A DNA stretch of 64,000 nucleotides, from NCBI GenBank assembly GCA_040285825.1, contig JAUPSS010000009.1, positions 620,001 through 684,000 on the forward strand. The letters are read 5' to 3'. Numbering within the stretch: the stretch's first letter is position 1; every line of letters begins with the position of its first letter. The position numbers were made by a program, and so were the translations under genes. Below, piece by piece: positions 1 to 64,000 of this stretch. This DNA comes from Eukaryota sp. TZLM1-RC. Lineage: Eukaryota; Protista; Metamonada: BaSk clade. The notes under the pieces were generated by a model. That model ran no database searches, was not told where the DNA came from, and worked only from the letters and a program-made list of their open reading frames with translations.

Positions 1-1282
1 AAAGATCATAATTGATTGGTGGAACAAACTTGACTGTCATTGACTTTCCTGGTTGTTCTGACCGCTCAAAAAGAGCTGTTTGACTTCCGTTGAATGCCAC
101 ATCAGCAGTCACCACTATCACGTGAATATAAACGTCATTTGATTGTGCTTCCACGTGCAACTCTAAACAACCGTCGCCAGGACTAGTTGAAAACTTAAAT
201 TGAACATTATTTATATTAGTTTTTGACACACTTTTTCCCTTTTTTGCGGCCAATATTCCCTTCTCTAAAAACGTAATTCTTTTGATTAAATCCCGTTTTT
301 CCTCCAAAAGTCCTTCATATTCTGCATTATTTATGACCTTCTGTGAGGTGTCATTTTGATCTGTGAAAGTGATACCCTTGACCAATCCAGATCTTCCAAT
401 TAAAAGCAACTGTTTAGTCGAAGAAGAGATCAAATCAAAATATTCAAGTCCTGCCAAATTTTGCCCCAAATTTTCCCTGGTCACAAGACTTCCCGAGACC
501 ACTTTCCTCACCTCTACTTTTCCATGTTCCCAACCAATAACCAAATCATCTTCACCATCACCATCATAATCAACTGCCCTCATCGCCAAACATGGAAACT
601 TACCCTTGATTCTCCACTGACGGGTTCTTCCTTCATAGACCCCTACAATACCATTAGAGAGGGCATACGCGAACCTGGGGGAGGAAGAGGTGGTAAGTGG
701 AAGAAGGGAGATGATCTTGGCAGATTCGTTGTATTCATAAACGACATCAATGTTGTTGTACACTCTAATGTATCCGTCTGCACAACCAGCAATGATTTCT
801 TGATTGCCATCATAATTGATTGATTCAACACAAGTCACGTCATCAGATGCAACTGTCCAAAAAGTTTCGTCCCCATTTGCATCAAAACCTTGTACAGAGC
901 ACGAACCACCCACTACAACAGCTGTATCAGGGAAAGAGGAGGGTGCAGTTGGAAGAAGTGAAGAAACACCATTGGGAAGCTCCTTGGTGAAGATGTAAGT
1001 ATTTTCTTCAGGATCAAAGACAGAGATACCCGAGGAGGTACCGATGAACATAACGTCTGTGGAAGTACCGGGTAGCCTACCAACCGTGTATGAGGTAACT
1101 TCACTGTGAAAACTGACGAAACGTTTTTCACAATCACCTTTATCATTGAATTGTTGAGGAGAGAAGAGTATAGCCTTACCAGCAGAAGTTATGGCAGTAA
1201 GAACAGGATGGGCTCCATCAAAGTTTCCAGTTGCTGTGAAGGGATGGATCTCACATCCAAGATTAAGCTCAAAGGTTGGCAT
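1..1282 (-). CDS. BBS2: BBSome subunit BBS2 (runs off window start)
   Basis: Open frame from ATG 1282 that is missing from the ORF track because no stop was seen in the window. It has VGGSCSVQGFDANGDETFWTV, FAYALSNGIVGVY..RQWRIK and DYDGDGEDDLVIGWEHGKVEVR, typical of the BBS2 propeller. Confidence 0.88.
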   Translation of the reverse strand, partial: MPTFELNLGCEIHPFTATGNFDGAHPVLTAITSAGKAILFSPQQFNDKGDCEKRFVSFHSEVTSYTVGRLPGTSTDVMFIGTSSGISVFDPEENTYIFTKELPNGVSSLLPTAPSSFPDTAVVVGGSCSVQGFDANGDETFWTVASDDVTCVESINYDGNQEIIAGCADGYIRVYNNIDVVYEYNESAKIISLLPLTTSSSPRFAYALSNGIVGVYEGRTRQWRIKGKFPCLAMRAVDYDGDGEDDLVIGWEHGKVEVRKVVSGSLVTRENLGQNLAGLEYFDLISSSTKQLLLIGRSGLVKGITFTDQNDTSQKVINNAEYEGLLEEKRDLIKRITFLEKGILAAKKGKSVSKTNINNVQFKFSTSPGDGCLELHVEAQSNDVYIHVIVVTADVAFNGSQTALFERSEQPGKSMTVKFVPPINYDL

Positions 1283-1334
1283 AATTGATGGAAATAAGTT
1301 GGGAAGGGAGTTGTTTGGTAATTAGAATTTTTAA

Positions 1335-1715
1335 CTTTTTTTAAACTTGCACACTTGACAAAATTAATTCATAACTAATGAGACGAAATTCATTCAACCA
1401 AGATTTCCTCTACAAAATCTTGATCTGCTTGCTGTTTAACTAAAGCTTCTCTAACTCGATAGAAAAACCGAGGTAATCTATTAATAATGGCAAATTGAAT
1501 CCGAGAGCGCCATAAAAAATATCAAATCTTTTAATTGTTTCATCTTGAACCATTATTTTGGAAATCACTCAAAAAGGTTCCTGCTTCTACTGATAGTCTT
1601 CCGGTTATCAAAAATGAGAAAAGCACTAAAAACAAGTGGTCTATTTCTATCAGCATTAGCTTCTTCGATATCTTTCTCATATTTTCTATGTTTTTCTTTA
1701 GCTATAAATTCAAGT
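1335..1715 (-). mobile_element. 3' fragment of RLE non-LTR retrotransposon family A
   Basis: Reverse complement closely matches 11790-12160 (RPLVF..WRSRIQFAIINRLP and the 3' UTR). Confidence 0.85.
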
Positions 1716-2309
1716 TTGGTTTTAAATTCGAATCAATTTCCATTATTTTTCCAAACTTTATTATTTTAATGGTGAGTTTTTAAAACTCTTAATATCTATT
1801 TCCTCACACTCTACATCTACCGATCAAAAATTTCCTATAAAACTCTTGAATATTTTCTTCATTTTGTCTTCATAGTGCTTACAGCAAGGGCCTGTACATT
1901 AAAGCAAGCCTATACATTCCATAAAAAATGACAATACAGTTCTATTTTGCAGGAAAGGTCAGTTGAATATTCTTCTAGTTTTGCTTTGAATAATTGAGAG
2001 AGATTGTATAGAGAAGATACAACACTCTTACCTAAGATTTCAAATTGGGAGAAGACAAAAGGAAAAAAAAGTATTGAGTATGTGAGTTGTTATTCCAGTT
2101 ATTACTTGTTCCAACATACATGATAAATTTGGCCACTTCAAGTATAGTGGTCTATATTGAGCTAGAGTACTTGATTCATTTGAAACATTCGTAGATCAGA
2201 CATCAATGGTAATCAACAACTCAAGAAAATAGATAAATAAAATCAATAGTAAAAATAAATAAATAATAAAAATAAATAATAAATAAAATAATAAAACTCA
2301 TCAAAACAT

Positions 2310-2520
2310 GGAACTAACACATCACCGCAGCTATCACCAAATGAAATTCTGTTAGATTGATTTGTCAAATTGGAAAATCAAGGTTCATTAAAGGTTCAAT
2401 CTTGTGCGGCTTCTACATTCCGTAGAATTGTTCACAGATAGTTTCATGATGTTTTGATCTGAAAGTGATTGAACGTTTGAAATTCAAACAATTTCTCTTG
2501 AAGTATTTTTGAATAAGTTT
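2310..2520 (-). mobile_element. degenerate non-LTR retrotransposon fragment (Cys/His region)
   Basis: Translates as CLNFKRSITFRSKHHETI, similar to HLLNCKHFITFRSKVH at 40363-40620. Confidence 0.45.
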
Positions 2521-3067
2521 CTCTGATTCTGATAACTTTACTTTTAACGACTATGTACGAATGCTTCATTTGTTACCCTAAGCCGTAGAATGGGAATACA
2601 GTTAATGAAGTAGAGTTGATTTATTTTACCCTCATTCTATTTAAACCTAAAGGTACCAAAACATTTATAAACAATTACGTTTTTAATCCAAACACTAACC
2701 CTACCATGAAAGAAGACAGGTGGGATGTTACTTTGTCTTCTGACACATGGGTAAAAGCGAATTAAGTAGAATTGAAAAGCCGTGACTCATTGGAAATGAA
2801 GTGTAAAAAACATAGGTTATGTTTGATTTACGTAGAAGCTTATAATGAAGTATATTCAGCATGCACTCGTTTACTACAAAACACAAGATGAATAACCACT
2901 AATAAAACAGTAACGTTAAATAAAAAATAATAAAGCAGATTAAAATTAAAGAAAAAAATTAAGCTAATATACAGATCAAACTAAAAACTTAATAAACATA
3001 AACCGAAAAGAGTATCCAAACTTTTCAACCAAAAAGTGTTGAAATAAACGTAAAACTACTTGATTTC

Positions 3068-4597
3068 TTATCTCTTCAAGGCAACCATTTTAGCAAGCTT
3101 TTCCATCTCCATAGCTTCTGAATCCCTAACAACATCCAACTTGAAGGCCCGAAGCCTAGCACTACTTTTACAACTTCTTAAATCCTTTTTGCTTCCTCTT
3201 TTCCTCCTCTTGAGTCCCCTCTTGCTCCTGTCAGTGTCACTGTCGGAAGAGGAGTAATCAGTATCAGAGGAGGATGGAGAAGAAGTGTTATCAGGATTTG
3301 CTTCTTTCAATAGTGGTTTTGCTGGTTGACATATTAGAGATTGTCTTGGATAAACAATTGTTTCTAATAGCGTATTTACATCATTTTGACCAATCACGTC
3401 ATTAATGTGAGCTTTTTGATCGTCAGCGAACGTGTGGTTACGTGTACAGCAACCAGACACATCATTCAAAGAAGAAGCGGAGGTGTTACAACAAGGATAA
3501 ACAGAGTGAGAAGGAGCCATTGGATGATATCTACAATGGTTCAATAAAGATAAGGAAAATGTTTGACCGCAAGTCGAGCAGTCAAAGACTGTGAGTAATC
3601 CAAATACTTTCCAATAAATGTCCCTCCAACTCAATTTCTGACTGCTCTTTAGCTCAAAAAACCACTGATTGACATCAAAACTGTCATCAACTTCGTGTCG
3701 AGTCAGTTTTTTACCCCTGAAATCGACAAATCCAATCGAATCAAAACATAATAATTCATTGATAAATCTCGTAGAAAAAACTTCACCACAACATTTACAT
3801 TTAGCCAAAGAAGTTTCAGAGTCACACAACAATTGAAGCTTTTTCAACCAAATTTTGGGCACGAGCTTTCCTCGTCTGTCAGGCAGAGTTTCTAACTGTG
3901 TGATGTCAAATCCAACTGCCAGCTCTGATATGACGTCATCTGATAGACACGAAAGATCAATGGGAAGTTTAAGCACCTGTGCCAAGTTTCCAATAAGGAA
4001 TTTGACAGCCTCATGTGTCAAGGTCGGCATCTGCAAGAATTCCGCAGAAATCAAGATTGACACCACATTTGTGACCGTCAGCTCTGGCTTTGACACCTCA
4101 TCCTTTGCATGAATAAACGACATTAGCCACTCAAATACGACCACATCACAATGAACGGAAACATCAATGTCTTCTTCTTCTTCCTCATTGTTGAAGTATG
4201 AAGAAAAGTAATTCATGTGGGAAAGTAGAGCAGATTTTTCACAGACAACGTCCTTTTCAATATTGCGGTTTTCATCAGTTACGTGAATGCAAATCGTATC
4301 AGTGCTCGAGGAGTATACCTTGGTTTCAATCTGTGGGGATTGGGTAGTTCGAGGAGAAGGTCGTGGAGAAGGAACAGGAGGAAGTTGACGTTCACCTGAT
4401 GAGGATGATGATGGTTTGGGCTTGGGTTTGGGTTTGGTATCTTGTGAAGTTCTTGATGAGCGGGGAGGTAGAACATTACTGTGATTGAGAAGATTAGTTG
4501 ATGAGGATGTAACAGAACGTGAGCGAGGAGAAGGTCCCGGCACTGTTCCGCGAGCAGCCAATGGCAAAGCATCTACTCTTGTGGAGTGGAAGTACAT
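3068..4597 (-). CDS. SANBR: SANT/BTB domain regulator (KIAA1841/DUF3342-like)
   Basis: ICIHVTDE..KD..C....L..HMNYF, IDVSVHCDVVVFEWLM, VVSILISAEFLQM and YPCC motifs. The likely native start is MYFHS at 4597; the 64 upstream codons cross an insertion junction. Confidence 0.75.
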   Translation of the reverse strand: MYFHSTRVDALPLAARGTVPGPSPRSRSVTSSSTNLLNHSNVLPPRSSRTSQDTKPKPKPKPSSSSSGERQLPPVPSPRPSPRTTQSPQIETKVYSSSTDTICIHVTDENRNIEKDVVCEKSALLSHMNYFSSYFNNEEEEEDIDVSVHCDVVVFEWLMSFIHAKDEVSKPELTVTNVVSILISAEFLQMPTLTHEAVKFLIGNLAQVLKLPIDLSCLSDDVISELAVGFDITQLETLPDRRGKLVPKIWLKKLQLLCDSETSLAKCKCCGEVFSTRFINELLCFDSIGFVDFRGKKLTRHEVDDSFDVNQWFFELKSSQKLSWRDIYWKVFGLLTVFDCSTCGQTFSLSLLNHCRYHPMAPSHSVYPCCNTSASSLNDVSGCCTRNHTFADDQKAHINDVIGQNDVNTLLETIVYPRQSLICQPAKPLLKEANPDNTSSPSSSDTDYSSSDSDTDRSKRGLKRRKRGSKKDLRSCKSSARLRAFKLDVVRDSEAMEMEKLAKMVALKR

Positions 4598-4641
4598 TGC
4601 TGAAGGTGGTGATAGGCAATGTGGAGTCGGCAAAAAACTGC

Positions 4642-4660
4642 AAGAAAAGACATCCTCTGA
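4642..4660. repeat. 19-bp direct repeat, copy 1 (aagaaaagacatcctctga)
   Basis: Identical to 6662-6680. Confidence 0.95.
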
Positions 4661-4875
4661 CATTTCCCCACCATTAATATGTAATTTTTCAATGTTAGTA
4701 TTGGACAAATCACATACACAATATTTTAATACTACTAATTTAACATTGAAAAAATTATCAGGAATATGACAATCACAAACAGTCATCATTTTTCAATTTT
4801 GAATATTCAATTTTTTCAGTTGGTTGGAATGAATTTAAAATTCATTGGTGAATTTTTCTTAATTACTGGTCTAAA

Positions 4876-5061
4876 TTAATTAACAATCATTACCCCATAT
4901 AGATATTTTCCATCGCTAATTACATATGATTTGTTTAGATCAAATGTTTTCAATTTACAATTCTCATAAATGACATATTCTTCATTTAATAATAATGAAA
5001 AAGTACAAAATAAAATCACAACCACCAAAACCCAAACAATTGTTTCTAGTTTTCTATTCAT
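4876..5061 (-). CDS. small virus-like membrane protein
   Basis: MNRKLETIVWVLVVVILFCTFSLLL has one hydrophobic segment and is preceded by the shared pre-start motif. Confidence 0.4.
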   Translation of the reverse strand: MNRKLETIVWVLVVVILFCTFSLLLNEEYVIYENCKLKTFDLNKSYVISDGKYLYGVMIVN

Positions 5062-5077
5062 TTTTAAAAAATAATAA

Positions 5078-5842
5078 TCATTTTTCATAGTGTAGTCTTT
5101 CAAAGCTTTCATTATTTGGTTTTTTAGAATTAATTCGTTCTTGTATTTCGTATTCAATGAATGGTTTGGGGAAAACATAATCACCACTACTGGTATTTGA
5201 TAATAAACATTTTTTTGAAAATTGTTCAATTGCAAACTGTGTGAAATTATTTTGATTAAATTCACTCGTATATGAATTAAACGTGTTATAATATGGTGGA
5301 TCAAAATACACAAATGAGTTTTCTGGATATGGTATGTTTTCATAAGATTCACAATAAAAATCTATATTAAATTTTTTTAATAATGTATCAATTTCAACTA
5401 AATCCTTGTATTTAATTTGTGGGTTTTTATAATTTCCAAATGAAATGTTAAATTGGTTTTTGAATTAACCCTATACATTCCACGAAAACAATGTTAATTT
5501 AAATATATAAACAATTGTGTTTTTCTTATAAATCATCAGATTGGTTGAATAAATCTCGCAATCTATAATATTTCTCAGGTGTATTTTTATTTGTAAAATC
5601 ATTTGATATATTATCAGGAGACTCTACTAATAATTCATACATTTTAATAATATATGGATTGATACCATTTGCAATTATCTTTGGATAAAAATTATTCATA
5701 TCAAAGTGATGTAAGATATTTAATAACAATCCACCACCACCAATGAATGGTTCAACATATGTTTCAAAGTTTAATGGAATGTATGGTTTTATTAAAAAAA
5801 TTCTTTGGTTTTTCCACCAACCCATTTAATGAATGGTTTCAT
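5078..5842 (-). pseudogene. dam: Dam-family (D12 class) DNA adenine methyltransferase, frameshifted
   Basis: MKPFIKWVGGKT, YVEPFIGGGGLL (motif I), CFRGMYRVNSKNQFNISFG, FVYFDPPY (motif IV) and LLSN, split across frames. Confidence 0.9.
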
Positions 5843-5862
5843 TTGGTTAAAGAAAATCTTTT

Positions 5863-6299
5863 TTAAATAAATGAATGAGGTTTATCAATCAACTCTTTCA
5901 CGGAATGAGATGTAATGTCACGGGTTTTACAAAAATCTATATATTCCTTTCGTTCAACACTTAAATCACCAATCACATATCGATTACATTGGATTTAATA
6001 TTTTACTACATAGAATTATTTTTACTGGATTTATTTTTGCCAATTCAAAATATTTTATTGGACAACCCAATACTTTTTTCCCAAGCAGAACCATTTGAAG
6101 TCCAATTCATTGATTTGATTTCTAAGAAATAATTTGGAGTTTCAATATCTGGACATGGATAATTTTGATATTTTTTTAAACTCATTAATGGCTGTTTTTC
6201 AAAGCTTCAAAATTTTGCAATTACATTTTCACAATAATTTAAATATTTGTAACTATTGCATGATAAATCACAATCAACATTTTCATATAACCAATTCAT
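5863..6299 (-). pseudogene. PD-(D/E)xK endonuclease, putative type II restriction enzyme partner of the MTase
   Basis: Manual translation gives CPDIETPNYFLEIKSMNWTSNGSAWEK/VLGCPIKY, i.e. PD-x8-E-I-K. It has one in-frame TGA and two frameshifts, and ends about 20 bp before the MTase ATG on the same strand. Confidence 0.7.
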
Positions 6300-6661
6300 T
6301 TTAAAAACAAATAATCATTTTTTTAATTTTGGACCAATTGTATTTTCCAAAACCATTCTTATAAATTCAGATTCATCACTTTCATGTTCAAAGAATTTCC
6401 AATAATGATGAATTCTTTCAATTTGTTCTTCTAGAACATGTTCAGGGTAGTCGTTCACATGGTTCACCTATATTATTATGGTCTCCATCTAATCACGCAT
6501 ATCATTCAAATGCATTCTGGGAATTTGAAAATGATGGTGATTATGTTTTATTAAAATCAAAACAAACTGATAATGGTAATGCAATTTATATGGGACAGGG
6601 TGATGATTATCTAATTCAATCTCCAAAAAATAAAGCCATAAAGTTTATAATTATTTATTTG

Positions 6662-6680
6662 AAGAAAAGACATCCTCTGA
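6662..6680. repeat. 19-bp direct repeat, copy 2
   Basis: Identical to 4642-4660 and lies 45 nt past the Fanzor stop codon. Confidence 0.95.
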
Positions 6681-6725
6681 TGGCGCATGCCAACTATGAC
6701 TAGATTTTACTAGTCTAAAAATAAA
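6669..6725 (-). ncRNA. candidate Fanzor omegaRNA scaffold (3' part)
   Basis: Directly 3' of the Fanzor ORF. It has a GACTAG-TAAAAT-CTAGTC hairpin followed by a TTGGCAT...GATGTC stem that also appears after copies 2 and 4. Confidence 0.5.
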
Positions 6726-9630
6726 CTAAGTTCTAAGCCTACCTTCTTCACCGGATAACCAGTGATCAAATACATTCAACATATTCAAACAAGCCATCTT
6801 GTTCCTATTCCAATACTTTGCCTTGACTGCTTCTCTACTTTCTGACTTTTTACATCGTGCTTTTGCATCATTAATACACTGAGAACTTCTACATTCCAAA
6901 AGCCCATGAGGAAATTTGAACGGTGTTTTTTCAGCACTTTTAGGAATTGGATTCCTTGTTTTGATAGTTGGTTCAAACACTTTTTCAAAGCAAGAAGGAC
7001 ACTTTGATGAAGTATGGCTTTCATCAATTAAAACAGTTTGAAAACCTCGTCTAATAAAACAACTTATCCATCTATTGGAAGGAGTTGGGGGACTATGTTT
7101 GAGATTACTGATTGGTTTACGACCCAAGTCCCCAATACACAATACTGTTTTGTCTTTACCACCGAATGTTGTCAATAACTTGTTCACAATTCTTTCTTCA
7201 GTTTTTTGCCTATGGATATAACTTTGGATATTATGTATCCTCCATAAGGGTAAACTATAGAATTGTTTCACTGCATTGTAGTGTTTACACTTGGCCAACA
7301 TAAACTCTCTGAATTTGTGGTAATCAACAGTTTTTGAATCATGATCACGTAACCACGAATTCCATTCCTCGATGGTCATTGTCTGGTCTTCACCATTATT
7401 TTGTCTAACACAAAATTGTAACACTTGTTTGTGTTTTCTATTGAGACGTGACCATTCACCATATGTTAGCCTCATCCATTGATATTTTTTCAGTGGATTT
7501 GAATTGGATTCTTCCGACTGTGCTCCAAATTGAATAAAATCTCTCTTTCCAAGATCACCAAAAACCACAGTTTTATCACTATAATCTTCAGGATCAAGGT
7601 GATCAAAATAAGAGACTGATACCTTGGCAATATTTGAATCAGGTTTAAAGGTTAATCCTGCGAGATCATGTCTCACAAACTGAAAACAAATACTTATACC
7701 ATTGGTTACTGCGTAATTATTGAATTTGAAACCATTTTTTTTGAAAGAAATGTTATTAGTGTTGAACCATCTGTCCCAATAAGAATTCTGTTGATTGTGA
7801 GTTAGACTTCCAATATCAGACATACACATATAATTTTGGACTTGCTTAAATCGAGGTTTACCATCTAAATTACCCATAGCATTTTTCCCAATACCCCACA
7901 ATGTTCGCGTGTCTATTGGAAAGTATCCAGGTTTACTACCCATATTAAGTGGAATGACGCTAAACAATTTTGTCTCAATTCCTTCTAAATATTGAATTAT
8001 TTGAAATGATGGTTTCAGAAAATGTAAAGGATACTTTTCAAGGGTGTATTGCAGTATTTTAACTTGCACATTTTCTGTTCCATTACCCTCATTAATTTGG
8101 ATAATATTTGGGAAAATTATAGACAACCAGTGCTCCAATAATAATGTAACACCTGCTTCAATCAAATAATTTGTGGTTTCGAACACAACATCGGTTGTAG
8201 AATCATCAAAATATTTAATAACTTCTTGTAAAAAATATACATTAGATCAGAATTTCCAAAATTTTGCAAGTAATTAATTAATTCATTTCGCTCCCCACCA
8301 ATCATAAAATCCTTCACAATTTTCAAACGAAATCTAAAATAACTGAGAAATCTTTGGCGTTGCATATAATTCAAATGTTGCAAACTATCTGGAAGTACTT
8401 CTGTCCAATCTTCCTTCATTAGATCTTCCAAATCTTTTTTTCCCATTATATGATTAATGAATTTTTTGATATATAAATGATAATTTCTTTTGATATTCAG
8501 TTCAAAAGCAGGCCACATTTCATATTGACTCATGTATTCAAATGATCTATTTACATGGTTATAATCTAGTCTAGGCATATGGCAAATTGATGAAGTGTCG
8601 GTGTATTCAGTAACACAATGGCGATACCCAGGGAATTCAGAATTGTTATCATAAGTTCCTAACCCAAAAATAAAGTTGTTCAAATCATCACTTAACGTTG
8701 GTATTGGTTTATCGAATGCTAATTTAAACCGATGCACCTTTGAAGATAATTTTTTCAAACATATTATTGTGTGATAGAATAGTTTGTAGTCAAAATTTGA
8801 CAAATCTTCGTTCTTCATGAATTTGACTAAAAGATACTGTTTGACACAAAATGAAGTTTGTTGTCTCACAGCAGACATTACCTATAAGTAACTCTTCTTG
8901 TAATTCTCTATACCTTGCTGTAGATGAAACAGAGGTCTTTACTGTAGACCATGACTGATTTATTATTTTATCCCTTTGGAATAGAATAAATAATTTGAAA
9001 ACAAGAATTGCAACCTGAAGACAATAAGATCCTAATGTTCTCAATGCCTTATTTGAATAAAGGCTATCAATAGGTAATAAATTTTCAAACTCATCATGAA
9101 GTTTAAGTTTTGTTTCGGCAAGTAAATGGTATGCTAAAATGTTCAATGAAGCTCCATATCAAATTTTGATGAATTTTCTGGCAAACAAAAAAGTGTCCAA
9201 AATAGTGAAATTTTCATATAACTGAATTATTTCTCTCCAACGTCGATGAAGATATAATTCATTTAGATCAATTCTTTGGGACAAAATTGGAAAAATGGTT
9301 CCAAAATGTGACAATCGCACAGCCAACACAGGTAAATCAAAATTAAAAATATTATGGCCTAAGAAACCAACAATTTTTTTATCATAAGTGAATTCTGCAA
9401 ATGACTTCAATAGATGTTGTTCATGATCAAACTTGGTTGAGATTAATCTCCACTCCACTATTCAATGGTAAGGCATTGTTCCTCCCGTAACCCAACAAAT
9501 GTCAGTTCTTCCATCCGTCAATAGCAATTTAAATATCCCTAATTCACATATGTATGGAAAGCAGATATTTAAAATCGGGCTCAACGAAGTTAAACAAGCT
9601 TTTACGTCAGAGGTTTCTGTGTGACGCTTT
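6726..9630 (-). pseudogene. Fanzor1-type RNA-guided nuclease with N-terminal DEDDy 3'-5' exonuclease (copy 1)
   Basis: RuvC-I VFGDLGKRD, CIGD, RuvC-II/ZnF IDESHTSSKCPSC..HGLLEC..C and RuvC-III WNRN..ACLNM. Upstream are GHNIFNFDLPVL, LDTF and SLNILAYHLLAETK..YCLQV. It carries in-frame TGAs at 9462 and 9159 and frameshifts near 8880 and 8190. Confidence 0.85.
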
Positions 9631-9649
9631 GGTTTAATTAAGTTCCTAC

Positions 9650-12165
9650 TTAACCAGTTCCAACATTGACTGCACTTTATGAGATTAAATCTTGTTCGGT
9701 AAACTGTATAATGTTTTTGATTTGTAATCAATAATAATGCCCAATAATGGATCAAAATTATTATGGAGATTATTGGGAAAGCCATCCATTGATGGCATCA
9801 GAGGTATTTTCAGTGATCAAAAAGCCACCACGTGGAAAGTCTGCAGGTCTTTCTGGTCTTTCTATTGATCATATCAAAGCTGCGGTTATTTCGTTAGAAG
9901 ATTGTCTAATTTTATGCTCAAAATTTTAAATAGAGTTGTATCTGGTCAGCTCAAATATCCTAAAGAATTGAGATGTTCACGTTTGACTGCACTGGTAAAA
10001 AGCTCAAAATTGAATGTTCGTCCAATTGCAGTCTCTGAAAGTTTGCACAATATTTGTTCAGTTCGCTGCTTAAATAGATTCAATGAAATAGCAAAAAGAA
10101 TTTGTCACCGTTACAACACAAAATTATTACCACTGATGGAGTTGCTTCAGCAGTATTTGCTACAGATGTTCTATTTCATCAACATGAATCCAATGTTTGT
10201 ATGTCGTCGGAATTTAGTAATGCATTCAATTCAATTCATCGTTGCAGTATTCATGGTGCTTTGTTGAATTATTTGCCAGAATTAATGCTTTATTGACAAA
10301 CAACATATTGCACAAATTCTAATTTGCATTTTGGTAATTCCATTTTGAGTTCATCAAGTGGTGTAAAGCAAGGAGATCCGTTAGGACCTCTTTTGTTTTG
10401 TTTGGCCATTCATCCTACTTTATTACAAATTTAAGAGATGTTTCCTTCGCTAAAAATGATTGCTTATATGGACGATGTTGTTCTTATAGGTGACTTAAAG
10501 ATTGTCAGAGAAGCAACTGTATGTTTTAATGAATTATTTAACAAAATTGGCTTTCAACTTAATTTACTTAAAGGTGTTTTACTTTCGTATTCCCCAGTTT
10601 CTAAGTTGATGGTAATGAAATGCAAGCCAAATTATATTCAATTGATGCTATTCGTCATTTGGGTTCGTATTTAGGAAATAATGATGAAGTTACCAAAGAA
10701 TTGTTTGAAAAGTTAAACTCAATTTCAGAAAAAGTTGACTGAATGATGACTTTAGATATACAGAAACATATCAAATTTACCATTAAAGGACTATTTTTTA
10801 GTTCCAACTAAAAAATAATAATCATATATTTCGATCTACATATCCTCTTATCACTAAGCATTTGGCCCAAAACTTTGAAGAATTACGTGGTAAAGTCTTT
10901 TCACAATTACTGGGATGTAAAATCTTCCAAATTCCTGATCATGCTTATCTTAGTCCACATTATGGCGGTTTAGGTTGGACAAAGGTCTCTATTCTTACTT
11001 CGTGTGCTTGTATTGGTGGATGCAGAACTGCAATATTTGAGTATTCTGAAAGATTTGCCGATGGGGAAGATTTTTTAATGACAACGCAAAGTTCTACTAT
11101 TTTTGCATTAAATGAAGAAATTTCGAAAATTGATGTAAAAAAATGGAGTCGAAGCTTTTCACAATCATTCAATGGTAATATTCCTGAAAAGAATTTTTTA
11201 AACTTGAAGAAAACTCTTCGAAGATTACAGAAACGATTGGCTGGAATGTAGGAAAATGATTTTTATAAAAATATATGCAGCTCGGCTGTTTTAAATCAAG
11301 ATCTTCACTCATTGCTATTGGAAATGGGTGTTTGAGAAAATCAGTCATCAGATTCTTCACTGTTTGTAACCATTGTAACACGAAGATTTGGACTGTTTGT
11401 TACTCATGGAGCGTTTGAAATAAAGATTAGATTATATTTGAATATCCCCATTAATCAATTGTTATCAAAAGAAAAATGTATTTGTTCGAATTCACCACAG
11501 CTCACTTTGCGTCAGGCTATGAATTGTTCGAAATTGATAACTTATCGTTCTTCATTACTGGATGCTGTTGGAGACATTGTTTTTAATATGGCTCGAACTG
11601 CAAGAATTTCGTGTATCAAAGAGCCTCTGCTGAAAGAAACATTATCATTGAATAATTTTGGTTCTGATGATAGAGGTGATGTATACTGTGATTGGATTGA
11701 GAACTCTGAGCTGTTGTTGACTTTGTCTCCTGTAATGTTGCAAGAGACACTTTGGTTCAAAGAAGAAAATTTAATCCTGTAAGTGCTCTTGAATTTAAAG
11801 CTAAAGAAAAACATAGAAAATATGACAAAGATATCGAAGAAGATAATGCTGATAGAAATAGACCACTTGTTTTTATTGCTTTACTATTTTCGATAAACGG
11901 AAGACTATCAGTAAAAGCAGAAACTTTTTTGAATAATTTCCAAAAAATGGTTCAAGAAAAAACAATGAAAAGATTTGATATTTTTTTATGGCGCTCTCGG
12001 ATTCAATTTGCCATTATCAATAGATTACCTCAATTTTTCAATCGAATTAGAGAAGCTTTAGCTAGACAGCAAGCAGATCAGGATTTTGTAGAGGAAATCT
12101 TGGTTCAATGAATTTCGTCCCATTAGTTATGAGTTTATTTTGTTAAGTGTACAAGTTCAATAAAA
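9650..12165 (+). mobile_element. RLE-clade (CRE/NeSL-like) non-LTR retrotransposon family A, decayed, longest copy
   Basis: KSAGLSG, VRPIAVSE, FSNAFNSIHR, GVKQGDPLGPLLFCLAI and AYMDD (RT), then CICS..NC, RGD..D and KHRKY (RLE). Many stops and frameshifts. Confidence 0.9.
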
Positions 12166-12282
12166 AATATTATAATCTAAGTGTTTATCATAAAATATTT
12201 AATTATTTTTCTAGTAAAATTTGATTATATTTAAATATAGCGCAAAATAATACCTTCTCCTTCCTGCATTCACACTGTCAAC

Positions 12283-12951
12283 ATGGCCCAGTTGACTAAG
12301 GAGTTTATCAAATCCATCACTTCCAACTTTGATATCAATACAGTGACAAAACTCGACGTTTCCTCCACTGAGCTATCTTCAGTTGTATGTGATGATCCAC
12401 CACAGAACGTAGTGCGACTGAACTGCTCTTTCAACTTTCTCACATCACTCAATGGTCTTCAACACTGGCCTAAACTTTGCATAGTTGATGCTTCTTCAAA
12501 TCAAATCACTGATCTATCTCATCTCAAGGATCATTCCTCTTTATCCGACCTTAACCTATGCAATAACAATATCTCTACTGTTTCTCAACTCACCCCACTT
12601 CAATCACTCTGTTCATTACGGCGTCTTTATCTTGGTCTTCCTAATTATAAAGAAAATCCCCTATGTAATTCGGATTACAGATCCGAAGTACTTCAACTTC
12701 TACCCCAACTGGAAGTTCTTGATGGTATCAGAGTGACTGTCTCTGGCTCCAATCATTTCATTCATGACGTTCCCGATGTCCTTAGGGATGACAAGCTTGA
12801 AATTCCTCAATGTTTGGATAAGGAACCTTGGGTCATGTTTGACGACGATGTTACTATTAATAGTAACAAAAGTTGTCTTTTGTCACAGTGTAATAAGACT
12901 ATCCGAGACTTGGGATTGCTTGTTCAGAGAGCCAAACGGCAATTAGGTTGA
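12283..12951 (+). CDS. SDS22-type leucine-rich repeat protein with LRR cap
   Basis: LNCSFNFLTSL, DASSNQITDL, LNLCNNNISTV and NPLC..DYR..V...LPQLEVLDG. Confidence 0.85.
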   Translation: MAQLTKEFIKSITSNFDINTVTKLDVSSTELSSVVCDDPPQNVVRLNCSFNFLTSLNGLQHWPKLCIVDASSNQITDLSHLKDHSSLSDLNLCNNNISTVSQLTPLQSLCSLRRLYLGLPNYKENPLCNSDYRSEVLQLLPQLEVLDGIRVTVSGSNHFIHDVPDVLRDDKLEIPQCLDKEPWVMFDDDVTINSNKSCLLSQCNKTIRDLGLLVQRAKRQLG

Positions 12952-14159
12952 TTACAATTGATTAGGGTTTGATTGTAAGAGGATACCTTTTTTTGATAAA
13001 TTGAACTCTATTACATCAATTTCATCATTGATGATCTCAATGTTGTTTATTTTTTTGCTTTTTTTAGTCATGTGCTTTTACTATTTTATCATCAATTATT
13101 AACATGCTTTTTTTGTGTTGAGTTTCTCTCTCTTTTACATTATCATTTTTTATTTAAAAATGTAACATTTGTCGCAAATTGAGTAGGCAACGCCAAGAAA
13201 ATTGATTAATTATGATCTTGGTTTTAAATAAATAATGTTTAATTAAATTACAAAATAAATAAATTACAGTTTGAGATAACAAGAAGATCACGGTGTATCC
13301 ACAAAGGCAGGACCTTCGATGTTGACTTTGTAGTCCTCGTCGAAGAAACTACATCGTAGTGTGTTACTAGAACTCTCTTACTGATGATTTGCAACTTGAG
13401 ATTCTGGAGAGGAGGTTGGTTGTGTGAGTGGGTGTTGTGAAATTGAAGGCACCCGAGTTGCAAATCACAGAATATGAAAAGAATGAGTTTGTCCAACTTT
13501 AAGTGTAAGTTCATGTCTGAAACCCAACAATGAAAACAGCATGAACAATGAAAAACATCTCCAAAAAAGATGAAAAAAGAACCAGTTTTAAACATTAATC
13601 ACAATGACCTCTCAAAATATATTTTCGACAAAAAAACAAGTTGACTCTTGGAATTTTACAGAATGATTGTAAGATGATTTTATCAAATTATTTGTTGTTT
13701 TTGTTTAAATGGAATTCTTAAAGGATTACAACTTGGCAGCAATAGATGAATTAAAAAGAGATTAATAAATTAATTCAAATGAAAGAATATATTTTTAGAG
13801 GATTCAAGTTGAAAAACAAATATGTCACGAGAATTGAGGTTAATGATGATGTAAAAGTATTTGAACAAGTTGAGAAAATTGTTGATGACACACGAATCAT
13901 TAAAACGGGAGTAAATAGGCATCAGTCAGAACAATTAAAAATGAACAGGTTTTTTCTAAAGTGGGAGCAAAAGTTTTATTTTGAAAAGTAGTTGGGATTA
14001 TTGGCTCAAGTTCAGGAAGTATTATCATATGGTAAAAAATTTGTCAAATGTTGAGGGAAAAACTATTGATGAAATGAAATATCGTCTTTTCCAAATGATC
14101 TATGACTTGGAGGAAAAAATAAAAGAGGAAAATTAGTTAAGAAAGAAATGTGGAAAAAT

Positions 14160-14932
14160 GAAAGTAATCGTTGATCCCGTCTTGTTAGAATCATTGGTTC
14201 TCACAAGACCTGGGATTGATTCATCCGAGTGAGGTGTTTCTGGATCATTTAAAAATCCTCCACCTCGTTTTCCTCGTACGAAGAATTCATTTTAATGATG
14301 ACTGAGTTGAAGGTTGATGTCCGTAAAGGCGACGTCCGGGAACGTATGTCCTGCTACCTGAGACGTTTTTTTCAGGCGAAATGCAGGGCTTCCGGACTGA
14401 AATTGCCTGACTCAGCCTTCATGATCAGAGTCGCCAAGGGTATTCTTCCATTAGGATTGTAGATATCTCTGAATTCTCGAATTCCGGACGAGATATTTCC
14501 CGATTTTCCTACATTGGTAAATATCGCACAGGATGACCTACTTGATTGCACGGGAATAGCTTCTTGGAAAAATTCTTCAAAGACTGTTTCTGAAAATACT
14601 GACTCTGTGCGTCAAGCTGGTATTAAGTCTCGTTCATCCCATAGGTCTCGCAATCTCACTGACGGGACATGTTTCAAATGTCATCAGAAAGGTCATCTAG
14701 CTCGTAAATGTTCCTCAAAAATGAAGCACGAAGTAAATCATCCAAACCACGTGCCTCAGTATCTTATAAATCCCCTATTTTCATTATGCTAAATGGTTTA
14801 CGAAACTGTTGAAAGAAAATGGAAAGAAGTAGTGCTGTCTTACTGATAAACTAACCTGGTAAACAGAGTATTTTTATTAATAAAGCTCTCTTTTCTTCTT
14901 TTCATCTTTGGTATTTCTGCCTAACGGCATCA
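14160..14932 (+). mobile_element. decayed LTR-retrotransposon gag fragment
   Basis: Zinc knuckle CFKCHQKGHLARKC in a stop-interrupted frame. It ends in tgcctaacggcatca, similar to tgcctaacggcaaca at 40391-40405. Confidence 0.55.
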
Positions 14933-15402
14933 CAGTCAAGGAATTCAAGACCGTTCACCAGATGAAGCTCAAAGAAGAATTCACTGTTCATGTATGAATT
15001 GTAATTGGTAAAAGAACTGATCAGGAACTGATTTCATGAAGAAGCAACAATAAAACTATCTTTTTTAAACAAAGAACAGTGTTGCAAACATTTGACAAAA
15101 GCAAAAATTGATTTGGTAAATGTAACTTTATAGTTCACTCTAAAGATAGTCAACTAATCAGATTTGATTGATTGTTTTTGGTGGGACAACTCAAACAATC
15201 TTTTTCATTTATTTTCATTTTCTGAGTTGTTGTCTGCAATAGGGAAGATATGACATTGGATATCACATTCTGTAATTATAATCAAGATCAATGCTGTAAC
15301 GTCGACCCAGCGGGTTGACGGAAATCACGTCAGACTTCATAGTTAATAGATTACCAACAAAGTCCGTTAAGATTGGGATGAGATTGGAATGTTTGTTATT
15401 TC

Positions 15403-15500
15403 TCTATTGTTGCCTTGTCTATTGGTACTTTTTCTATTGTTACCTTTTCTATTGTTACCTTGTCTTTTGTTACCATGTCTATTGTTACCTTGACTATTGA
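15403..15500. repeat. 15-bp tandem repeat, about 6 imperfect units (ctattgttaccttgt)
   Basis: Directly visible periodicity. Confidence 0.85.
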
Positions 15501-15661
15501 TGTGTTCTTTGTATTAACATGCTTCTGTTGTGATGAAGTTTCTCTCTTTTGTATCATAATTTTTTATTCGAAACAGTAAAAGCTCCAACATTTGATGCAA
15601 AATGATCTTGGTTTTGATATAAATTACACACTAGCTGTTTAATCAATTGATTTATTCACAA

Positions 15662-16330
15662 TCACAAAACCAAACCTTCACTTTCTTCATCTTCACTTAT
15701 TGTTAGCTTTCTTGTTCCAAATTCGAGTCTCAAGGAATAAAAGAAGCTGATCACAGTCAATGTTGATACATACTGACCTATAATAGAAATGTTCCTCCCT
15801 GCTTCAGTCCCGATCATGGGGCCTATAACGTAAGCAAAGAATGCTATACAGAGGATTGAGAGAACAGCGATACGGTAAAACATCCAAAACTTACACGTTC
15901 GGACGATTTTCTTGCTTCTGTAGGTATTGACTGTTATCAACAATACAGTGATGACAGCGGCGGTGAAGAACAAGCCAGCAGCAGAACCATGCCAGATTGT
16001 AGCATCGTTTGTTGATATGCAGCCCGTTGCGGCTAAAGAAGGACCCGCGACGATAGCTAGCAGACGTATCTGACGAATGACATGTTGCTTAAAGTTATGA
16101 GTTTTTTCCACAATGGACAAGTAACTTATAATTATGAAGGTAAGAAATACCCCAGCGACAGTAAGAGCAAAGGCGAATAATGGGTAGATTGGGAATCTTG
16201 CACCACTTGCGCTGAGATAGATCAACCTTCCTTGATATTCTGTGAAGACCATTTTAGCACCAATTACACAGATGGTGAGTGTTGTTATAATGAACGTACA
16301 TCCTGCTATTAACAATGTAGAGAGCCGCAT
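15662..16330 (-). CDS. Frag1/DRAM/Sfk1-family multi-pass membrane protein
   Basis: Six hydrophobic segments, IYLSASGARFP and the WHGSAAGLFF motif. Confidence 0.75.
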   Translation of the reverse strand: MRLSTLLIAGCTFIITTLTICVIGAKMVFTEYQGRLIYLSASGARFPIYPLFAFALTVAGVFLTFIIISYLSIVEKTHNFKQHVIRQIRLLAIVAGPSLAATGCISTNDATIWHGSAAGLFFTAAVITVLLITVNTYRSKKIVRTCKFWMFYRIAVLSILCIAFFAYVIGPMIGTEAGRNISIIGQYVSTLTVISFFYSLRLEFGTRKLTISEDEESEGLVL

Positions 16331-16506
16331 GTTGATGATGTACAATAACAAATAGAGAAACTCTCTTTAAATGCTGTCAGACATCTTTTACAGATAAGTG
16401 CGAAGTTGGCAATGAAGGGTATATCCGAACAATTGGTGTTTAGTAGATACTATCTACAGTGGTATCCTTTAACTTTCATTCTTGGTCATTTACTGATACT
16501 TCTAGA

Positions 16507-17807
16507 ATGCATCTTGTACTTTTAGTTGTGGTTTTGGTAGCCACTGCTGCTGCAAGCACAGAGTTTGAGATCGCTGCTCCTTTTGCCAATACTAATATAA
16601 AGTCTGCACTGTCAAACTGGGATTCAAAAGGCTCTGTCCATCTTTCCACCGAAGCTGTGGTTCTTACCCCTCGTATGAAGTCTATGAAAGGGTTCCTTTC
16701 ATACAACAAGAAAATTGAGGCATCTGCCTTTGATCTCACCATGGATGTCAACATCGAGGGTTCACGTCTTGGTGGGGCCGAAGGAATGATTATTGCCTTC
16801 AGTGAAAAACCTCAAAAAGAAGGTACTTTCCTTGGCATTAGTCATAGTGTCCCCTCGGTTGTTGTGGGGCTTGACACCGTATGTTCATGCCAATATCTCA
16901 CCTCTAGTATCCCAACAGTCGTTCAATCACAGGATCCTCTCGCCCCGGTATTTTTATTGGTAATCTTGATGGATACACGATCCCATCAGCTTCCATGGAC
17001 TACTCAGACATTGAAGTATCATCTTGCAAGTCTCAATTGCGTAACACTCCCACCAAATTGAGAATCAAGTACTCCAACAAGGTACTCAGCCTATATATTC
17101 AAAATCAAGAGTCCCTCAGCCCTGACGTTCCATGTGCTCGGGCAAACATGGAACTTCCCTCTTCCTTTTACCTCTCTCTTGGAGCAATGACTGGTGTGCT
17201 TGGTGATCAGCACGCAATTACTACCATGAAGCTGGTCACCAAATCTGACGCAGATCCCTTCCAAAACGCGGCAACCTACCATCGTGACCCCGTCCAAAAT
17301 TCCTCTGGCTATAATCAACACTATGACCAACAACACCAAGAAGTTGAATATAATAGCTTTCAAAAATCTAGTGATGTGGATACAAAGTCCTTGATGAATG
17401 TAATCACCAATTTGCACAACACCCTTGCTACGATGGAGAAGTCTATTAAACAGCTCTCTGCGAACAACCATGCTTCAAAATTACCTTCTTTGGAACAGTC
17501 TGTTAATGAAGTAGTTACGAAAATGCAGGGACTCGCTGAGAAGGTTACCATGATAGAAAAGAATGCATTCAAGAAGCTTGAAGTCAAGATGGAGCAGGAT
17601 AATGCAGGTGTAGACACCAAACTGCAGGCAATCACTAAAGCCATTGATCAACTCTATGGAAAGTATGATCAATTGGTCTCTCACTTGGACGAGAACAGTT
17701 CTCAAAGTGATATTTGGTTCTTCATTGTGCTTTTCCAGAGCATAGCAGTGGTAGGTTATTGTGCTTTCAGGCGTTTCAAGGGTAAGCAAAAGAATCACAT
17801 GCTTTGA
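16507..17807 (+). CDS. L-type lectin cargo receptor (ERGIC-53/VIP36-like), one intron 16879-16907
   Basis: Signal peptide, LTP..KS.KG, GAEG, VGLDT/Y, coiled coil, TM helix and a KKXX-like tail KNHML. A 29-nt GT-AG intron joins the two listed ORFs. Confidence 0.85.
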
Positions 17808-18162
17808 TACTTTTTTTTGAAAATTACAATAAAGATTATAAAAAGCAAACCATATGAGTCGATCTGATAATAAAATATGAAAATATATTATTATTATCTA
17901 CAACTTAATTTATTCCGACCAAAAACTAAACAACAAACTTAAAATTCTAAAGTTTCGTAACCCAAATCACCCAAAAAGAATCAACTAAATGAAAATATGA
18001 AACTTAGGAAATACACTTAATTTAAATAACTACAATGAATTTTTATATATAATTATATAGAAATTGTGCAGTCACATAATATTCAGTATTTAATAGTGTA
18101 TTCAGTCAAAACAAAACAACAAACAAACGTAAGAGAGTATTCCAAAAAATCAGGTATTGTTC

Positions 18163-18234
18163 GGAGTTGTAGCTTAGGGGTAGAGCGGCTGATTGCAGAT
18201 CAGCAGGTCACGTGTTCAAATCACGTCAACTCCT
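18163..18234 (+). tRNA. tRNA-Cys(GCA)
   Basis: GGAGTTG/CAACTCC acceptor stem, CTGAT-TGCAG-ATCAG anticodon arm, GTTCAAA T-loop and a T-run terminator. Confidence 0.93.
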
Positions 18235-18424
18235 TTTTGTAAATTACATTATCTGACCCACACATGAACACATGAAGTACCTTACCTTTTGGGGTTTGTG
18301 TTGTCTGTTGTTCATTTAAATTATTGGCTATAATTTGTTAGTTAAAAAGTGGGACATTCACTATAAATCAGTGACATTCATAGCATTTGAAAAAATGACC
18401 ATATAACATAATATAATAATGACA

Positions 18425-18740
18425 GGAACCAAATTTATGTCATGTGCAAATCATATAGAGTAGATTCCTTTTTAGAGCCTTTGGTATCAAAATTAATTCT
18501 TGATAACCCCAATATTGATAGTGTGTGCTACAATAGAGCTTCAATGGGTCTGACAAGAGATTAGGTTGTTCCCGGCTTAAATGGAAGCTTGACCATTTTA
18601 GATGCCATCTTCATTGACCATTGTAATTTTTATGACGAACATTTCATTAATTCTGATGTCAATAATCCTCTTCTTGCTCGGGAAAAATACAAACTTGCTA
18701 AATACGCGAAACCTATTTCTTCTGTCGATAAAAATTCAAT
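18425..18740 (+). mobile_element. RLE non-LTR fragment (family C)
   Basis: Near-identical to the reverse complement of 36200-36449 (RASMGLTR..VVPGLNGS). Confidence 0.75.
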
Positions 18741-19829
18741 AAGGAAGTTCAGTTTTGGAGAATGTAGCGCCTTAATTGTGTGTTTGATGATTTTGTATTC
18801 GGTATTTGATAAATAAAGAGCTATATGCTAATGAACAAGTTGTCAAACACATCAACTACAAAGACAGAAATACCTTTTATCCATAGGCAATGTTGAAGTA
18901 CCTGAAATAAGTGTGCATTAGATGAAAAAAAACAAAACAATAAAGAACAAACAAAGCAAAAACAATATGTAAAAACAATTTGCCAATTCTTCTCGATCTC
19001 CACCAAACCAGCTGACAATAGTCAAATCTAGTCAAATGTTGTGTGTAGTTCACCTCAAAAATTAAACTCAAAAATTCAGATGTAGTTTGTACCAAAAAAT
19101 TTTCACAAAAATTTTCACAGTCCTTCTGCTACTTCTTTCAATTTTGGTGGTGTTGATTTCCCTAAAAATAGATATTTGACAAATGAATCATTTGTTTGAA
19201 AAATGTTCTATTTCGATATAGGATAACCAACTTTATGGTATGGTCAACACTTATAGTCATCTTCCCGTTGTGTATGGTCATCGTCATTGAAGGTGATATT
19301 GGTGAAATTAAAATAATCATTTGGTCTCAACTATTTTCAATGTTACCTTGTGGCCCGTAAGCTCTCAACGATCCATCGAATAACTTCCTTCATGTAATGA
19401 AAGCTGACCAAAAAAATGTCAGCTTGGGCTTCTAAAAACGTCATAATTTAACCAACATTCATAGTGCTGATTTTTGTTCACTTTTATAACGCATTGGTGG
19501 TGAGTCATCGTCTTTCTACATTACTGTTTTTTCAGAAACAAGAATTTAAAACTACCGATTGTGCGTTATCAATGAGAGACTTGAAAAATGAAATATAGAT
19601 GATAGAAATGTGTAAAAAATTACGAAACACCAAAGCCTTGAATTGATGGTGAATTGTTTGAATTTCTTAGCTGAATTATTTCCTTTTGAAGTTTCCACAA
19701 GACAAGTAGTCGCAAATAGTTGTATTTTATTGATGAGAATAGGTCTACAATGGAACCTATGTGTAAAGATTTCAATTTCCAAGCAATATTTGTATAAACC
19801 GCTTATAGCTTTCTGCGAAAAAATGATGC

Positions 19830-20856
19830 CGTGTTCCGAAAAATTATGAACCCACAAAATATGGCGACCAAAAAAATTGGCGAATTCCTACAGGTATTCA
19901 AAAATTCGCCATCATTTTTCGCCTATTATTAGCTTTTAAAAATAAACAAAAAAAAATACCAGATTTATTTCAGAATCAATACTATAAAATTAAACAATAA
20001 TTTCATCTTCTTCTGAAGACAAATCATCTGCATCAATCCATTCAGGTCAATGTACTGCTTCAATTACAACTTCATTACCACCAGGATTCATCAAACTGTG
20101 CTCAATGATTTTATTCATTGTTCTCCAACCTTTTTGATGATATTGGAGACAATTTGATTTGATATATTGCCATGCCTCAAAAATCCATTCTCCAATTTTG
20201 GGCTTAATAATGGAGGTGGCTACATCTAACTTGACATTATTTGGTTGAATGCCAGCATTGAGGTCTTCGAGAATTTTTTCAGTGCACCAAACAGTAAATT
20301 TTGACTTCAGTTGACCTTTGAATACTATATTCACAGCAACATCTCAAATAGAAAAATGATCGGCTTAGCAGGAATTTCATAAAAGTCATGATTGAGTTCT
20401 GAGATGAAGGGTTTCAGTTGCTTTATTCTATGAGACCAATGTGGATCCCATAAAATTGCAACTTTCAAGCCATATATTTCAGCCTCACCGTTTTTCTGAA
20501 GCTCTTGACGCTTTTGCATAAGGTATGGCCTAACAGTTCCACTGATATATTCTAAAATTGTCTTTTTATTTTGAAACTTTGTAGAATTTCCATTCTTTTT
20601 ATCACTGGGTTGATTACCGAGTTTCCTAAATTTTTGGGCGCCAAAAAAATTGGGCGTTTTGGGTGATCAGAAAAAAATCGCCCAATTAATATGCGCCCAA
20701 TTTTTCGTCATAATTCTACCCCTTGTTTCTAAAATCAGATCTATGTCTTGTTTATAGATATATGATATGATATGACAAAAAAGTTAGGCGATAAGATAAA
20801 AATCGCCTAATTAATAGGCGCCCAATTTTTTGGCGTTCAAAATTTTAGGCATGACT
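19830..20856 (-). mobile_element. internally deleted pogo/Tc1-mariner (DDE_1) DNA transposon
   Basis: ILWDPHWSH, IPA, VNIVFK..LK..F..W and IKPKIGEWIFEAW motifs. Iterated ggcg-cc-aaaaaaatt-ggcg subterminal motifs at both ends form imperfect inverted termini. Confidence 0.75.
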
Positions 20857-20862
20857 TTATGT

Positions 20863-20933
20863 GCGTTCGTGGTTTAGTGGTAGAATACGACGTTGCCATC
20901 GTTGTGACCCGGGTTCGATTCCCGGCGGACGCA
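20863..20933 (+). tRNA. tRNA-Gly(GCC)
   Basis: GCGTTCG/CGGACGC acceptor stem, TTGCCAT anticodon loop and CCGGG-TTCGATT-CCCGG T-arm. Confidence 0.93.
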
Positions 20934-21144
20934 TATTTTCAAAATTATCTTTCCTCGATTGTACTAATTGTTACTAATCGATTGTTAAGAACCTCATTAT
21001 TTAACAAGTAAATGTGTCTGTGACTTGGATTTCACTGTTTGGTTCAACTGGAGTCCAACACTTTGATTTTATTGACAGGGTGATACCATTTGCGCATTTG
21101 ATCCGACCAGATGTAGGAGTTCTCAAAAGTTCGTATAAAGCATC

Positions 21145-21580
21145 ATGAGTGCTTTAGGTGACGAAGAACGTACACGACTGGCACAGCTACGTACAGAACT
21201 TTCTCAACAACGAACAGAATGGTCTGATTACCGCACAAAGCTTAGTGTTGATAGAACCAAGGCTGGTTATGTGAGAACCTCAATTGGAGCAATTGCTGCA
21301 GCCCTCGCTTCGTTTCGTCTATTTCAAGGATTCGCACCTACTGTATGTTCATTAGTACAATTATTTACTTTAGGTTATTAACATATTTCTGGCTGCTGTG
21401 CTTTTGCTCATTGGAGCATTATCCGCTGTGTTAGGTGCCCTCACAGGCTACCACGATGGTTCCCTTCATCGTACACGGTTCGTTATTCATTGCTGTTTTT
21501 GGTTATTGTTGGGAGTCACTATTGTTATGGCAATCTTAGTTATTTCTTTGAGTACGCCGTTCGATGGTGTTGTACTTTGA
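21145..21580 (+). CDS. DUF202/YidH-like small membrane protein, intron 21343-21373
   Basis: RT.L...RT heptad repeats ending RTKLSVDRTKAGYVRTSIG, followed by three TM helices. A 31-nt GT-AG intron restores the frame. Confidence 0.75.
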
Positions 21581-21949
21581 TATTCTTGATAGAAGTACCT
21601 TGTTGTTTCTGAAGTCAAAGTTTCAATTCACATTGGGGTTTAGGATGGGCAACTACTATCACCCTAACTAAACATTTCTAATTTAAAATCGGCCAATTGT
21701 TATGGATTGACAAATTTAATCTGTATTTTGAAAATAGTATTTTCAGAATTTGAATTCTCAGTGGTGATTGTATCATAGCAACTGTATTAAGGGAGGTGAA
21801 TGTAGGAAATTGTGTGCATATCACGTGAAGTATTTTTCAAGAACTTTCGAACAGTGTGGAATATTTGAAGACAGGTGACTTTTGTTCAATATATTTTGCA
21901 AATAATCAAAAGTTAAATCAACAACACAATTAACCTTTCAACCAGCAAC

Positions 21950-22410
21950 AGTCTTCTTCCCCTATTTGTTTACTTTTGTTGAACCACTTGTGTTTAAGTT
22001 GTCACTGTTGATGTTTGTAAATATTCAGCAGTGGATATTGCTAAAAGAGAAGAAACTTCACTATGTTTTGCAGAAAATTCTGAGCAAAATTAAAAGGAAC
22101 AAGGAACCTTTATCTCAACTTTGTTGTGTTGAGCATGTAAAATTTCAGCTGGTCCCTTTTGCGGTTTCTCATTTTGGTAACATTGAAATATCAGTTATGA
22201 CATTTTTTAAAGGTTTCTATGTTTAATAAAAGAAAGAGCGAAGAGAATTGAACTTTAATTTCTGGCTGAATACAATTGTTTTTTGTATCGTCAAAACCAT
22301 TCCAAAGATGATGCAATACACTGCTGTTACATTTAGGAATAGAGTATGAAAATCGTGCACTCAGAAGATTTGATGATGTTGCTGCGTGTATTGAGGATAT
22401 TGAGTTCTAG
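21950..22410 (+). mobile_element. RLE non-LTR 3' fragment (family B)
   Basis: EPLSQL..VEHVKFQLVPFAVS.FGNI ... ACIEDIEF matches 59580-59882. Confidence 0.75.
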
Positions 22411-23618
22411 TTTTTTTTGTTTGTATGATTTTAAAAAATACATAACTCATATGTAAAAGAACATTATTGAGAGAGGAAATTTATAATAAAAATACGAAAT
22501 AACAGAGTTTTGAATTGTTATTGTCTTATTTAGATTTCTTGTTTGTTTTGTTTCCTTTCGAAATTTCCACAAGAGAAATAGTAGCTAATAGTTGATATTC
22601 ATTGATAAAATGATTACTTATTCGAAACCCTACAATTCAAACCATCAAATAATTGTACTTTCACAGACTCATAACCCCGCACAGCATCTTCTCTACTCAA
22701 TTCTGTGTATTATTGGCTGATGGAGAATAATGATATTAACACTATCGGCGGTGACTCAGAAGTGTTGAAATCTGAGTAATTCACATTGCCTGTTGGGATG
22801 AAAAATTGCTTCTTTTTGTTATTGATAAAACTTATATATCTATTTATTCTATATAATTCTGTCCCTTTGTTTTTCGTTATTCCCGTCTTTACGTAAAGCT
22901 TCTGTTTTCATTTTCTGAATATTTCAGGATTGATGTCAAGGAAACAACTAAAAGAATTTATAAGCATGATTATCGACAAATAAGATTTCTCTGTTTTAAT
23001 TTTTCTGGCAAATGTAAACATGACATATGATGCGTCACCTGTTGGTCATTTTCTAGAATTAACTGTTGGAATTTTTGAATTTATGGATGTAGATGCGTTG
23101 TTGTTTATTACATCTGTTTCTATTATTCAAGCAACATCAGTTGCCCCAAACAATCATTCAAAAAAACTTTACTGTGCGCGTTGCAATCAAATAATCTAAA
23201 TTAAAAACTTATTTTTCTACTTTAATTGATGTGTTTGAGGATACTATTCAAGTAACTGGTGCATGTTTATAAGAGTTGTCTTTGTGTAATTCAACTCGAA
23301 ATTTTATCATCAATGAAATAGTATAGCCTTTATTTAAATAAAACCTAGCATTGAATAACTCATGTTCTAATGACAAAGGTGAACCCACAGTTGCACCAGA
23401 AATTTGGTGGTTAATGTTTACCTGTCACATTTCAATATATCCATTCAAAAAATTGTGATCAATTTGAGTTCGTGTAAAACAGGTTCAACAAAAACTTGTG
23501 GCTTGCATTTAAAGTATGTCTTGGTGTGACGAAACACCAACCATATTTTATGTAGATTAGGAAAAACAAACATTGATTTAATAAAACTCACCATTTAACT
23601 ATCAGAACCTACATTAAC

Positions 23619-25682
23619 TTATTTGCCACGGAAAATTTCCATCAGATACCGTTCAGCTGAATACTGAATCCACCATGGAAAACAAGATAATTCAACTAAA
23701 TATTCATTCTTGATTAGTTTAACAGATTGAATTAAACCTTGACTAATAAGTCTTGTTGGAGATAGAGGAGAATCTGACAGACTGTATTCAAAAGAATTAA
23801 ACAACTGAATAAACTTCAAAGAAGGAAAGTTTTGTTCAGTGATATTGGTAGGAACCTTACCATGAATTACTAATTCCTTCAAGTTGGGTAATTGAATTTG
23901 AATATTGACAAGGTAATTTAACTCTAGTCCCAAGTCTAAATTTACAATGGATTGAGGTAATGGTGTTTCGCCTTTCAAGATACTTTCTGAAATACCAATG
24001 CAAACATTCAAATCCTGTAGTGAGGTAAGATAGCTTAAATCAGCAACATCAATCTCATAATCCATAAGAGCTAACTTCACTAGTGAAGTGGGTAATTGTT
24101 CTATATCGAATGGAAAAGCAAGCTCTAGACATTTGAGATTTGATAAATGTGTCAAATTGAGAGATAGCAATTCTTCAGATCTCGAAGACCCACCAAGCTT
24201 AACAACCTCAATATTTGGGAAAAATGACAATAATTGTGGATCATAATCAACTTCATCATAGTAAACATCAAGTTTTTTAATTCTAGTATTAATTACTTTG
24301 GGGCCATTATAAACAGTAGAAAATTGTAATTGTAAATCACAAATAGTATCATTTAAATCTAAATCTTGAGGATCTTTTAAAAATATCTTGTTTTGAATTG
24401 GAAAAGCATAGTAAACTTCTTGAGCAAATTGAGCTACCCTTTTACTGATAGCGCATTTGGTGTAAAATCTGGCTTTAACATATGGATGATTTCCAAATAG
24501 TTCTTTCAAATAATTCAAATATTCCCAATAAACAAGCTTAATTAGACCACTAAACATTCTATCCAAAGGTTGTTTTGGAAGATGAAAACTGCCAAGAATT
24601 TCAGAACCAAATACTTTGACAGGTTCATGTCTATCAATCAAATCACCTGTACCTAATTGACCTTGATCATTCTTTCCCCAAGCCCAAACAGAGCTTTTGT
24701 TATAGGCGTAGAGATAATCAAAACCAACTGAAATACCTTCTATATCAGTGAGTGCTTCGATACACCTTGGTTCTTCACCATCTTCAGCAACATCACTTAT
24801 TCTACTCAAATCACCCCAAACAAAAACTTTACCATCAATATCAATGGCAGCATAAATACCTTCAGAACCACTAACAGAAACAATATTATTCAACCTTGGA
24901 ACTTTGGTGGGTTTGTTATTGAAAGTAACATCATCATCACCCTTGTCACACTTCCAAACAACACCATTAGCATCAATAACGAATAAGAAGTCTGCAACTA
25001 ATGCAACAGAATTTATAAATAAATTTGCTGGATTTAAACAAGGAATGATTGGATTTGAAGCTAAAGAATTTCGAAGAAGATAGAAACAATCACCAGAGCT
25101 ATTGATTGCAACAAATGAATCACAATAAGCATAAAGATAAATAATATTAGTTAATTCTTCAATTAATTCGAATGATTTACCACTTCCCCATACAACAGCT
25201 TTACCTTCTTGGGTCAAAGCAAATGAATCATCATCACCACCATAAACTTCCTTAATGTTATAAGGAATGTTTATTGGGGTAATTGGTAATGAATGGCTGC
25301 TTGACATACTTATTAGATTAGATCCATTCCAACCCCAGCCAAATAACTTGCCTTCAGAAGAGAGTGCAAAAGAGTGAGTAACACCTGTTGAAATCGAAGC
25401 AACATTAGTTAAAGGTAATTTGATTGGTGATTGGATTGTCTCAGGTCCCTGGTAAAGAACTTGGTCATAATCATTATCACCCCAACCATAAACCTCACCA
25501 GAAAGTGTGAGAAGAAGAGTGTGGCGTGAGTTGCATGAAATAAACTCAGCCCCATCGATTGTGTCCGATCGATGAGCAGTAATGTGAATTGAACTGTCAG
25601 CAGAAAGATTCACTCCATAAACAGACGCAATAGGAACATCACAAGTGCATAGAGGAGAAGTGTTGTGGGGGAGGCTGTCCAT
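23619..25682 (-). CDS. RCC1-repeat protein with C-terminal LRR-like region
   Basis: GEVYGWGDN, GKLFGWGWN and VWAWGKNDQGQLGTGD repeats, then LPTSLVKL/LPNLKELVI repeats. Confidence 0.85.
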   Translation of the reverse strand: MDSLPHNTSPLCTCDVPIASVYGVNLSADSSIHITAHRSDTIDGAEFISCNSRHTLLLTLSGEVYGWGDNDYDQVLYQGPETIQSPIKLPLTNVASISTGVTHSFALSSEGKLFGWGWNGSNLISMSSSHSLPITPINIPYNIKEVYGGDDDSFALTQEGKAVVWGSGKSFELIEELTNIIYLYAYCDSFVAINSSGDCFYLLRNSLASNPIIPCLNPANLFINSVALVADFLFVIDANGVVWKCDKGDDDVTFNNKPTKVPRLNNIVSVSGSEGIYAAIDIDGKVFVWGDLSRISDVAEDGEEPRCIEALTDIEGISVGFDYLYAYNKSSVWAWGKNDQGQLGTGDLIDRHEPVKVFGSEILGSFHLPKQPLDRMFSGLIKLVYWEYLNYLKELFGNHPYVKARFYTKCAISKRVAQFAQEVYYAFPIQNKIFLKDPQDLDLNDTICDLQLQFSTVYNGPKVINTRIKKLDVYYDEVDYDPQLLSFFPNIEVVKLGGSSRSEELLSLNLTHLSNLKCLELAFPFDIEQLPTSLVKLALMDYEIDVADLSYLTSLQDLNVCIGISESILKGETPLPQSIVNLDLGLELNYLVNIQIQLPNLKELVIHGKVPTNITEQNFPSLKFIQLFNSFEYSLSDSPLSPTRLISQGLIQSVKLIKNEYLVELSCFPWWIQYSAERYLMEIFRGK

Positions 25683-25977
25683 TATTGTTTGATGAATTTC
25701 AAGAGATCAAACACCTCAAACACCTCAGACTTTTATGCATTTTGATAAACGTTATGTAAGCTTAAGACCTATTACCATATAATAAGACAAAAACCAAGGC
25801 CTAACACAAACACCATTCTTGATAACAAATTGCCTTAATATCCGTATTTGAGATCAACTGTTACTTTGTATTTTAAGACAACGAACAAAACAATATATTC
25901 ATGACAAGATGAAACAATAGTGCCTCAATCTGGGACTCTCATTAAATCTCATCCAAAAACTTAATTGTTACCAGTTT

Positions 25978-26364
25978 TTATAATTGAGTTTTACAAAGTG
26001 GACAACTGCCATTGCTTTTCAACCATGGAAGAATACATTTTTTGTGATATAAATGACCGCATTGTAGTTCAATGGCCTTTTGCCCTTTTCTCAGGGCACG
26101 AATACACACTGTACACTTCTCTTTTGCAGAAGATTGTAAAACTATTGATGGAAGATTCCCAAGTTTCGTTTTGCTGAGACCACCTGGTTGTTCCTTGCTG
26201 TCAGAACTCTGGATTTCTGGAAGGTCAAGCTCTCGATCTGATAAGTACAAGAAGACATCCACATCATCATCATGAGACGCTTCAGGATATTCTATAGTCT
26301 GGTCTACCACATCATATACCCCATTTTCGAAGTTGTCATCGTCATCAACAAAGAAGTTGTTCAT
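25978..26364 (-). CDS. RING-H2 E3 ubiquitin ligase
   Basis: CTVC..LQCGHLYHKKCILPWL...SCPLCK. Confidence 0.9.
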   Translation of the reverse strand: MNNFFVDDDDNFENGVYDVVDQTIEYPEASHDDDVDVFLYLSDRELDLPEIQSSDSKEQPGGLSKTKLGNLPSIVLQSSAKEKCTVCIRALRKGQKAIELQCGHLYHKKCILPWLKSNGSCPLCKTQL

Positions 26365-26407
26365 TAATGTAATTTATAGGCAGATATCCTAATGTTATAT
26401 CATATTG

Positions 26408-26692
26408 TTACAAGGGTTGGTGCTTTGATAGTTCTAAATTACCATCAAGACCTTTGAATACCTCAAAGGAATGTTCCTCAACTCTATCACCTCTTTGAGT
26501 TTCGACGAGGAGCTTATAATTCGTTCCAGCTACCACCTGAGATCCTGCGGCCTTGACTCTATTCAACTCATGAGGCAGAATTGAGTTTGACATCATGTTA
26601 AGCCGTTCCATTGCAAATGTTACTGCTTCTACTACATCGGAGTCTGAAATACTGCGTTCAGTATAGCCACCACAAAGAAAAGTATTAGTCAT
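26408..26692 (-). CDS. cystatin/stefin cysteine protease inhibitor
   Basis: N-terminal CGG and QVVAGTNY. Confidence 0.92.
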   Translation of the reverse strand: MTNTFLCGGYTERSISDSDVVEAVTFAMERLNMMSNSILPHELNRVKAAGSQVVAGTNYKLLVETQRGDRVEEHSFEVFKGLDGNLELSKHQPL

Positions 26693-26710
26693 TGAAATTT
26701 GATTGATTCA

Positions 26711-27626
26711 AATGAAAAGATTTGATATTTTTTTATGGCGTTCACGGATTCAATTTGCCATTATTAATAGATTACCGCGGTTTTTCAATCGAATTAGAGA
26801 AGCTTTAGCTAGACAGCAAGCAAATCAAGATTTTGTAGAGGAAATCTTGGTTCAATGATAGTCGTCCCATTAGTTATGATTTAATTTAATTAAGTGTGCA
26901 AATTCAATAAATACATTATTGATTCAAATAGAAAAATGTATTTGTTCGAATTCACCACAGCTCACCTTGCGTCATGCTATGAATTGTTCGAAATTGATAA
27001 CTTATCGTTCTTCATTACATGATGCTGTTAGAGACACTGTTTTTAATATGGCTCGAACTGCAAGAATTTCGTGTATTAAAGAGCTTCTGCTGAAAAGAAC
27101 ATTGTCATTGAATAATTTTGGTTCTGATGACAAAGGTCATGCATACTGTGATTGGATTGAGAACTCTGCAGCTGTTGTTGACTTTGTCTCCTGTAATGTT
27201 GCAAATGACACTTTGGTTCAAAGAAGAAATTTTAATCCTGTAAGTGCTCTTGAATTTAAAGCTAAAGAAAAACATAGAAAATATGACAAAAGTATCGAAG
27301 AAGCTAATGCTGATAGAAATAGACCACTTGTTTTTATTGCTTTCCCAATTTCGATAAACGGAAGACTATCAGTAGAAGCAGGAACTTTTTTGGATGACTT
27401 TCAAAAAATGGTTCAAGAAAAAACAATGAAAAGATTTGAAATCTTTTTATGGCGCTTTCGAATTCAATTTGCCATTATTAATAGATTACCTCGGTTTTTC
27501 AATCGAATTAGAGAAACTTTAGCTTGACAACAAGCAGATCAAGATTTTGCAGAGGAAAATTTGGTTCAATGAATTTCGTCCCATTAGTTATGATTTTATT
27601 TTGTCAAGTGTTTAAGTTTAATAAAA
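26711..27626 (+). mobile_element. two tandem 5'-truncated family A non-LTR copies
   Basis: 26711-26912 and 26928-27626 both match the 3' end of 9650-12165. The first is flanked by attgattcaaat repeats. Confidence 0.88.
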
Positions 27627-28080
27627 GTCGAAAATTTTCCATATTTTTGTATTTTTGATGAAAGTTTTTGTTCAAAACAGTGGATAAGCAACTTCATCCC
27701 CATTGTCCATTTGATACTTCCACTCAGAATAAGAGAGAAAGACCGAGAAATGAATGAGTAATGAATCAATGTTTTGAGAAGTGTATTGAAGAAGTGAATT
27801 GGAATGGAGTTGTACTTTGAAATCTTCAAAGCATACCTGAATATGACTGTAAGTGTTTAAGACAAAGGAAAACGAGATTCTCGAAAGAGGGAATTTTGAT
27901 GTATTATGTCTATCAAATAGTATTATGTTGTTTGGTAATTCAACAGATACAAATTAAAAAAACTAAACTAAACACCTCAGGTGAATTCAGAGAATTTATG
28001 ATCAAAATAAGAAAAATACAAAAAACAATATACTAAAAAACTCAAAAAGACTAAACCAATCTAACCTCAACTGAAACAAA

Positions 28081-28944
28081 CTACGCCAAGAACTGACGTT
28101 TTCTTGAAGAATTCATATAAGGACGCAATGTAAACTCAACTTCTGCTTCCTCCATCTCCAATGAACCAAGCAGAATCTTATAAGGCCGGAGCACAAACCG
28201 GGGTCCAGCTTCAGCAAGTTCTACTTCTTTTCCTTTATCATCAAAGGTGTGATGTCGGAATACAATAAAATCGTTTCTGTTTGCAAAAGTTATAACTCTT
28301 TTAGAATCTACTTTGGGTACGGGGAACAAATGTTTCAAGATCTTAGTGATTCTGCTACCAAGTTTGCTGTTGAGACCATCAAATATCAAGTGGGGAATTG
28401 CTTCAGACATTGGTTGAACATCAGGAACATCATGCCGAAGGACAGCATTGGAGATAGAGAAGAAAGCTGTTGGTCCATGTGGCATGTGAGATACAACCAT
28501 CCCATCAGGTTCTCCTCTCGTTTCATGAAGTATTATCAGATCTGTGACATCATGACGACGACTGACGTCCACAAGCTCATTAACAGTGGTGGTACCGCGA
28601 TTGACACGTTCTGCAAAGGGAAAAACAAGCCTGAGTTCCTTGGCAAATTGGAGTAATCTGGTTGATGGAGATCGGGAAGTGGTTATTAATATTTTAGGAT
28701 CTCTGGTGGTTGCTGTAGCATATTCATCATCAAGGAAGGAAGTACCTTCCATAGTTCTAGCATCTTCCGCTATTATTTGTTCTTTAAGTGAGTCAGCTTC
28801 TTCCCTAAGTTCACTTGGAATACGGCGACCTTCAGCAAGGGCTTTCCTGATCTGACTCTTCTTCTCCATGTCTTCTTTAGCTTCATCTTCAACTGCTTTT
28901 CTGAAAAGGTACTCCTTGCGAAGTCGTATAACACGTCGCTGCAT
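28081..28944 (-). CDS. IMP4: U3 snoRNP protein Imp4 (Brix domain)
   Basis: RLRKEYLFRK, DPKILITTSRSPSTRL, HETRGEPDG..SHMPHGPTAFF and EAGPRF. Confidence 0.95.
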   Translation of the reverse strand: MQRRVIRLRKEYLFRKAVEDEAKEDMEKKSQIRKALAEGRRIPSELREEADSLKEQIIAEDARTMEGTSFLDDEYATATTRDPKILITTSRSPSTRLLQFAKELRLVFPFAERVNRGTTTVNELVDVSRRHDVTDLIILHETRGEPDGMVVSHMPHGPTAFFSISNAVLRHDVPDVQPMSEAIPHLIFDGLNSKLGSRITKILKHLFPVPKVDSKRVITFANRNDFIVFRHHTFDDKGKEVELAEAGPRFVLRPYKILLGSLEMEEAEVEFTLRPYMNSSRKRQFLA

Positions 28945-29472
28945 TAAGGGAATGTATAGAACTTAGTAAGAGTTGTGTGAATCGAGTTGGGAAACAATCC
29001 AAAGAATAGAAAACAATGGGATTTAAAACTATTTTTTTGATAAATAGATTCAAAATCAGATTTTGCAAAGGAGTTTTTGGTTTAATGAATGTTGAACCAA
29101 TGGTGATAAGTATACTGGTACTCTTGTTCACGAAGTAAGTAATGAATTGAATTAGAAGAGGTTTTGCTTCTTCCTTAAACTTTTTTTTAAATTCTTTTTT
29201 TTGCCAGGGTTTGAATAACTTTATAGGAACAATGAATTCATTTTGGATGAGTCGTGGCAATAAATTAAGCACGCAGAAAATCTCCCCAATTGATGGAAGA
29301 ACAATATTCACAATCACAGTCAGTCATATTTCAGATTATCTACACTATCAATTACCAAATACACCAAACCGGAATGTCAGTAATAGGTATAAATCGAAAC
29401 AATGTACAATGATCCTGAAAATGTTGTAAAAAGGTATGTGACCAAATTAATTCGATGTAGAGCTGTCAAATC

Positions 29473-29569
29473 AAGATAGATTTTGTAGAGGAAATCTTGG
29501 TTTAATGATAGTCGTCCCATTAGTTATGATTTAATTTAATCAAGTGTGCAAATTCAATAAATTAAAAAA
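29473..29569 (+). mobile_element. very short family A 3' end with 12-bp TSD
   Basis: atgtagagctgt on both sides and an A-tail. Confidence 0.8.
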
Positions 29570-29699
29570 ATGTAGAGCTGTATAATTTTTATGCCTTGTT
29601 TTTACTATTTCATATATTTAACATGACAATAATTGATATGTTTCAATTTTTTTAATTTAATTTAATTAGTTTTATTTCCTTTGTTCAAAATATAACATC

Positions 29700-32252
29700 A
29701 TCGATACAATTTGTGAAGACTATGGACGAAAATCAACAATGCTCTTTTCAGGTAACAATTTTGATTCAATTTTTTGCAGCTATTTGTCAATCCATGAAAT
29801 TTATTAAAATCCCCTACGGACATGGATGAGGCAATCTGGCATATAAAATGATAAATGAAAAGAAAATCAAACTTCATAAGTAATTTTCCCATATTTTGCC
29901 AATTGATTGTTTTGCTACTTCTCCACTGAGACAAAATTCGATTCAATATGGGCATCATGATTGTATCCTTTGTCTGAAACTTTTCATGCTGTTTCAGAAA
30001 GACAATTTTATATTATCATCTTATAAAACCATTCGAGCAACCGTCAACTCAATGGTTAAACATTCAAATGTGGTACTCAAATTGAAAGAAACTGCTGTAA
30101 AATTTCAACAATTACGTATTCACACCACTTGTTGCTTAACGCTGTATTTACAGTCTTGTTTTGAACGTAATTTTATACCACCACGAATATCTGCCCAATT
30201 ATATGAATCATTAATGGCCAGAATTCGTTATATTACAGCTGAATATTATGGGTAAGTAATGGTGAAACCAGAGAGTGCATTTCCAGAGGATTTTGAAAAC
30301 TTTGGTTATGGTGAAGGAGATTATGAATTATCGACTTCCTTTGAACAACAAAAGTTGAACACAACTATAAGTTATGTAGACCATTTGAGATATGGGCCTG
30401 AGCTTTTTCCACGATTTCCAACTGATGGATTCAGTAGACCACCTGAGTATATGGCCCCAGTAATGTTTGCCAATGTTGAAAATAATTTGAAATTAAATTA
30501 TGAAAAACATATTAATCGAATTATTAATATTTATTTTGACAAACCAGATGTGGAAAATGTGTTAGCAAAAATGTATAAGCTGGGTGGATACCCAACGCCA
30601 TTAGCTACTATTATTTCACTGTATAGATTTAGGTTTCCTCAATCCAAAACCTTGTTTTTAGTTGATGATAGAGATTGCTTGAATTCTGTGTTTCATCATT
30701 GTGAAAATATTTCAGATTTTCTGAATGATGAATTTTTCGCTTTATGTGAACAACATGATATAAGAAATAATGAACTTAGAGACATATTTGAAGGTCTTAT
30801 TGAACCATTTACTTGTCAAATTGAGAATTTGGTCACTGACGAGAATTTAGTTGATAACATATTTCCAGTGGATATACATTTTTTTGCAGACGCTGTGGAA
30901 ATAGATCATCAACTTTTTCTAAAACTAGGAATCACAATTGCCCATTATATTTCCAGTAGAGAGGTAAAACCTTATCATATTTCTCCTGTTTCCACCATTG
31001 TAGGCCCTGGATATTTTCTTATTGATACAAAAACTATATGGACAATCATTAGACAAACATTGATGGACGATTTGTTGCCTGATGAGAAATTAAAAATGGT
31101 CAATACACTAGCCCAAATTCATAAACCCAAACCACCTGAACAATTTGACTTATGGTTTAATAATTCTCTATTTGAACCAACCAATGTTCAAACAAAAGAG
31201 CTATAAATTCAACAACATTATCCACACAGATGGATTTAATATTGGAGTGGAATTTGTTCGTCAGCATTTACAAGGTCAGAAATGTAAGCCAGAAAAGAAG
31301 GCTAGTATTTCGGATTTATATATTGATGATGTTGAAACTTTTCAAGACAAACGAATTGTTGTTTGTGATCCTGAAAAACTTGATTTATTGTATTTTGGGA
31401 GTAAAAAGACTGATCAGGAACTAGCCATGGTGCCTGAACATGAAACTGAACAGCAAAGAAATAGTCGGGTGATGAATCAACACAAGAAATTCAAATGGTT
31501 GAGACTGACTCAGATATCCTCGTCCTTGAAAAGTAGGATGATTGAAAAACAAAAACGTAGGGCGACAAAGTATATTGAGGCAGATTACGACAGGAACCAA
31601 TTGATAGAGTCCAATTAAATGACAATCGAAGATGCAAACACCGAATTATCCGCTTTTGCTGCCAATTCGGCAACTTTTACAGAGTTCTCAAACTTTGTGG
31701 TTGCCAAACTTCGGCAAGTATTTTTGACAATTGACTTTTATAGTCTTGACTTGTGGAGCATTCATTAAATGCAACCTTTCATTCACAAGCAAAAGACTGC
31801 AAGTTGGTTGTTAAAAACCTGGTTCAGCAGTTTGGCAATCCAAAAGACACTTTTATGCTAATGGGTGATTATGGTCAAAAAGGTTCCAAGAATTTACAAC
31901 ATCAAAGACCTACTAGAGGCATTGGATGGATTCAATTTCTGAAAAGAAATGGTTAAAGTATTGATGATTGATGAGACTTTCACTTCAGCAAAATGTCCTG
32001 TTTGTTTTGAAAGTTTTGAAAAGGTTGCTACGTTTTTGAGAGTAACAAATCCCAGATTCTATAAAAGAGAAAAGACTTCTGTTACTACATGTCATGGTTC
32101 ATTAGCTTGTAACAGCGAGAGTTGCAAATTCGGTAACAAAGGCTCGACAAAGCTTTTCAATAAAAAATATACTGACTTGTCTGATTATGCTTGTAATTGC
32201 TGAAGCTGGAATGCGTGGTAATGAAAGACCTCAGTATCTGTGTAGTAGATAG
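29700..32252 (+). pseudogene. Fanzor1-type nuclease with N-terminal DEDDy exonuclease remnant (copy 2)
   Basis: KFIKIPYG..GNLAYKMINEKKIKLH..LPID..QYGHHDCILCLKLF aligns with copy 1. Further motifs are GPGYFLIDTKT, IHTDG, VCDPEK, MGDYG, IDETFTSAKCPVC, HGSLAC and ERPQYLCSR*. Multiple stops and frameshifts. Confidence 0.85.
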
Positions 32253-32365
32253 TTTTTGTATTTATTCCGCACGAAAATAGATCGTGTATTTATGGGAATT
32301 GTTTCATAAACAATGTACCGATCCCCAAAAGATTTGGTGTAAATTGATATTTTTAACTAGATGTC
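32253..32365 (+). ncRNA. candidate omegaRNA scaffold of Fanzor copy 2
   Basis: Successive hairpins cacga/tcgtg and tttatg/cataaa, then a TTGATAT...GATGTC stem, immediately 3' of the ORF. Confidence 0.45.
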
Positions 32366-32724
32366 CGTTGGATGACGTGATTGCCTGAATTTTTTAGCAG
32401 TTGCTGAATGACACATTTTTCAATTGAATTGTTTTTGCTTTCAATCAATCAATTTTAATGAAGTAATGATTGCTTCCGTTGGTCAAAGCTACATCTCAAC
32501 ATTCTCAACATCGAAGTCAAGAGAATTGCTGTAATCTGACTTTGACTAAGTTTGCCAGTCTTGTTTCTGTCAGACCAATTGTGATAAAAGATGACACTGA
32601 AAATTCATCACGAGTATGCGTAACACAGATAATTACTGATTAAAAAACCATTTTTAACTAACCTATTTATTACTTGTTAGGAGAACATTTCATTGTATAG
32701 CCAAGGACATCCATTGTATAAAAC

Positions 32725-34660
32725 CTATAGAATACCAGCACCATAAGAAGGAGTGACTTGCATCTCCTCGCTCTTCCAATCAAAGTCATCAATAGGGTTG
32801 GTACCGTAGCGAATTAACAGAACATGTTCTAGCAGTTTCATCGCCTGTTCGTTCATGAACGGAAAACGTGGAGAAACAACGCAATTTGTGACACCGGCGG
32901 AGGCTAAGGCAAGCAACGACGCGAGAGACTGTTCTGAGTGAAAGATACAAGCAGTTCTGATAACAACACTATCACTTATATCAGACCCCATTGTGCGTGC
33001 TATGGAAGACAAGGCCCGAATACTGCTATCAATGTTGGTGTAAGTACCCCCATCTATTATCTTAGGTACTCTGCCTATCCAACGATCATGAAATATTGCC
33101 ATCAGAGGAATACGAACTGGACCACAAGCTAGAATATACCAATTTTCAGGAGCATTATCTATGATTGAAGAGAGGTATGCTGCTCCCGGTCCACTGTTGG
33201 GAGCATCGCCCAGTAAGAACAGAAGAACTGTATTGCTCTTAACCAATGTATTTGTCAGGTCAGCTAGAATGCCGGTAACACTGATGCACGAAGTAAGTGA
33301 AGGAACAGGGGGTTTAAGTGCAACAGCTTCTTCCCTGATTCTAGGAGAAGACGATAAATGAGGGCTATTATGCTTTGCCGTAATGACCATTGGTTCTAAA
33401 TCAATAAAACCACCAGGTGTTAAGAATGGACGATTGGAACCAGGAGTTGCAGTTTCATTGACGCAGTACAATGGAGGATGATCTATTAAGGGGAGAGTTG
33501 GGGGAACAGGAGCACCCGTGGTAACAACAATACCACCCAAAGCAGTCAACAAGGGTAGGACACGTTCATCTCCAACATTGGCCAAAAGGTCTCCCTTGAG
33601 GCATGAGTATTGCCTAAAATAGCGATGGCGATGGACAGAGAGGAGATCACCACAGGTGACTACATTGACATTGTACTGGTCTGCAATTTTAAGAATGCTA
33701 TGTAGGTCACTGTAATCTGTGGTAACTTTACTAATTTTTTGTTCATACCATTGCCAGAAACTACTATTGTGGGCTTATCTTGTAGTTGGGTCGGGTCAAT
33801 TAGCTTAATATTGAAAAAGACATCTCGCTGATGTGTAATGGCATCAATACCTAAGTTACCAAACCTATGGTTAAGAGGAACTTGTTGTGGGCATACCTTC
33901 TATCCTCTACTTCTTCAAGTGCTTCAAATGCTCTGCGCATAGATGTAGACGTGTTTCGGATCAAACGTATGAAGTGGCTTTCACTTTCAGTTGCAAGAGC
34001 CTGAGGCAAATCCGAAAGTACTTGTATGTTGGAATGTAACGCACGTGAAGCAGCAGCACCACTACCAAGGCGAAGTAGCCGCAAGATTATCGCTGCAAGG
34101 TAACGCTGGGAGAACATAATTAGATCATAAAGGGGACCACATGCACCTTTATTGACCAAGTTGAGAGCGGGGCGGATTGTTTTTCCTTTTTCAATGGCTG
34201 AACCAAGGCTTACTGTGTTTGGATCCCAATCAGTGTCAGCAAATCTGAAAGTCAATACCGAAAAAGCTACTTACCTTGCATTAGCGGAGAAAGGAATGCC
34301 CCGGTTGTAAGTAGCATCCCGAGCCATATCTTGCACAGACTTCAATGCAATAATATGATCCAAGGTGAATTCCTGGGAAAAGTTAGTATCTGTTAACGTT
34401 ATGCACTGGCAATTGAGATACGGAACGCTCCAGTTATCGGGAATATACGCGTCTTCACGGATGAACTGAATGAAAAGGACTGCACAGCTAAAGATACCAA
34501 CTTCCATGTTATCAAAGAGTGCCTGTAGACCTGCATCCTTTCCACATGTTCCAATTTCACCACAGCACGCTCTGCCAGTTGCTCGTGGTTCGGCACGACT
34601 GCATTGATGACAAAACATGGGTGCATTTTGTGAAAGAATGGATGATATATCAGAGGACAT
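32725..34660 (-). CDS. hcp: divergent hybrid cluster protein (HCP/hydroxylamine reductase fold), three short introns
   Basis: MFCHQC..CC....TCGK, TLTDTNF, IVVSGND, ILACG and SEQS..SLLAL motifs. GT-AG introns near 34274-34245, 33895-33864 and 33748-33717 join the listed ORFs. Confidence 0.78.
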
Positions 34661-35869
34661 CGAAATTGTGATACATTCTACAGTAAAGTTTGGTGAAAAT
34701 TGATATCCTAAGCGTTAAGGTCTCTTAGTATTCCTCTGGAACTGTATCAGACTGAATCTATCACAATTTGTATTTGGAAACTTAGTATCGTCAAGATTTG
34801 AACAGTTATTTTGGAGCCAATCTCTAACCCAAATAGTGCATTCATTGTACTCGTTGCTGCACATGGTATATGATCTTTGATGTTATACTACCTAGTGCCC
34901 CAATAAACACATTCTGTTTCCACAATTAATATATTTATATCTCAGTAAGAAAATCTTGAAACTACCAAAACTTATCCATTGTGTTAAATCGCTTCACCAT
35001 CTGGTACTTTTGCTCACTGTTGATTCATCAACTCCATCCGCTGTTCACAAGTACTAGACACGTGGGGAAGAGAAACAAGTTTTATGTTATATACTTTCAA
35101 TGTCAGACTGTTGCAAATAGTTAATACTTCATTCACTTCCTCCACATTTTGATGTACCCATTAACAAGGTGACAAAACATGGACGGATCGATTCATTCCA
35201 AGAGATTAATTGTTAATTCTATCATCTTGAAAAAAAACTCTACCATCAGAATGGTAAATATCAATTCTTTGATAAATTAGAACAAACGGCTTTAATTTTT
35301 GACAATTATAATCTAAAAAAATGTTTGATTTTGACCTTTATTTTTTGAATAGCATATATTCAAGACAAAATGTACTTAATCAAACAATTTTGTGATTTGA
35401 TGAAGAAATAAAATCCGGTAGATGCTTTTGAATTCAAAACAAATGCAAAACATGATAATGATACTGAAGAAGCTAAAGATAAAAGAAATAAGCAACTTTT
35501 TTCTGTTGTTTTCCCCTTTTCTAAAAATAAAAGGCTTTCAGTAGGAACAAGCAATTTTTTGAATGGGGCCCAATAGAATAAATGCAGAGTTTTGATATCA
35601 TCTTATGGCATTAATATATTCAAATTGACCACCATCAATAGATAACCATTGCTTTTTGATCAAATCAGAAAAAACTTAGTTAGCAAGTAAGCAGATCAAA
35701 AATGCGACATTGGGAATCTTGGATCAAGGAATTTCGTTACAATACCTATTATTTTGAAACAAAGCGTTGAAATTCAATAGATTTTCTTCCATTTTTCAAA
35801 TTTATACATGCTTGTGACTTTAATTTGTTTCTATTATATAAATACCTTTTGTGAACGAATTTATTCACT

Positions 35870-36449
35870 TAATAAGGAATAAAAAATCATCAAATATTCA
35901 ACTAATGCTCCACAATCTCAAAAGCTGCCTCCCCTACATCAAAACAATTAATTACTAAAAATTCAGATAATTTCCCAAAAGAATAGAGTGAATCAGAAAT
36001 TAATTTCATTATTCCCTTAAAAACAGAAACTACAATCCTGTTCTGCCGGTAAACACGATTGAGAATTCTTCCAGTCCTTTCCCTTACAACTACAACAAAA
36101 TCCTCAAGGAAAGCCATAGCAGCCTTACCTAAAGATCCAAGCAAAGAAGAAAAAGGGGACATAAATTATATTGGGCATGAGAATTTTCATTTATTGAGGA
36201 AATGTATTTCGCATATTTAGCAATTTTATATTTTTCGCCAGCAAGAACAGGATTATTTACATCTGAGTTAATGAAATGTTCGTTAGAAGAATTACAAGTG
36301 TCAATGGACATGACGTCTAAGATAGTAAAACTACCATTTAAACCGGGAACTACTAGATCACCTCTTGTTAGACCCATAGAAGCTCTGTTGTAGCGCGTAC
36401 TATCAATATTGGGGTCATCAAGAATTAATTTTGAAAGCAAAGGTTCTAA
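35870..36449 (-). mobile_element. RLE non-LTR 3' region (family C), interrupted; upstream part at 40406-40610
   Basis: RGDLVVPG..ILDV..KIAKY. Comparison with 18450-18480 shows GTAGATTCCTTT|TTAGAACC split by the LTR element. Confidence 0.8.
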
Positions 36450-36541
36450 TGTAGGTATCTCACTAGTGAGTACCTAAGTATATAGAATAACATTAAATAA
36501 AATTATCTTTATCTTAACCCGCCTTAACTAACTCGAGTACA

Positions 36542-38116
36542 ATGAGTGCTCCAACAAAGGAACCGAGTACCCCTCCTTCCTCAACGAGTTCGGATATAGT
36601 TCATCCCACTCCTGGTCAAACGAGTTCGAGTGTTTCACACTCCACTCATATAACGTTGAGTTCGGGTGCAACCCACCCCACTCCAAACATAGACGAGAGT
36701 TCGAGTGTTTCACACTCCACTCATGGAACGTTGAGTTCGGGTGCAACCCACCTCGCTCCACATTTATTTAGTTCGGGTCAACACCCCACTATTATTCATA
36801 CGAGCGGAGATCCTCGACTCCCTCCTCCAAATCCGAGTTCGGGTCAAAACCCCACTCCTAACCTAACTCTTCCGGAGGTAATCCCTCCCAACAACAACGC
36901 CCATTCAACGGCTACCACAGCCTTGACTACGGCCAAAGTCTCGCAGGATAAACCTCCTGCCACTAGCCCAGAGTTAGAGGCGCTTCTCGCCACTTTCTCA
37001 AAAGAAGAAAGTGAGAAACAGGAGCCAACAGACTTTGTGGAGTCTCTCCCTTCAGATACGTCCCTGTACCCAGATTTAGAAAACTGTGATTCAGTACAAA
37101 CCTTAAACGAGACTTTAGAAGGATTCAGGGAAGTTCCCCTCACCTCACAAGTTCGTAAAAACTCTATAGAGCTTCTCGACAAAGAGAGCAAGGAGTTGAA
37201 GAGTAGACCTGCTGAACGCCGAATACGACTATCCCCACTAGACTCCTCTTATAAATCCATCATGTCCAAGCCTCGCGCTGACATATTCGATTTTATCGGA
37301 AAAAAGGCCACCCTCGGCATATATAACTTTAGAATACGGTGGTTGGAGGTCATGGAGTATGGTCGAGACTTCTCTAACAATTTGGATGGACCTGAGAACA
37401 TACACCTCCTCCCAGACTGGTTTAGGCCAGGTTTGGACAAAATTTATGAAGTCAACAGCATATCTGGAGTGGATTATACGGTAGTAAGAGAGGTTTACGA
37501 ATACTACCCTTCGTCATCAAACCCTGATCTCGTTGAGATGAGACCCGCATCTCAGCCGTTCAGGCTAATTTTCGTCGAACAAGGAGTCACCTTCAAACGA
37601 GATCATGCCAACATGAAAACGGCAGTCATCTCCACCTATAGGTCTCCCCCCAATCACCACAATGTACAAATTGGGGACACTTGGGTAAATAACAAGGCTT
37701 TCACCTTCACCCCAATACTAGGTATAGAGGATACGCCTTTTCAAAGCATTAGACCTTTCAGGCCATCCATTCAGCTCAACATTCAAGAGGAATCGAAACC
37801 TCTTCAAAAACTACAAATTGACCAGCTACCGCAGCCTGGTAATCAGGACATTTCCATAGACGTCCTCACTATCCAACCATCGGACTCATCTGTCCCAATG
37901 GAAGAATCGACCTCACATCAAACAGGTCCAGGATTGAGCAGACAAGATTTCTCCTCATCTCGATCAGGAACATTAGCCGGAATCCATGATCCACGTCAAG
38001 TTCTTGACTTAAATCCAAGATTCAGATCCAATCCACATTTTCGAATTAGCAAAGCACCTCAGATTTGCCCATTTTTTCAAATTGGCTCTCAAAAGTTAGA
38101 TCAGAGCAACAACTAG
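36542..38116 (+). CDS. Ser/Thr/Pro-rich ORF of unknown function inside the LTR element
   Basis: 524-aa open frame with a repeated SSSVSHSTH.TLSSGATH unit. It overlaps the integrase frame. Confidence 0.55.
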   Translation: MSAPTKEPSTPPSSTSSDIVHPTPGQTSSSVSHSTHITLSSGATHPTPNIDESSSVSHSTHGTLSSGATHLAPHLFSSGQHPTIIHTSGDPRLPPPNPSSGQNPTPNLTLPEVIPPNNNAHSTATTALTTAKVSQDKPPATSPELEALLATFSKEESEKQEPTDFVESLPSDTSLYPDLENCDSVQTLNETLEGFREVPLTSQVRKNSIELLDKESKELKSRPAERRIRLSPLDSSYKSIMSKPRADIFDFIGKKATLGIYNFRIRWLEVMEYGRDFSNNLDGPENIHLLPDWFRPGLDKIYEVNSISGVDYTVVREVYEYYPSSSNPDLVEMRPASQPFRLIFVEQGVTFKRDHANMKTAVISTYRSPPNHHNVQIGDTWVNNKAFTFTPILGIEDTPFQSIRPFRPSIQLNIQEESKPLQKLQIDQLPQPGNQDISIDVLTIQPSDSSVPMEESTSHQTGPGLSRQDFSSSRSGTLAGIHDPRQVLDLNPRFRSNPHFRISKAPQICPFFQIGSQKLDQSNN

Positions 38117-40256
38117 CCATAAGCAGTAATGATCCATTATTCAAAAACGCTACACTATGCAAAAACACAGAAGTCTGGTTAAATAATAACAATAAAATGA
38201 TAATCCCGATTAAACTAAGAAAAACGGCACTCAACCTAATACACGGTTTAACCCAATCAGGCCACCCCAGCAAAAACGAAAGTCTTCATAAACTTTCCAA
38301 AAGCGATTTCTACTGGCCAAACATGAGAAAAGATCTCATCAAACATATAGAACGTTGCCCTACTTGCCAAAAAACAGCACCAGTAAAGCAATCAAAGACA
38401 CCCTCAACTGGTTCCCTGTGGGCTAACCGCCCTTTCGCAAGATTAAACGTGGATACAATTGGACCACTCAATAAAGACAACAACGATAATAAATATTTAC
38501 TAGTTTTCGTCGATTCATTTACAAGGTATACAATACTTGTACCTTTAAAAGAAATTAATGCCTTAGAAGTAGCAGATGCTTTGATATGGAACGTCTGTGC
38601 TATTTTTGGCATACCTATGTCTATACATAGCGACAATGGCCCTGAGTTCGCCAACGAAATATTTAATTTGCTTTGCCAAAGAATGTCAATTGAAATGTCT
38701 AAATCAATTCCTTACCATTCTGAAAGCAATGGATTGGTGGAAAGAAAACATCGAGATGTGATACAATGTATAAGGAAATTATTAATAGATTACAACGACC
38801 ATGATTCATGGTCCACATATGTACCTATAACTCAACTATTAATTAATTCAACCAGAAGTAGAATCACAAATCACACTCCATACGAACTGATGTTTGGGTC
38901 ATCCATCAGCCCAAGATCAGATCCTGCTAACATCCCAGGAGGCATTTTCGATTTTGAATCCAATGTACCACTTTTGCAAGTCCTCAAATTTAAGAATGAA
39001 CGTCTTCAAAAAAGATGGGAAAAAGCAGAACATCACCAACTATTAAATACACCCAGTCATACGAAAAACTTAGATGAAATTACATTTAATATTGGTGAAT
39101 ATATTCATTTTTTTTTCTCGTAAATTTTTTTATTAAATTGGCTAAATACTACGACAATTCAGAAATTCCTCATGCAACTACTCCACTACTAGTAGTCAAT
39201 ACTCCAAAAAGACACTGAACAACCAGCACACAACCAAAAAGTACATGATTGACATTACTAAGCGGCCGTCTGAGATGCTCCAAGAGCGTTTTAAAGGCGA
39301 CAGCAAGCTTTTCATCGCACATACGATAGTTAGAACCAGCAACAACATCCAATAAGAAGAGTGCGAATTTGATCTCAAGAACAACTAACCAACCCTTCAG
39401 TAAACAGATCACAAACTTTCTACTTCCATTACTAAGCGGCCGTCTAAGAAGCTCCAAGAGCGGTTTAAAGGCGACAGCAAGCTTTTCATGAGAAGAGAAA
39501 TGCGAACATCTGCTGATGGTCAAGTCAAATTGAACAAGAAACAAAATGCTTGTGAGAAGGGAACTAATTTGTCTCCAAATTGATGTTTCGAAGGATGATG
39601 TTATAAGTGGAAGAACATTCAGTAGAGTCAACAAAGAAGGGGGAGACAACGCAGAGCAATATGAAATAATTGTTGAGAAAACAATAGGAGGGCCTGGACC
39701 GTGATAAGGGAGGTCTTCAACAATCATGATGGAGAGGAAGGAAGTTCGACGCGGAAGGCGGGGGGGGGGGGGATTTAAAAAAATATATATTCATCGAAAG
39801 ACTAAACAACCTAATAAATTGCATGGATCTTGGTTAGGCCCATATCTGGTTTTAGAAACCCCTTCCAACTCCACCTTATTAATAAAGAACCTGACGACTG
39901 GTGAACAAACAAAGGTATCAAAAAGGGACTGTAAAATTTACAACGCTGACGATCCTAACGATGTCGATCTACTTAGGGCCGTCGCAGCCACAGATTCAGG
40001 TAAACATGTCATCGAAGAAATCCTTGACGAGTATAATACTGCTCAAGGACCCTTCTGTACTGTTAGATGGTTTGGTGGAGATACTACCGAGGAACCACTC
40101 CATTCTATCAGATATTCAGAAGCGTATCAACGATTTAATAAGAAACCAAATAAAAGAAAACGTAAATCTATTAAATCCAACAACGCAGCTCGGGCTCTCC
40201 CCGTGCCTCAGCAAAAGCGTTATCCGCAAAGGAAGCGGAAGAACAACTGTAAATAA
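38065..40256 (+). pseudogene. retroviral-type integrase with GPY/F motif and chromodomain, split by an insertion
   Basis: H..GH..CPTC zinc domain and VDTIGPL, SDNGPEF, SNGLVERKH (DDE). Removing 39109-39794 rejoins GEYIH|RKTKQPNKLHGSWLGPY in frame; VRWFG..TEEP marks the chromodomain. Confidence 0.9.
39109..39784 (-). mobile_element. SINE-like retroposed insert with 10-bp TSD and A-tail
   Basis: atatattcat at 39099-39108 and 39785-39794. The minus strand starts with a C-tract and ends AATAAA..A8. Confidence 0.8.
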
Positions 40257-41073
40257 TTTTAATTAAGAAAACGGGAGAAGGTAGTGTAGGTATCTCACTA
40301 GTGAGTACCTAAGTATATAGAATAACATTAAATAAAATTATCTTTATCTTAACCCGCCTTAACTAACCCCTACATACACAGCTAGCATAATGCCTAACGG
40401 CAACAAAGGAATCTACTCGATAAGATTGAAGCATTACATGAATTTGGTCCCTGACGTTATTATGCACCTTACTTCTAAATGTAATGAAATGTTTACAGTT
40501 CAAAAGATGAGTAAACAAAAGAGGTTTACCACGTTTACAAGTTAAATGATTGGGCAAATTGTTTGGCCACAGAAAACAACGAAAATGCAAGTTTAAAAGC
40601 CATTCATTGTTTTTTAACAAAAGTCCATAAACAGAGGGAATTGTATAATACCTTATTTGACTTCACAGCTTGTTCAATTTCTGCAATCAGTCGACACAAG
40701 ACTGTCTTCATGTCTTTTGATAACATTCTGCTGCTGATATCCATGCTCTCTATAAGTTGTAATAGAATATTATTTTGCCTTCAAAAGATGGACGGAGAAT
40801 TCTACTTTAGTCCTGATAGTTCACAACACAAATGTTTTCAGTAGTTGTTTTTTGTTATTAATTTCTAGTTTCTCTTGTACAACTTCAGCAGTTCTTGAAA
40901 TAAATGATGTTGTTTCATTCGGCATTTGTTTGGTTTTGTTTCAGTCAATGCGAACAAAGCATCAGAAGATATTTCAAAAGAGACAAGGTCCAAGTGTCTA
41001 CAAGGTCAACTAAAATCTACAAAAGAAATTCATTTATTGTATACAGAAAAGACTAAAAAGTGGAAAACTAAAA

Positions 41074-41889
41074 CTAAGAACTTGTTACGTCAAGCACGTC
41101 ATTATAACGCATTGCTAAATAAGCAGCTAGTGATGGCGGAGTATTTGTCCGACAATACTTCTCCAGTCTGACTTGTTGCTCTTCCTCAGGAAATACTGGC
41201 TTAACAGAGGCTAACTCAATCAGATAGTGTTCTGTATCCACATCGACGTGTTCAGAGAGAATAGTGTAGGCATTGTAAACATGAAACTGTTCACACATAG
41301 TAGTAACTGCAGTAAAGGCAGACATGACTGGGTTGACGTAGTTGTTCGATCCGATAAAATGATCTAGGCAAACCATCAGGGAAGAGTCGATTATGTGGAG
41401 GGCCTGTGTTGAAGAACACAATCCCTTACCACAGAGAAGTTGGCTAAAGAGTAGAACAAATGTTGCCGAATTAATGGTGGATATGTTCCAATCAAATAGT
41501 TCAAGCAACCCAACCTCCGATTGTTTGAGACTAACAGCGTCGAAATGATTACCAGCGAGAGAACAAAGGAAATCAAGGGTGGTAACGTCCACAACCTCGC
41601 CACTCTGTTTGATGGCAACGAGCAACGCAGCTGTTGCAAATCGATGGAGTTGATTATTGGGTATGGCATCGGAATAGATTAAACGTTGGATCAGCGACAG
41701 AGACTGTATGGACGTCCAGTAATCCAACTGGAGGAACTGACAAGCCTCTTTTGCCCACTGGAAGATATCGGTAAGGTGAGAAGGGAAAGAAACCGACTGG
41801 GATGGGAGGCTCACACTGACCTTGGAAATAGCTGACACAATTTGGCGAGCACAAACATCAGGGTCAACACAATGGAAATGGGAAGCCAT
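41074..41889 (-). CDS. cyclin-box protein
   Basis: DIFQW..EAC..LQL, ATAALLVAIK and SEVGLLELFDWNI. The 3' end may be altered by a short intron. Confidence 0.8.
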   Translation of the reverse strand: MASHFHCVDPDVCARQIVSAISKVSVSLPSQSVSFPSHLTDIFQWAKEACQFLQLDYWTSIQSLSLIQRLIYSDAIPNNQLHRFATAALLVAIKQSGEVVDVTTLDFLCSLAGNHFDAVSLKQSEVGLLELFDWNISTINSATFVLLFSQLLCGKGLCSSTQALHIIDSSLMVCLDHFIGSNNYVNPVMSAFTAVTTMCEQFHVYNAYTILSEHVDVDTEHYLIELASVKPVFPEEEQQVRLEKYCRTNTPPSLAAYLAMRYNDVLDVTSS

Positions 41890-42099
41890 CAGAAAATATA
41901 CTGACGTGTGAGAAAAGTTGTGGTTATTATCACATCATCCCTTGCTCACATCATCATTTGGTCCAGAAAACACGTGCTGCCACGAATTGAGATTTCCGTG
42001 TTGATCATCCTTGCTGTTCTGCGCTACTCCCCAAGTTTCCTCGTCGGTTCCGTTTTTCATGAATCCTATTTTTCAAGGGCCAAGACATTTGGCCATTCA

Positions 42100-43250
42100 T
42101 AACCATTTGTATATTCTATCTCGAATCATCACGCAACTTCTTCGCTGTTCATTTTCATGTTGAAGAATAGCTATCAATTCTCTGTCAATTTCTTTTCTGC
42201 CATACAACAGCTCATGCTTTCCATGAGCTTAGACATCAATGTGTTTTTTTCAAAAACAACATCAACTTTATCAATAATAAATCAAAAACTCTGTGATTTA
42301 TGTTGAATTTATAATTCTTCTGTTTGAATATTGGTTGGTTTCGAGATTGTTCGACCACAAGTTATATATACAGAATCTGCTTTATTTTTATTATATAAAT
42401 CAATTTTTCCTATTAACAATCGCTGTCAAATACTGAGCTTGCAACACTCTTAAGCCACCGCTCATGGTGCCTTTCTAACATTTTACTCCATCAGATAACC
42501 GTATACTGGATTGGGTGGTTGGAAACATGTGGTCTTGTGTTTCTAACATTTTGGACTTCTCCAGACTTCCAGAGAATAGATCGTCAAATAATGTTTGTCC
42601 ATATGGTTCTCGTATCAATTGGAAAATATCCTGGACCTACATTGGTTGATAGGAAGGGAACGTGATAAGGTTCCCCCTCTCTACTGGGAATAGATTGAGT
42701 AACCGTAATTGCTGGCTTCAAGAATATCTGAGGATCGTTTTCAACAGCATCTGCAAGAAAATCCACATGAACTGGAAATATATTGTCAACCGGACTTTCA
42801 TCCGTGATTTGATTCTCAATTTGACAAGTAAGTGGTGTTATAAGACCATAAAAAATTCGTCACGTTTATTGTTTGTAATATCATGATGTTGACATAAATC
42901 TAAAACTCGTCATCCACAAGATCCAAAGTATTATCTTATGCAAGTCTTAAGGAATTCCAGTAATCTTTATCATCAACTAAGAACAAGATTTGGAATTGTG
43001 GAAGATTAAATCTAAAAATGAAATCAAAGAAAGCAATGATATTGTGTATTGAGCTCGCTTGTGAATTTCTGCTAACACATCTCAGACAACTGTTTTCTCA
43101 AAATAAACATTCATGAAACTATTGATTTGTGTTTCATAAATATATTTCAGAACTGTTTTCAGAATTTTCAAATATTATAGGGCACATGTGCTCTGAAGCT
43201 CTACTAAAACCATCAGTTAGTTGCAAACTGGTAATTGTGGAAATTGTTGA
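42100..43250 (-). pseudogene. internal fragment of a Fanzor1-type gene (copy 3, related to copy 2)
   Basis: TDGFSRASEHMCP, DFLADAVENDPQIFLK, VGPGYFPIDTRTIWT, NQPIFKQKNYKFN and HELLYG..HENEQ..YKWL are collinear with copy 2. Confidence 0.78.
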
Positions 43251-43862
43251 TGTATATATTTCAGTATTTCACGTCACTCGTTAATAGGAAAAATTGTGCT
43301 TTTTGTTAATAAAAAATGTATTTTATATTTAAAATGCAAATAAAATATTTGATTAGTCTGTTAAGCAAGACTCATCAGCTTGTAAGTTGAATGTTGATTT
43401 CTTTGTTGACAGAGTGTATTGACTTCTCGCACTACCAGGAATATCTGTAGATGTCATACCCAACAGTACAAAAATTCTCTACATCATTAGATGAGTGGAA
43501 ATGTAAATATTGGTCATTCACATGTGTTTTGAATGCTTCTCCATCATCAAAACTTGACAGTGGGTCTTTGTGTGAATTAGCCCCCAGCAATTGACTAACG
43601 CACTCGGACTCGACTCAGATACACCGAGTTCAACTAGACTCCGACTCAATTCTGTTGACTCACGCTCAGACTCGATTCGAGCTTGAGTCGACTGGTGACT
43701 CTGAGTTAATTTTCTTCGTTTAAAGCACCTTGGATGAAACATAAACAAGAAAGCCCGTTTTTTGGATTAACATATTATGATGACACAATTGTGAATCATT
43801 ACATCAGAATTACTGCAAATAAGATCAAACACTTATTTTCATTTATGAATGATATTGCGGTT

Positions 43863-44159
43863 TTATTGCTTTCTCATTTTCGATAAACGGAAGATTATCA
43901 GTTGAAGCAGAAACTTTTTTGAATGACTTCCAAAAAATGGTTCAAGAAAAAACAATGAAAAGATTTGATATTATTTTATGGCGTTCTCGAATTCAATGCG
44001 CCAGTATTAATAGATTACCTCGGTTTTTCAATCGAATAAGAGGAGCTTTAGCTAGACAGCAAGCAGATTACGATTTTGTAGAGAAAAACTTGGTTCAATG
44101 ATATTCGTCCCATTAGTTATGAATTAATTTAATTAAGTGTGTATGTTCAATAAAGATTT
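43863..44159 (+). mobile_element. family A non-LTR 3' fragment with about 22-bp TSD
   Basis: atttatgaatgatattgcggtt at 43841-43862 and 44160-44181. Confidence 0.85.
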
Positions 44160-44282
44160 ATTTATGAATGATATTGCGGTTCTCAAAGAGCACTGCTTGT
44201 TGATTAAAGTGGTTCTAAGTTTAACATCCACAAATCAATTAGACAATAAAATAAAATAAACTATATTAAATCAAAACTAAAA

Positions 44283-46178
44283 CTATTTAAAGTTAACCAA
44301 AGCTTCCTTAAACTCACTAACAGCTTCCTGAATGGTACGTTCTCCATGACCCACGTTATCCCTAGTTCTAATATTGACTGTCTCCTTCTCTTGTTCTTCT
44401 GCTCCGACCACAAGAATATAATTATATTGTTCAAGCTGAGCCTCACGAACTTTCTTTGCTAGTTTTCTATTACTTAAATCAGCATCAACAAAGAAACCTT
44501 CATTGTGAAGTACATCACGTACTTTTTCAGCATAACCATCAAAGGGTGAGGAAACGGGAACAACACATATTTGACGTGGAGAGAGCCAAAAAGGCCACTT
44601 ACCTCCTAAATGTTCCAGAGCCATTGCCATGAATCTTTCTAGTGAACCGAGAATAGCTCTATGGATCATGACTGGTCGATCATACCCTTCCTCAGCATTG
44701 AATGTGAGGTCAAATCGTTCAGGCATATTAAAATCAAGCTGAATTGTTGCACATTGATGTTTACGTTTAAGGGCATCAGTGACATTGATGTCAATCTTGG
44801 GGCCATAAAAAGCACCACCTTGAGGATCAACATCAAAAGCTTTACCAAAGTCCTTTAGACTTTGTGTTAGTTGGTCTTCAGCAGCTTCCCACACGCTGAG
44901 ATCACCCAAGAACTTCTCAGGTCGTGTAGAGAGGACAAACTCAACAGGAAGATCTAGAATTCCATAAACTTCTTCAACAAATCTCAACACACCTAAAACT
45001 TCGTCATAGATTTGATCCCTACGACAAAAGATATGTGCATCGTCTTGGACAAAGCGACGTACTCTGGAGAGCCCCGAGAGAGCGCCAGATGCTTCATTTC
45101 TATGCAATACCCCAAATTCCGCACAACGGAAAGGGAGTTCACGATATGAATGTTTTTGATGTTTAAATAAAAGACAATGGCCAGGACAATTCATTGGTTT
45201 TAAGGCCCACTCGTTTTTATCAACATTTAAAGTAAACATGTCATCCTTATAAAACTGCCAATGTCCCGATGTTATCCATAATGAATGATCAAACATATTG
45301 GGGCACTGTACTTCATCATATCCATATTTGCGGTATAAATTACGAATAAATTGTTCTAATTTTCTATAAATACGAGTTCCATGAGGTAAAAAGAATGGAG
45401 AGCCAGGAGAAAGATCCGAAAAAAAGAATAACTTCTGTTTGCTTCCCAATACTCTATGGTCTCTTTTTGCTGCCTCTTCTAGTATTTTCTGATGTTCTTT
45501 TAGTTGTTTCTTATCAGGAAAAGCAACCCCATAAACTCTTTGCAGCGATTCCTTACTCTGATCACCCCTCCAATAAGCACTTGAACATCTGTTGACCCAA
45601 AAAGCCTTAATGTAACCAGTATCGGGTAAATGAGGACCTCGGCAAAGATCAATGAAAGACCCACATTTATAAACAGTAATGATTTCGTCAGATTGAATTT
45701 GTTCTTGAATTATTTCTAGTTTAAATGGATTGTCCTTGAACATTTCAAGACATTCTTCCTTGGTAGCTTCAATTCGTTCAAAGGGTTGACGTTCCTTCAC
45801 AATGGTCTCACACTCAGCTTGGATACGGGGGAGATCGGAATCAGAAATCTTGCCATCAAAGTGACAATCATAGTAGAAACCCATTTCAACGGCAGGTCCG
45901 ATACAGAGTTTTGCATTAAATACACGTTGAAGAGCTTCACCCAGAACATGGGCAGCAGAGTGCCAAAAGACTTCATGTCCTTCGGGGTCATCAAACTTGA
46001 GAAACTTGATAGAGCAGTTTTCGGTTAGAGGGCGAGTAAGATCGACTACGACATCATTTACCTTGGCAGCAACGACACTTTTAGCAAGAGAATTGGATAT
46101 TGATTTGGCAAGAGCATAAGGGGTAGAGTTAGTCTCAACTTCACGAGTGGACCCATCAGGGAGAGTGACAGTAAGCAT
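44283..46178 (-). CDS. TARS1: threonyl-tRNA synthetase (cytosolic type)
   Basis: TGS domain MLTVTLPDG, FWHSAAH, DLCRGPH, KPMNCPGHC, HRNE.SGAL, AFYGPKID and HRAILGSLER. Confidence 0.97.
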   Translation of the reverse strand: MLTVTLPDGSTREVETNSTPYALAKSISNSLAKSVVAAKVNDVVVDLTRPLTENCSIKFLKFDDPEGHEVFWHSAAHVLGEALQRVFNAKLCIGPAVEMGFYYDCHFDGKISDSDLPRIQAECETIVKERQPFERIEATKEECLEMFKDNPFKLEIIQEQIQSDEIITVYKCGSFIDLCRGPHLPDTGYIKAFWVNRCSSAYWRGDQSKESLQRVYGVAFPDKKQLKEHQKILEEAAKRDHRVLGSKQKLFFFSDLSPGSPFFLPHGTRIYRKLEQFIRNLYRKYGYDEVQCPNMFDHSLWITSGHWQFYKDDMFTLNVDKNEWALKPMNCPGHCLLFKHQKHSYRELPFRCAEFGVLHRNEASGALSGLSRVRRFVQDDAHIFCRRDQIYDEVLGVLRFVEEVYGILDLPVEFVLSTRPEKFLGDLSVWEAAEDQLTQSLKDFGKAFDVDPQGGAFYGPKIDINVTDALKRKHQCATIQLDFNMPERFDLTFNAEEGYDRPVMIHRAILGSLERFMAMALEHLGGKWPFWLSPRQICVVPVSSPFDGYAEKVRDVLHNEGFFVDADLSNRKLAKKVREAQLEQYNYILVVGAEEQEKETVNIRTRDNVGHGERTIQEAVSEFKEALVNFK

Positions 46179-46269
46179 GTTCAAAAAGAGAGAAGTATAG
46201 AGAAGTATAGAGAAGGAATTTGGACAATTGAAGCACAACAAAAAGTAACACATCAACTAAATGGTACTC

Positions 46270-46670
46270 TTCAACTTCACAGATAATGTTGCTTTCCAAA
46301 CGTTATCTAATCAATGCAGTTTACGCTTTGTCTGTTTTCTTCATAGAAAGAGATTTATACATCAGTTCGGACTAACAATTGCTTTAAACCTTCACAATTT
46401 AAACTTGATTTTCATGATAGTAGGCAAAAAGATTGCTAGTGTAATTTCTTTTTTAATTTTTAGGAGCTGGTCTGCAATAGATGGAGCATGTTTTTCACTT
46501 CCAATGCAATCAATTGTTTCAATGAAATAAGGCCATTTAGTTCTGGATCCAGAGAAATTGAGTCATGGTTTTCGTTCAAAATCGGGTCCACCATCAAGAA
46601 CTACATTGCAACTGTCCTTTCACAGTTCTTTGAACATGGTTTTCATTTAGCTTTCAACCTTATGAATTTG
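46270..46670 (-). mobile_element. decayed hAT-type (DUF659-like) transposase fragment
   Basis: Manual translation CNVVLDGGPDFERKP*LNF..YFIETIDCIGSEKHAPSIADQL resembles the first catalytic D region. Confidence 0.5.
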
Positions 46671-46829
46671 TGATTTAATGTGTGGTGTTTAGCACGTGCT
46701 AACCACCAGTGTTGACACATGTGTGCAAAGTACGTGATCCTAGAAGATGACCAAGTGTCTTATGCACCATGATTCGAAATCATTTCCAAGAAATATAAAA
46801 TGGAAAAAGAACCTATTTGTCTTATTTAA

Positions 46830-48490
46830 CTCAAACATTTCTTCATCAAGAGGTGTCAAGCAGGGTGATCCTCTGGGTCCATTTTTCTTTTGCTTAGCAC
46901 TTCAATCAGTTTTAGTAAAATTCAAAATGGATTTTCCTGACATTCATTTTTGTGCTTATGCAGATGATTTGTCACTTATTGGTTCCTTGTCCCTTTTACA
47001 ACAAAGATTACAACATTTTGTTATTCTGTCCCAACAAATTGGGCTAGATATTATATTGCCTAAATGTTTCATTATTGGTAATCAGAATGTTGAGGTAGCA
47101 TTTAATAAGACTTTCTTCCAACTTGTTGATCATGAAGCAGATGCAATTCGTTTTCGTGGCTCATACCTTGGAAACAGTGAAAAAATTAAATCGATTTTGA
47201 CATGCATTTTGGAACAAATTGAAGAGCAACTCTTAGCTATTCAAGAATCAAAAATTGACAAGCATTGAGCGTTTTCAGTCCTGAATGTGTGTGTTTTGGG
47301 TCAAAAATTGATCATTTTCTTCGTTCTTTATCTCCTAGAATTTCACATGATTTTATGCTTTGACATCCAATTTTTGAGGTAATTTGGTGAAAATATGTCC
47401 ACCAAAAATTCCTTATGCATTTTTATTCCTAAATTCGCTGGAGTTGGTTGTTCAAAAGCACAATATTTATGCAAAAGTGCTTTCGTTGGTGGTATGAAAA
47501 ATTTCCTTTTTGAGTGGTAACTCTGGTTTGTTCATATTCCTTTGAATGAATCACATACTTTATTAATTTCTCTTGAAAACATGGTACAAAAACTACCTAT
47601 TGATGTGTGGAATAAGTGTTTTCCTTCAAGTTTGCCTTCAGTACCTTCAAGATCTTTGTCTTATCTTCATCTTGCTGTTGTGAAATTACAGAAGTCTTTT
47701 TTAACTGGTTTTGAAGACCTAGATTTTTCTAAAAGATTTAGTGTGACTAAAATTAATAATCCTGTCTTTGCTGTCTTTTTGTCAGTCTTTCAGAATTGCA
47801 CTAGTTTAATTTCTCAGAAAATAAGGCCATTTGGTCTTCACTTAACAAATGAAGCTTGGAAACAAAACATTCGTTTGAGATTAGGGTTGTATCCAAGTGG
47901 ACTTTTGGATAATTCAGTTTGCATTTGTAACGAAAAACCGTCTGCCAATTTTCGTCATATTGTAAGTTGTAAGAAATTTCTTCAATAACGGTCAGTTCTG
48001 TATAATGCTGTTCGTGATGTGACATATAAAATGTTCACATGTTACAATTTTAGTTGCAAAGTAGAACCGTTGTTGAAGCATTATAGCTATAATAATTTGT
48101 TTGATGAACGTCGAGGTGATTTAGTTGCTCCTTTTGTGGATTCCTCTCAATGATGATGTGTTAGTTAGTTCTAATGGTCACTTCAACAACAAGGCTGAGG
48201 TTCGTAAACGAGACAAATATACTGAGATATTAAATGCTTTAAATAAAAACCTTTGCCCGAAGTTTTCGTTTGTTCCTTTTACCTTCTCGATTTTTGGCAA
48301 CATTGGACAGTCTGCTTTGAACATTCTCAATGATTTTGGTAATTTATGTCGTTCATGTGGAAAAATTTTTCAATGAATTTATGGAGGAATCGAATCATTT
48401 TTGCTTTATACAGAAGTGTTCCCAAATACTTAAATTTAATAATGTACAAGCTGTATAAGGAATCATCAAGAGTTGGCGTAAAAGAATTTT
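46830..48490 (+). mobile_element. RLE non-LTR retrotransposon (family D), decayed
   Basis: SSRGVKQGDPLGPFFFCLAL, AYADD, CICN..HIVSC, RRGD and KRDKY. Confidence 0.87.
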
Positions 48491-48587
48491 GTTTCTTATG
48501 TGTTTTAATTTGTTTTGTTTTGTTTCTTTGTAGAAAATCAAATCTTTAAACTAATAAACTTATCCAACTCAGATTATTCAAGACAAT

Positions 48588-49115
48588 ATGGCACCTTCAG
48601 CTCAAGATTATGCAACACTCAAACATGAATGTCAAAGACGCCGTGATGGAACACCATACATCTCACACCCTTCGCGAGTAGTGCAACATGTGTGTCGTGT
48701 AATGGGTCTTTCGAAGGATATCTCTGAAATCAAGGCAGCAGCCTGGCTTCATGATACACTTGAAGATACAGATGCAACATTTGAAGATATCAAAGAATTG
48801 TTTGGAGACACTGTTGCTGAATTGGTCAGAGAGTTGACGTCCGATAAGCACAACATAGCTAAGGTCGGCAAAACTGCATACCTGCAACAAAAGCTCAATG
48901 GGATGTCCAATCATGCATTAGTCATCAAACTCGCTGATCGATTAGATAACGTCTCTGATCTGATCAATGCTGATGATCCACAATGGGCAAGGAAGTATAC
49001 TATTCAAACACAAGATATTCTCCACTTCTTGGTCGACCACAGAGAACTTACTGATCCTCAGTTATCTCTTGTAAATGACATCAACGACGTCCTCAAAGGT
49101 TTGCCGTACCTATAG
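48588..49115 (+). CDS. stand-alone HD-domain hydrolase, Mesh1/SpoT-HD family
   Basis: H..QRR.DGTPYISHP, AAWLHDTLEDT, FG..VAELV.ELT.DK and IKLADRLDN. Confidence 0.88.
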   Translation: MAPSAQDYATLKHECQRRRDGTPYISHPSRVVQHVCRVMGLSKDISEIKAAAWLHDTLEDTDATFEDIKELFGDTVAELVRELTSDKHNIAKVGKTAYLQQKLNGMSNHALVIKLADRLDNVSDLINADDPQWARKYTIQTQDILHFLVDHRELTDPQLSLVNDINDVLKGLPYL

Positions 49116-49764
49116 TTTATTATGCATCAATAATCACCAGTGGATCAGATGTGAGACAGAACCCTATTTTTGATAGATGTGTTTATTAAGATGAATGTTA
49201 TACCAAGATTTCTGTTCTTCTCAACAAGGTCTGTTATGTAATTGTATCTAAAATGTACAGCTGAGGCCTTTGAACTACAAGCTTCTTTTTTTGACATAAT
49301 TATCTTTGCCTTGTTTAGCCCATTCTTAACTTGTTTTTTGGACTCTGTGTTTGCTAAAGGTGTATTGTTTGTGTTGCCTTGAATACTTGTGACTAGCACA
49401 TGCTTTGGTAAAAGTATATAAAATTGAAAGTATTTGTTGTTTTATTTCATACTCTGCAGCTCAACTTTGGGAACGGTTTCACCTGTGATTTTAAATTTAT
49501 TTTTGATTGACCTGCATGACCGATAAAATGGTTTGTAATATTCTTAACTGAGTGCAGGCAAATTTCTCAAGGAATCATCCATTGTTCATCTCCAACTTGT
49601 GCTTTCATTGGAGAAAATGTACAGAGTTGTTTAAATGCAATGAATTTCATCATCATTTTTGAAAATAAACGTGGCATATTAGATGTAACTTCATTTTTCT
49701 ACTCAACAATTTGTTCAAAATATACATATTTACAAAAATAAATACAAAAAAGCTATAAACCTCA

Positions 49765-50889
49765 TTAAAACCGCAAATAACCAGTGGGAACCAAACCCTC
49801 ACCTGCCCTACTTTTTACCATGATCCAGCCATCAGAATCACTAGATAGAACAACAACCTCTTCCCCCTCAACAATGCTCGTTTCATCAGTGTCGTCAGCC
49901 GCGTAATCATACTGTACCACTGCCAAACCTCCTCCTTCCTCTTCATCAGAAGAAACCTGTTTGGATGACATATCAGTGAGAGGTGCAAGCCCACTAACAC
50001 CAGTGTCATCAACTTGAGGAGTGACCAAAGAAGGTGTTCCCAAAGAGGGCATGTAGGGCACATAAGTAATGTGGGTTGGTTTTTGAGCAGAAGTGTAATG
50101 GCGATCGGTAAATGACTGAATCTCTGCATCCTTATTGATACATGAAACACTTCCACGTACATCTGACACGGCTTTATTGACCACTTCTGGTAGAGAACTC
50201 ATAAGTGAACAAAGTTGAGTCAACCATGCTTGGGATTGGGTGATGCAGGTTTCCTCTAGTTTCTGGTGACCATTCAAAACTCGTGTAATCACTTCATCAT
50301 TCTGTTCCTCCAGCTGTCGAACTCGTTCCACACAGTCTCTATACATTGCATCAGCGTTTGAGAGTACTTTTTCAGCATCATTGGCGAGCTTGACTTTACG
50401 AGAAACTTCTACATCAGGGACTAATTGTAGACGTGCACTTTCAGCGTCAAACTTGAGGTGTTCGTGGTGAGAAGCTGCATCTATGTACCCCTTGCGTAGG
50501 GTTTCAAGACGAGAACGTTCTGAGCTTATGTTCTTTGCAATGGAGTTGTGTTCGTTGCGGAGCTTCTTGGAGGTTGTGGCAAAGTCCTTTTTAACGGCAG
50601 ATACTTGATTGCTAATACTTGAAGAGATTATTTCCTCAATATGAGCAAAAGAGTCAGCAATTTTGAGGAAGTGTTGGTGTGCTACAGCAGTTGTTTGTGC
50701 AACTACATGTGGTTCACTGGGAATATGCTCATGTTTTTGGATCCTCTGGATATGTTTAGCAAAGTTGCCACAAGCCTTTTGAACTTCTTCAAAGAAACCA
50801 TCAAGATATGAAAGCACCTTTTCTGAGTCTTTGGTGCGAGCTTGAACAGTAGGAACACGGTCCCAGAGTTCTTCAAAAAGAGCTGTCAT
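49765..50889 (-). CDS. F-BAR plus SH3 protein (PSTPIP/PACSIN-like)
   Basis: N-terminal F..LW, a long helical region, and a C-terminal SH3 (AVVQYDY..DE..GW..GLVPTGYL). Confidence 0.82.
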   Translation of the reverse strand: MTALFEELWDRVPTVQARTKDSEKVLSYLDGFFEEVQKACGNFAKHIQRIQKHEHIPSEPHVVAQTTAVAHQHFLKIADSFAHIEEIISSSISNQVSAVKKDFATTSKKLRNEHNSIAKNISSERSRLETLRKGYIDAASHHEHLKFDAESARLQLVPDVEVSRKVKLANDAEKVLSNADAMYRDCVERVRQLEEQNDEVITRVLNGHQKLEETCITQSQAWLTQLCSLMSSLPEVVNKAVSDVRGSVSCINKDAEIQSFTDRHYTSAQKPTHITYVPYMPSLGTPSLVTPQVDDTGVSGLAPLTDMSSKQVSSDEEEGGGLAVVQYDYAADDTDETSIVEGEEVVVLSSDSDGWIMVKSRAGEGLVPTGYLRF

Positions 50890-50939
50890 GGTAGATGAAG
50901 CGGAATAGAGAAATTTCTCTAATTCAATTTGAGGGATTC

Positions 50940-51146
50940 ATGAACAACACTTTTGTTGGATCTGAGGTTTATGTATACACTTTAGAGGGATCCTGTTACA
51001 AGGGCATGCTTCGTGCCACAGATCAAAACGCCAATCTTCTTTTGAGTGAGACAGTTCTTATTCAGTCTAGTGGAGAAGGTTTATCCTTAGGAGGTCATAT
51101 AATTAGAGGAGACACTGTCATTATGTATGGTCCTGCTGCACGTTAA
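50940..51146 (+). CDS. Sm/LSm protein (LSm8-like)
   Basis: V.V.TLEG..YKG.L...DQ..NLLL and LG.HIIRGDTV. Confidence 0.8.
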   Translation: MNNTFVGSEVYVYTLEGSCYKGMLRATDQNANLLLSETVLIQSSGEGLSLGGHIIRGDTVIMYGPAAR

Positions 51147-51569
51147 CATATCATTGTCCGTCTCTGCAACATAATCTTCTTACGTTGTTCTCTCTCTGTA
51201 CATACTGTTCTATTGAATACTTTTGAATTCTGTGTCAAACTATTTTTATTTCATTTAGTTTTAAATAAAGAATTAAATAGCTAATTTTACTTTGGCAGTT
51301 AATCCTGTATTTTGGTCATTTCAATTAGAACAATAAACATGGTTTTTTATCTTAATGTAGCATGTTACCATTCAGAATCATCTCTGACATACGAGACACA
51401 GCATGAACGTCCGATTATATTCACTCGTTGAATGTGGAGAAGAACTGGTCCATCAACAGTTAACGTGACAGCACTGTTTGAACAGACAAAGATGCAAAAT
51501 TGAGCTAGAAAATGTTAATCAAAAACGCTAGACTAAAGAAACTTTACATATATAATAATAAATTTTAAT

Positions 51570-52638
51570 CTACAACGACCACAATACTAATTTACCATCA
51601 GAACTGGTAGTGCACAAAGTAGATCCCTTAACAAGAGACATAGCAAATATTGTATTTTGATGAATGGTTTCAAGAGCATAATCAGCCTTTGCTGCAGATC
51701 CAACGGAGGCTTGCAATTGAAATTTCTGGAAAGAAGCGGCCAACTTTCCAACTCCAGAACTTGTCTTTTCCTTTGGTTGATCTAGTGCCTTCTCAAAAGT
51801 CCATTTACCCTCAACCCGCTTGTACACATGTGGATTACAGTCATAACCGCCCCCAATGAGAGTATCAGGGTTTACAAAGACTAAACAACGTTCAGGAAGT
51901 CCACGCAAGAGGAGGGTTTCATGGGATTGAGTGGGAACGTTAATGAAATGCAATGTGGCGTTGTGGCATGAAAAGGCAACTTCATCATTCGTACTAAAAG
52001 AGATGGCATCAATCCATGACGGGGTCTCAATGTCAATGAGAGTTTTCCTTGAGGCAAGATCAAAAACTCTGAAATGGCAGTCTGTACACGCAGTAGCTAA
52101 ACGGAGAGAGTCGGGTGACCAAGCCACGTTGGTAACGGCTGATTTGTGGGGTTTCTTGATTGTGTTTTCCTTTCCAGCATCGGTCCAAAACTTGTTAACT
52201 TCATCGTAGAAGCAACGGGAAACAGTTTTCATACCGTTTCCTAGGGCAAAATACTTACCACAGGGAGACCACTCAGCACTGAAAGCAGCTCTGGTAGCTT
52301 GGGTGTGGACGATTTGTTCGATCCATTTGGATCGAGTTTCATCATAATTCCAAACACGGATGGAACAATCTTCTGAGCACGTTACAATTCTATCGGCTTG
52401 ATTACACCAGTCAATATCTGTTATGGTCTGGACATGAGCGGAAAGTTTGTGGACAAGATTGAACGATGCAGAGGTGTTGTTGGTGAATAAAACATCATAG
52501 ATTAACACATCATGAGAGCCAGTAGGAACCATAGCGATTTCTAGAGTAAGGATATGAAGAGATCTTCATACGGGAAAAATCGCCATTCCAAGAGTGTAGA
52601 GATATGGGATGAGGGAGTGTGTGAGCTTTGCGAGACAT
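51570..52638 (-). CDS. ARPC1: Arp2/3 complex subunit 1 (WD40), intron 52571-52541
   Basis: HSWNGD, ITDIDW, RIVTCSED, FYDEVNKFW, GGYDCNP and ETIHQNTI. Confidence 0.9.
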
Positions 52639-52712
52639 GTAGAGATGTGATAATGTTGAGTTTGACAATTAACGAGGATAAATCAAGCTTATTTACACCA
52701 AATCATCATTAA

Positions 52713-53803
52713 ATGAGTGCTGGAGCACTTCAAAAAGCTGAAGCACACTATCGTGATGGACTTAACGCGTTCGTTTCTCTGTATATACACTCTTAACTCA
52801 GTATAAAAACATCCCTCTTTAAGTGGAAACCTGATCATCAAAGTGCAGCTATGGCATTTGAACGTGCTGCAACATCTTTCAAAGTGGCTAAAAAAATGGA
52901 CAAAGCAATAGACGCATATCGCAAATCCGCTGCTTCCCATGCAGCCACTGGAATGTACGTTCTCTTCTTTTCTTTTCTGACTCGAGCCATTATTCTGCAG
53001 GTAAGAATCTAGAAACTGCTGCTTCCCTAGCAATCAAATCATCAGAGATTGATCTTGCCGTCACCCTCTATGATGATGCTGCTCTTCAGTTTGGTCTCGA
53101 TGGCAACCTCAATGCAAGAATCAATTCTTTTAGTCGCAAGGCTGATACACTGAGTTTATTGGGTAAAGCTTCTGATGCTATTGAATGTTATATGGAAGCC
53201 TTTGAACTTGCGATGTCTGAAGAGCTCACCAAACGCCTCATCATGGATTCAACAGTTCTTCCACTATTAGCGATATACATGGCTGAAAAAAAATACACAA
53301 AGGCAGCAGAGTTTATGAAAAAGGTTTTACAATTACATCAAGATTTAAAACAACCTGATAATGTGTGCAAGGATATATCTTCTATTATTTTGTTGTATTT
53401 AGCAGGAGGTGATTATCTCGCTGCTGACAAGTACTTTAATGATAACTGTAGCTTGCATGGATACATGTCCACTCCGGATGCAATGACGGTGCAGCAGATA
53501 TTGGATGCTTACGAAAGTAGAGATGAAGAGTTAATTAGAAACTTGGCAGAAAATGACCAGGGAATTACTTTCTTGATGGCACCTGTTTCTCGTACTGTTT
53601 CGAAACTTCCTATTACGCCTTTAGACCAAATGGATATTGTTCCCAAGGTTGTGGAGACTTTATCATTGAGTGCTGATGAAGACATTAAGGAGGAGGAGCA
53701 CGAGGAAGAGAAAGTCGTGGAAGAACCTAGTGTCGATGAAATTGAGGAATATCAGGAGCCAGAAGTTGAAGTTGTGGATGATTCTGACTCTGATGTTTGT
53801 TAG
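52713..53803 (+). CDS. NAPG: gamma-SNAP, two short introns
   Basis: Spliced N-terminus KTSLFKWKPDHQSAAMAFERAATSFK, a helical repeat body and an acidic tail. Confidence 0.82.
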
Positions 53804-54494
53804 GTATCAGTGTAATTATAACTGTAAATTTTTTATCTCTTTTTGAATACAGAATTTGAATTTGTTGATTGTTTTTAGGTGTTCTTTCTGTTTCGTTGAG
53901 GAACAAAACAAAATAATGGTTTATAGGACGATTGACTAACAATTTATCTTAAATTGTTGCAAAAAGATACCTATACGAAATCCATTACAACCTTTATTTC
54001 AAAAGTTAGTATATCGTTCTGTAACAAATTTGTAAATGTGGTCAAATTGGTTGAAAGGATCTGTTTTTGTAAGAACATTGAGACTACACTTGATCTAATG
54101 TAAACTAACCATACATATCTAGATAAACTAATAAACTATATTACTAAAGGTATTAAATACAATTCATATCCAAGACCAAAAGGTATAACTAAGAACTTTT
54201 GTTACCCACTTTGAGTTTTCACGTTTTCGCGACGCATTTCTGTTTCTCAATCCATTAACTTCTGTCTCATCACTCATAACAAATATTGACTTTTGAAATG
54301 ACTTTATTGATATGCTTACAAACTAATCAATCGAACAACACTTAAAGAATGAAAAGAATGATGATTTACGTGTTGATTATTTTACAGACAAAAACCATAC
54401 TGGATTTGGGATATAAACCAGTTCGGATTACATGTGGCCGAGCCAAACCAGTTGAGCAAACAGATTTTTAACACTGGTTCAGGGTTCAAAAAAG

Positions 54495-54995
54495 ATTTAT
54501 TGGGCATCACTTTAGAGAAGTGCAAAACTTGATATAATTAAATCAGAAGTAATGGGACTAAATTCAATCAATGAAGATTTTCCTCTACAAAATGCTGATC
54601 TGCCTGTTTTCTCGCCATTGCTTCTGCTATTCGATAAAAGAACCGAGGTAGTCTATCAATAATGGCAAATTGAATTCGCGACCATCACAAAGAGACATCA
54701 AATCTCTTCATTGTTTCTTCTTGAACCAAATTTTGGAAATCATTCAAAAAGGTTCCTGCTTATACTGATAGTCTGCCGTTTATCGAAAGTGGGAAAGCAA
54801 TAAAAACAAGTGGTCTATTTCTATCAGCATTAGCTTTTTCAATATCTTTGTCATATTTTCTATGTTTTTCATTAGCTTTAAATTCAAGAGCGCTTACAGG
54901 ATTAGGTTTCCTTTTTTGAACCAAATTGTCATTTGCAACATTACAGAAGACAAAGTATCTCAGCAAAGCCTCTTTAACACATCAGATTCTTGCAT
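54495..54995 (-). mobile_element. family A non-LTR 3' fragment
   Basis: CNVAND..PVSALEFKA.EKHRKYDKDIE matches the other copies. Confidence 0.82.
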
Positions 54996-55073
54996 TTCTT
55001 AACAACATTTCGATTAACTAATTTAACTAATTAATGCATTTCTATTAACAACCTTCTCCCTACAAATCTCACT

Positions 55074-56416
55074 ATGACCATGCCTTCTGACACTCTTAGT
55101 CCTTATTCGATTACTGTCTTTGATCCTCAAGCTCCTAAAAAAGTTGACAAGTTCTTCCAAGAACATGAAAACGACATTGCAGAACTGATTCTTGTACGAC
55201 TATCTCACCTCCACTCTGATCACAGGTTCATGAGCCCGGTATTGAAATTTTTATGGGCTCCATGCATCCCAATGGTGCTCTCTACGAAAAGCCCGTCAAT
55301 CTCCGTGTTGCACAGAAACAACACCGTACCTTTGTGAAAACTCTCAAAGACAATCATATCCGTGTTTTCACTGTCCGTGAGGTCTTGGCCTTGAACTGTG
55401 ATTCCGATCTCAAGTCACGCATTCAGCTAGAAGATTTTGCCTTTAACTGTCTCCACTACAACCTTTGCCAAAACTCACCCCAGCTTACTGCATCAGAACA
55501 ACGCTTTGTTGGAGATGAGTACAAGCGGGAAGCTATCAGTGCGATGGATACGGAACAGCTCGTTGAGCTCATCATCACCCAACCTACAGTAACTCTCTCT
55601 AAAAGTGATATTAACACGGAACTCGTAGCTGAATCCCACGCTTTCAAACCATTGGGTAACCTTGTTTTCTGCCGCGATCAACAGATTGTATGTGTTCTCT
55701 TCTCATTCTAACCCTATACTACTGCTGCCGGAGTCGTCATGTGTCGCCTAAACTCACCCCAACGTGCGGGTGAGATTGCCGTCCTTCGCTTCTGTCTAGA
55801 GAAGCTGGGTGTGGATGTTCTTGGTGCAGTTCAAGCTCCTGGTACACTTGAAGGTGGTGATTTCTTCCCAATGGGTAAGGACATTGCTTTTGTTGGTATC
55901 GGTCTTCGTTCCAATATTGATGCAGTCAAGCAGCTAATGGACAATGATTGGTTTGGTTCAAGAAGAGTTGCTGTCGTCAAGGATGATTTTGATAGATCAC
56001 AGGACCGCATGCATTTGGATTGTGTCTGGAACGTAATCTCTGATAAGCTTTGTATCATCCTAGACTCAATTGTAGGGGAAGACTCACCTAGGAGGCGGAT
56101 GGTTGATGTCTATGTCCAATCAGAAGGGGGTTATAAACTGGAAAGAGAAGATGTCGAGTTTTCTCATTTTTTGATTGAGGAAGGTTATGAATTACTGTAT
56201 GTCACTGACGAAGAACAGGCCAATTATGGATGCAATCATCTTAATTTGGGTAATTCTAATTTAGTTTGCGTTAATCAGTCTGTGGCCAGGAAAATTGCCA
56301 GGCATCCTTCTTTCAATGGTAAAATTAGTTTATTAGATTTTACCTCAATTCAATCTTGTTATGGTTCTACTCACTGTGCCAGTCAGTGCCTAAAAAGAAG
56401 TTCAAGATATCTTTAG
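55074..56416 (+). CDS. ADI: arginine deiminase, two introns (55194-55225; 55688-55717)
   Basis: QEHEND.A..ILVHEP, NLVFCRDQQI, LEGGDF, DRMHLDC and YGSTHCASQ include the catalytic Asp/His/Cys motifs. Confidence 0.93.
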
Positions 56417-56848
56417 GTTTTTGTTTTGTTGATATAAATTATTGTGTATAATGTTGTTTTGTTTTCGTATTGTTGATTCAAATGCCAAATACCTTAATAT
56501 TATTAATATTACTTTACTTAATATTATTATTGATTATCAGATACCTTTTTTATGATTTGATTGTTGATGTTTTTGATTTGATTTATCGACTATTACGCAA
56601 ATGGTTATGTCAACATTGAAGAGATTTAATCAACAGAGATCATCATCAATTACAACATTAATTTGAAAAAAAACAGAGCAATCACTATATCATTTAATAC
56701 AAATGTCAAAAACAACAACAAGCCAAGCAAAAACAGGCCAGGAATTAAACAATACAAAACACCATCTATCCTGCTTGAACTTGGAAACATCATCATCAAA
56801 GACCTCATCTCTTTGAAATAAAATTGAGACAAATCAAAGTTCACATTG

Positions 56849-57690
56849 CGCATGCATTTGGATTGTGTCTGGAACGTAATCTCTGATAAGCTTTGTATCA
56901 TCCTAGACTCAATTGTAGGGGAAGACTCACCTAGGAGGCGGATGGTTGATGTCTATGTCCAATCAGAAGGGGGTTATAAACTGGAAAGAGAAGATGTCGA
57001 GTTTTCTCATTTTTTGATTGAGGAAGGTTATGAATTACTGTATGTCACTGACGAAGAACAGGCCAATTATGGATGCAATCATCTTAATTTGGGTAATTCT
57101 AATTTAGTTTGCGTTAATCAGTCTGTGGCCAGGAAAATTGCCAGGCATCCTTCTTTCAATGGTAAAATTAGTTTATTAGATTTTACCTCAATTCAATCTT
57201 GTTATGGTTCTACTCACTGTGCCAGTCAGTGCCTAAAAAGAAGTTCAAGATATCTTTAGGTTTTGTTTTGTTGATATAAATTATTGTGTATAATGTTGTT
57301 TTGTTTTCGTATTGTTGATTCAAATGCCAAATACCTTAATATTATTAATATTACTTTACTTAATATTATTATTGATTATCAGATACCTTTTTTATGATTT
57401 GATTGTTGATGTTTTTGATTTGATTTATCGACTATTACGCAAATGGTTATGTCAACATTGAAGAGATTTAATCAACAGAGATCATCATCAATTACAACAT
57501 TAATTTGAAAAAAAACAGAGCAATCACTATATCATTTAATACAAATGTCAAAAACAACAACAAGCCAAGCAAAAACAGGCCAGGAATTAAACAATACAAA
57601 ACACCATCTATCCTGCTTGAACTTGGAAACATCATCATCAAAGACCTCATCTCTTTGAAATAAAATTGAGACAAATCAAAGTTCACATTG
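56849..57690 (+). repeat. about 842-bp tandem duplication of the ADI 3' part and downstream DNA
   Basis: Near-identical to 56007-56848 (one T-run length difference seen). Confidence 0.92.
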
Positions 57691-57789
57691 TGATTAAAGA
57701 AGGAGCTTAACCAATTTCAACTAAAAATTAGTGAAAAATGTTCATAAACACTGTACAAATGACAATCAATCAATCAATCAATCAATCAA

Positions 57790-58857
57790 CTAGACCACCA
57801 GACCCCCTATCGAATACTTGTTCATTTCCTTTAGACAGACAGAATCCTTGTTGGTTTGCTTACAGCATTGATATCCCCATTTTCCTTGCTTAAAATAAGA
57901 TCCCCAAGCACTAGAATGACCCCCTTCATTCTCCTCATCCCATCTACTCTTGACTTCTTCTGACTTCTTCTCTTTTTTGACCTTTTCCCTCTCCTCCTTC
58001 ACCATCTCCTTCAACCTTCTCAACTCATCCATGCTTTCCTTAGCCTCTCTACTCTCTCCCTTCTCTACCTCCCTCCTTTCCCAAGCAAACATCTCGCTCT
58101 TTCCTTCATCAAAACAACTCTCAAAGCTCAACCCCTCTTCACCACCACCAAGTTCTATTGATCTTGTCTTTGGATCATAACTGCTTTCACCCTCTAAATC
58201 ATCCAAGAACTTTGCTCGTTCACCCAGGCTTCTTCTGCTTGTGGTAGGAAGGAATCCTCGTAAATCATCAACCTCCTTGGCACCTCTGATCTTTCCTTCA
58301 CTCTCTGCTTCCTTCTCCCTCTGTCGTTTGTCGAATTTCACTGTGCTATGAGGAAACCTGACTTGTTCAGGGTCAGGCTCAGTCAAAAACGACGACATTA
58401 GTTGCTTTTGTTTGTTGAGACGCTCCTGGAAACTGGATTCAGACCAATTATCAATAACTTTACGATAAGATCGTGGATCGTAACCTTGGAACCTGTCAGT
58501 TTGTTGCTCAAAAGTTTGTTTTCGAATACGTGGTTTCTCCAAACAATCTCGGGTGGCGTGTCCATTCCCACCACAATTCTGGCATGTCGTACGTTTACGT
58601 CCGGCAGAAGAGGGTGGAGCGGACGGGGATGGTTGAGAGGTGCTGGCATACCATGGTTTGTATTTGGCAAGGTCAAAGGAATCAGTTTGTTCAGCTTCTT
58701 TCGCTGCTTCACGGCCAATGAGACGACGAGCTGCACGTACACGCTCTTCTTTGAATGCTTTTGAACGAGATGCTTCCTGAGCGGAGGAAAAGCGTTCACG
58801 CTCGTTATATGTTTTAAAGGCACTAGCCATTGACTTTGTGTGATGATGTGCTGCCAT
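57790..58857 (-). CDS. SLU7: pre-mRNA splicing factor Slu7
   Basis: PWY, CQNCG..GH.TRDCLEKPR, DRF.GYDP, AKFL.DL..SYDPKTRS and GHSSAWGSY..WGYQCC. Confidence 0.9.
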   Translation of the reverse strand: MAAHHHTKSMASAFKTYNERERFSSAQEASRSKAFKEERVRAARRLIGREAAKEAEQTDSFDLAKYKPWYASTSQPSPSAPPSSAGRKRTTCQNCGGNGHATRDCLEKPRIRKQTFEQQTDRFQGYDPRSYRKVIDNWSESSFQERLNKQKQLMSSFLTEPDPEQVRFPHSTVKFDKRQREKEAESEGKIRGAKEVDDLRGFLPTTSRRSLGERAKFLDDLEGESSYDPKTRSIELGGGEEGLSFESCFDEGKSEMFAWERREVEKGESREAKESMDELRRLKEMVKEEREKVKKEKKSEEVKSRWDEENEGGHSSAWGSYFKQGKWGYQCCKQTNKDSVCLKEMNKYSIGGLVV

Positions 58858-59449
58858 TGTGAAAAGTCAGATACAAATAGACGAAGAGAAGAGAAGTGAA
58901 GAAGAAAATTTATTATTCAAAAAAAACTCTCTTTTTGCTCAGTTACCGAGAAGTCAGAAGTAGGGTGACAAAGAAGTGAAACGAAACAAAGTGGTGTACT
59001 TGAAGAGTCTACTTTAAGACATGGAATTTTAACCTTGTCGTATAGTTTGTTTTTGTTGGAATAAGTAAAAATATATGAACAAAAACTTGAAGATTGAGGA
59101 TTGTATTTTTGTTATTGTATTGACTACAATGTAGTAAATAGATTTCATTTTGATTGCAAACATAAATTACGCACTCACCGAGTTCGATCAAAAAATCTGC
59201 GCACTCGGTAACATAGTATTTATGTCTCTTATTGACCTACCTTCTCGCACACCAATTTCGGTATTCTTTGCCTTATCAGAAAACAACATTGAAAAAATTG
59301 AAATATGAGGGACTTAGTACTGTTAACTGGGGATAATGCTGATACTCATTGACGGTTTTTCATTCTGAGGAGATGAAGTGAAACAATAGCCGAGTTTCAC
59401 TTAATTCTAAATAAAAAATGATGAAGGATGAAAATAGATTTGAACTTTT

Positions 59450-61121
59450 TATTTATTGAATCTGCACACTTAATTAAATTAAATCATAACTAATGGGACG
59501 ATTATCATTGAACCAAGATTTTAATAATTTTTTTATTTATTTTTAAAACTGGAATAATTATTGAGATAAAAAAACCCATCTAGAATTCAATATCCTCCAA
59601 ACAAGCGTCACTATTACTGAACCTACTCACAGCATTACGTTCATATTCTACACCAATAGCTAAAAGTGCCTTTGAAATCATTGTTGGAATAGACTTGAAA
59701 ATGCAAAAAACAATTCTATTTAACCAGAAAGTGGAATTCATTGTTTTACCAGACCTATTCAGTAACACTTTTTTAAAATTTTCAAAAAAGTGCAACCCTG
59801 AAGGTCCAATATTGCCAAAAAGAGAAATTGCAAACGGCACAAACTGATATTTCACATGTTCCACTCTACCTAACTGTGCCAAAGGTTCTGCATATTTTTT
59901 TATCTTCTTTTTTCGGCTTTAGATAACGGCGAATCAGCGGAATACACTAAACGAGCAGCAGAATTTTGCAAACATCAACTGAGACAACATCCACAACATT
60001 GAGAACACCATCGATCCCTGGAGCTACTAAATCTGCCCTTCTTTCACCAAAGGAATCATCAATTTGATCTGAAGACAGCTTACGTACTAGTGGCTCAATA
60101 AATGCCTCTATATTGAAACTTTTGCACATGGCATATAATTGATCACGAACTGAGTCATGAACAATTGAGCGATAAGTTATAAAATACTTACAGTTTAAAA
60201 TATGGGAAAGCGTAACAACACTCTTGCAGCGACAAATTAAATCATTTGGTAATGAACAAGGCCACAGAAAACATCTCATTCTCATTGCAGAACCAAGATT
60301 TCCTCTACAAAATCTTGATCTGCTGGCTGTCTAGCTAAAGCTTCTCTTATTCGATTGAAAAACCGTGGTAACCTTTTGATAATGGCAAATTGAATCCGTG
60401 AACGCCATAATAAAATATCAAATCTTTTCATTGTTTTTTCTTGCACCATTTTTTGGAAGTCATTCAAAAAAGTTTCTGCTTCAACTGAAAATCTTCCATT
60501 TATCGAAAATGGGAAAGCAATAAAAACCAGCTGTGTATTTCTATCGGCATTAGCCTCTTCAATATCTTTATCATATTTTCTATGTTTCTCTTTTGCTTTA
60601 AAATCAAGAGCAGTCACAGGATTAAGTTCTCTTCTGTGAACCAAAGTATCATTTGCAACATTGAAAGAGACAAAGTCAACAATAGCTTCAGAATTATCAA
60701 TCCAATCACAGTATACATCACCTCTATCATCAGAACCAGAATTATTCAGAGATAGTGTTTCCTTCAGCAGGGGCTCTTTGATACACGATATCCTTGCAGT
60801 TTCTGCCATATTGAAAACAGTGTCTCTAACAGCATCATGTAATGAAGAACAATAAGTTATCAATTTAGAGCAATTTAGAGCATGGCGCAAAGTGAGCTGT
60901 GGTGAATTCGAACAAATACATTTTTCTTTTGATAATAATTGATTAATGGGGATGTTCAAATATAATCTCATTTTTGTTACAAATGCTTCATTAGTGGCAC
61001 ACAATCCAAATCTTCGTGGTACAATGGTTACAAAAAGTGAAGAATCTGACGACTTGTTTTCACAAACACCCTTTTCCAATAGCAATGAGTGAAGATCTTG
61101 ATTCAAAACAGCCGAGCTGCA
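59450..61121 (-). mobile_element. family A non-LTR fragment with nested family B fragment (59521-60289)
   Basis: gaaccaagatt at 59510-59520 and 60290-60300 flanks the family B piece. The family A 3' UTR resumes at 59450-59520. Confidence 0.85.
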
Positions 61122-62142
61122 TATATTATTTGAACATTGAAAACCAATATTTGGTTATGAAAATCTTCACACCAAAGAACAAAAATCATGTTTAGAGCAT
61201 CGCAATACCCCACCACTATTTGAGTCACCGACTAGTCTTGTATTAAGAAAGTTGTAGAATAAAAAATATGTACAACATCAAGAATTGTAGGAAAATCTTG
61301 TATGATTAATTTAGAACAAGATTGGAAAACATCATCATGAACATTCAAGACAGATTGTTTGCGTTCTGTTCGAACATAGGGAAAACTAAATTGATCTAGA
61401 AAAAATATAGTTTGTAGGTTTTAATAAAGAACAATGTAGTTAATAAAAGAAAAATTGTTGCATTGTACTTCAAATTATTCACATACTCAAAACATTATTT
61501 ACTCATTAATTAGATATATATTATAATGATGACAATTATTATATTATATAAGAACTTATGTAATGACCAAAATTGATCTTTTACTATTCTTTACACTATA
61601 TAAATGATCTGTGGACGATCTCAACAAAAATGAAAGTTCTTGGAATAAGTTTGAATGAGTAAAGTATGCATTTCAAATGAAAACCACAGAATAACGTTAC
61701 AACTTTATCCTGCGTGGGTATACAGTCATCTGTTTTTAAAAAGTGATATGTTGACATTCCCATTTGTTGTCAATGTTGGCTTCTTACAAAAATTTTGCTT
61801 ATTTGAACAACATGTTGCATACATTGCTCCATTAATTGTCCATTTTGAACTCATTGAGTGAATAACACAAAGTAGAAAATCTTTACCATGTTTTTGATCT
61901 ACATCAGATAGTTGATATTTATGTGATTTCAGTACAAATGATTTCATCCTTTTGATTGATTAAAAATTGCTATTTGAGGCGATGCCAAGTTCAAAGGTGG
62001 TTGATGTGAGAAAAATAAATAAATTTACAAACATTTATTAGCTACTTATAGTACAAAACTCCAGAAACAAATAGAGAAAAAAAGGTAAAGAAAAAAGAAC
62101 AAATTTACCAAAATAACTCACATGAAATGATGAAACAACAAT

Positions 62143-62532
62143 TTATTCAGTGTAAAGGCCATTCTGTTCCAAAATGTCTAAATAAGTCTGACGTGACATT
62201 CCCAGCGGCTTGGGAGGAATCTGTGGTATATAGGGTGCGGAATGTCCATGTTTCACCATAACTTTTGTAATGGCACGTAAAAGCACTGGAATATAAGGGC
62301 CTGAGCCCTTTGGGATCGAACCAATCAAGGAAAATAAGTTGTAAAGAGTATCTTGGATGGACTGTTCTGATGAGGGTCGCAGTGTTTCTTTTGGATGTGG
62401 CGGTGTGGGCGTGGGTCTGTATGGTGCAGAGAGTTTAGAAGAAACAGAAGAAGTTGATTGTGGTGTAAAAACTTCACGTACTTGATGTACTCTGGGAGAA
62501 GGTATGCTTCTAGAAGGCTTCCGAAGGGACAT
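62143..62532 (-). CDS. hypothetical Pro/Ser-rich protein
   Basis: 129-aa ORF with host-like GC content and no recognised motif. Confidence 0.55.
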   Translation of the reverse strand: MSLRKPSRSIPSPRVHQVREVFTPQSTSSVSSKLSAPYRPTPTPPHPKETLRPSSEQSIQDTLYNLFSLIGSIPKGSGPYIPVLLRAITKVMVKHGHSAPYIPQIPPKPLGMSRQTYLDILEQNGLYTE

Positions 62533-62612
62533 CGGCTAACAGCACAAAAATGTCAAATAGTAGTAACCCGTTGAGATTCCTGGAATATGAAGGAATATGA
62601 AGATGAAATGGA

Positions 62613-64000
62613 TTAAGTTGATCTTTTCAAAACTTGAGGACTTTCATATTTATCAATTTAGATGCTGATCATCAACATGAATCATATTAAGAACAACAGT
62701 GACATTACGATTCCATAGACATCTATATTTGTTGCAAGTGAGTAAATTATGTCTAAGGACCGTTGGAGTCCTTGCTCTCCTGTATGGTCTTGGGTTTGGT
62801 ACTCCATGCTTCTTCACATTTCACCTCTTTTTTCCTCGAGTACACATGCATGTCATAGACAACTTGTTCTATATTCATCCAACAGCAACAGACGGAATTT
62901 GCGTTTTTTAAACATCTTTCGATAACCAACATTCTTTGTAAGTGCTTGATGTTTAAAATTGGTTTGCTTCCAATCACCCATCACTACAATGTTATCTTCT
63001 GACCTCCAAACTTATTGTCAAATTCATCCATCCATTTTGCTTCAAAGCTCTCTGTGACCATGAATCTTCGCAGTTCCTTAATTCTTTATTGAAGTAAAAA
63101 GCTCCATCATGGAGAGAAAAGTTGTTTTTTTGCCTTGCAGTAGTTTAGGAATTTTTCATGATGTAGAGTTTTTTGAAAATTGTTTTAATTCTTCTTTTCA
63201 CTGCTTTACAGTTTTTTGTTTTGAATAATCCATGATTCTTTACCATCCTTATATAATATTTGATGGTCTTTGTTTAGAGTTTCTCTCCTCCTTCGTGGAG
63301 CAGTCAGCTTCTTGAAAGTATATTCCTTTATTTTTGCTTTCTTGTTTTCATTTGGAGGAGGGGGATTTTGTTTTGGCCCGAAGTCTAGAATCTTTTGTTT
63401 TGTCTTTTTGTTTGTTTTTCATTCTATTAATAAAGCCTCTATTTCTTCCCTTGTTTTTTCATGATACCATTCGTCCCATTCTAATCTTGTATCTGTTGGG
63501 GTTGAGTGTGGTTCAGTTAACCTGTTGGGATTTGGGCAATTTATTTTTCGTTTCCCAGTCATCAATTGGTCCCTAATACCAGGGTTGCTTACTGTGAAGG
63601 TATTGTTTATCAGCTCATATCGCGGAATTTCAGTCAAGTACGGATCTTTTTCATCTTCTTCGGGCTTCCTAAGGCGACTCTTCCCAGCTTTATCATTTCG
63701 TATGAGATGTAACAGTAAAACTTTAGCATCAGTCCTCACAGAAAAATAAAAGCAATAATGATGGAAAACTCTTTTTCCCGTCCACATTATCCTTTTCCAA
63801 TATTGATGTTGGAATTTGTCCAACTTTCCACCCAGCAGCGCTTCAAAATATTTCGGATAATGGGATTAAAAATCTGTAAATTGCCTGGGTATTCCAGAAG
63901 GTATCTTAGTGGTCGGAAGTGCAAATAAATTATACTTAAAATGAGGATTGTTTGTGAAAGAATTATTTTCCAAATAAGCAATTCCTTAAACAAACAAAAA
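62613..64000 (-). pseudogene. Fanzor1-type nuclease, C-terminal half (copy 4; continues beyond window)
   Basis: FYFSVRTDA, VSNPGIRD, VVMGDW, LLLLDEYRTSC, RHNLLTC..LWNRNV.VVLNM and ESPQVLKRST*. Many stops and frameshifts. Confidence 0.8.

Follow-up and report, generated by a model that had tools for sequence, protein, structure and literature searches.

To our knowledge, Fanzor, TnpB and Cas12 effectors described to date each have a single nuclease, and only engineered versions have been given an exonuclease partner, with mixed results. In CRISPR adaptation, a DEDDh exonuclease fused to Cas2 or Cas1 trims 3' overhangs to the footprint of the protein. Here we describe a gene family of the protist Skoliomonas, in which a Fanzor1 almost certainly carries an N-terminal DNA-polymerase-type 3'-5' exonuclease within one protein. 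With the Cas1 and Cas2 fusions it shares a DEDD-superfamily 3'-5' exonuclease that is joined to a protein of an RNA-guided system, whereas these prokaryotic exonucleases are of the DnaQ type, reside on an integrase instead of an effector and act on prespacers. With the engineered fusions of TREX1, TREX2 and T5 exonuclease to Cas9, Cas12, TnpB and Fanzor it shares the concept of a tethered exonuclease that alters end processing (PMC12923547, PMC13434818). The latter are man-made and contain unrelated exonucleases and linkers, and on evoMmeFz2 all three exonucleases impaired editing (PMC12923547), whereas the Skoliomonas fusion arose in nature long ago, has no linker and contains an exonuclease of the PolB type. 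In line with an earlier note on this DNA, whose author did not recognize the architecture as described, our literature search found no published account of a natural exonuclease-Fanzor fusion and no mention of such an exonuclease domain in the Fanzor surveys consulted.

A truncated exonuclease-Fanzor1 gene and further remnants in Skoliomonas litria

The window analysed here is a 64-kb stretch of the genome of Skoliomonas litria (GCA_040285825.1). On its minus strand, four pieces (9458-9159, 9146-8790, 8878-8162 and 8186-6726) constitute one broken gene, termed copy 1, with the following features:

6681-9434, minus strand: copy 1, a dead, 5'-truncated S. litria exonuclease-Fanzor1 remnant (blastn against locus L003, tblastn with protein P0024)
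9336-9356, minus strand: ExoII motif H-N-I-F-N-F-D (PF03104 match on piece 9458-9159; Asp invariant in alignment A1)
9159-9161, minus strand: in-frame stop in KFIKI*, an Arg in intact copies (comparison with intact copies)
9003-9026, minus strand: ExoIII motif Y-C-L-Q-V, with the Tyr kept and the catalytic Asp changed to Val (YCLQD in intact copies)
8928-8954, minus strand: junction SWSTVKTSV (same frame in the window; conserved in all lineages)
8881-8882, minus strand: frameshift by loss of 8 bp present in L003
8244-8245, minus strand: frameshift by loss of 7 bp present in L003
7539-7562, minus strand: RuvC-I F-G-D-L-G-K-R-D (aligned with VIDPNKRD of SpuFz1)
6990-7031, minus strand: L-I-D-E-S-H-T-S-S with the RuvC-II Glu, and past it the initial CxxC of the zinc ribbon (alignment; weak PF07282 match)
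6798-6812, minus strand: RuvC-III W-N-R-N-K, whose third catalytic residue is Asn, like that of GtFz1 (9CER; 'wwnrn' in the profile alignment)
6681-6725, minus strand: the element's right end and 3' tail, containing the hairpin GACTAG-N6-CTAGTC at 6698-6715 (end common to four S. litria copies)

Copy 1 corresponds to residues ~330-1233 of P0024, the gene model annotated in GenBank, which skips 25 nt over a frameshift, and to a 45-nt tail. It is 92-96% identical to this protein in tblastn and 96.5% identical over 2788 columns to the near-intact L003, with homology in blastn extending from 9434 to 6680/6681. Its lesions comprise one nonsense codon, two frameshifting deletions and the replacement of the ExoIII aspartate by valine, and it lacks ExoI because it is truncated at its 5' end. 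The stretch HTETS..PYICELG (about 9630-9470), which had been proposed as a degraded ExoI, belongs to the flank, since DNA homology to L003 begins only at 9434, equivalent to P0024 residue ~330; in intact copies the true ExoI S-I-D-I-E-T sits ~110 codons further upstream, and it is missing from the window. The pieces were searched separately and no mended or read-through protein was built. That the frame continues from ExoII and ExoIII into a Fanzor1-like start, as the earlier note had proposed, is borne out by the four pieces and by their matches to PF03104 and SpuFz1 detailed below. The dN/dS ratio between copy 1 and L003 is 0.36-0.42 in both domains, which, with few substitutions, is suggestive only. 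An RT-encoding stretch is located just past the 5' break of copy 1.

Elsewhere in the window we find three further remnants:

29755-32243, plus strand: copy 2, from a divergent lineage, lacking its 5' part up to a point within the exonuclease and containing stops and frameshifts
62656-63175, minus strand: a third remnant, from the Fanzor C-terminus, with LLDEYRTS and WNRN
42599-43162, minus strand: a fourth remnant, a short piece of the Fanzor middle

Copy 2 is 86% identical to P0029 and ~27% to P0024, and tblastn gives 27-34% identity. Its ExoI and ExoII are deleted and ExoIII is kept, with KFIKIPYG at 29797, Y-x3-D at 29947-29970 and the junction SYKTIRATV at 30019-30045. These landmarks locate the second instance of the junction that had been claimed, and the stops, frameshifts and 5' truncations confirm that both copies are pseudogenes.

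Exonuclease and Fanzor share a single reading frame in related genes

The relatives used for comparison originate from three Skoliomonas genomes, S. litria, GEMRC and strain RCL. In these relatives, a ~285-residue DEDDy exonuclease of the family B polymerase type and Fanzor1 form a single reading frame, where the last exonuclease helix leads straight into the first, N-terminal strand of Fanzor without a linker. Intact ORFs, which the earlier note had advised to look for, were found in strain RCL, where two uninterrupted fusion ORFs of 1096 and 2027 codons (L007 5001-8291 and L005 6001-12084) give the exact translations P0048 and P0047. Each of these two proteins, and likewise P0031, covers residues 218-1231 of P0024 in one HSP. 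The junction is also spanned by the ORF 9872-11704 of L003, by P0027 and by P0003, and junction-crossing ORFs are present at L003, L004 and L001. It is the same in all of the at least six lineages compared, which come from the three genomes and are 26-36% identical, and neither a stop nor a new start intervenes between the domains in the relatives, as expected for the conserved exonuclease-Fanzor architecture that had been suggested. In S. litria and GEMRC, every locus examined contains at least one frameshift, uninterrupted ORFs being found in RCL alone; the assemblies are Nanopore-based, and some of these frameshifts could stem from assembly errors. Among the homopolymer frameshifts is an extra T at L003 11685. 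The protein encompasses at least about 1015 residues from ExoI to the stop, compared to which a former estimate of ~970 is too low, and whole ORFs amount to 1096 to 1233 residues or more. An exhaustive search with the exonuclease domain returned 17 matches, the best seven of which are all from Skoliomonas, and among the ten weaker ones the four that were examined are all true PolBs. In this search, the fusion gene was found only in the three Skoliomonas genomes.

The N-terminal domain is related to proofreading exonucleases

The assignment of the N-terminal motifs to the proofreading type of family B polymerases, already made in the earlier note, holds in profile and structure comparisons. PF03104 matches the window piece 9458-9159 with E=5e-6 (26.5 bits at a gathering cut-off of 23) and relatives with E-values down to 1.8e-16. 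In the family, the motifs ExoI (D-x-E), ExoII (N-x3-(F/Y)-D) and ExoIII (Y-x3-D) are all present, and in alignment A1, comprising 12 sequences from six lineages, D17, E19, D138, Y238 and D242 are invariant. These five DEDDy residues are thus constant although the lineages share only 26-36% of their sequence. An AF2 model of the domain (pLDDT 80.4, pTM 0.82) finds its best PDB matches in Foldseek in 6p1h, 3iay, 8ojc and 8twa (E=1e-10 to 1e-9, TM 0.56-0.61), which are exonuclease domains of Pol delta, HSV Pol and Pol epsilon. The N-terminal region therefore models as an RNase H-like DEDD fold of the PolB type, whereas the links of its sequence to true PolBs reach only E~1e-5.

The domain shares the ExoI, ExoII and ExoIII motifs and the predicted fold with the proofreading domains of Pol delta, Pol epsilon and herpesvirus UL30 (PF03104), from which it differs by a ~45-residue charged insertion after ExoI and by the lack of palm, fingers and thumb in the protein. 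No family member matches the polymerase domain PF00136, and no PolB polymerase domain is encoded nearby. Since the exonuclease is directly followed by Fanzor and PF00136 is absent, the protein is not a polymerase.

The C-terminal part retains the RuvC site and zinc ribbon of Fanzor1

The C-terminal 486 residues of copy 1 (piece 8186-6726) match SpuFz1 (8GKH) with E=2.3e-13 and PpFz1 with E=3.1e-11. The family profile A3 extends this relationship to E=7.7e-45 for SpuFz1 (8GKH), 1.6e-40 for PpFz1 (9CF0) and 3.3e-13 for GtFz1 (9CER), and matches of PF07282 are weak (E=0.14 and 0.033). The motifs GDLGKRD, IDESHTSS and WNRN align with D383, E541 and D606 of SpuFz1, the third residue being an asparagine, and the zinc ribbon CPSC ... 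ECRSSQC, located between RuvC-II and RuvC-III, aligns with the cysteines of SpuFz1 and PpFz1. The Asp-Glu-Asn triad and the zinc ribbon are retained wherever a copy still has its C-terminus. For the WED/REC half, profile A3 gives only weak extra stretches (SpuFz1 residues 417-588), and an AF2 model of the Fanzor part from 13 sequences is poor (pLDDT 41.8).

We have considered that the RuvC site would be dead since RuvC-III reads NRN and rejected this possibility, as GtFz1 with the same WNRN and N658 at the third RuvC position is reported to be active and as the SpuFz1 mutant D606N is more active than wild type (PMC11423790). By analogy, the D-E-N triad is of the active GtFz1 type and probably not a dead site. 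Since the exonuclease residues are kept across lineages and the RuvC triad and zinc ribbon are retained, both nuclease centres are probably functional in live copies.

The protein resembles Fanzor1 (SpuFz1, PpFz1, GtFz1) by homology across RuvC and TNB that probably extends into REC, by a zinc ribbon and the first two RuvC residues, Asp and Glu, by the third catalytic Asn found in GtFz1, and by its eukaryotic, multi-copy occurrence on mobile elements. Unlike these proteins, the Skoliomonas fusion is preceded by a basic Ser/Lys-rich linker and 2A-like peptides, and in some lineages by a Ulp1-like protease.

Element ends and upstream genes

Clustering at 90% identity groups 18 members in GEMRC and 11 in S. 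litria, and such copies of >90% identity within a genome would indicate recent activity. The copies have a precise common right end 47-52 nt past the stop, followed by unrelated flanks. Compensatory changes in the stem of the right-end hairpin in GEMRC and RCL, with only 5 covarying pairs, make it a candidate omegaRNA or right-end structure. At eight copy ends we found no TIRs, TSDs or shared target, and no transposase is encoded in the shared unit of 3.6-5.2 kb. Right ends are constant and 5' ends variable, with copy 1, copy 2 and L002 all being 5'-truncated. RT genes adjoin several copies, and one copy is interrupted by an LTR element. The assumption that the fusion gene would be part of a retrotransposon was rejected, as the RT unit at L004 is bordered by repeats of its own and located outside the shared Fanzor unit.

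In four lineages, 2A-like, putatively ribosome-skipping peptides are found upstream of the fusion in the same frame. They appear as GDVEANPGP (twice) in S. litria, as GDVETNPGP and GDIESNPGP in GEMRC, and as the variants GDVHKNPGP and GDIHPNPGP in RCL, where His replaces Glu; within the window, no 2A motif was found. In some lineages, a putative cysteine protease of the Ulp1/SENP type (Peptidase_C48, PF02902) is encoded upstream in the same frame as the fusion. The match is above the cut-off for the GEMRC upstream gene (L006 2755-4083, E=8.5e-9) and below it for the S. litria and RCL versions (E=0.0033 and 0.074), in which HW... and NDCGIF-type motifs are visible. 2A-like peptides also start the ORFs of non-LTR retrotransposons such as Ingi, L1Tc and APE-type elements (PMC3708506). 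These retrotransposons resemble the Skoliomonas elements in that D(V/I)ExNPGP is found close to where an ORF of a mobile element begins, whereas in Skoliomonas the motif is positioned upstream of a Fanzor ORF, sometimes twice, flanking the Ulp1-like protease.

Possible roles of the fused exonuclease

As best overall explanation, to which we assign a probability of about 0.5, we propose that a guided RuvC cut is followed by the action of the tethered exonuclease on the exposed 3' ends. An omegaRNA from the 3' end of the element would guide the RuvC site to cut target DNA, and the exonuclease would degrade the exposed 3' ends, beginning with the displaced flap of the non-target strand on the TAM side. 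The break would then no longer be simply resealable, a non-homologous 3' tail would be removed and repair would be shifted towards homology-directed copying of the element (homing), with the upstream 2A-like peptides freeing the protein from whichever ORF is translated ahead. The specific assignment of the exonuclease to DNA 3'-end processing after the guided cut is tentative and falls somewhat short of even odds. Against the proposal it can be held that a 3'-5' exonuclease destroys the strand normally used by homologous recombination and that engineered fusions of TREX1, TREX2 and T5 exonuclease impaired editing by MmeFz2 (PMC12923547).

The exonuclease might instead mature the guide by trimming the 3' end of a read-through omegaRNA to the protein footprint, thereby setting the guide length, in a process akin to the trimming of prespacers by DEDDh domains on Cas1-Cas2 or of piRNA 3' ends. 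As only 47-52 nt separate the stop codon from the end of the element and no clear terminator is seen there, transcripts must extend into the adjoining DNA, and the apparent translation from upstream host or foreign ORFs via 2A points to long read-through transcripts without 3' processing by the element itself. Some PolB exonucleases, such as that of phi29, can degrade RNA 3' ends. However, proofreading domains of the PolB type by default act on DNA, guides are also made by other Fanzor1 proteins that lack an exonuclease of this kind, and in structures of Fanzor and TnpB the N-terminus (on the WED side) is TAM-proximal and directed away from the 3' end of the guide, which together render guide trimming rather unlikely. 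Still less probable is a role in movement or copying of the element, where the exonuclease would trim flaps or 3' ends of intermediates and Fanzor would be a mere attachment partner. The lack of an encoded transposase in the shared unit is compatible with such a role, and fixed right and variable 5' ends suggest copying that starts at the right end, but later deletions or insertions may account for the 5' truncations (an RT stretch follows the break of copy 1) and the conservation of a linker-free fusion over deep divergence argues for joint action with Fanzor. That the domain would have lost catalysis and serve as an N-terminal extension for structure or DNA binding, or that the family as a whole would be extinct debris, appears very improbable: the two copies in the window, like most of the loci examined, are broken and copy 1 has lost the ExoIII Asp, but six divergent lineages show no change in any of the five catalytic residues, two RCL ORFs are uninterrupted and each genome contains copies of >90% identity. 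A chance PolB fragment next to Fanzor or an error of the gene model, for which the 25 nt skipped in P0024 could be quoted, is refuted with near certainty by the recurrence of the junction across at least six lineages from three genomes, including raw uninterrupted ORFs, and the absence of a PolB polymerase domain nearby speaks against it.

A guided cut followed by exonucleolytic processing would be part of a broader and rather speculative picture, which we hold to be possible but not probable, of a natural eukaryotic 'cut-and-chew' effector that combines an omegaRNA-guided RuvC site with an exonuclease acting on either the cut or the guide, and that is expressed as a parasite of upstream ORFs, through in-frame read-through from these, and then set free by 2A peptides, to which some lineages would add a Ulp1-like protease. 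If true, this would define a new functional class of effectors in the OMEGA/Cas12 superfamily and a ready template for compact editors that process the ends by themselves, for which a natural linker-free scaffold geometry is available to copy. The retention of the fusion through deep divergence, with both active sites apparently intact as judged from their sequence, suggests that selection can favour a link between guided cleavage and 3'-5' processing of the ends, and it opens a direct test of the purpose of Fanzor cuts in eukaryotic transposons, be it homing or the choice of a repair pathway. Expression from upstream ORFs by way of 2A peptides is a hint as to how DNA elements lacking a promoter might be translated in a protist. 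Finally, dozens of proteins annotated as 'hypothetical' in the three Skoliomonas genomes receive a function-level label from the fusion.

The exonuclease-Fanzor fusion in the window and in related genomes

Between positions 9785 and 6726 of the minus strand, several ORF pieces can be read together as a single broken gene, copy 1. One piece (9458-9159) matches the family-B polymerase exonuclease domain PF03104 of Pfam above its gathering score (E=5e-6), and another (8186-6726, 486 aa) matches Fanzor1 proteins of known structure, namely SpuFz1 (E=2.3e-13) and PpFz1 (E=3.1e-11). As proposed in the earlier note, the exonuclease frame proceeds from ExoII via ExoIII straight into the Fanzor start, and the junction is alike in copy 2 despite a protein identity of 27-34% between the two copies.

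Features of the fusion genes (window positions unless a locus is named)
9356-9336, minus strand: ExoII of copy 1 (motif reading)
9161-9159, minus strand: nonsense change (Arg to stop) in copy 1
9026-9003, minus strand: ExoIII of copy 1 (motif reading)
8954-8928, minus strand: Fanzor start (junction) of copy 1, reached straight from ExoIII with the frame kept
8881, minus strand: 8-bp deletion in copy 1, by comparison with L003
8244, minus strand: 7-bp deletion in copy 1, by comparison with L003
29755-32243, plus strand: copy 2
42599-43162, minus strand: smaller Fanzor remnant
62656-63175, minus strand: smaller Fanzor remnant, copy 3
L005 6001-12084: uninterrupted ORF of TZLM3-RCL, 2027 codons, exact translation P0047
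L007 5001-8291: uninterrupted ORF of TZLM3-RCL, 1096 codons, exact translation P0048

Both copies are broken, as had been stated. From window position 9434 to 6680/6681, copy 1 is 96.5% identical to the near-intact S. litria copy at locus L003, and besides the listed lesions it carries two in-frame deletions and an Asp to Val exchange in ExoIII. Upstream of 9434 we found no homology to L003, so the residues HTETS..PYICELG, suspected to be a degraded ExoI, belong to the flank and the true ExoI is absent from copy 1. Copy 2, which belongs to the lineage of the S. litria protein P0029 (86% identity), contains multiple stops and shifts and starts around residue 187 of that protein, hence retaining only the ExoIII end of the exonuclease.

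Database relatives were confined to three Skoliomonas genomes, those of S. litria, GEM-RC1 and TZLM3-RCL. The window protein P0021 maps to contig JAUPSS010000009.1 of GCA_040285825.1, a genome assigned to S. litria by elimination among the three skoliomonads. S. litria is an anaerobic, free-living metamonad from soda lakes; the assemblies derive from Nanopore R9 reads with Illumina polishing, which calls for caution with single-base homopolymer frameshifts within repeats (PMC11316075). In TZLM3-RCL, two copies have an uninterrupted ORF. Their products P0047 and P0048 each align in a single HSP with residues 218-1231 of the S. litria protein P0024 at 28% identity, a stretch extending from ExoI through the Fanzor C-terminus (P0024 is a GenBank gene model that skips 25 nt over a frameshift). 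At L003, a 611-codon ORF (9872-11704) spans the junction and the remainder forms a 683-codon ORF, the two being split by a single extra T within a T-run. The junction is also spanned by one ORF in P0027 (L004, S. litria) and P0003 (L001, GEM-RC1). The stop and separate start between the domains that would speak against a fusion are thus absent from these relatives, and the exonuclease-Fanzor fusion is real.

Properties of the two domains

The N-terminal region had been claimed to adopt a DEDD-type fold. Its AlphaFold2 model (pLDDT 80.4, pTM 0.82) agrees with this claim: with E=1e-10 to 1e-9 and a probability of 1.0, the closest PDB structures come from Pol delta, HSV-1 polymerase and Pol epsilon, in each case from the exonuclease domain. 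No polymerase domain was found in the family proteins. All five catalytic residues are invariant when 12 sequences representing six lineages, with 26-36% identity save for a few near-duplicate pairs, are aligned; these residues comprise the Asp and Glu of ExoI (D-I/L-E-T), the Asp of ExoII (N-x3-F/L-D) and the Tyr and Asp of ExoIII (Y-x3-D). The dN/dS values between copy 1 and L003 (0.42 for the exonuclease and 0.36 for the Fanzor part) are based on small counts, and the invariance of catalytic residues across lineages of about 27% identity provides the stronger argument for selection. Clusters at 90% identity, with 18 members in GEM-RC1 and 11 in S. litria, indicate recent amplification of the family.

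When 1.84 billion representative proteins were searched exhaustively for the exonuclease domain with HMMER, only 17 matched at E<=1e-3, a reach that a fusion with a far more divergent exonuclease would escape. The top seven are Skoliomonas proteins; the other ten are weaker, and the four of these examined are genuine family-B polymerases, for example from Aenigmatarchaeota (E~1e-5 to 1e-4). In GenBank, family members are labeled as hypothetical proteins with PF03104 and DUF8286. Searches of a paper collection combining Fanzor and exonuclease returned engineering papers and reviews and no description of a natural fusion, those on DEDD, DnaQ, proofreading and PolB domain fusions returned no Fanzor paper among the top results, and the published Fanzor surveys searched do not mention an exonuclease domain of this kind.

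The family profile of the Fanzor part matches SpuFz1 (E=7.7e-45), PpFz1 (E=1.6e-40) and GtFz1 (E=3.3e-13); its AlphaFold2 model is poor. The Fanzor part retains the Asp of RuvC-I, a RuvC-II Glu of the Fanzor type and the cysteines of the zinc ribbon. RuvC-III reads W-N-R-N in all lineages bearing a C-terminus, including copy 3 and a minus-strand copy at L003, and a single decayed copy, P0020, contains NRD. We considered whether W-N-R-N inactivates the nuclease and rejected this idea, since GtFz1, with a natural Asn at the third RuvC position, cuts DNA and the SpuFz1 mutant D606N exceeds wild-type activity (Xu et al., PMC11423790). As GtFz1 also displays 'wwnrn' when aligned with the profile, the triad of the family is, judged from this alignment, a known active variant.

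Proposed role of the exonuclease

In Fanzor and TnpB structures, the N-terminal WED strand is located proximal to the TAM. We favor a mechanism where the omegaRNA would guide the RuvC site to cut the target and where the exonuclease, held rigidly on this strand and thus placed close to the TAM, would chew back exposed 3' ends, among them that of the non-target strand after its cleavage. Such degradation would block simple resealing and remove short 3' tails without homology to the element-bearing template, thereby directing the break to copying of the element. Yeast Pol delta proofreading trims short 3' tails of this kind in double-strand-break repair, which is a parallel to the proposed role and not evidence for it. 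As main rival, the exonuclease might instead trim the 3' guide end of the omegaRNA. Engineered exonuclease fusions on MmeFz2 impaired editing (PMC12923547), and a gain from such a fusion is hence not automatic.

Upstream 2A-like peptides

In four lineages, 2A-like peptides (DLTxxGD(V/I)(E/H)xNPGP) precede the exonuclease-Fanzor ORF in the same frame, all listed ones outside the window.

2A-like motifs
L003 8620, 10085
L004 9590, 10283
L006 2312
Proteins P0010, P0032, P0035, P0049, P0050

In S. litria, two such motifs flank an Ulp1-like protease, and in GEM-RC1 a gene for a C48 protease (PF02902, E=8.5e-9) is found immediately upstream. On the upstream side of the 2A, the ORFs extend into unrelated coding sequence, which is a complete DEAH helicase continuous in frame with the element in P0047, whereas S. 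litria has a repeat protein of beta-helix-like type there (L003 7717-9150, L004 8052-9958). This continuity suggests that the element might be inserted in frame into, or read through from, host or other ORFs, with the 2A releasing the protein. 2A peptides are known from RNA viruses and non-LTR retrotransposons and are not known from Fanzor elements.

Element ends and neighbors

In a comparison of four copies from S. litria, two from GEM-RC1 and two from TZLM3-RCL, the right end is precise, 47-52 nt past the stop codon, with unrelated flanks outside, and the left ends are variable. About 15-25 nt inside the right end, a hairpin keeps its pairing while the stem varies by lineage (GACTAG/CTAGTC, GGCCGG/CCGGCC and CTTACC/GGTGAG in the three species lineages), with five pairs changed on both sides in RNAalifold.

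Right-end hairpin
Window 6698-6715, minus strand
L003 13740-13760
L006 7655-7675
L007 8310-8330

This pattern would fit, without proving, a candidate omegaRNA terminal stem or a right-end or end-recognition structure. We found no TIRs, TSDs or transposase at the copy ends or in the elements examined. At L001 3405 and 7009 (GEM-RC1), the first right-flank bases (CAACATTG) repeat the first left-end bases seen in L006, which might be left over from a tandem or circle junction or from a target core, or might be due to chance.

Fanzor remnants occur in clusters. At L003, another divergent exonuclease-Fanzor remnant (14228-15394, minus strand), with 29% identity in the exonuclease, internal deletions and S-R-N at RuvC-III, lies tail-to-tail with the near-intact copy. 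Reverse-transcriptase ORFs adjoin several copies (PF00078 at L002 433-3390 and L004 5484-7484), and RT-like ORFs (window 9747-11251, plus strand) start about 300 nt past the 5' break of copy 1. An LTR retrotransposon with aspartyl protease, RT-RNase H and integrase (L004 13258-20283) resides within an S. litria copy, and the window holds about nine occurrences of a repeat of about 357 bp (L004 4454-4809). About 860 bp outside the right end of copy 1, an ORF fragment (5526-5825, minus strand) clearly matches D12-class N6-adenine DNA methyltransferases (Dam-like; PF02086, E=1.2e-11). Such a match is uncommon among eukaryotes, and the fragment may be transposon-carried or horizontally acquired. 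Ordinary host genes for a Brix-domain (Imp4-like) protein (28081-28944, minus strand) and a cystatin (26408-26692, minus strand) are located amid the transposon remnants.
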